From contig NC_085846.1 of assembly GCF_035594765.1 (NCBI RefSeq), forward strand, positions 14,991,190 to 15,055,189: a DNA stretch of 64,000 bases, written 5' to 3'. Position numbers and translations under genes: made by a program. The notes under the pieces are model-generated. The model did not search any database. It was not told where the DNA came from and was given only the letters and a program-made list of their open reading frames with translations. Numbering within the stretch: position 1 is the first letter of the stretch; every line of letters begins with the position of its first letter. Of the stretch, positions 1 through 64,000 are shown piece by piece. The stretch comes from Anolis carolinensis (taxonomy: Eukaryota).

Positions 1-389
1 GTCTGATTTATTTAAATTTTTATTTTTCCGTTTCAGCTGGAACCTCACATCTTCTGACTATATATCCTCCAGCTGTTCCAATTTGGTGGGGGAAATTCCC
101 AATTAATCCTCTGCTGTCCCTCTTTGTCAGCTGCTTTTAAAATGTTCCAGTTTCTCTCTCCTCCCCCTTTGCCTACAACGTACTCCAATTGCTGGAAATA
201 GTTTTCAGAAGGGAGAGGAGAGGGAGCATTTCACATTTGCTAGACTCAGGCAAAAGCAAACTCATGCAACCTTTCTTTGTTTGCGTGGTTTCCCAAACAT
301 TTGGGAAGCTGCAATTTGTTCTGTTCAGTCAGGACAGCGGGATTAGAATTTAGACACCAAGGTTGTGGATATGATGCTTGACTTTAAAG

Positions 390-523
390 CAGGCTTGAGC
401 AAACTTCGGCCCTCCGGGTGTTTTGGACTTCAACTCCCACAATTCCTAACAGCCTGTCGGCTGTTAGGAATTGTGGAAGTTGAAGTCCAAAACATCCGGA
501 GGGCCAAAGTTTGCCCATGCCTG
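390..523. mobile_element. hAT-type palindromic MITE (CAGGCATGGGCAAACT family)
   Basis: Near-perfect inverted arms, degenerate 8-bp TSD ctttaaag/ttttaaaa. Confidence 0.85.
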
Positions 524-935
524 TTTTAAAATGTCCATTAACCTTTCCCCAACTCAGAGCCACAAGCACTGTTGGGTTGCAATTCCCATTATCCCCAGTT
601 CACAGGGCAGAATAATCAAATGTGATGGGAGTTGTTGCTCAATAATATCTGGGAATCAAAATTTGGTAAAACCTAAAGGGCACCGACCACTATATAAAGA
701 AAAAATAGAGTTGGTCCTCTGTATCCACAGATTCTTCATCCATAGATTCAACAGCCCTTTGAAGGCAACTATAAGGCTGATGTGGCCCTCTATGAAAATG
801 AGTTTGGCACCCTGTTTAAGAAGAATGAACTGGCAAAAAACATTTCTGAGTATTCCTTGCCTTAAAAAACTCTGAAATCCATGGGATCAGCATATAATGT
901 GAAGGCAAGGACTCACACAGAAGTCTTCCTATCTT

Positions 936-1408
936 TCAGGGAAGATGTTGACAAGCTGGAATGTGTCCAGAGGAGGGCAACTAAAATGATCAAGGGTCTG
1001 GAGAATAAGCCCTATGAGGAGCGGTTTAAAGAGCTGGCCATGTTTAGCCTGCAAAGGAAAAGGCTGAGTGGAGACATGATGAGTGCCATGTATAAAGATG
1101 TAAGGGGAAGTCATAGAGAGGAGGGAGCAAGCTTGTTTTTGGCTGCCCTGGAGACTAGGATGCAGAACAATGGCTTCAAACTACAGGAAAGGAGATTCCA
1201 CTTGAACATTAGGAAGAATTTCCTAACAGTGAGAGCTGTTCAGCAGGGGAACTCTCTGCTCCAGAGTATGGTGGAGGCTCCTTCTTTGGAGGCTTTTAAA
1301 CAGAGGCTGGATGGCCATCTGTTAGGGCTGCTTTGAATGCGATTTTCCTGCTTCTTGGCAGGTTGGACTGGATGGCCCATGAGGTCTCTTCCAATTCTAT
1401 GATTCTAT
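936..1408 (+). mobile_element. CR1 LINE 3' fragment
   Basis: RT C-terminus LECVQRRATKMIKGL...FKQRLDGHL and ATTCTATG tail. Confidence 0.92.
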
Positions 1409-4400
1409 TCAATTCAAGACTAAGGTAGAAATGATGATTTTAATCTCACAATTTCCCCTTTCTATCTCATGAATGGGCGATTGGCAATGAATATCAGGTG
1501 CTGTAGATTGTATTTCAGAGGCAAAACCACCTCTCGAGTATTCCTTGCCTAAGAAAACCTGTGAAATTCATGAGGCTGCTATAGGTCAGCAGGTGATTTA
1601 AGGACACACATATACACCAGTCCTTTTGCATTTCAATTCAAGGCAGAGGCAGAGATACCGTAACTTCAATTTCAACTTTCTCTGCTCTCTATCTTTTACA
1701 ACCCTTTTAGACAATTATTATCATATTTGTTTATACCCCACTTTTTCTGTCCACAAGGAGACTCAAAGTGGCTAAGGAAATGAATATGGTTATGTAAAAA
1801 AAAACCACATTTTGGTAGGTTTAACAAAAGGTATTGCTCTCATACAAATTTTTGAATATTATTTGAAACTGGAGAAACAAGAAACTGCCGAATTTTCTAC
1901 ATTTTAAAAAACATGAGATTGACTATTATATGTCACTTTGTCCTAGACATCGCCTGACAGCTACATACACCAAAACTAGCTTACTCCCACTCTCCATCAT
2001 AAGACTATAATGGAAGTTGTAATCCTGTTCCCACACCTGGGAGTAAATTTCATTATACTCAGTGTGGTTTAGAAAATGAGGAATCCAGGTGGGGCTGGTT
2101 TCACCATTCCCCCATTTTAGGACTTTCTCCTCCATAATTTTTCTATTAATAGACTGGAGATGGAGTGGGGGGGGGGGAATAGAAAATTGTATCAAATGTT
2201 TTAATTTTGGAATTGAATGAAATGCTTTAAAATATTCTAGTATGTAAGGTAGTCAGTTAAATGAAGTTTAAAGACGTTGTAAGAATATTATATAAGGCGG
2301 GAATAGGAAACCTAAGTGCTTATTAAATTTTTTAGTCTTCAACTAAAGAACACCAACGGCATGCTGGCTAATACTGATAAGAATTGAAACCCTTAGCCAT
2401 AGGTTCTCCACTTCGTAGAACAGTGCACTCAAAGCAATTATGCTGTATCTTTGTATGCTTTTTTGGCTTTCACAAAACAATGCAAACTACTCGAAAATCT
2501 CAATGAAGTCAGTGAGATATTCTGTTAAGTAAAAGGAAGAGGCAAATTTTACCCTTTCAGATTTATGTTGAACTACAACTCTTACTATCTCTGGCTGTAT
2601 TAGGACTTCCAATACCATTTTGATAGCCAGATCCCCACCCAACAGTATGCTTTCGAGGCCACAATGCTATACATACTTACCAAGGAGTAGCTCACCCTCC
2701 AACAATTCCAATGTCCCATTTTCTTACCAGCTTTTTAAATTTGCAATTTTTTCTCTCTTCTTCCTGCATTCCCCTTTTGTCCTTAGACTACTTCATCTGT
2801 TACAAAGTTAATTCCAAATGCAGTAGTTTGCATCGAATTAACTCAAAAGGCAGAAGGGAAAGTTATTAGTGTGACAGAACACACAAGCCAGGAGAGGCTA
2901 CAGCAGTTTGTTTTTGCTTAAATCTACTGAGAAAGTAAGATTCCACCCCTCTTCATCTTCCTGCTAAGCTGAGTGCAAATTACTTTTGCACTTTGAACTC
3001 CGTTTTCAGCAATTGAAATAACCTGTGGACAATGTGAGACAACAGGAAGAGAAGGGAGAAACTAGAACATGTTAAAAGCCAGTGAAAAAGTGGGACAACA
3101 GAGGATTAATTTGGTCTTTACCAGCCAAACTGGAGCCCCTCCTACACTGCCCTAAATCCCAGGATCTGATCCCAGATTGTCTGCTTTGAACTGGATTATA
3201 TGAGTCTATACTGTATATAATCCAGGTCATAGATTTTATACGGCAGTGTAGAAGGGGGCTGGGACTATTGAAGAATATGCTTAATAGGAGTTACTATGTA
3301 ACTATATCTGGGGTACAGTTACTTACCTGTTATATGATTGTGCTTCCATGCTAATAGAGGCTAAAGAAACTAGAATGAGAACAGAGGCCAGAATTATTTT
3401 TGCACATCCTTTTTTCATAGAAAGAAGGCGACTGCCTCAGACAAGCAATTTTGGGTACCATGAAAGCATAGGTCATATGTAGTTATTTCCTTTATTATTA
3501 GTATTATTGTTGTTTTCATACTCCAAGGGAAATTGGTTATTGGGGATTTCTGCCTCTGGTGTCAAAATAAATCCAGTAGCCTTGGATAGCTATGCATCTG
3601 AAAGTGTGATTGCAATAGAGTTCTAGAGCCAGCCCTAACATTGGGCAGAATGAGAAAACCGCCTTATGCAGCAGTTACTGGGAAGGTGGAAAAAAGCAAA
3701 TAAATTTTGGAAGACAGCTGTGTATGAGCTGAGGAACCTAGCCTGAATCCTTCAAACTGCACATAGAAGTACGATTCTTTTCACATCTAGAACATCTTGT
3801 GTTCTTTTGTGCTTCATCTCAGGCAGCAAAATATTTTGGGTCAGCACTGGGTAAGCACTGCTCATAGGTGGCAAAATGTCTTGCACTTAGGAAAAAGTAG
3901 CATTTCCTGCTCTGCCTCCAGCAGCCAGAATGTCTTGAACCAACTCCACTGACAAAACAAATCCTCTGTGACAATGGACAGGTACGTTCTGGGGAAAAAC
4001 GAGAGGCAGAGAAGGGATCCCTGGGGTAAAATTGTTGTGAGCTGAAACTTTGCCGCATGGACGCTTTTTCTCGCCCCCGAGCAGGCTGCTGGCTTTTCTT
4101 CTCCTACAACCCCTTTTTCTGTACAGGTGCAGCCAAACACCATTAAGTCATGACTCGCTCCCAGAAAGTCTCGGAGTGCACACCATGGCAACTACGGTTT
4201 CTGCAGAGATAAATAGAGTATTGGGATAAAGATTTAAGAACTCAACGGAAGAATAAAAGAAACCATACAGAGGAGCTCAAGAACAGAAAGGCTTATTTTT
4301 AGGTAGAGTTGAATTGTATAAAAATATAGATTTTCCATTAGTATCCAAAGACAACTGTGCCATTTCTTTTTAATCTAATTGTTGTGAGTGCATATAGTAA

Positions 4401-4509
4401 GTTCTAGAGAGGGGTCTAGCTAAACACTTGGTACATTTCAAAGTTGAACAGGAAGCCCTTTTAGAGACTTTAATTTCTTTTTCTGGCAGATTCATTGTTT
4501 CCACCAATT

Positions 4510-4782
4510 TATTTTTTATTTTTTCGTGTCAGGAGCAACCGGAGTTGCTTCTGGAGTGAGAGAATTGGCCATCTGCAAGGACGTTGCCCAGGGGATGCCC
4601 GGATGTTTTGATGTTTTACCATCCTTGTGGGAGGCTTCTCTCATGTCCCCACATGGAGCTGGAGCTGATAGAGGGAGCTCATCCACACTCTCCCCAGGTG
4701 GGATTCGAACCTGGCAGCTTTCAAGTCAGCAACCCAACCTTCAAGTCACAAGGCTTTTATCCCCTAGGCCATCGGGGGCTCC
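4510..4782 (-). mobile_element. tRNA-derived SINE (Anolis-type)
   Basis: On - strand: A box TGGCCTAGGGG, B box GGTTCGAATCC, A-rich tail. Confidence 0.8.
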
Positions 4783-6609
4783 ACCAAATTAGACCATGTC
4801 TAAAAGCTTGGAAATCTCACATCCCATTTACAATCCAAAGTGGTTCCGCTAAAACTTTCCTTCTGCACAGGTGCCGCTAAAAATTTCCTTCTGCACAGTT
4901 TGACATAGCCTGACTTCTGGAGAACATCTTTCAACCAGAAGGCCAAACTCAATTTCTGAGGCACATCTACACTGTAGAATTAATGCAGTTTGATACTATT
5001 TTAGCTATCATGGTTCAGTGCTATAAAACCATGGTAGTTGTTGTTTGGCATAAAAGGCACTTTATGGCATAAAAAGCAAAAATGGAGGAGGAGGAAAAAG
5101 TCATCACCATTTAACTCGGTGACTGGGAATATATCCCCTGCTGTGTGTCAGGCATAGTGATAGTTGTGTAAGAAACACAATGAAGTTCAGTGATAAAATG
5201 CTTTGACTCACATGCAGGTGGTTACAAGTTTAGTGATCAGACGTCACGCACAATGCACAACCTTGTAATTGCAGGAAAAACAACTAGAGTCTCAAATCAT
5301 ACGTAGATTACCATTTGTATTTATAGCATAATTGCATTTATTATCTGTACACAACATTTTTATTTTGTTCTTCACCCAAAATACTAGCTCACAAATATCA
5401 GCAATGAGACAGAAGGTGCCCATAGACGCAATACAAAAAAATGGGACAGTGAGGGAGAAGGAGCAAAGTAATCTGGTTTACTTTATTACAAAGTTTGGAA
5501 AGTAGTAAAGTTTAGCAGGGCCTAAACAGTTGGTGATAGTTTCAGAGGCTGATCTACACGGTCCTATATCCCAGGATATGATCCCATATTATCTGCTTTG
5601 AACTGAATTATGAGTCTGAACTACCAGATAATCTGGGATCAAATCCTGGGATATAGGGCAGTGTGGAAGGGGCCAGAGTAGTGCCAAATGGTCATTGATC
5701 CAGTCACATCCCACAAGCAATAGTGAATGTGTGAGAGCTCCAGGTGCCAATTCAAGTTCAAATCTGAGAAATGCACACACTCCTGTATAGGAATGTATGT
5801 TTATAATAAGGGGGGGACACCATCATGGTGGACCCGTGGTCTTCAAATGAGTGGAAATGGAGGGGGGCAAGCAAATGTCCTACCTGAATTAAGAGATGAG
5901 TGGGAAACCTGCAAAACAACTTCTCTAGCTTTGAATTTATTGCCACCAGTATATATTGCTAATGGAATAAACATTGCTAATGCACAGAAACTACAATTAT
6001 AGCATAGAATAATTGATGATTGGAAGAAAAATGCAGAATATTGAAGAACTCATGTCAGGACAATGGATGGAGGAGTGTGCCATGTACCTGAACCAGACAT
6101 TGCAGTGCAGAGTGACGAATAAGCAGTATACTTTGCTTTCAATCAGTAGCTTAGTACAGTTGCTTCGTACAGTTGAATGGCAGAAGCATTTCAGATAGGC
6201 AACTTTCTGAGCCCAACAGAAAGATGTTCAAGAATCTTGAAAGATGTTTAAGATTCAACCTGGCACCTTTAGCAGATAAAGCAAATGCTTTACCACGGCT
6301 CTTTTTCAAGACAGATGATCTGATAATCTCAGCCTGTATAAAATAAGGCAATTACACATATGGTGATAATAGAAAGCATGTGTATCTGTGAGTGGCTGTA
6401 GGACAATGCTGCTATTTCTGTTTATTTGAGATCACTACTTTGGAGTAAATGGGCCAAATGCTGCAGTCAAGCAACTGACAGAGCTAGCTTCCAATCCACC
6501 TGTATGTCTCTTCTCCTCTAAGACAGCTTCCAGAACTGGAAGGCCCATTAGGCCATAGTCTCTGTTGGCTCTGTGGGATCTTGCTCCTCAAGGATCTCCA
6601 TCCTATGGT

Positions 6610-6740
6610 TCAGTTCTCCTCTTGCACCTCAGTCCAACATGCATCGACTATGAAGAACAATGCCAATAAAAGGACGCTGACTCCAAGCCCAAGCTGCAGT
6701 GAATTAGCTGTGGTGAAATCAGTGCTTTCAGTATGTGAAG
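6610..6740 (-). CDS. OSCAR-like transmembrane and short cytoplasmic exon
   Basis: ASHTESTDFTTANSLQLGLGVSVLLLALFFIVDACWTEVQEEN*; matches the LRC DYTxxNLxRLGL motif; AATAAA on - strand at 6421-6426. Confidence 0.82.
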
Positions 6741-9700
6741 CTTTGGAGAAATGAAAACATAAATATCAGCATGAGAAGAATGCTCTTATCAATGGTTCTA
6801 AATAGCAAGCAAAATATTTTTAAATGTTTTATTTATCACTAAAGGTGCTTTCAGACACAAAGTTGCTGATACCGTGTTTCCCCTAAAATAAGACAGTGTC
6901 TTATATTAATTTTTGCTCCCAAAGATGCTCTAGGTCTTATTTTCAGGGGATGTCTTATTTTTTCATGAAGAATTCGCATTTATTGTTGAACAAAAAAATT
7001 GAACATTTATTATATACTGTACAGTAGTTGTCATCACAAACCAGCATAACCAGACAAACTGAATCCTATCAAGAATTTCTTGTTACTACCATTATTTCCA
7101 TGTACACTACCCTATGGTACGTACATTTACTGATCCTTCATGCTCTGGTGTTCTGTTCAGCAGACATGCTTCCAAACAAAAACTTTGCTAGGTCTTACTT
7201 TCGGGGGAGGCCTTATATTTAGCAATTCAGCAAAACCTCTACTAGGTCTTATTTTCTGGGGATGTCTTATTTTAGGGGAAACAGGGTACTACTAGTAATT
7301 TGCTTCAAAAGCTTACGGAACAAAATCTATTTTATGCTTTGGAGTTGGCCCAATACAAGTATTGCTATCTGTGTGTTTGTATTTTGTTGTACAACCAACA
7401 CAGCTACCACTGAATATATTTTGTTTCTCAAATGCAGGTTTTGCCTCTAGCAATGTGTTGGGGAATTTGTTTTACAGGAGAACTATGCCTCCTTGAGGAT
7501 TCTACAGGCACAATTCTCCCCCTTTGGCCAAAATAAATAGGGATGAAAGGCAGGGGGCTGACAAAAACTTACATATGAGACCCTATGATTCTGACCATTA
7601 ACCTATTACCCCCAGCTAAATGCACCTTCCGTATTCCATCCTCGTTTTACTCCTACCTGCTTTTCCATGTTTTAAACTTCTTGGGAACACACCCTCCCCT
7701 TGCCAGTATTGCACATAGATGGCATGATATAATTTTACTACTTTCATTTTACACTTCTCTCATCCTCTTTGGGCTCACCTTCTGTCCACACTTCAGTATG
7801 GTTGAGTGGATATGCTCCATATTGGCACATTAGCTCTCCCTGGGTGGTATTGAGTGCCTCTTCTGTGAGATTGAAGCTTGCCTCTGTCCTATCTTGCCAA
7901 ACCTTGGTTTCAGCAATGAGCTGTTTGCCCTGGTAAAGATAGAACCAGCCTCCAGGACTGGAGGGCACTGAGCAGTTCACTCGATATCTTCCTGCAGAAT
8001 CCACCAACACTTCCTGGTAGCTGGGGACTTTGGATGCCTCTGGAAAAGACAAGAGCAGAACTGTTAAGGAACAAAACTAAAATGTCGCAGCTTAGGAGTA
8101 CTGTAATTTACAAATGTCCATGTTTTCTTTTTTCTTTCCAAAGGAAAGTTTATAGTCCTCATTATCACAAATATGTTAAACAGTATTTGAGCTTTGAGAC
8201 CTATGTTACACTGGTTTGGGTTTTGCCATGTGCTGAACACTATGCTAATGTGTAGGGTAACCCTGCTGTTGCCTTGCCCCATTTCACAGATTTTCAGGGC
8301 TCTCGCCAACACTTTTTGGGTTGTTCACCATTTTATATAAGGCGTGCTGTTTTACTGCACCATTATACAGTATATAACGGAACTTGAGCAAAAAAGGCAA
8401 CTTTCTTTTTTTTTTAATAGTTTTTATTAAGATTCAACAGTGTAATAAAATCATAGTTACAGGGGAGGGAAAGATTGCAATAGTGGGGAAATGAGAGAAA
8501 GGAAGAAAAGAAGAAGAAGAAAAAGGGGGGAAGGAAGGAAGAAAGAAAAAGGAGTGAGGGGAGGGGAAAGGAAAGAGGTAGTGGGGACAGAAGGAGGGAT
8601 AGTCCAAGATAATAAGGGAAAGGGTTTGTACTACCATTCTTCTTCTTTGCAATCCATCTGGAATATTACAAACATTCCATTCTATTTGTTTGTTATTTGC
8701 TATTTCTTTTATTCCGTCCTTCCCATTCGTTCTCCTTTATTCCGGAGCTTTCTTACTTTGTCCTTTTCTTTCTACCTATTTTTGTACTTCTATCAATTCT
8801 TTGTCTTTTACTTTCTCATATATTCTATAACCGGTCTCCAGTCTGTATCCTTTAAGGCAACTTTCACAAGTTTCCCAAGACATTCTGCTGCCTGAAGCAA
8901 AGAAGCAGATGTCACGTCCTCTCCCATTCTGCATACAGAAACTGACTAGATTCCCCTATGAATAATGGCAATCAATAGCATTCTTAATTTCCCTTGGTGG
9001 CAGTAAACGAGTTTATGAGACTAGGAAAAGTAATCTGGTGATCTGTTTTGCAAACAGAAACGACTGGCTGAAAAGACAAAGAAAAATGACAAACATTGCT
9101 ACCTCTTTACTCCTCACTCCAGCATCTGCCTCTTGAGGTGGTTGCCTCACTCTGCCTAATGATAATGCCAGTTTGGCACCCAAAATTTCTCATGCATGTT
9201 CTTACCAATGACTGTCAGCTGTGCTGCATCACTGGCATTTGACCAGATGACCGGCTCCGTCGTGCTGTGGTAATAGCAGGTGTATCGGCCTGCATCAGCC
9301 ATAGTGACATTATTTAAGAAGAATTCAGCGACGCTGGAGTCTCCCCGGGGAGTGATCTCCATCCGAAACTCCCTGGACTGGTAGAGGACAAAGTTTACCC
9401 CTGGAGATGGAGCCCAACAACGGATAATCCAGTCCTGCCCTACAAATAACTCATTTCCAGGACTTACAGCAATAAATGGCTTGGGATAATGATCTGAAAG
9501 AAGGGAAGAAAACAAATTCTCTTGAGTTCCACATCTTATTCTCTAGCAGCTTACCTTGGTTATTACTATTGTCCCTACAGTATTAATATACCCCACACAC
9601 AAAAACAAAACAATTAAATGGTCTTGTAAGTAACTACTATTTGTTTAGCTTATATTCCACCTTTCTCACCTTGTGGAACACGGTGCAGTTTGCAAAATAA

Positions 9701-11897
9701 GTTAAAACAACCACTCACCCTCTGTAATGTTTGCTGGGCTGCTGAGTGGAGAGTAAATGGCTTTGCCTGCCTCCTGGATCTCATAGCTGCAGCAAAATTG
9801 CTCACCTGGAGCAAATGCATGGACTGCAAACATTACTTTGGATTGTGAGGGCAAGGCTTTCTTTTCAGCAATGGGCTCTAGGTCACTTCCTTTGTACAGG
9901 TAGAACCAGCTGCCTGCATATTCCTCCTGAGTGACACATAGAAAGTGATGGTGCTTCCCTTCAGCATCCACAGTCTGATGCCAGAAGATGGATGGCTTTG
10001 GAAGGACTGGAAAAGAGAGAGACACTGGTATGGGAACTGGAAAACCATATCTCAAAAAAGAGGACAATGTCTGACAAAGTGAAGGACACTAGAGAAAGAG
10101 GAAGACCTCATTCTAGATTATTGTCTCAGTCTGGGAAGCAGCAGTCCTAGGTTTGCAAGACCTGAGCAGGGTGGTTGCAGATGGGTGGATATAGAGACCT
10201 CTCACTTATAGGATTATTATAGATCAAAGTTGACGTGAAGGTAGATACAATAAAGTTCTAAGTTATTTGGAATAGACCCTTCTCTCTGTCTCACGGTCTC
10301 CTGAAGCTTGTTTGGTAGCCTCTGGAAAGACGGTATTCTTGATGGTTGCTCCCAAGGAGGCCAGGATGGATTCCTCTTTGCTTTTCTTCCATTGGCAAGT
10401 AAAAACATTCCTATTCTATCAAATTTTAGGACCTGACTGTGATAGGCTTTTAATCCTCTTCTGTTGGTTTTTTTTAATTGGCTATTAATTAATGTACATG
10501 GTTAAATTCTGAAATGGTTTTTAAATACATTATTTATATATTTTGCGGATGCTTTTGTAGGCTTTTAAATTTGTACAGGTTTTATTACAGTCCAACCTCT
10601 ATATCAGTGGTTCTCAGCCTGTGGATCCCCAGGTGTTTTCACCTATAACTCCCAGAAATCCCAGCCAGTTTACCAGCTGTTAGGATTTCTGGGAGTTGAA
10701 GGCCAAAACATCTGGGGACCCACAGGTTGAGAACCACTACTCTATATCCTTAGGAGATACGTCCAAATTGTACAATCAGGAAACCATAAATAGCAAAATG
10801 AAATCGATGATTTATGACAGTCTCAATTTAGTTATCATCACTTCTAGTGAGAGTTCAGGTTCAGTTTGTTCTAAGACCCATTAATTTGTCATTTTAGCAC
10901 TTAAGCGGCTGAGGGGGGAAAGGGCCTGAGGCTGTTAGGAATTGTGGGAGTCCAAAACACCTGGAGGGCCAAAGTTTGCCCATGCCTTGGTTAAGCTGTC
11001 AAAGCCAGGGTCAGGGTGGATAATGTTTATGTCTTCCCACATTCAGATTTGTAAAATCACAACCCCACTTTTTTATCCAGAGTGTGAAAACTTTCTAAAA
11101 TACTTTCTGTAGGAGGTAGCTTTCATTTACAGAGCTCAAAAAGATACAGTTAATTAATTACAGTTCCTGTACTTGCAGTTATTTTTAAAGTAGTTTGAGT
11201 GTCCGACGACAACTCTGGGGAACTGGGGTTTAGAGCTCTCCAGGGCCATGCAACCAACTAGGTTACCTTGGGCAGGTCACACTCTCTCAGCCTCAGATTA
11301 AGGCAATGGCAAATCTCCTCTGAACAGATCTTGCCAAGATCTGTGATAGATTTGCCATGGGATCATCATAAGTTGGAAACTACTTGAAGGAACACAACAC
11401 AAACAACAGGGAAACTGACATCACTATATTCTAAAAATAACCAAAATAGAGTTATATATATTTCACAAAGATTCATTTTTACCAGGTTAAAATGATAATG
11501 CTAATAGGATAATTCTGGATCATAAGGAGCCAATATGGTGTAGTGATTTGAGCACTGGACTATGACTCCAGGAGACAAGGTTTCGAATTCCTGCTCAGCC
11601 ATAGAAACCTAGGAGGTGACCTTGAGGAAGTCACATCCTCTCAGCCTCAGAAGAAGCAAAGGCAAACCCTTAACAAATCTTTCAGAGAAAACCCTGTGAT
11701 AGACTCACCATACATTGGAAATGATTTAAAGGACAACAACAATAACACAATGTAACTGTACCTTAGACATTGCAAAAAAGATATCAATTGCAAGTAACAT
11801 GTCATTTGCTACTAGTTACTTCCAGGTTTGGTGCTCCAACAAGAGCCAAACAGTACTCACTTATAGTAAGAAGTAAGACAGGAAGGGTAACAGGCAT
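6610..11897 (-). CDS. OSCAR-like / LRC-type Ig-superfamily type I membrane receptor, 3 Ig domains, 343 aa (multi-exon span)
   Basis: Join complement(11861-11897,10295-10321,9719-10006,9206-9493,7779-8039,6610-6740) = 1032 nt open frame, all phase-1 GT-AG introns. Split signal peptide MPVTLPVLLLTI/KATKQASGD, three Cys-pair Ig exons, TM exon DFTTANSLQLGLGVSVLLLALFFIVDACW. Same position and orientation as OSCAR next to NDUFA3 in human. Confidence 0.85.
6872..7286. mobile_element. Non-autonomous Tc1/mariner-type DNA transposon
   Basis: TIR CCGTGTTTCCCCTAAAATAAGACA at both ends, TA TSD, internal subterminal repeats. Confidence 0.85.
7779..8039 (-). CDS. OSCAR-like Ig domain D3 exon (divergent)
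   Basis: 261 nt, VNC...GGWFYLYQG...ASFNL...GELMCQY, ttttccag/gtgag. Confidence 0.82.
8406..8853 (-). mobile_element. 5'-truncated L1-type LINE in OSCAR-like intron
   Basis: Poly(A) plus AATAAA on - strand, ORF2-like end KDTDWRPVIEYMRK*, 12-bp TSD AAGGCAACTTTC (8394-8405 / 8854-8865). Confidence 0.75.
9206..9493 (-). CDS. OSCAR-like Ig domain D2 exon
   Basis: 288 nt, YPKPFI...IRC...FVLY...AEFFLNNVT..DAGRYTCYY...WSNASD; canonical C2-type LRC domain resembling OSCAR D1. Confidence 0.92.
9719..10006 (-). CDS. OSCAR-like Ig domain D1 exon
   Basis: 288 nt, LPKPSI...FLC...WFYLYKG...FCCSY...SPLSSP, ttttccag/gtgagt. Confidence 0.88.
10295..10321 (-). CDS. OSCAR-like exon 2 (27-nt signal peptide mini-exon, KATKQASGD)
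   Basis: tctttccag|...|gtgaga, phase 1-1, supplies an A-S-G cleavage site; LRC genes have such a mini-exon. Confidence 0.6.
10605..10739. mobile_element. hAT-Charlie-type MITE (CAGTGGTTCTCAACCT family)
   Basis: Palindromic, perfect TSD CTCTATAT. Confidence 0.88.
11526..11746 (+). mobile_element. tRNA-derived SINE (Squam3-like)
   Basis: A/B boxes, GACCTTG...GTCAC core, (CAA)n tail; related pieces at 11250-11405, 35117-35298, 62600-62790. Confidence 0.65.
11861..11897 (-). CDS. OSCAR-like exon 1 (signal peptide part 1, MPVTLPVLLLTI)
   Basis: 37-nt ATG exon with hydrophobic codons, ending A|GTGAGT; typical LRC first exon. Confidence 0.75.
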
Positions 11898-12481
11898 CCT
11901 TTGAAGATACAGAAATCCAATGGAAGGCAATAACTTTATGCCAAATCTTAAAATAAAAAATTGAGTGTCTGAGACTCTTAAAGATGCATGAATCCCCCAG
12001 GAAATGATGAACCATCATCAGTCACCATGGAGAGGGAGGGAGGAAAGACAGCCAGTTCCCCTTCTGACAGAGGCAGGAGGAAATGTATTCCTATTTGAGA
12101 CATTCAGTCACTCTAAAGATAGTTATGGAAGCTATATCCTCTGCATGGGTGTGAAGATGGAAAATGGATGATCTGCATTGCATTTTAACAGTTCATTCTT
12201 AAACTGTAATGTACGTCTTGAGGCTGGAGCAACTTGTTTTTTCCCCCCACCAAGTAAATTGGGCTTTCTTCCTTTTTTCTGAGACATAATAGGAGATCAT
12301 AAGATGAGATGTTTAAATGTCAGCAATTTCACTATTCAATAAAACAGTATCTGATGGCTCCTCCGTGTTAGGGAGCATCAATTTCTACCAAGAAATAGTC
12401 AACTGGGCTGTCAAATATGCTCTGCTGGTATGAACCAAAAACAGAGGACCATTATAAGGGAATACTGTTGAACTACTAAAT

Positions 12482-12982
12482 CAGGAGTGTCAAACTCATT
12501 TGCATTGAGGTCCACATCAGCCTTATGGTTGCCTTCAAAGGGCAGTTGAATCCATGGATGATGAATCCGTGAATACAGAGAGCCACTATAATTTTCTTAC
12601 CTAAGGATCAGTGTTCTTTTGTTTTTACCCAACCCGGGTCCCATATGTTATTAACTGACAACTCTCATCACGTTTGATTATCTGCCATGCAGACTTGGGA
12701 TAATGGGAATTGCAACTCAACTGCACTTGTGATCTAAGGTTGAGGAAAGGTAAGAAGACATTTTAAAGTCAGGCATCATAGCCACAAGCCTTGTATCTAA
12801 ATTCAAACCCCATTCTCCTAACAAAGCAAAACAAACTGCAGCCTTCCAGACGTTACCATATCATAATTTCTATCAGCTCTAGTCACAATGTACAATGATT
12901 AGGAATACAGGAGTTATAGTTCAGCATCTGAGGGCCACATAAAATGACAGATTTGGCCTACAGGCCTTGAGTTTGACACGTG
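12482..12982. mobile_element. Old non-autonomous hAT element
   Basis: TIRs CAGGAGTGTCAAACTCA / TGAGTTTGACACG; inverted relative at about 247-814. Confidence 0.6.
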
Positions 12983-13719
12983 TATACTGGATGGATCTTG
13001 AACTAAATCAGTAGGAAGGGTCAGACTTATCATTAGGCAGCCACCTCAGACAGTAGATATGGAAGTATTAATAAGTAGCAAATTAACTTTTTCATTTTTT
13101 ATTATTGTATTTTCAGATCTTGGAAAACTGACTTCTTTTGACCAGACGCCCCAGAATTTCATATAACGTTTCTCTCGGTCTCCTGCCAGTAGCAATGCTC
13201 AGTAAGAGCATGGGAATTTGTAATTTTAAAAAGTAATTTTTATGATTTAGTATTTTTTCTGATGAGACTGGAAAGAGTTTCTTGTTGGATATCTTTATAA
13301 GGATATCCCACTTTATATAACAATATAAAGCAGATGTAGGGGACCGTTCCCCCCCCCCCCCCTATTGTGCCAGGGATTGTGCTCAGTGGTTGCAATTTCT
13401 TTTTGAAATCATACTCACTGCAGACTAGCTATCAGTTGCTCGTACACCAACACCAGCCCAAAGATAATTATTTTAAGTAATACTATTCTAGAATAAGGGG
13501 TATGAATCATTTTACCTTCCAGATGTTATAATCATCAGTATGGCACACTATTGACACTGTTTTGAGAAACATCTGGAAAGCCAAATGATTCCAAGTCCGT
13601 TTCTAGAGTCTAATAGAATAAAAAAAAACCTCCAGATATTTCCAAAGGCAAATTATTGAGATGTTTAAAAGACCAACAGTCTGGAGCCTTGGGGTTGAAT
13701 AAGGCCGAAAGCTTCCTCC

Positions 13720-13760
13720 TCTCAGATCCGGAAAGTCCCTGATGATGACTCAAAGGAAGC
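13720..13760. promoter_or_regulatory. Candidate NF-kB/AP-1/ETS enhancer
   Basis: GGAAAGTCCC 13730-13739, TGACTCA 13746-13752, AGGAAG adjacent. Confidence 0.5.
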
Positions 13761-15364
13761 AGCAAATGGTGCACAAAAATTATCTCTCTTTCCTTGGAGT
13801 TAGCTGGGTAGACTGAAGCATGAAATATGGCTCTTTGGAAAGAAACTGAATGGATGATTGCAGAGAAGCAGGCACAGAATTTCTAGAGTCCTACCTCAAT
13901 TGCCTTCCCCAGTGGGGTGCCATCTAGATGTGTTGTTGGACTACCACTCCCATCACCCAAGGCAGCATGGCTGGATGGTGATCAGAACTGTTGTCCAACA
14001 CATTTGGCATGTATTGGATGCGGAAATAACTTTTGCCCATTCCTAAAATTGCATTTGAGATTACTATATAGCAATCAGCGAAGTACACTCTGCACATGCT
14101 CTGATGATAGACACTTCCAAAATAAAAGTAAAGAAGTAGCATACCTTCCTACATTTTCCAGACAAAAGTTATGGCCAAACAACAGTAAAGTATTATCAAG
14201 CTGGATTATGTTATCAATAAAAGAGTTAGGAGAAGCTACTGCAGTTTGCCTTTCCTTGAACCTACTGGAAAGGGCAAGTTTCCACCCATTCTTTTCATAA
14301 ATCATGCCATGCCCATATATGTAAAATCTATAAACTGTATTTCTATGCTTATAAATCAAAGCTTGGTTAAAGTGACTCGATTCAATAATACCTGCAGAAT
14401 ATTTGGAATAATATACAGTAAGATATTTGTTAAATACAGTCTTCCCTGGGCTTTTCAAAATAATTTGGATAAGTGAATGATGAACAAATAGCTTTTTAAT
14501 GCAGCAGCTATCTCAACTGAACAAAATAACTTCAGTTTTTAGACTTCATTGCTAGAATATTGTTCCACACAAAATAGCATAGGCATGGAGACCCTTATCT
14601 ATTATATTGGATCCTGTTTTGGGAATCTTGGAAGTGGTAATCCAAAAAATATATGTTTCCAGGCTCTCCCTACACGGGAGTATAATTGTTTTGCAATGCC
14701 ATGCTCCTGATCTCCTTTCATGTAGCCACCAGAGAACAGCTCATAGGAAATTGTGGAAGCTTTGGGAACTGTCAGGCAGAACAGCACAAATAGTCCATCA
14801 TCCATATGTGTCATTATGTGCAGGCAGAAGACATTTACATAACTTTTGCAGCCTGAACGATTCACCCAATTAATAAACAACATTAATACATCCAAATTAT
14901 GATATTGGATAGACAGGATTAATTTGTTAGCTGGCATAACCGTGATTTCATGCAGGGTTTGCTTTTTAAAGGGTGGCTGCAACATTAGGGAAAGTGAGGC
15001 AATGGCTTCTCTTTCTCCTTAGTGCTAATTCCTCTCAGGATAGAGCTGTGTGACCTATATATTCCCTAAAGTTACCAGCTGCTTTTATCTGTGGTGGAAG
15101 ATATTATTTCCATTTACAGCAGAGCTTTCCAAAATGTGTGTCACGACATGTTTGTGTGTTGGCTGCAATGTGTAGGTGTGTCGCACGAAAGTAACAAGAA
15201 ACCTCTGAGTCTATGTGAAAAAAGCAATAAATCCTACATTGCACACACACATATATATGTGAAAGGTTTTCAAGAGATACGTTGTGTCCCTATAAATGTT
15301 ATTACAATGTATCTATGTATCCGCATATCTTATAAGGGGTTGGTTTAAGCTGGAGCTGGCTTTG

Positions 15365-15480
15365 CTGTGATTGGCTAGGCTCTGATGACGTCAGGGGGGA
15401 TTCCCTGCAAAGGCAAGACTGCGGTACCTGCCAGCCAATAGAAGAGCGTTCGCCGCTTCCAATGCAAATTCCTGTTTTCC
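15365..15480. promoter_or_regulatory. Candidate orphan promoter/enhancer (CCAAT, CRE, NF-kB, octamer)
   Basis: ATTGG 15370, TGACGTCA 15386, GGGGATTCCC 15396, CCAAT 15435 and 15459, ATGCAAAT 15462; locally CpG-rich. Confidence 0.55.
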
Positions 15481-15960
15481 AGTGGCTGACAAGGTGCAGG
15501 ATGGAAACTTATGACAAAGGAGACATAGTTTCATGATGGGATTACATTGTTCCTTCTCTGGGACAAACTAAGTGGCTATGCATTTTATTGTGAAGATAAT
15601 GGCAATATGAGTCCCCAGTGAATGGGTCCAATGCCTCTGGCTCTGCTGTCCATTGAGTCCAAAATCAGAAATATTGTCTAAGATGATGGGATCAAGTGGT
15701 CAGTTCCTGGGAAAGGGTAAATGTCACTGTTGGAGAACAGGGCATTTATTTATTTATTAGCGACATTTATATTCTGCCCTTCTCACCCCAAAAGGGACTC
15801 AGGGTGGCTTACAAGCCATATGTACATACAATATATTATATTATTCATATAGCACAATATAAGCATTATATATTACTATATTGTACTATAACACTATATT
15901 GTAATATTATTAGTAATATTACATAGAATATAAATATACCATTATAATAGTGTATTATTT

Positions 15961-16110
15961 TATTATGACACAGCAAACAAGATAGATATGTTGGATTTTG
16001 TATCACAAAATCACAAGTCGAACACTTCCCAAGTGTCTAGAACTGTGTGATGTATTTTCGGATGATGCGTGCAGATCCCAGTAGGGTGGCCTTTTGTAGT
16101 TGGCAGATTG
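15961..16110 (-). mobile_element. Dong/R4-clade non-LTR retrotransposon 3' end
   Basis: - strand ICQLQKATLLGSARIIRKYITQF*, then 3'UTR ending in a TAA-rich tract. Confidence 0.7.
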
Positions 16111-16204
16111 TCCTCGGAATGGTTAAGCCCCCCCACCACGTCAAGGTGGCACCTGTGTGTGTGTGGGGGGGGGGTGTATTATTATTATTCTTATTATTAT
16201 TATC

Positions 16205-16397
16205 GGGCTGTGGCGCAGGCTGGAGAGCAGCTGCAATGAATCACTCTGACCAGGAGGTCATGAGTTCGAGGCCCGCTCGGAGCCTATGTTTGTCTTGTCT
16301 TTGTTCTATGTTAAAAGGCATTGAATGTTTGCCTATATGTGTAATGTGATCCGCCCTGAGTCCCCTTCGGGGTGAGAAGGGCGGAATATAAATGCTG

Positions 16398-16400
<3 letters not shown>
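16205..16400 (+). mobile_element. tRNA-headed SINE with L2-like 3' tail, followed by (TA)n
   Basis: GGGCTGTGGCGCAG...GAGTTCGAGGCCC head; CCGCCCTGAGTCCCC...GGGCGGAATATAAAT tail. Confidence 0.65.
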
Positions 16401-16446
<46 letters not shown>

Positions 16447-16560
16447 TTACATTAGAATATATTTAATATTATATGCATATACAATGTATTTCATTATTAG
16501 TATAGCATAATATGATTATTATATATTATTAATGATCTTCTCCTCATTGGAAGTGACTTA

Positions 16561-16711
16561 AGGCCCTTCCAGACGGGCCCTATATCCCAAGATCTGATCC
16601 CAGGTTTTCTGCTTTAAACTGGATTATGTGAATCTGCACTGCCAGATAATCTGGGATAAACAGAAAACCTGGGATCAGATCCTGGGATATAGGGCCTGTC
16701 TGGAAAGGCCC
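16561..16711. mobile_element. PIF/Harbinger-like palindromic MITE
   Basis: Long inverted arms starting GGCCCTTCCAGAC; relatives at about 3134-3260, 5547-5675, 28032-28180. Confidence 0.65.
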
Positions 16712-17272
16712 ATGCTCAAGCCATTGCACTAGTATCAAAATTCCTACCCATTCTTACTTTTTGTATAGAATTGTACGACAGAAAATGTGTGCTGCACTAT
16801 ACAAAAAAAAAGCATTATATTCCACTTGAACAGCCATTGCAACATACCATAAAGTCTTGGGATTTCCTGTTTAGAGAGGAATATTTGGAGTTAGCCAGAG
16901 AATCCGGCACTTCACCAGCCTATGACCTCCGGGCTTCACAAAGGACGTCATTATGGCAGTTGAAAGATGAATATAGGACTATAATTGTGTCACTTAAAAA
17001 CCAGGCTTGGACTTACAAAACTTGATTTCTAAACCTTCAAACATATCATTTCTTTACTCATTTGGCCCAAAGGAGAGGCAAGGAAGAAGGGGCGGAGGTC
17101 CCTTTAAAAAGAAGTGTCCAGGTGAGTAATAGAAAAGCACTGATTTTGGAACGCAGGACACTCAAGAGCATGGAGCTGTGACAAATCAAGTGGGATCAAA
17201 CTGCATTAATTCTACAGTGGAGACACTCTAAGAAAGTTAGTGGGGCACTAACAGTGGAATCACACTCTAGCC

Positions 17273-17641
17273 CAGGCATGGGCAAACTTGGGCCCTCCAG
17301 GTGTTTTGGACTTCAACTCCCACAATTCCTTAACAGCCTCCTAACAGCCTGCTGGCTGTTAGGAGGCTGTTGAATTGTGGGATTGAAGTCCAAAACACCT
17401 GGAGGGCCCAAGTTTGCCCAAGGCTGTTAGGAGGCTGTTAAGGAATTGTGGGAGTTGAAGTCCAAAACACCTGGAGGGCCCAAGTTTGCCCAAGGCTGTT
17501 AGGAGGCTGTTAAGGAATTGTGGGATTGAAGTCCAAAACACCTGGAGGGCCCAAGTTTGCCCAAGGCTATTAGGAGGCTGTTAAGGAATTGTGGGAGTTG
17601 AAGTCCAAAACACCTGGAGGGCCCAAGTTTGCCCATGCCTG
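17273..17641. mobile_element. hAT MITE with tandemly amplified right arm
   Basis: Perfect TSD CTCTAGCC; four tandem ~71-bp right arms. Confidence 0.9.
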
Positions 17642-17697
17642 CTCTAGCCAATACTAGTAGGCCTTTTAAATTTTTCCCCATCTTATGTACAGAAATA

Positions 17698-18005
17698 CAG
17701 TAGAGTCTCACTTATCCAACATAAACGGGCCGGCAGAATGTTGGATAAGCGAATATGTTGGATAATAAGGAGGCATTAAGGAAAAGCCTATTAAACATCA
17801 AATTAGGTTATGATTTTACAAATGAAGCACCAAAACATCATGTTAGACGACAACTTTGGCAGAAAAAGTAGTTCAATATGCAGTAATGCTATGTAGTAAT
17901 TACTGTATTTATGAATTTAGCACCAAAATATCACGATATATTGAAAACATTGACTACAAAAATGCGTTGGATAATCCAGAACGTTGGATAAGTGAGAGAC
18001 GACTG
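17698..18005. mobile_element. TcMar/Tigger-like non-autonomous element
   Basis: TIR CAGTAGAGTCTCACTTATCCAA, TA TSD. Confidence 0.85.
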
Positions 18006-18235
18006 TACCTTGAAACTCTGGCTCCATTTACACTGCCATGTAATGCAGCTTGAAACTGCATTATATAATCAGTGCAGACTTAAATAATGCTGCATTATGT
18101 AAGTCTATACTGCCTATACAATGCAGTTTCAATCTGCATTACATGGCAGGTGGATGGGGTCACAGCAGCCAAACAGGACTGCAAGCAAGCAACAGCTCTT
18201 TTTCAATAGAGATGTTCAGCGAGAGAGTGTGTACA

Positions 18236-18290
18236 AAACTACAGTTCCCAGGAATCCCTGCGTTTCCGGTTCCTTGAATCCAAGATGTCG
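18236..18290 (+). promoter_or_regulatory. NDUFA3 core promoter (ZNF143/SBS-like, ETS, YY1-like)
   Basis: ACTACAGTTCCCAGGAATCCCTGCG, TTCCGG, CAAGATGTCG overlapping the ATG. Confidence 0.7.
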
Positions 18291-18300
18291 GGGCTCAGCA
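18285..18300 (+). CDS. NDUFA3: NDUFA3 coding exon 1
   Basis: ATGTCGGGGCTCAGCA|gtaagt right after promoter motifs; phase fits exon 2. Confidence 0.8.
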
Positions 18301-21300
18301 GTAAGTGCAAGAGCAGTGCATCTAATGCTTGCTCCGGGGTTGTTGGGTCAATGCATTTCCTAGCAAACAGAGAACTCCTCCGCTTGAATAAGGGAATAAA
18401 AGCTTTGGGGACATCTCAGTATATATATATTTGGAGGAGTGTTGGTTTTGGGTGGAGAAGGGAGGGCAAGGGCATTGAAAGGATAACTTGCTTGAACTCT
18501 TGTAAAGAAAAAAAAGGGTTTGAAGACTTGATCTAGGCGATGTTGTGTGACCTTTTATGTATTTTAAATAGATGTTAATGGTTTTAGGTGTTCAGTTTTA
18601 GATAGCTCTAGTTTTAATTTTATTTCAGTGTGTGTAGGCTTTTAAATTATTTTAATTGTATATTGTTTTTAGCACTATTCGCTGTAAGAGAGATAACAAC
18701 AACAATAACTTGCCAATGGCAAGGGAATGCAGTTGAATTGAGATTAATGGTTGTACTGTGTGGAAGGTGAGGTGTGCTTCTACACTGTCGAATTAATGCA
18801 GTTTGACACGACTTGAACTGCCATGGCTCAATTCTTTGAAAGTATGCGAGTTGTAGTTTTACAAGGTCTTCAGCCTTTTTTTGTCAAAGAGGGCTGGTGC
18901 CCCACCAAACTACATCTCCCAGGATCCCGTAGCACTGTGCCATGAAAGGTAAAGTGGTGTCAAACTGCATTAATTCTACAATGTAGCTGCACCCTGGGTC
19001 TGGAGTTGTCAAACTTTTTTTTATTGATGTTCCAGATACGTTATTTATAGGAAATGTTGCCTTCAATAAGGCAGCATTACACTTGTTTTACTCAGTAGCG
19101 AGTCTCATTCAACATGTGTAGATGACAGATATTTCTGCTGTGCATATACAGTAGAGTCTCACTTATCCAAGATAAACAGGCCGGCAGAACCTTGGATAAG
19201 CGAAAATCTTGGATAATGAGGGATTAAGAAAAAAGCCTATTAAACATAAAATGACATTATGATTTTACAAATTAAGCACTAAAACATCATGTTTTACAAG
19301 AAATTGACCGAAAAAGCAGTTCAATACACAGTAATGTTATGTAGTAATTACTATATTTACGAATTTAGCACGAAAACATTGCAGTATTTACTACAAAAAC
19401 AATGACTACTAAAAGGCAGACTGCCTTGGATAATACAGAAGCTTGGATAAGTGAGACTGTACTGTACTATACTGTACAGCAATTGAAATCTATTAGCATG
19501 TGGACAATTTTAACAGAAAGGAGGAAACCATGAAAATGAACAAAATCTGGCTACCAGTATTTAAAAAAAGGACAGTAAATAAAGAGCAACACTCAAAAAA
19601 ATAGATGAATTCTAGAAAAGAAACAATTAGGGCCAGCTAACACCTCCCAAAAAAGGGTCCCCCCAGGCAGGAAGCAGCCAGGCTTTGAAGCTGCAAGGCC
19701 ATTCAATGCTAATTAAGCTGGCCAATTACAACATTCACACTTGCCTCAAGCAGACAGGAGTTTTTTCTCCCACCCTGGACATTCCACAAATATATAAAGC
19801 CCACTTGACTAGTTTCTAACAGACCTCACAAGCTCTGATGATGCCTGCCATAGATGTGGGCAAAACATCAGGAGCAAATGCTTCTGGAACATGGTCCTGC
19901 ACCTGGAAAACTCACACCAATCCTGTGCACATATACTATTTTATTTATTTTCAATGTTTCTGTTCCACTTTTCCATTACTAATGTTCAGTGTTTCTTTAG
20001 AACAATAGTTCTCAACCTGTGGGTCCCCAGATGTTTTGACCTTCAACTTCCAGAAATCCTAACAGTTGGTAAACTGGCTTGGATTTCTGGGAGTTGTAGG
20101 CCAAAACACCCGGGGACCCACAGGTCGAGAACCACTGCTTTAGAATAAAAAAGGACCTAACCAGATCAACAACAATTTTTAAAAGTAGGAGCAAACCAAG
20201 ATACAGGAGGAGCCAGCAAAAGCCTTAGAGATATTTAGTGTCTATAAAATACTTTTCTTTGCAGTGGGTAAACAAGTGGTGCCAGTGACTGTTCATTTAG
20301 CTTCCTTAGTGTGGAGGCTGCTTTGGGGTTGACTTAATTCTTTCAATACTAGAAGACAAAATTGATCTAACTAAAGTTCCCACAGTGCTCCTTTCTGTAG
20401 GTCATCTATCACTCCAATTTTCACCTGTTTCGACGTATTAGGACTTCCTCATCTCTTGCCAGAGGCCCAGGTGTTTTTAAAAAAATCCTATAAATTGTGT
20501 ATGTTTCTTTTTTCTCTGTCCTATAGAAGTTGGAGCATATCTGAAGAATGCATGGGCGAAGGAGCCTGTGATCGTAGTCTCTTGTGCCCTTGGTTTTGTA
20601 GGTGAGTTCATGTATTTCCTTGCGGCTCAGACATCGTTATTTTAATAACATCCCACTCCCATTGTGGTACTAGAGGCAGCATATAAATGTTCACTTCTTG
20701 TGTTCTGGTTACTTACATGAATCAGACTACTTGGCTTTAGCAAAGGTGCTATATTATAGCTCTTCAAGCCATTTCTACAGAACTTAATTTACTGCTCGCT
20801 CTCTCTCTTCTCTGCCTTGACTGTTTACTGCACAGGACTACCTTTCCATCAGGGAAGGGTTATGGCTTGGTGCATATACAAGGTGGCAATTCTAGGGAAG
20901 GTGACTGTTTGAAACTGGACAACTGTTCCCAAGAATGTGATGAATACTGAGCTAGACAGATCTCCAATATCTGCCAGGTAATTCTTTTCTGATGCAAATC
21001 TTTGTTTTCTTTCTCCATTTCAGCTGTAATACTACCCTGGATCAGTCCCTACACTAAATACAGCGGCATGGCCAACGAAGCTGTACCATATGCGTATCCA
21101 GGTACAGTCAAACCTATAGTGTTCATTTGTTTCAGATGTGGTTTCTGTTCTTTAGGGGATTACAGTGACCTAGTCTTTAAGTAGGGAAAACCATTTCTTG
21201 AAAGAAATATGTCTGTTGGTGAAAAATGAAGTAGTAATTCTATCTCTATAATTATATAAAAATCCTTTAGTCCCTAAATTATTAGCTTGCAGAGACTGAG

Positions 21301-21819
21301 GTATTGAAAATCATTCACACTTAGGATTCCTGTATTTGCTTTGCTGGTGCTTCCTTGGTTGTCTTTGCATGCCCGTTTTCTTTGGAGGCCTAAATTGTAC
21401 TGGTAAATTCTCAGCTGTAGTTTTTAATACTTGATATTTGGGTAAGGAAGGGAAATTCTATTTGAGTGCCATTATTCTCTCCCTGCCCCAACCCCCCAAA
21501 AGAAGGCTATCCTTCTGGTTGTTTATGCTTTTGGAAAGATGTGATATTCTGAAGTTTTCGGATAGCTCCTAAGGCTGATTTTGCTTTGCGATGTCACATT
21601 TTTTAGTGTTGCATTCAGATAAATGTTTTTAATGACTCCCTCTCCCAGAGATACTTAACTGTATCAGGCTGCAGCTGAATACAAAGGCATGGCCACTTAT
21701 TTAATTGTCCCTCTCTCTTGTCCTCAGTTCCAGTTCGAGATGATGGCAACATGCCAGATATACCCTCCCATCCCTGCGATAAGGAAGGCCCAAGCCTTGA
21801 TTGGCTGAAGAACTTCTAA
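18285..21819 (+). CDS. NDUFA3: NADH dehydrogenase 1 alpha subcomplex subunit 3, 86 aa (multi-exon span)
   Basis: Join(18285-18300,20527-20601,21024-21101,21728-21819): [86 protein letters not shown]; AATAAA at 21878. Confidence 0.95.
18770..18995. mobile_element. Harbinger-like MITE (GTGCATCTACACTGTAGAATTAATGCAG family)
   Basis: Inverted ends; relatives at 4960-5070, 27720-27927, 41710-41905. Confidence 0.6.
19149..19464. mobile_element. TcMar/Tigger-like non-autonomous element
   Basis: Same TIR family as 17698, TA TSD. Confidence 0.85.
19520..19925 (+). mobile_element. Penelope-like element 3'/pLTR fragment with degenerate hammerhead
   Basis: CTGATGA-GCCTGC...GTGGGC-AAAAC-ATC-AGG motif; homologous to 41005-41475. 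Confidence 0.7.
20003..20137. mobile_element. hAT-Charlie-type MITE
   Basis: Perfect TSD CTTTAGAA. Confidence 0.88.
20527..20601 (+). CDS. NDUFA3: NDUFA3 exon 2
   Basis: 75 nt, [18 protein letters not shown]. Confidence 0.95.
21024..21101 (+). CDS. NDUFA3: NDUFA3 exon 3
   Basis: 78 nt, [13 protein letters not shown]...PYAYP. Confidence 0.95.
21728..21819 (+). CDS. NDUFA3: NDUFA3 exon 4
   Basis: [16 protein letters not shown]...WLKNF*. Confidence 0.95.
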
Positions 21820-23955
21820 GAGTGACCCACACAGAAAGCTAGTGCTACCCTTTCTTGTACATGTATTTTGAGGATGTAATAAACTTGTTGTTAAATTAAA
21901 AATAGATTCTACAGTTTTTGTCTCAGATAGGAAACCTTTGCAACACCAACTCCCAAAATCCGATACCAGGATGTTCAGTGGTAAAGGATTATGGTACTTG
22001 GATTTGAATACCTCTAGGGGCAAAAATGTTAGTAGGTATCGCAGCTAGGTCCTCTAGATGGATTGCATATTGCTTGGACACTGTCCATACCAATCTGTTT
22101 CTTTGTTAAACCTGTCAAGAAACTTAACCATTTAGGTAGCATAGTTTCTTACTTCAAGAAAATGTGTAATTTTAAGTTTTCTTGAGAGAAGTCAACAGAT
22201 GATAAATCAGTTTGTTTCTTCTTTGAACTAGTCACGTTACTAGTGCAGTGCAGTCGGGAACATGGCAGTGGGAGGAAGAAGTTGGCATGCTAATTTTATG
22301 GCGGAGGTGCACAGAAAATAAGTGGAGAACTGCTGCCAGATAGCCATTCAGCATTATATCTCTCAGTTGTTCAACATTCTATCCCATTATAAATGTGGCT
22401 ACTGAAACAAACAGGAGAAGATTAGTGGTTTTAGATAAAATATAAAATGGGTTAATTCTGATATAAAAACACATTACAAAATTCAGCATGCATTTAAAGT
22501 TGCCCTGTTTCTAATACTAAGGGTGTTGTCATTTCTTCGCATCATTTCTCAGAATTTTATCCACAGAGATATCTTTTAAAAAATCCCATAAGCTTGAAGG
22601 CTGTCCACTTTTGTGGTAAGAAACGTATTCTGGTGGTGTACACAAGGTAAAAATTCTTTGAAAAAGATGAGAGATGGTATACCTTATTCAGAGCAATTGC
22701 CTTTTCTTTTGGATGAAAATTCCCAGAATTACCAAGTCAACATTGGCTGTGATTTAGAAGCAAAAGTATTTTCCAGGATGTTTGTTGTAGTTTTAAGAAA
22801 TTGAATTTTTAGTCCTTAAGATTATAAAAAGGGGTTAAAAACATGGAGAAAAAAAATCTGATTTTTTAAGTGTTTTTCTTATAACCAATAGAAGAACAAA
22901 CTCTGAAACACTGACAGCTTCAATGAATTGACCTAAGCAATACAGGATGCAAAGCTTTGCTTTTATTGGCACAGAACTGACTTGTTTAATGCAAGCCGCC
23001 ATGATGCGAGTTCTTCCAAAGCTGATGTTCTCCAGGGATGCTGGGATGCAGATCCCATCACTTCCACTCAAACAACCAATGCAGACTACGGGTGGGATTC
23101 TTTCAGGTATTGTCAGGAAACATTACTGCTCTTCCATGTGATGATGTTCTCCAGAGACTTGTCTTCTAACAACTGCTAAACCCAATGCTAAGGGAGAATT
23201 GGTCTCCTATGGCCTTCACTGCCAAGGCAAGGTTCTAAGGTGTGTCTCCTGACCAGTCTCACTAAGGACACATTATTACAGACATTTGGATTCAGTCTCC
23301 ATTCCTCATCTACTTCCTCAGAAGAACCTGTGGAAGCCAGATACAATCTCCCCTTTAGTTTAGACATCATTTCTTACAAAAGGACAACAGATGAGAGGCT
23401 GAACACTTAATGACTCAAGCAGCAGCACTCTCCTTTCCAACACATCCACTAAGACATTTAAATTACATAAAAGCTGGCCACTAAGTGCCCATTTCCACCT
23501 GGTATCCTACATTAGGATTTCAGACATGTGAAACACAATCCCTTCATCTAATACAATATTCCCTCCAGCTATGTGGGACTACAGCTCCCACTGTCCTCTG
23601 CCTTTGGCCATGGTGTTTGGCAACAGCAGGAGATGAAGTCCCACACACTGGGAAGGTGTCAGGGTGGGGCAAAATACAAAGTACACAGAATACATAGTGG
23701 TTTCAGTACTATTACTGACTTCTAGGTTATTTGATAAATGTCCCAGTACAGTTCATATTGATATTTGACTTTTCCACTCAGTGTGGAATTGAGTTCAGGG
23801 TACAGAAGGTGTATTAAATTTCTATACTCCATCTCCCTCTGTTCCTAGAAAATGAGCTTGTGCTCCTTCAATATCATTTGACAAATCGGTGGGAAGCAAC
23901 AGATGCAAGTGATATATAGAATCTCCTTTGGAGTTCAGGCTAGTGGTGACTGGCC

Positions 23956-24090
23956 TCAATCAAAATCAGAACAGGCCCCAGGACTTGAAAACTTAGGGTA
24001 ATGAAGTAACTTGTCTCGGGGGCTGGATGGCTGCCAGGTGGAGGCAAGGACATCCTCCTGCTCACACTGGAACTCTTCTTCAGACTTAAC
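23956..24090 (-). CDS. TFPT: TFPT last coding exon
   Basis: VKSEEEF...PRDKLLHYP...DFD*. Confidence 0.88.
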   Translation of the reverse strand, partial: VKSEEEFQCEQEDVLASTWQPSSPRDKLLHYPKFSSPGACSDFD

Positions 24091-27080
24091 CTGGAGCCAC
24101 AAAAGAAAAAGTAGTTAGAAATTCTGTGTCAAGCAAAAGAAAGCTTCTGAACATTGAAAACCTGCATCCCTATATTCTGTAGTTAAAATAAGTTATACTA
24201 GTCTATCTAATTGGATGGTTTACTTATTTAAGGGAGAAAAAAAAACAAGAAACGAAATCCAAGATTCTAAATGTACATTGGTTAAGAGATCCCGCTCAGC
24301 TGATATTTCAAGAATAGTGGGCCCTTGATATCCGATTCCAGGACCCCTCCTCCCCTTGATATCAAAATTTGTGGATGTTTAAGCCCCATCAGCCTAGTAA
24401 AATTGTGTCCTTTATATAAATTGGTAAAATCAAGGTTTGCTTTTTGCTTTAAAAAAAATCCATGGATATGGAAGACTGAATGTATATATAAATCTGGCTG
24501 AATTCTTCACTTGCTTCCTTGAACGAGGGTCAGATAATACTTTTAAATTTAGGAAACTGGGAAGCCTAAATGTTCTCTGGTACCTGTGCAGAGAATTCTT
24601 CCATAGGGAGTAACGTTTGGGCTACTCGTCGCACTCTCCCTTCCTTTTCCTCTCGCAGGTGGCGCCGCCGCTTCTTAGTGGTGGGACCCTCACTTGGAGA
24701 AAGGCTCTCAGGCTCATGGGCAGGGAGAGGACCTGAGGGGCACCTGGGCATGTCTTTTTCAGGGGGCTCATTTTCTGTGTTGCCGAGGGTGGGAGCATCA
24801 GGGCTGTGGCCCCCTTCATCCTAGACAAGGACACACAGTTGAGCAAGAACAACATTCTAATACTCCTTTTCACTGCAAGGTAACAATGTGAGGAGACCTG
24901 TCTTTATCCCTCTGGCCTAGGTTTTTGTGAGAGTCTGAGTAAATGATTGGAGCTTTCTCCAAATTTTGATACACACTTGTGAAAGTTATTGTTTTGCATT
25001 ACATTTAATAGAATACTCCAGTCATCAAGGGATACATTAAATAATGGAGAGAAAATTTCTAACCAGAAGAGGTCCTAGTATTTGTAACCTTCTTTCTCAA
25101 CTCCCCTACCATCTCAGCCCTGGCATGACTTTTTGGTTTTTCTATTTCAACCCATGATTAGGTGAGGCAGTTCAAAACAGCTGGATGACTTCAAATTAAT
25201 AAAGTCTGCTTTGGCCTCTTCAGCCAACTTTCTTACCTCTAAGACTATGTCCAGATGGCCTTGTCTGTAATCATCACCATATGAATCCAACACCCTCATG
25301 AGAAACCTAAAAGGAAGGCATCTGTTAGAAAGATGTCCTAAGGAAGCAACAGCCTCACCAACTCTCTTGCATGAGGGCACTCACGTGCAGTGAGTAATTA
25401 CTGGAAGGGATTACCTGTGACAAGAAGAAACTTTGACATTTGGTTAGATTCCTTCAAAAAGGGATTTAACAAATGTGTGAAATAAGACTACTAGGGACAA
25501 GCTGTACATGAAACCTCCATGTTCAGAAGCAGTGTTGCTACTGTATTGCCCCAGGGGCCAAACAATGAGGGAGGCTGTTCCTTGTGAGCTTCATGTAGGT
25601 ATCTTGCCTGCCACTCCTGCAAACAAGATGTTTCCTTAAATTAAGCAGCCTTACTTGAGATGGGAGCTTCCAGATCTGTTGGACTACAATCCTATTATCT
25701 CAAGCCGTCACAGACATCTGCAATATGACACAGCCAGAAGACCCATGGGAACTGAAATTTACCATGCACTGAGTAGAAACACCTCTACATCTTTGCTACT
25801 AACACATTACCAGACTCACCTTCTCTCCTGCTTGAGTCGCAGTGTTATTCTCTGAACCTGATGCAACCGATTTAACATCCTCTCATTCACCTGCAACAGT
25901 GAATTCGTGTTACAAGGACACACTTAAATTTCCCCTTTATTAGTTTGCCATTTTCCTATCCATAACAGGATGTGCTATTTGGATCTTTATCTGACACAGC
26001 CTCCCCTTCTCCCCAATTCCAGGGTCTCTATCTTTTTGTACATCTAGATGTACTGTGGTAGAGTGGACAGAGTGATGGATATAATGCAGAAGGATCCAGA
26101 TTCCTATCTCCACACTGCCTCAAAGTATAGATGATGAGTTTAGCCCAAGTACCGTGTCTTAGACTCACATATCATGCTGGGTTGTTGGGAAGGTATTTCC
26201 CATTCTCATGTAGAGAATGGGAAATGGTTAATTGACACAGCGCTTGCTACTGCAAGTTCAGTTCCTCCAAGTGCTCAGTAGGAAAACTGCCTGTTTAAAA
26301 TGCTAGACAACCACTGGAAAGAACGATGGTTCTGTAAATAATACTGAACAAGGTCTGGCTTGGTATAGACCTCTACACAAAAATTTTCATGCCTTTCTCT
26401 CCCCCCCCCCCCAACCACCAAATTTCCTCCTTCTAGGGTTCAGATTTCCTCCAATTAGCATCTGATAATTATTTTTTAAAAGAAGACATTTTTACAACCA
26501 AAATTAAGATTGTAATTTAAACAGGCACAAATATGTATTGTGCAGATCATTTTTACACCTGTTTGGGGTTTTCAAAAAACTGAAGCAGAATTCAGAAGCT
26601 TTAGTGTAGATTTTCAGCAACCCTAAGGTCTCACTAACAGAACTCGGATAAATTACATTTTTGTATTAGAACACTAAAATCCCACAGCTGGCATGGTTAT
26701 GATCATACTAACTGACAAAAGCCAGGACAGAAGTGTTGGTTTAAATGAACGAGGGTCTCATTTGGCATAAAGCTGAAGCAGAGTAGAAGCCACAGTAACA
26801 ACTCACAACTTCCAGGTGTTCTAGAGCCATCTACCCCCTTCAGTTGAATCTCTACCTGTTCCAATTCCTTGCAGCGCCGTGCTAGTGCCTGGCACTTGCG
26901 TCGTGTCATCTCCTGCTGCCGCAAGACACCTTCCTCTTCCTCTTCTTCTGCTATTCCACCATCAGCAAACTCCACCTCTGTCTCCAGTTCACTCTCAAGG
27001 ATATTGCCACCAAAAAGAGGAGGGAGGGCCAGCTCAGACCCAGGAGGCACTGAGAATTCCTCAAAGCCCACAGCTGCCAT
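23956..27080 (-). CDS. TFPT: TCF3 fusion partner (INO80F/amida), 245 aa (multi-exon span)
   Basis: Join complement(26856-27080,25820-25890,25237-25306,24584-24820,23956-24090); [25 protein letters not shown]..., [23 protein letters not shown]. Confidence 0.95.
24584..24820 (-). CDS. TFPT: TFPT exon
   Basis: 237 nt, [22 protein letters not shown]...KKRRR. Confidence 0.9.
25237..25306 (-). CDS. TFPT: TFPT exon
   Basis: 70 nt, [23 protein letters not shown]. Confidence 0.93.
25820..25890 (-). CDS. TFPT: TFPT exon
   Basis: 71 nt, [23 protein letters not shown]. Confidence 0.93.
26856..27080 (-). CDS. TFPT: TFPT first coding exon
   Basis: Acceptor at 27089; MAAVGFEEF...CKELEQ|gtag. Confidence 0.93.
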
Positions 27081-27141
27081 GATGCTCTTCTGGAAAAGAG
27101 AAAGTGACATATGGACTAATGGTCATCATCCCTCTCCCATC

Positions 27142-27367
27142 TAGAATCATAGGGTTGGAAGAGACCACAAAGGCTACCCAGTCCAACACCATTCTGCCAT
27201 GTAGGAATGCACAATCAAAGCACTCTCCACAAATGGCCATCCAGCCTCTACTTTTAAAAAACCCAGTGAAGGAGACTTTGCAAAACTCTGAGGCAGCATA
27301 TTCCACTGCCGAACAGCTCTTACCATCAGGAAGTTTTTCCTAATATTTAGGTGGAATCTCTTTTCTG
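27142..27367 (-). mobile_element. CR1 LINE 3' fragment
   Basis: RFHLNIRKNFL.. remnant and ATGATTCTA tail on - strand. Confidence 0.85.
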
Positions 27368-28269
27368 AGTAGATAGAGATGGTAACAGATGACTCAGATA
27401 GGCACACACATTCTTATAAATCACAACTCTCCCTCCATCATTAGATAGATTGACTGCTCAGTTTGGAACAATGAACAACATTTTCAATTGTTTAAAAATT
27501 AATTATCTACTTCTACCTCTGAGTAGGAGCAAAAACATAATGCCACCTAAATCAAGGTCAAGAGAAATTACATTCCTGCTTCAGATATATGCTCAGTATG
27601 TATCAGAAGCAACCTATTATTAAAATACATCTTATTGGAGAACATTTTGTAACTGTGAAACAATCTCCCTTATTGCAGAAATTTTAGCTACCTTTAAAAA
27701 AAATCAAAATTAAAGCAAGTGCATCTAGAATGAATGCAGTTTGACACCACTTTAACTGTTATGACCCAATACTAAGGAGCCGTGAGAATTGTAGTTTTAC
27801 AAGCCCTTAAGCTTTCTCTGCCAAAATGCTGGTATCTTACTAAATTACAACACCCATGATTCCATAATATTGGGCCACAACAGTTCAAGTGGTACCAAAC
27901 TGCATTCATTCTACAGTGTAGATGCACGATCTAATGACAGAACGTACTTTCAAGTAGACACACACAGATTGCACTGTAATTTACACTCATTTTTTTCCTT
28001 CTCAGAATAGTTTAAAATCTAAAAACATACAGGCTCCTTCCACACAGCTGTATAAAGTCCCACATTATCTGCTTTGAACTGGGTTATATGGCAGTGTGGA
28101 CTCAGATAACCCAGTTCAAAGCAGCTATTGTGGATTATCTGCCTTAATATTCTGGGTTATATGGCTGTGTGGAAGGGCCCACAGTAACATTTAAGTAACA
28201 ATCAGTTAAATCGAAATCAACCAAACAGTAAAGCTTAAGGATGCCTTAAACTAAGACTTTAATCTCACC

Positions 28270-28790
28270 AATCAATCCCTCGGAGAGAGCCTTTGGAAGA
28301 GGATGTCGCCGACGGATGACGTCGTCAAGCCACCAATAAAACGTTTTGGACTACTACAGAAGCTAGTCAATGGGAAAAATAAGAAGTGTCGCCTTGCGAT
28401 GGCGATACTAAAATGGGCGGGGCTTCTGTCGCACCCTAATAGACGCAGAGGCAATGGCCACAGCTCTGGAAGTTTGGTAGAGTTGCCCGCTTTCCGTCTC
28501 AGAAGTAACCCTTCCAAGCCTTGCTTCCTAACGAAGTCGTTCTAAAACCGGAAGTGTCGCTCTGTTGGAGTGTATGGTTCCTAGCGCTAGGTTTTGGTTT
28601 CACGCGCATGCGCGGGGATTCAATGACGACTTCGAGAGCGACGGAGCGGCTTTTGTGTCGTATTTAATGCGGGACGTACAGGAGGTGCAGCGTCGAATAG
28701 GTGGACGAGTGGCCGGGCGAAAGAGAAGGAAGCCGAGGAGAGTCAGGAGAGCTTCGTGAAAGGCGAGGAATTAGAGGGAGCCCGGGCTAA
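28270..28790. promoter_or_regulatory. Bidirectional TFPT/PRPF31 CpG promoter with non-coding first exons
   Basis: CpG-rich; CCAAT 28333, GC box 28415, ETS CCGGAAGTG 28548, NRF1 GCGCATGCGC 28604; TFPT exon-1 donor (- strand GTGAG) at 28268. Confidence 0.85.
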
Positions 28791-28967
28791 GGTTGCTGAG
28801 AGGGGTTTCTGCCATTTCTTTTATTCTGACTGCATCCCTAGATGCACCTACACTAGGCCTAGGCAAACTTGGGCCCTCCGGGTGTTTTGAACTTCAACTC
28901 CCACAATTCTTAACAGCCTCAGGGCCCTTCCTTTTTTTCCTCAGGCACTTAACAACACAGGGAAGCG

Positions 28968-29315
28968 TTTTTGTTTATTCGTTCAGTCACTTCCGACTCT
29001 TCGTGACATCATGGGCCAGCCCACGCCAGAGCTTCCTGTCGGCGGTGGCCACCCCCAGCTCCTTCAAGATCAAGCCAGTCACTTCAAGGATACTATCCAT
29101 CCATCCTGCCCTTGGTCAGGCCCGCATCCTTTTTCCTTCCATTTCCCCCAGCATCATTCTCTAAGCTTTCCTGTCTTCTCATTATGTGGCCAAAGTACTT
29201 CATATTTGCCTCTCTATCCTTCCCTCCAGTGAGCATCATTTCCTGGAATATGGATTGGTTGGATCTTCATGCAGCTCAAGGCACTCTCAGAATTTTCTTC
29301 CAACACCATAGTTCA
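28968..29315 (-). mobile_element. RTE-BovB LINE 3' fragment in PRPF31 intron 1
   Basis: - strand RPRAGWMDSILEVTGL..KEL..ADRKLWRGLAHDVTKSRK, the BovB ORF end. Confidence 0.8.
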
Positions 29316-30044
29316 CTTATATAATGGCTTGTTTCCAAATGTTGCTGGTGGCTTCCTTTTTGCCACCTTTGCTATATTACTTCATCAAGACTCAGATAGT
29401 TTGTAAAGCATAAAAGAATAAAATGAAGTGTCCTTTCTAATCCCAACTTGAAAGACCAAGCACAGGGCAGAGAAAGTAAATTTTAAGCAAGTAGAATTTA
29501 TTCGTAAAGTAATATCATTACTCATAAAAGGGCATAAAATTAGCTTCTAATTTCCTAGGTGACCCAATTTGACTTTATCTCAATTCTGACTAAAGCAGAA
29601 GATTATTAAAGGGAAGCGTTAACACCCCTGTAATGTTTGTTTTGCTACCTGTGCCCCTGTTCAAAAGAATTCACACTTTCTGTCTCTGTGACAATTGGAA
29701 AATGTTGGGTTATTGTGGAGACTAGGATAAGCGATAAAGCTTCAGTGCAGCCACCTTTCCCCATGGTAAATCTTACAGGTTTGAATTTCTTTCCAAGGTG
29801 TAGTTTTCCTCTCATGTTCTGTTGTCTCACCCCCATTTGTAGCTGTGAGTCAGATGTGGTTCCAATGTTTGTAACTTTGGGACTGCCTGTATTTGGTTTG
29901 GGGGAATATTTGGAGTTGCTCTGTAGGTAAAATTCCTCCCAACCCAATACCAGCAGAATCTATGGATGCCCAGCACTTCAGATGTATATGTCATTTATAG
30001 TTTTCTCTTTCTTCCTTTTCTTGCCGCTATAGGCGTGATCCACC

Positions 30045-30218
30045 ATGTCTTTAGCAGATGAGCTTTTGGCTGATCTTGAGGAAGCAGCAGAAGAAGAAGA
30101 TGGCAGCTTTGCAGATGAGGAGGATGAGCCGCCCATTGAGGATGTTCAGGAGGAGATGCAGCTGGATCTGGCGACCGATTCTGTCAAGAGTATTGCCAAG
30201 CTGTGGGACAGCAAGATG
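30045..30218 (+). CDS. PRPF31: PRPF31 coding exon 1
   Basis: Acceptor 30032, Kozak CCACCATG, MSLADELL...WDSKM. Confidence 0.96.
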
Positions 30219-33200
30219 GTGAGAGAAATGCAGGGTCCTCTTAGAGCAACAGTGATTAGTTTAAGAATCTTATAGAAACTAAACCTGTGTGTCCAAGTTA
30301 TTTATCCCACATGGAAAAGGCAGACAACAATCAGAGAACAATGGGAGAAAACCCTGTTGTGTCTTGGTGGAAGCATTATGAAGCTGCTTGGATAGAATAA
30401 AATACTCTATAGTACCCATATGCCCAGTTGATTAAAAGGTAGCAAAAGCAAAACAAAAACAAAAAACACCCTTTATTGGCTTACTATATTCAGTATTTCA
30501 AATTTTGGGAAGGTTGGGAGGAGATTTCTGCTTTCAGTATGTAAATTAAAACTGTATTCAAAATTAAGATTCAACTTGAGCTTTCCTCTTCTAGAATTTG
30601 AGAATGAGCTGGGAGGCTGAGGTTAAGAAAGCCATCCCCAAAACCTGACTTCACATGTCTTTGTACTTCTTCTATACAGTTTGCTGAAATCATGCTGAAG
30701 ATAGAGGAATACATCAGCAAGCAACCGAAAGCATCTGACGGTACTGAGTTGGCTTTGAAAATATGTCACCCACCTTTACACTGTAAAACTCCACTGAACC
30801 CAATCCTATTTCCTGTGGTGCAGAATCCATTACATATCCTCCATTCCCTGTGATAGAGAGTTGAGATACACTTTTGCTTGTTTCTCTGATACTTTCATTA
30901 AATAAAGATTTTCAGTTTTCCTTTCTTCAATTCCCAGTTCTAGGCCCAGTGGAGGCTGCACCTGAATACAGAGTTATTGTAGATGCCAACAACCTCACAG
31001 TGGAGATTGAAAACGAGCTCAGTGAGTAAAAACTTGGGCTGTTTCCCTTAGGCAAGAGAAAAGGGTGACAAGGCAGGTGGGAAGCTTTGGTAGCGTTACA
31101 TAAATTGTTACTTAGTGGTCTGAGGATAGCGGAATAAATTAAGCAGGCAGTAGTGTTGGGGAGGGCTGGCTTTTCTGGGAATCGTGTGTGGTTTATTAAG
31201 TAGAAGGCTAGACGTTGGGATGTGTGCCATGCAGACTGTGTGTGTCTATTCGGTTGCATAGTCATTAAAAGTTTATGGTATTTTTGGGATTCTTTTGTTA
31301 GAAGTTTAATCTTCCTTGGGCAATGCGTGATCCAGACTAGCCAATACCCAAAGATGGCATGCAAACAGACAGGACAGCATGTGGTCCTCCTGATGTTAGT
31401 GAATTCCAGTTCCCATTAGCTCCAACTAGTTTCGCCAGTAGTGAGACATGATAGGAACTGTTTTTAGGAATATCTGGAGAGCCACAGTTTTCCATGATGA
31501 TGTACAGCGCAGAAATTCTAATGGATTCAACCAGAAGTTGGCTATATGTTTGCATTTACTTTCTAAATTTTACTTTTAGAGTGCATTTTCTTTAGAATAA
31601 TATATATTCCTCCTGGCTAATATGTCAAATCTTTGATTTTTTTTTCTTTGCAGACATTATTCATAAATTTATTCGAGACAAATACTCAAAGCGATTTCCT
31701 GAACTTGAATCCCTGGTTCCCAATGCTCTGGATTACATTCGGACTGTCAAGGTATTGTGGCTTCAAATATACATTTGTTTTACTATCTAGCACAGTGGTT
31801 CTCAACCTGGGTCCCCAGATGTTTTTGGCCTTCAACTCTCAGAAATCCTAAAAGCTGGTAAACTGCTGGGAGTTGTAGGCCAAAAACATCTGGGGAACCC
31901 AGGTTGAGGACCACTGATCTAGCACATTCATATGCAGCCACAAAGTTGGATGGCTTCCAAGAAAATTATTATTCATTTAACTGGAAGAATAAATATGAGA
32001 GATAGGGAATTAGGATGTGAATTCCCTGTAATCATTTCCCTGAAACCAATAAATGCCTTGCCATATTTTTCTTTGGGGAAGTATATGGGCTCTAGTGGCT
32101 CTTGTGGCCTGGATCTTAGGCTAGTGGATGATGCCACTGTGGTTCGAATGCTGCTGGAAGAGGAAGGATATAAATTTAAATAAATGTTATTGTTACTGGC
32201 TCTTCTGCAGACATGATGTTTTTTCCCCAAGTGCAACATCTGATTTTTCTTAGAACAAGAATGCCCCAAATAAAGCCTTGGCAGGTTGGTAGTACCTCTC
32301 AGCCCAACCCACATGTCTCGTTTGAAAGCTAAAGTTTTCTTCATATGTCTTAACTTTTGCAGGAACTAGGGAATAGTTTGGACAAGTGCAAGAACAATGA
32401 GAATCTTCAACAGATCCTTACAAATGCCACTATCATGGTTGTCAGTGTCACAGCATCTACAACTCAGGGGTAAGGTGGATATACTGCAAAGCTAGTAGGG
32501 TTACTAAGGGGACACGTGAGATTGATAGGGATCTGGAACAGAAGAAGGTTGAATGGACTGAGGAGTAGTTCCATACTGCTGCATATGATGAAACTCTTTT
32601 GTAAGTGTATGTTACAAGGAAAACTCTATGGAAGAAAAGACTGGGATAGCAAGTAGAGTCTTACTTAGTCCTAAATAAGAGGTGGAGGCTCCTCCTTTGG
32701 AAGCTTTTAAGCAGAGGCTGGATGGCAATCTGTCGGGGGTGCTTTGAATGCAATTTTCCTGCTTCTTGGCAGGGGGATAGCTCATGAGGTCTCTTCCAAC
32801 TCTATGATTCTATTCTCCTTTATGTTTCAAGATTTTTTCTTCTATTACACGTAAAAAAAATCGGTAGGGGTTATGGGCCGGCATAGCCTATCATCACATT
32901 TATCTGAATTTGGGAAACAGACCCACTCCTGATCACAGTAGTTTCCTTTACCTGGATGAATAAATTGATCTATGAAAGCATGGACACATACATGCATATA
33001 CATCAGTTTAATTTTTCTAATCTGCCATATAGCACGTGACATGGTGCATTCCCTGGCAGATTGGAAGAAGGCATCCTACTGTTCCCCCATATTAGTTACT
33101 TTAAGAAGAACTTTGTTAGATTAATGACTGTGGGATAATTTACTTTGGCTTGTATATTCTGATGTATATATTATGCATCTAAATATACAAGTGGGAAATA

Positions 33201-34304
33201 CAATAAAATGTTGCAGCGCAAAATGCTCCTTCATAGGTTTCCAGTCATCTAATTGTGTCCTGCTCATTAACTCCTAGTCAGTGTTTCAAGCCTAGTGAGA
33301 ATGCCTATTGGATTGTTTTTCCAATATGTCTTTTGTCCTTCTGTAAACCACAGACGTTTTTCTCCTTGTGTGAATGATGCTTCATTTGCTACACAAGGGC
33401 CACAATGTAAAGCATAGATTTGATGATATGGAGAGCTGTGGAAACAAATGTTCCTAGGCTTTAGCATGTTGAATGTTAATGAGTACATTGAAAACTGGAT
33501 TGTGATGAACTATGCGTCATCTCTCTCATTACAGGCAGCAATTAACTGAAGAAGAACTAGAACGCATTGAGGAGGCCTGTGACATGGCCCTGGAGCTGAA
33601 CCAGTCCAAGCATCGCATCTATGAGTATGTGGAGTCCCGCATGTCCTTCATTGCCCCCAACCTGTCCATCATCGTGGGAGCCTCCACTGCTGCTAAGATC
33701 ATGGGTAAGACTCTCCGTAGTTTGGAAAATCAGGGGAGAGCTCCTTGTAGAAAGACTTTGCTTTTCTGTAGTTTACCATGGACAGAAAAGGCACTGAAGC
33801 ACGTAGATCTTGTCTGAAATAGTCAGAATATTAATCATAAAACTTCTGGAACAAAAATCAAAGGTAGAAATACACAGTTGAAATTAATACCCTATTTAGT
33901 ATCATCAGTTCTGTTTTTTATCCAATGTTAGTTCTGGCAGATGTCAATGGTCAATAATTGGCCGTGTACATACTTCAGCAGTCAAGGAATGTAAAGATGA
34001 TGTAGGCAGACATGAACCTTGATGGTTTCTTTGTCTTATTTTGTGGTCTTTGTGCCATATTTTCCTTCCTTACCAAGGCATTGCTGGTGGTCTCACAAAT
34101 CTCTCTAAGATGCCGGCCTGCAACATTATGCTTCTGGGTGCCCAAAGGAAGACCCTGTCTGGCTTTTCCAGCACTTCGGTGTTGCCTCACACTGGTTATA
34201 TCTACCATAGTGACATTGTGCAGTCATTGCCTCCGGTATGTATGTGGTGCTGCTGTTCCTTTCACTACTTGATTGGTAAATGAGCTTCACAGAGGCAACA
34301 GCCA

Positions 34305-34335
<31 letters not shown>

Positions 34336-45427: not shown

Positions 45428-47232
45428 ATATAGAGGAAGTGTTAGACTCGCCGTTGCTTGAGGGGATTGTTGAGTGACTGACAAGAAAGAAAAGAGGGCA
45501 ACTTGGAAATTACAGTTCAGGCAATAAACTCTTCAAAAAGGGACTTGTCAAGGATTTGCATGGGAATGTGTGTTTGGGTTGTGTGATAGTGTGTAGGAAT
45601 TTCTGTCTCAAGGATAGGCAGTGGCAATGTAGAAACCTTCACACTGGCATGACAGATGTCTATTAAGCTATAAGTCACTTCAGAGTGATACGATCTTGTG
45701 TTATTGGAGGAACTTGTGTATAGTTTACCAGCATGTAATAATAATGCAGAGTGAGTAGCTTGACTGTGTTTGAGTTTCTCCCTTCCCCCACCTCAAAGCA
45801 TTTTTTTAACTAGTCATAGACAGTTCAGGATAAAGGAAATAATTTTCATCTTGTTGATAGTAGGAAGGTTTGTTGGGATTTGAAGTTTCATCAGGTATAA
45901 CCCACAAATTTTACTGCTTTAGGAACCGGTAACATGCTCTATCTGTTTCCCAGATGCAAAATTAAAATTCTAAAGATTCAGAAAACAACAACCCCTCTGC
46001 CACATTTTTATATTTGTCCCAGAGGGAGGTGTATCCATGGGCAGTAATGCAGAAGGTGCTTTACAATCCTTATTCCAGTCTTAACACTTGGGGAAAGGAA
46101 TCGAGGCTGACGAAAACTTTGTTTGTTAAAAGAAACGGATGCTGCTTGTCAGTGTTACTTCCCATGAATATTTACAAATAGGGAGCTTTAGCCCAGAAAT
46201 TTTAATTATTTCTCCTACCTTGTCTTGTAAGGCAGTTAATTATGCCTTGAATGTAGGTGATACTGTGGTTGTACAGACTGAATCACTGGCAATGTTTTTT
46301 TCCTAGGTCCTGGATACTGGAGGCCCAGTTGGGCTGAGTCTTATAGTTCAATTGCAGAGAACACACTTTAAAAAATACAGTTGGCCCCCTATATTTGCAG
46401 GGTTGACTATTCATAGATTTTATTAAAATGTCCTTTGGAAGCTGACCATAGAGACATGCTGGAGGACCTAGAATTTCCTAGAGAGATATTCTCTTAGGTT
46501 AAAAAATAGGGTTTTTAAAAAACTGGCTTTTCACTTTTGTTGAGCCTCCTGTGATCTAATGCCAGTGAATGTGGAATGCTGATTGTATTTTATGCTTTTT
46601 AAAGGAAAATGTATCCTGCTTTCATTGTTCATATGAGTTACCTAAAGTGGCTCACAACTAAAGTGTAAAAATAAACATCATCATAAACAGTATAGCACAG
46701 TACAACAAGCGGGTGAAAGCCACATCACATCCTGTTTGTGCCATAGCTAAGTTGAAATTATAATACACACATACAGTCAGTGAAAGGAGTAGATTTCTTA
46801 GAGTAGGGAGTTCAGTTTCCAGAATCCTATTATGGAGTTGGCCTGCTTCATATTGTTAACAGCCACCTTCGATAGGAGGAGCACATAGATAGGACCCTCT
46901 CATGTGAACTGAGGGGAGGTTTCAAAGCCTCAGGCATAGTCCTTACCACCTTCAATTATAGCCGGCTTCTCCAGTCTGGGTCCCTCTAGCTATTTTGGCC
47001 AACAGCTCTCTAATCAAACTTGACTATTAGTCATGGTGGCAAATGGGGGTTGTGGGGCAAAGATCCGGATAGATCAGGGTTGTTGGAGGCTCGATGCCTG
47101 GAAGAGCCACTGGTGATTACCGTTGCCAGCACAGAGCAAAGTGAGCCGGTTGTTTCAGATAATACAAGCAGAGCTAAGAGACTTTTCTTTTGCTCTATAA
47201 TTCTCAGAACTCCCTTAAATAGCAGAGCTATA

Positions 47233-47931
47233 CAGGTAGTCCCAGAGTTACAAACATCCGACTTACAAGCGACTTGTAGTTAAGAATGGGGGTGAGACAA
47301 TAGCAAGTGAGACAATCTACCCCTAGGAAGGGAAATTCATTCCTAAAAGTGTTATCATGGGGGAAAGGGTCTCCACTGAAGCTTTATCCCCAATCCTTGT
47401 TTCCCAACAAGCCAAATACAGTAGAGTCTCACTTATCCAACGTTCTGGATTATCCAACGCATTTTTGTAGTCAATGTTTTCAATACATCGTGATATTTTG
47501 GTGCTAAATTCGTAAATACAGTAATTACTGCATAGCATTAATGCGTATTGAACTACTTTTTCTGTCAAATTTGTTGAATAACATGATGTTTTGGTGCTTA
47601 ATTTGTAAAATCATAACCTAATTTGATGTTTAATAGGCTTTTCCTTAATCCCTCCTTATTATCAACATATTTGTTTATCCAACGTTCTGCTGGCCCTTTT
47701 ATGTTGGATAAGTGAGACTACTGTATTTCTAAATCCTGTTCTCATAAGGACAGAAAGTGGGGAGAAATCTTCTGAACAGGGGCACAGACAGCAAAATAAA
47801 CACCACAGGAGTGTTAACTCTTCCCTATTTTTGCTTGGAATTACACTTCAAAATGTACCTGTTCAGACTTACATACAAATTCAACTCAAGAGCAAACCTA
47901 CAGAACTTGTTCATAACTTGGGGACTGTCTG
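47233..47931. mobile_element. TcMar element with nested TcMar MITE (47419-47723)
   Basis: Outer TIR CAGGTAGTCCC.GAGTTAC / TAACTTGGGGACTGTCTG with TA TSD; inner CAGTAGAGTCTCACTTATCCAA TIRs. Confidence 0.82.
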
Positions 47932-50900
47932 TACTCGATAGAATCAAGGATTCTTGGAGTTCTCATCCAGTAAGTACCCATTCCATGTTTTAGATACAAG
48001 GCAGATTCATGTGTTTTGATGTTAACAGCAGAATTTGGAAAAGTTATAGTGTTTTGGAATACAACCTTGAATTTTCCCCAGCCAGCATCTCCATGAAGAA
48101 GTCTTGAACTCAGGGCTTAGAAATGTTACCTTTTGGCGTGTACTCTCAGGCATCTGACTTACAGGCTGAAGGATTCTGGGACATGCTGTACTTTGGGTCA
48201 TACTGTACAAAGTGTTGTGACTTGTTTGTGGTCACAGCTGAGATGAGATTTGAATTCACAAATTGACTGATTTTTGGAAAGCCTGTCTCTAAATCTCTTA
48301 CACTGGAAAACCGGGGAAATAGTGCAGGATAAGATTATTAGATTTGATGATGACAGCATTACCTCGAGTGTGAGGGGTGTCTTTTCAGATGGTTAGGATA
48401 TTAAAGCACAGGATCCAGATGTCTTTATTTGATATTGTGATTCTGTTTCAGGAAAACACAAATTTCCCAACATTCAGAACAGCAACTGGGGGTGTGTGAC
48501 ATTTTCTTTTCAGGCAGTAAGTCAATCTTATTTGAGCCTGTAACATGAAATATGGTTATTCAGGTGTCAAGGGTCCACTGAGACTGTAGCTATGAAGGTG
48601 CTTGTGGTGGGCTGTGTAATCCCTCTTCCCATGCTTCAGTAATTATTTCCATTCTTTGGGCTATGGGAAACCGCCATATTTAGTTGTTGCAACTAAAACA
48701 GCAAAGAACTTTGTGGTACCTGAACGCCCTACAAGCAAAATGATGCCAAATAAAACCTGCTAGTATTTAAGATGCTACAACAGAGTTTGTTATGCTCCCC
48801 CACACTGAATATTTATAAAAATATATTTAGAGGTTGAATGTGCAGAAGTGCACACCAGCCCTTTAAAAGCCTCAGTCCAGGAGCAGCTAAATATTAGCAG
48901 GATTGTTCCTCTCCTGGTTTTACAGACAGTTTCTTCTTTTGATTAATTTTTCTTTAGCTTTTCTTTCCTTGGAAAGGCTTGTGTATTTCTGTTACCTGCA
49001 GTGCCTCCCAAGTACTTAAAAGAAAGAACTGAGTCAATTACCTTTCCTCTCTTTTGGTGCTATTATTGTAGTTGTCCAGCAAAGCTGGAGAAAGTAGTTT
49101 TCTCAAGGCCACCTGGTGAATTCATAACAGAAATGAGATTTGAATTTAAGGTTTCCTTGTTCTCAGCTCAATCTCTCAGCTGCTGCTACGCTTGGAGAAG
49201 GAAGTCAATTTTGTCAAGCAGAGTTATTTCCTCCAGGAGGTCACAAATCAGTAAATGTAGGCTGTGGTCACATACTGAAGTTTGGCAAATATGACATGGT
49301 ATTTTAGAAGATGCCATGGGGTAGTTAGAGCGGCTCTTTGCCCTTATCATTATCTTGGTCTGTAGTATTTTTAATACGGAGAGAATAGAGGTTCAGATTG
49401 CTGTGCCACTCTGGTTATTTTTTTAAATCCTTCTGCAACATATCCTCCATTCTTGTCTTGTAGAGCTGCATAGAGTGCTTCTATAGAAGAATGTAGAGCA
49501 ATGGTTGATAACTTTTGGCTTGGCCAGATGATTTTGACGACAATTCTGAGAATCCTTGACAATTCATATACTCACAGAGACATCTGGGAATTGAAGTCCA
49601 AAACATCTATGGAGAAGTCTATGTACTGGTGTAGATGTCTATGTAGAGGAAACCTTGTGACTGAGGAAAGAGTGCACTTTGCAGGATCATATGAGTAAAT
49701 TGAATGGTAGTGGCTCAACTGCCACACTGAAGCTGACTGAATTGTTTGCAAGGGGATCTATAATTGATGCTGTTGCAGCATTTGACACATTTTCATAACA
49801 CTTGTAGTGGTCCTTTACTCTTTGGGATAGTGTCAACAGGGGCTGTAACTCTAAGCAGCACTTACTGGATCAGTGCCCGTTATACAAGGTAGAATTTACT
49901 GTCTTGTCATAAAGCAGGGGCAAAGAGTTTTACAGTCCTCGAGCTGTTGCTGAACTTCAATTTCCCTCACTTAGTGCATTTGCTAACCTGGTGGAAGTTG
50001 TAGTTCAACAATATTTGGAAGAGTGCATGATTTTCATGCCAATGAAAGCCTAGAGATTATCCCAGAAAGGTCTCCTTTCCTTTCATTAACTTCCATCTGA
50101 AGTGAAGGCCGACTTTGCAAACCATTTCCCAAATGTAGAATGTACACTGCAGTAAGTCAAAACCCTCTTAGATTGGGTTAAAAAGCTTGCTTTGGGGACT
50201 ATAAAGTCAAGAGGTGTTCCTGTGTGTAAGACACATCAGTTACACATATCCAATAAATGAACTACGATTTTTAAAAAAAGAATTCTGGAAGGTAATTTTT
50301 ATCAATAGCTTACATATTTTTCAATTTCAATAGTTAATTTTACTGATTGGTTTTGAAAAATAGCACCGTGTATTGGCTAATCTTTGACATAAGGGTACTG
50401 TTTCATCTGTCCTTTGAAAAATATTAAGATCTTGCAACGTTTTGCTTCTACACTGCTTTTTTAAAAAAATTAAAACTGTGTTGAGATCACTCTTATGATC
50501 CAGCTATTGTTGCATTTTCTTTCATCAGTGGTCAGATGTTATATTCAGATTGCTTTCTACTAGTCTGTGTCAACTGCCTTCTCCCACTATAAGCAATGTC
50601 AGTCTTTTCAACATGCTTTCCCCATTTTCTAGTTAATGTCACCTTCAAAGCTGTGCTTGTGTGCCCCTACTCTTCCTTCTAGAATCAAAGACTAGCTAAA
50701 GTGTTACATCAAAGGAAGTCAGAAGAAGGGAGATTAAATATATTTAAAAATACAACTTGTATATGTGTGTATTTTTAAAGAGTGAAAAGCCGCCTTTTCT
50801 ATGCAAAACAATGAACCAGAGTACCAAAAAGTATTGTTTTGCTCAGCTCACACATTAGTCAGAGTCTTTAAAGAGACGCTTCTGTTAGTTTTTCATAAAA

Positions 50901-52142
50901 AGGAAAATGGAGGGAAAGAAATTTAGCAGTAACCTGATTTATTTATTTTAACAAGATCTAGATATCAATCCAGTGTTTCTGAAGAAGCGAGTTGATATCA
51001 CATGCTAAATGGTGGCACCAGATTTCTCTTTTCTTCTCCCCTTTTTTTCAAATGTATGCCATAATATGTAATGAACCTATTTAATACTGTGCAAATAAAA
51101 ATATTGGGGCAAATCAGCTCCTTCAAATTCAATGAAGTGTACTTCTGAGTAAAGGTGATAAGACTTAAACTGATAATGTATCTGTAAGGTGGTACTGACA
51201 TACACTTTTCATTTCATAAAGAAAAGTGCTATTCTGCTCAGACACTCCTAGTTTTGCAGCTACTCTGTAGAACAGGGCAGATTCTGAGTGCAGATGGTCT
51301 GCTCATGAACAGACATAGTATGAACACTATATAGTTGCAAACCTTTTTTTAATATCAAGTAGTTACCCTGTATGCTTCAGGAAACCTGAAGTGGATCCCA
51401 TGCCTAGGCTTGTTTGCTCAAAAGCTGGAGGGCTGCACTTTTCCCACCCTGTTTGAGCTGTATTCTCTTTGTATCAAAGGCAAAATCCTGTAGATTAGGG
51501 GAAGGCTAGCTCCACTAGATTCAGTGGTCTGCCCACGACTGCAGCCATAAAAAGATAGAAAACAGCTCTTTAACCTGGTGAGTTGAATTAGTGATTTACA
51601 ATGCTTTGGTTTTAAAATTATTCCAACCTTGTTCTGAATTGACTACACACATATTGCTGCAGAGTAAATAAAGATTCAGCATGGAAAACTCCATCAGGTG
51701 TTTGCTTTCCTGCTGTAAAGAACCATGGGCTCCTCCACAAGAATGGTCAAGATTCTGTGAAAGTCAAAAGCTGTTTGATGTCTTCCAGTGCATGTTTTTT
51801 CTTCAGTTAGGATTATGAGGACATCCAATAGATTTCTGTTTTAACTTTGCTGTTTAGAAGAGAAAAAATCTGAAAGTATATTTATACCTGTTGGTAGATG
51901 ATTGAGTAATTTGCAGTAGATCAGCAATGACATTTGATTCCTAATTGTCTAACCAACAGCAACAGCTACAAAGCTTCTGCCCCCATTAAGGGCTAGGGCG
52001 GGGAATCATGTGGCTTTCCTGATCTCATTGAACAATAACTTCCAACAGCCAAGATGGCATAGCCAGAGATTAAGAATGCTGGAAACTGCAGCTCAGTAAC
52101 ATATGTGTAGAAGGCTTCATAATTCTTGCCCTTCTCCTAGTC

Positions 52143-52274
52143 CAGTGATTCTCAACCTGGGGTCCCCAGATGTTTTTGGCCTTCAACTCCCAGAATCCCT
52201 AAAAGCTGGTAAACTAGCAGGGATTTCTGGGAGTTGTAAGCCAAATCTGGGGGATCCCAGGTTGAGAACCACTG
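52143..52274. mobile_element. hAT-Charlie-type MITE
   Basis: Perfect TSD TCCTAGTC. Confidence 0.88.
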
Positions 52275-54005
52275 TCCTAGTCAGATTCTCTTTAGCAAGG
52301 GAAGAGTCTTCTAGATCAGTTGCAGACAATTGTGGCTTTAAATATTGTTGGTCTCCTTACCCTTGCCAGCAGGGCCAGTGATGAAGGATTGTGGGAGCTG
52401 CAGTCCATCAACGTCTGGAGGGCCACAGTTTCCCATCTCTGCTCTTAATTAGTAGTGTGCAGTCTTTTGCTCCCCAGATGTTTTGGATTACAATTCCATG
52501 CTGGGTGTGTTTGAAGACTGAAATCTCTGGCTTTAAGTATTCTCAGGATGGCTTAAGGTGCCGGCTGACCAGAAGTAACTGGCTTGGCTTAATCTTGACC
52601 CTTGAACAATAGTTTGAAGTACAGGGATTGGCAGGTGAAGCTTTTTGTGTTGTGAATATAGGTGTCTGCAGCTGCTGTTAATGGCACTGGAGTTGCATCT
52701 GATTAAACTCCTTAGATTGCCAGCCCTCTTCCTCCAGCAATTGCTTTCCTAATCTTCCCAGGTTTCTGTTACTAATAAAATTCTAACTTTGCTCAGAGCA
52801 GATAGAGGAGGAAAAGAACGCACTTAGAGGTACAAACACAATCATTCTGCGAAGACTGGGCAATTCTAAAACAGCAATTACATGTGTGCTTACTTGAAGA
52901 ATAATTCCCTTTTAAGTCAGCGGAGCTTACTTATGAGGCAATATGGTGTCATATAAGGCTGCCTGTATTCCAAAGGCAGCTTTAGCAATTGCCCATCCCA
53001 CCCACCAGGTTTTTCAATTGTTAACGGAAATCGTATGTTGCTTTTCTTGGTGCCTAGGTTGTCTGGGAGAATAGTAGCATCTAGGACGCTGGAGAAGAAT
53101 AGACGCACAACAGATTCTGTAATTTTTGAGAATGTAATGGAGTATAACAGTTTAGGGTGTCTTTGAGGCAGCACAAGGAGGGGGCATAGCATGAGCTATG
53201 TCACTACAAGTGTTGGTTACACGTTTAAATGCTTCTGCTATGTCTTGATTTTTTTTAAAAGCTATGCTAGTGCAATGGGAAGCAGAAAACTGGAAACTGA
53301 TATCCTAATGTGCTAGCTTTTAATTGCAAAACGATTTTTTAATGTTGTGCATTAAAGCACAGTATCCTGATCTCCTCCCTTTTTTTAAGTATTTCAGTCC
53401 AGTCTACCACTTCAAGATTCTGTTGCATATTTGTATTAAGGACTATCGGCACAAGGGAATGAAAACTTGTGTATTATCTTAGAACTATAGGGAAGAGAGG
53501 TGGACTAGTCTCTTAAATTTACAAGGTGTGCACTTACACAGGTGCACCAATGACAGTTACTTTGGCATGTCTGCACCATGGGAACTAGAAAAACTGCATC
53601 TCAGGGACATAACTTTATTGTGATATGCAAATAAACAGACAGTTGGTCACAGGGTTATTGGTAGGATTGCCAACTTTGTTTGTACCAGAATGCAGACAAT
53701 GCTTTTCCTAACATAAGCAGGGGTGAGTTCAACCTGCTATACTTCTACTTAGCTATAAGCTGTGAAAGGTACTGGAAATCCGATAGGAAAAAGTGATGAT
53801 CGTAATGATAGACAGTTTTTGAGGCAGGGTGTTCATGGTAGGTAGGCTCTTTCTTCCTTTCTGTCTACTAGCCTTTGTGCATTGATAGATGTCTCTCACA
53901 TATCCCAATGTGCATTCTGGCATGGTGGGCATTTGGTTGGGGAAATCAAAAATGCATATTTAGTTCTTTCCCCCTATTAGTCATGTGTTTTTCTCACCTA
54001 CACAG

Positions 54006-54052
54006 GAACCTGGCTGGAGAGTGAAAGACCGCAAGCGCCCAGGGGCCACTAG
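54006..54052 (+). other. CNOT3: Candidate 47-nt non-coding 5'UTR exon of CNOT3
   Basis: Polypyrimidine tract plus cacag acceptor, TAG|GTAAGT consensus donor, GC-richer than flanks, no ATG. Confidence 0.55.
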
Positions 54053-55506
54053 GTAAGTCCTGTCCTTATATTACCTTCTCCACAAAGCACCAGGTTCCAC
54101 AAGTTAAAGCAACACTGCTAGATAATTTAATCTAGAAGTATATCAGATTACCAGACTCTAGGATGTCCCCTCATCCACTGTTCAGTAGCTTTCCCAGCCA
54201 GTTTTGTTTCTATATTGAGCTAGAAAGAAGCGGTAAAGGGTGCTCTTTGATTTGTGAAAATGTCCACAAATCCTAGCAACTCAAATAAACAACTGATGCC
54301 ATTTTTGAGTTTTGAAGAATAATTTGAGGGGGATTTTTTTTTACAAAGGAATCAACATTTGGAGGCCTAAAGGGTGAAACTTGCATTGTTTTCTTTTGGC
54401 TAGGTGAAGCTAGATCAGAGATCATCTACTTTTTCTTTGTTTATTTTTTTCTTTTGTGTCATTTTTTGTTTTAACTCTTTATTTCTTTTCTTGATTCACT
54501 TTTTTGACTTTTATTGTAACCTTTAAAACCTTTTTTAAATGTAAGACATCATTTACACATAGTTGAAAGGAGGGATCTGGGCATGATCAAGACAATGTTT
54601 GAAAAGTTTGTTTCAAATATTGTATCGGATTCAGTGTGAGTTATCCTTCATGCATCATGCATTAAAAAACCCAATGCAAAAATGAAAGAAAGAAACAAGT
54701 GAGATTTATTAGGGAAATCTGCTTGCAAAATGCAGCAGAAACCCTCCTGAGGAGGAGTATATGTGTTGAGATTCTTTCATAGAGCCATTGAGAGTAAGCT
54801 TTCTCTCTCATTAAGTTCTAAAGAAAGAATAGTTTGAAGTCTTCATTTTTATGTCTATTTTAACATTGGTATCCAGAATACTCCCTAAAAACAGTTTTAG
54901 TATCAACTCAGCTATAAATAAACAGCTCACAAATCTTGAACGAAAAGCCTCAAAGTTTGATCAAGTTCACACATAGAGATAATAATCTGTCCCCAACTAC
55001 TATGTATTCACAGTAGTTGCCTGATACAAGAAAGTGAAGATGGTCCTAATGTTGCACTCTTGTGTTTACTGGTGAAGGTTTAACCTGCTGAACATTTGCC
55101 TGTCACATAGAGAAGGGGGTCCTTTAATTGTTGTAGCTCTAATATCTCCTAAGTCATTATCTTCATGCTACTCTCCTGATTTTATAGGATTTTGTTCTAT
55201 GACTCATCTCGGTTTTCAGCCTTGATTCTTATAAGAACAGAATCCTTTTGCTATTGACAAATAGAAATCAACAGGGAGAAACTTTTTCTTAGGTAAGCGG
55301 TAGAAACCTATAGATTTCTACTTCCCATGCCTCTTCACTTTAAAAAAAACCCCAGAAGCCTGAATCTCAGTATTTATTTTTCTCCTGTTTGGCCCCTCAC
55401 AAGAAAGGCTTTGTTCTGGCTTTGCCTTCTAACTTTTCTTTTTCCTCTTTTTGAAGCGTTGACGCTCTATAAAGTATGAAGAGAGCCCCTCTATAGTAAA
55501 GGAAAC

Positions 55507-63162
<7,656 letters not shown>

Positions 63163-64000
63163 GTGAGTCTGCGTCGATGTAGAGCCAAGGGTTAGAGGGA
63201 GGCAGGTTTCTGTAAGTTCCTGGGGCGTAGAGGACGTTTCAGGGTCTTCAAATCTCCAGAAAATCTTTCTTAAGCTACTGGGAAGCATAGGCATGACATG
63301 AGCCTTAGTTTATTATTATTTTTACATAGCCTGCTTTTATAGTACAGCATAAGCAAATGCTCTAGGGAAGGAACCATTTCACAGTGGTAGCATGCATGTT
63401 TTTCATGTGGACAGTCCCCAGATAAAATTAGGTTGGATGGCAGGTGATGATAGACATGGGCCTGAAACCCTGGCAAAAGAATTGGTTACGTGGTGGTGTT
63501 ATATTTACTGTATTTGTATCGCATCTTTCTCCCAAAATTGTGAATCATGTTATAAGGCAGGTCTTTCTCTATAGTTATTGTTTTCTAAACTAGGGGCAGG
63601 CCACATGCAATCCTATGAATATTATAGAACTACAGCTCCCATCGTTCCAAGCCATTATAAGCGAATGATGAGGATAATGAGAGTTTATAGTATAGCAACG
63701 CTTAAAGGACTACATTTTGCTCACAGTGCTATAAAATTTAACATTGGGGAGAATATACAGAGATGGGTGGAATCATGAATGCTGCCTGACATATGTGAGC
63801 AACTAGCATTGAACTTAAGCTTCATTGCAATTAAGGATAGACTGGAAAGAATCTGTGGTTTCTGAGGAAGGGCTTAAATAAGAATTATTATTCTAGACCT
63901 GTGTACACAATCAGAAATATGGGAGAGTGTGTAGTCATTGTGTTGTCAGAAGGCTTTTATGGCCGAAATTTGTGAGGAAGAAAAGGAGATACCTAGTGTA

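What the first reader, a model, noticed from the sequence alone, without database searches (positions are those of the whole stretch)
6610..6740. OSCAR-position receptor lacks the transmembrane Arg and has no signalling tail: possible decoy or rewired LRC receptor
Seen: the TM exon reads TDFTTANSLQLGLGVSVLLLALFFIVDACWTEVQEEN*, with Gln (CAG, 6696-6694). Known: activating LRC receptors (OSCAR, GPVI, NKp46, LILRA, FcaRI) carry DYTxxNLxRLGL, whose Arg recruits the FcR-gamma ITAM adaptor. Here that Arg is Gln, and the ~10-aa tail has no Tyr, so no ITIM or ITAM. Inference: a non-signalling, decoy or adhesion receptor. Alternatively it couples through the Asp in LFFIVDA, reminiscent of CD16 LFAVD, though that Asp may simply be the usual LRC D/E-x-W end.
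Basis: partly seen in the sequence, partly recalled or inferred. Interest (0 to 1): 0.7.

Follow-up and report, generated by a model that had tools for sequence, protein, structure and literature searches.

The report
Anole immune receptor lost activating arginine
The green anole's copy of an old reptile and amphibian immune receptor has glutamine where every relative with a membrane segment has the arginine that docks the signalling partner, so it likely sits on cells and binds its target without switching them on.

Summary
6740-6610 (minus strand) is the last exon of an intact five-exon, 334-aa, three-Ig LRC-type receptor gene facing NDUFA3. It equals RefSeq XP_062840072.1 of Anolis carolinensis. 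Spliced contigs from 4 of 4 runs (4 studies) carry CAG at 6696-6694 and show no later exon. Gln is derived: 48 of 48 other species with an alignable TM (squamates, crocodilians, turtles, amphibians) have Arg. The other two features are not anomalies: the Asp (16 of 17 Arg-bearing squamates have D/E) and the short Tyr-free tail are ancestral. By mutagenesis precedent (OSCAR R231, FcaRI R209) the receptor is likely uncoupled from FcR-gamma, whose TM exon is intact here. Decoy versus early decay is unresolved. The ectodomain is intact (1 change in 83 conserved columns), but it evolves faster than in Sceloporus, and both sister-lineage records lack a TM. The only other activating-type LRC TM found in this genome also lacks Arg (His). 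The other three LRC genes look inhibitory. It is not OSCAR proper (three domains). It is a new variant of a known kind; natural Arg-to-Gln also occurs in salamander paralogues.

The parts
11861..11897 (-). Exon 1 coding part: short hydrophobic leader (37 nt, phase 1)
   Evidence: same leader in Sceloporus, Rhineura, Gekko, Podarcis. RNA support is indirect: X8's contig has 57 letters before 10006, and the depth in bin 11724-12024 equals 57 letters of that contig
9719..10006 (-). Exon 2: Ig domain 1 (C19orf38/HIDE1-type Ig, PF17737)
   Evidence: no sequence match among solved structures
9206..9493 (-). Exon 3: Ig domain 2, typical LRC C2-type; matches OSCAR D1, LILR, GPVI
7779..8039 (-). Exon 4: Ig domain 3 (PF17737) and stalk
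6610..6740 (-). Exon 5 coding part: stalk end, DFT-xx-N-xx-Q transmembrane helix, short tail, stop
   Evidence: helix 300-333 in the model
6694..6696 (-). CAG, Gln307, at the column that is Arg in all orthologues
   Evidence: unchanged in 4 of 4 spliced contigs
6643..6645 (-). GAT, Asp324: ancestral acidic residue at the TM end
5635..6609 (-). 3' UTR of the terminal exon (about 1 kb)
   Evidence: Contigs of X14, X13, X9 run unbroken from 6740 to 5635-5643
9988..10027 (+). Antisense alternative first exon of NDUFA3 (in-frame ATG 9988, donor 10027), overlapping the receptor's Ig1 acceptor
   Evidence: Joint 10027 to 20527, GT..AG on +, in X9 and X14, two studies; frame
18285..21901 (+). NDUFA3 (canonical ATG 18285, exons 2-4), head-to-head neighbour
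   Evidence: gene name from the translated sequence, recalled

Best explanation
This is an intact, spliced three-Ig LRC receptor gene whose transmembrane arginine has changed to glutamine in the anole lineage, so it likely reaches the cell surface and binds its ligand but likely can no longer recruit the FcR-gamma signalling chain. Shown: gene structure, splicing, Gln in the transcript, Arg in all 48 other species with a TM, no tyrosine motif in the tail, an intact FCER1G TM exon. Inferred: one CGG-to-CAG transition made the change (CGG is the only Arg codon one step from CAG; the ancestral codon was not seen). Inferred: loss of the Arg-Asp11 pairing abolishes assembly, as in OSCAR and FcaRI mutants. 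Inferred: surface delivery survives, because this TM class usually does not need the adaptor. Inferred: the protein then acts as a silent ligand binder (capture, adhesion or damping of activation). The ligand is unknown; collagen is only a lead from the likeness to OSCAR.
For: Arg in 47 of 47 other species by HMM alignment plus Varanus P0007. The ectodomain tree groups rows by lineage, with one gene per species. CAG in 4 of 4 spliced contigs, terminal exon. Ectodomain intact: 1 change in 83 conserved columns; terminal branch 0.15, like Varanus 0.15 and Podarcis 0.16; paired Cys in all three domains; three Ig folds, mean pLDDT 78. FCER1G-like TM exon with Cys and Asp intact (L023). [quoted passage not shown] FcaRI R209L is stable on the surface and not associated with the gamma chain (PMC2213528, passages). 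Even Arg-to-Lys greatly reduces assembly (PMC1440944, passages). NxxR receptors usually do not need FcR-gamma for surface expression (PMC6557307, Discussion).
Against: No binding or signalling was tested. If the change is recent, an intact ectodomain says nothing about present selection. Anolis has more private changes than Sceloporus with all 6 outgroups (p<0.05 in 4 of 6), though against Phrynosoma only 1 of 6 reaches p<0.05 (outgroups not independent; protein level only). The Anolis tail has also lost all Lys/Arg, present in 23 of 23 Arg-bearing tails. The two nearest relatives' records have no TM: Sceloporus shifts frame in Ig3 and Phrynosoma reads into the intron. Only 1 of 4 contigs points to the leader exon; X13 runs into intron 1, and the older RefSeq model lacks the leader. 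No other anole could be checked.
Confidence: 0.5

Rival explanations
1. The gene has become dispensable in pleurodont iguanians and is in early decay: Arg-to-Gln is a drift-fixed loss of function, and the protein has no selected role.
For: 3 of 3 pleurodont records lack an Arg-bearing TM (Anolis Gln; Sceloporus frameshifted model; Phrynosoma model ends before the TM). Faster change than Sceloporus. Loss of basic tail residues. Contigs without the leader. An antisense NDUFA3 first exon overlaps Ig1.
Against: Open frame, canonical splice sites, spliced in 4 studies. 1 of 83 conserved columns changed. Sceloporus Ig1-2 is very little diverged (branch 0.02), so its frameshift is recent or an assembly error. 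TM-less models also occur outside pleurodonts (Elgaria, Ophiophagus, Ahaetulla, one Varanus model), so they are weak evidence.
Confidence: 0.3
2. The receptor still couples to FcR-gamma, CD247 or another partner, weakly or in a CD16-like way, through the polar face Asn304, Gln307 and Asp324.
For: CD16 and FcRI associate with Fc-gamma without a basic TM residue, and carboxamide side chains can drive TM helix association (PMC1440944, passages). NxxQ recurs in two salamander paralogues (P0143/P0198 Ambystoma, P0150 Pleurodeles), which suggests Gln can be retained. The DFT and Asn positions are kept.
Against: Asp324 is ancestral and present with Arg (16 of 17 squamates; Varanus FIVDA), so it is no compensation. 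The same paper shows strict preference for Arg. R209L FcaRI does not associate.
Confidence: 0.15
3. Gln is a segregating variant or an assembly error, or another exon supplies an Arg TM or an ITIM tail.
For: Contigs drop rare variants. Coverage of the codon in the two DNA-like runs (X4, X15) was not shown.
Against: 4 of 4 spliced contigs from 4 studies and both RefSeq proteins carry Gln; the exon is terminal. No second TM exon of this type lies in the window or the 100 kb beyond it.
Confidence: 0.05

Closest known systems
OSCAR (mammalian osteoclast-associated receptor)
   Same: Next to NDUFA3 in the NDUFA3-TFPT-PRPF31-CNOT3 block (human order recalled; block named in PMC6557307). DYT/DFT-xx-N TM type and short tail. 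Ig2 matches OSCAR D1 (E 2e-19). Best TM-scores in the fold search (0.53-0.56, rmsd 6 against 12-17 for the others). First Atlas hit, tied at 0.95.
   Different: Three Ig domains rather than two; domains 1 and 3 are HIDE1-type; about 21% identity in the structural alignment; Arg absent. Domain orientation in the model is unreliable (pTM 0.37). Collagen binding untested. PMC8072347 says no reliable OSCAR orthologue is predicted in reptiles.
Activating NxxR LRC receptors (GPVI, FcaRI, NKp46, LILRA, TARM1)
   Same: Same TM subtype, acidic residue at the TM end, short tail without tyrosine motif (PMC6557307).
   Different: Arg replaced by Gln; no Lys/Arg in the tail.
Gamma-less FcaRI / engineered R209L and OSCAR R231 mutants
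   Same: Surface receptor without adaptor: what this protein likely works like.
   Different: Here the state is encoded in the genome of a wild species, not an engineered mutant or an unassociated pool.
Unnamed three-Ig receptor of reptiles and amphibians (automatic names TARM1-like, IGSF1-like, A1BG-like)
   Same: This gene is its anole member: 48-79% identity to 27 reptile rows; the whole three-domain profile matches salamander and caecilian proteins.
   Different: The only member with a TM that lacks Arg (1 of 49 species).
Salamander NxxQ LRC paralogues (P0143/P0198, P0150)
   Same: Natural Gln at the Arg position, short tail.
   Different: Different gene, independent change; no functional data seen.

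Membership tests
LRC Ig-like receptor family | C2-type Ig domains whose best matches are LRC receptors | tested here: met
   Top solved-structure hits are LILRB1, PirB, OSCAR, KIR, GPVI; domain 1 alone has no hit
LRC Ig-like receptor family | One phase-1 exon per Ig domain, separate TM exon, next to the NDUFA3-TFPT-PRPF31-CNOT3 block | tested here: met
   neighbour names from translations, recalled
Activating NxxR LRC receptor | Arg in the NxxR motif | tested here: not met
   Gln307 in the genome and in 4 of 4 spliced contigs
Activating NxxR LRC receptor | DYT-like start, Asn, acidic residue at the TM end, short tail | tested here: met
   DFT, Asn304, Asp324, 7-residue tail; features as listed in PMC6557307
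Activating NxxR LRC receptor | Associates with and signals through FcR-gamma | not testable with these tools
   Adaptor TM exon present; its ITAM exons were not found in the 3-kb locus held; binding needs co-precipitation
OSCAR orthologue | Two Ig domains D1-D2 | tested here: not met
   Three Ig exons and three folds
OSCAR orthologue | Adjacent and opposite to NDUFA3 | tested here: met
   On the far side lie FAM83, Ly6 and Shisa domains, and no further Ig exon in 100 kb
OSCAR orthologue | Clusters with mammalian OSCAR in a tree | not tested
   The tree held reptile rows only
OSCAR orthologue | Collagen-binding site on D2 | not tested
Inhibitory LRC receptor | Cytoplasmic ITIM | tested here: not met
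   No Tyr in the tail, terminal exon; three paralogues do carry ITIM-like exons
CD16-type FcR-gamma partner | Acidic TM residue that serves adaptor binding without a basic residue | tested here: inconclusive
   Asp324 is present but ancestral and co-occurs with Arg; the CD16 motif is recalled, and the paper opened gave nothing on it

The most novel reading that the evidence does not exclude
The green anole has switched off FcR-gamma-coupled activation across its whole leukocyte receptor complex. Of five LRC-like genes found, the two with activating-type TMs both lack Arg (Gln here, His in a ten-Ig gene 1 Mb away, whose closest gecko and girdled-lizard relatives mostly keep Arg), and the other three are ITIM-type. 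This ancient tetrapod receptor has been kept as a selected silent or decoy ligand binder.
Probability: 0.2. Interest if true: 0.65.

Novelty: new variant of a known kind. Interest (0 to 1): 0.42.

Why it matters
The NxxR helix is called the most conserved element of the LRC, and the reason is unclear (PMC6557307). A wild vertebrate that carries a natural 'Arg mutant' of an otherwise invariant, apparently single-copy receptor offers a clean test: Q307R and D324A in the anole protein, and R-to-Q in a gecko or Pogona orthologue. The comparison also exposes a three-Ig receptor conserved from amphibians to crocodilians at the OSCAR position, in groups where no reliable OSCAR orthologue is recognised. 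That bears on where OSCAR came from. If the gene is merely decaying, it is an ordinary lineage-specific loss.

Tried and rejected
Run search: no holder is on record as RNA; four guessed-RNA runs gave spliced contigs. X4 and X15 behaved as DNA and did not show the codon among the listed pieces: inconclusive. Contig depth was not used as expression, because the X9/X14 contig merges two opposite-strand transcripts. Searches for other pleurodont sequences: three protein searches and three cluster look-ups gave no other anole or iguana; the short hits P0043-P0045 are Ig3 exons without a TM. That is no evidence of absence. Genome-wide hunt for an Arg-bearing TM: two degenerate patterns gave 2 hits against 3 in the control and 101 against 23. 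Of the 101, 10 were scattered, 90 listed lay in one tandem array and 1 was unlisted. None of the 13 loci scanned (2 + 10 + 1 of the array) reads as a TM. The patterns are strict and would miss divergent TMs; a TM-exon query missed even the known paralogue. Asp as CD16-like compensation: rejected as unsupported. Short Tyr-free tail as an anomaly: rejected. Soluble read-through form after Ig3: depth in bin 7510-7810 equals the exon's share alone, so no support. GPI anchoring: considered by eye, no clear small-residue site and an acidic tail; not tested with a predictor. Complex prediction was not run: the report does not claim binding, and a one-residue TM change would not be resolved. Earlier findings of this scan: none returned. 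Paper search on HIDE1 and PMC8953085 gave nothing of use.

Full report
Observation. The minus strand at 6740-6610 is a coding exon with an AG acceptor, a hydrophobic helix and a TGA stop. The codon at 6696-6694 is CAG and the tail has no Tyr. Four upstream exons (11897-11861, 10006-9719, 9493-9206, 8039-7779) join it through GT..AG introns into a 334-aa frame. That frame is identical to P0036, RefSeq XP_062840072.1 of Anolis carolinensis. An older 264-aa model (P0001) has the same TM but starts inside Ig1.

RNA. No run is on record as RNA, but 4 of 4 guessed-RNA runs laid (X9, X14, X13, X8; 4 studies) hold one contig that skips the three introns from Ig1 to the TM exon. None differs from the genome at the Gln codon; X13's three differences in that piece are in the 3' UTR. 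Three contigs continue without a break to about 5640 and X8's to 6350, so the exon is terminal. The limits: contigs hide rare alleles, and the two DNA-like runs did not show this place among the listed pieces. The 5' end is less tidy. X8 fits the leader exon by depth arithmetic only. X13 runs into intron 1 up to 10474. X9 and X14 continue through a plus-strand GT..AG joint from 10027 into NDUFA3 exon 2. That contig must merge two opposite-strand transcripts, probably because both short first exons were clipped in assembly (inference). Its depth is therefore no measure of receptor expression.

Orthologues. Protein searches and cluster look-ups gave this three-Ig receptor in 54 species records. 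By HMM alignment 48 have a TM: 47 Arg and Anolis Gln (a second TM row from a fused Mauremys model is not counted). The Varanus record used there lacks a TM, but P0007 has one with Arg. So 48 of 48 other species with a TM have Arg: 24 squamates including the agamids Pogona and Phrynocephalus, 3 crocodilians, 17 turtles, 4 amphibians. Five of 53 other species lack a TM in their records (Sceloporus, Phrynosoma, Elgaria, Ophiophagus, Ahaetulla). A tree of 27 reptile ectodomains (Emys left out as too short) groups geckos, agamids, anguimorphs, snakes, turtles and the three pleurodonts as expected. The amphibian proteins are assigned by whole-length architecture, not synteny. No bird or mammal member was identified among the hits I had named (10 of the 150 representatives were looked up). 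Gln is thus derived.

What is not unusual. Among the 23 Arg-bearing rows of alignment A2, 21 have no Tyr in the tail and 17 have tails of 13 residues or fewer. At the Asp324 column 16 of 17 squamates have Asp or Glu, and Varanus has the very FIVDA of the anole together with Arg. PMC6557307 (Discussion read) lists acidic residues at the TM end as a usual feature of NxxR helices. The only anomalies are the Arg loss and, newly seen, the loss of all Lys/Arg from the tail, present in 23 of 23 others.

Mechanism. In FcaRI, R209 pairs with Asp11 of FcR-gamma (PMC7801909, passage). R209L is stable on the surface but unassociated (PMC2213528, passages). Even Arg-to-Lys greatly lowers assembly (PMC1440944, passages). 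OSCAR with R231 made neutral fails to recruit the adaptor (PMC8072347, section 11). The anole has an FCER1G-like and a CD247-like TM exon (L023, L024; assignment by recalled sequence). I put uncoupling itself at about 0.8. What the uncoupled protein does is open. For retention: open frame, canonical splice sites, splicing in four studies, 1 change in 83 conserved ectodomain columns, and an unremarkable branch length. For decay: more private changes than Sceloporus (p<0.05 with 4 of 6 outgroups; against Phrynosoma 1 of 6), a Sceloporus model that shifts frame in Ig3, a Phrynosoma model that reads into the intron, and leaderless contigs. Those two records could be annotation or assembly faults, and I could not read their DNA.

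The rest of the anole LRC. Four protein queries found LRC-like Ig exons only on C6. A profile scan of 440 kb around them and around the pattern hits gave 21 Ig exons in five genes and two DYT-type TM exons. One is this one. The other, at C6:16,006,143 after ten Ig exons, has His (CAC) at the Arg position. Its closest relatives in Hemicordylus and Eublepharis show Arg in 4 of 5 TMs and Cys in one (P0048, P0129, P0169; orthology not established). The three genes at 16.367-16.412 Mb have uncharged TMs and downstream ITIM-like exons. Two genome-wide patterns found no Arg-bearing TM. The genome search gives lower bounds and most of the 1.4 Mb between the clusters was not fetched, so 'no activating LRC receptor' is a lead, not a result. 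Natural Arg loss is not unique: among the TMs of the 150 representatives are NxxQ in two salamander proteins, NxxH in a turtle and NxxC in Hemicordylus.

Relation to OSCAR. The gene faces NDUFA3. Beyond it lie FAM83, Ly6 and Shisa domains and no further Ig exon in 100 kb. Ig2 matches OSCAR D1. The model's best TM-scores are to OSCAR, with the caveat of pTM 0.37. The Atlas lists OSCAR first, tied with LILRA and FcaR clusters. But the protein has three domains, two of them HIDE1-type, and no tree with mammals was made. It works like an Arg-mutant OSCAR-class receptor. It is a member of the LRC, but it is filed neither as OSCAR nor as an activating NxxR receptor.

Literature. Searches (listings) showed no paper on this gene or on the anole change; the library holds open-access papers only. 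PMC4536121 and PMC9162367 were seen as passages; neither passage set describes it. Figure 1 and supplements of PMC6557307 and Supplementary Figure 3 of PMC8072347 were not seen and may show further TM variants.

Verdict. A real, transcribed, derived loss of a residue that is invariant in 48 other species, in an old and little-described receptor. It is a new variant of a known kind. Interest 0.42: one substitution in one species, with natural and engineered precedents, but cleanly testable and possibly part of a wider loss of LRC activation in anoles.

Noticed in passing
window 9988-10027 (+) spliced to 20527: Alternative NDUFA3 first exon lying antisense on the receptor's Ig1 acceptor, 10.5 kb from exon 2; GT..AG joint in two studies. 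An in-frame ATG would give a 14-residue N-terminus in place of the usual six. Abundance unknown.
   Followed up: partly
G000:C6:15983139-16006538 (L062, L010, L011): LRC gene with ten Ig exons and a DYT-type TM that has His in place of Arg, followed by a longer tail ending at a likely donor.
   Followed up: partly
G000:C6:16367148-16412100 (L003-L008): Three tandem inhibitory-type LRC genes (2, 3 and 3 Ig exons), with uncharged TMs and two ITIM-like motifs each.
   Followed up: partly
P0002 (Sceloporus), P0003 (Phrynosoma): Both nearest relatives' models lack the TM: one shifts frame early in Ig3, the other reads into the intron after Ig3. Real loss or annotation fault not decided.
   Followed up: partly
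P0143/P0198 (Ambystoma), P0150 (Pleurodeles), P0109 (Emys), P0048 (Hemicordylus): Other natural non-Arg versions of this TM: NxxQ in salamanders, NxxH, NxxC.
   Followed up: no
window 10027-10474: Contigs of X13, X14 and X9 cover part of intron 1; possible internal start or retained intron that would give a leaderless product like the 264-aa model P0001.
   Followed up: no
window 11861-11897: Very short leader (12-13 residues) joined straight to Ig1, with no mini-exon as in mammalian LRC genes (recalled); the same in other reptiles.
   Followed up: no
window 9719-10006 and 7779-8039: Domains 1 and 3 match the HIDE1/C19orf38 Ig family (PF17737), also in alligator and axolotl relatives; a possible link between HIDE1 and the LRC.
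   Followed up: no
L013-L022 (100 kb beyond the window start): Neighbours carry FAM83 (SACK1), Ly6/uPAR and Shisa domains; no TARM1/VSTM1-like Ig exon.
   Followed up: partly
G000:C17:9388786-9395906: Tandem array of a 36-bp unit over about 7 kb, with long open frames of a 12-residue repeat; hit by the motif pattern by chance.
   Followed up: no
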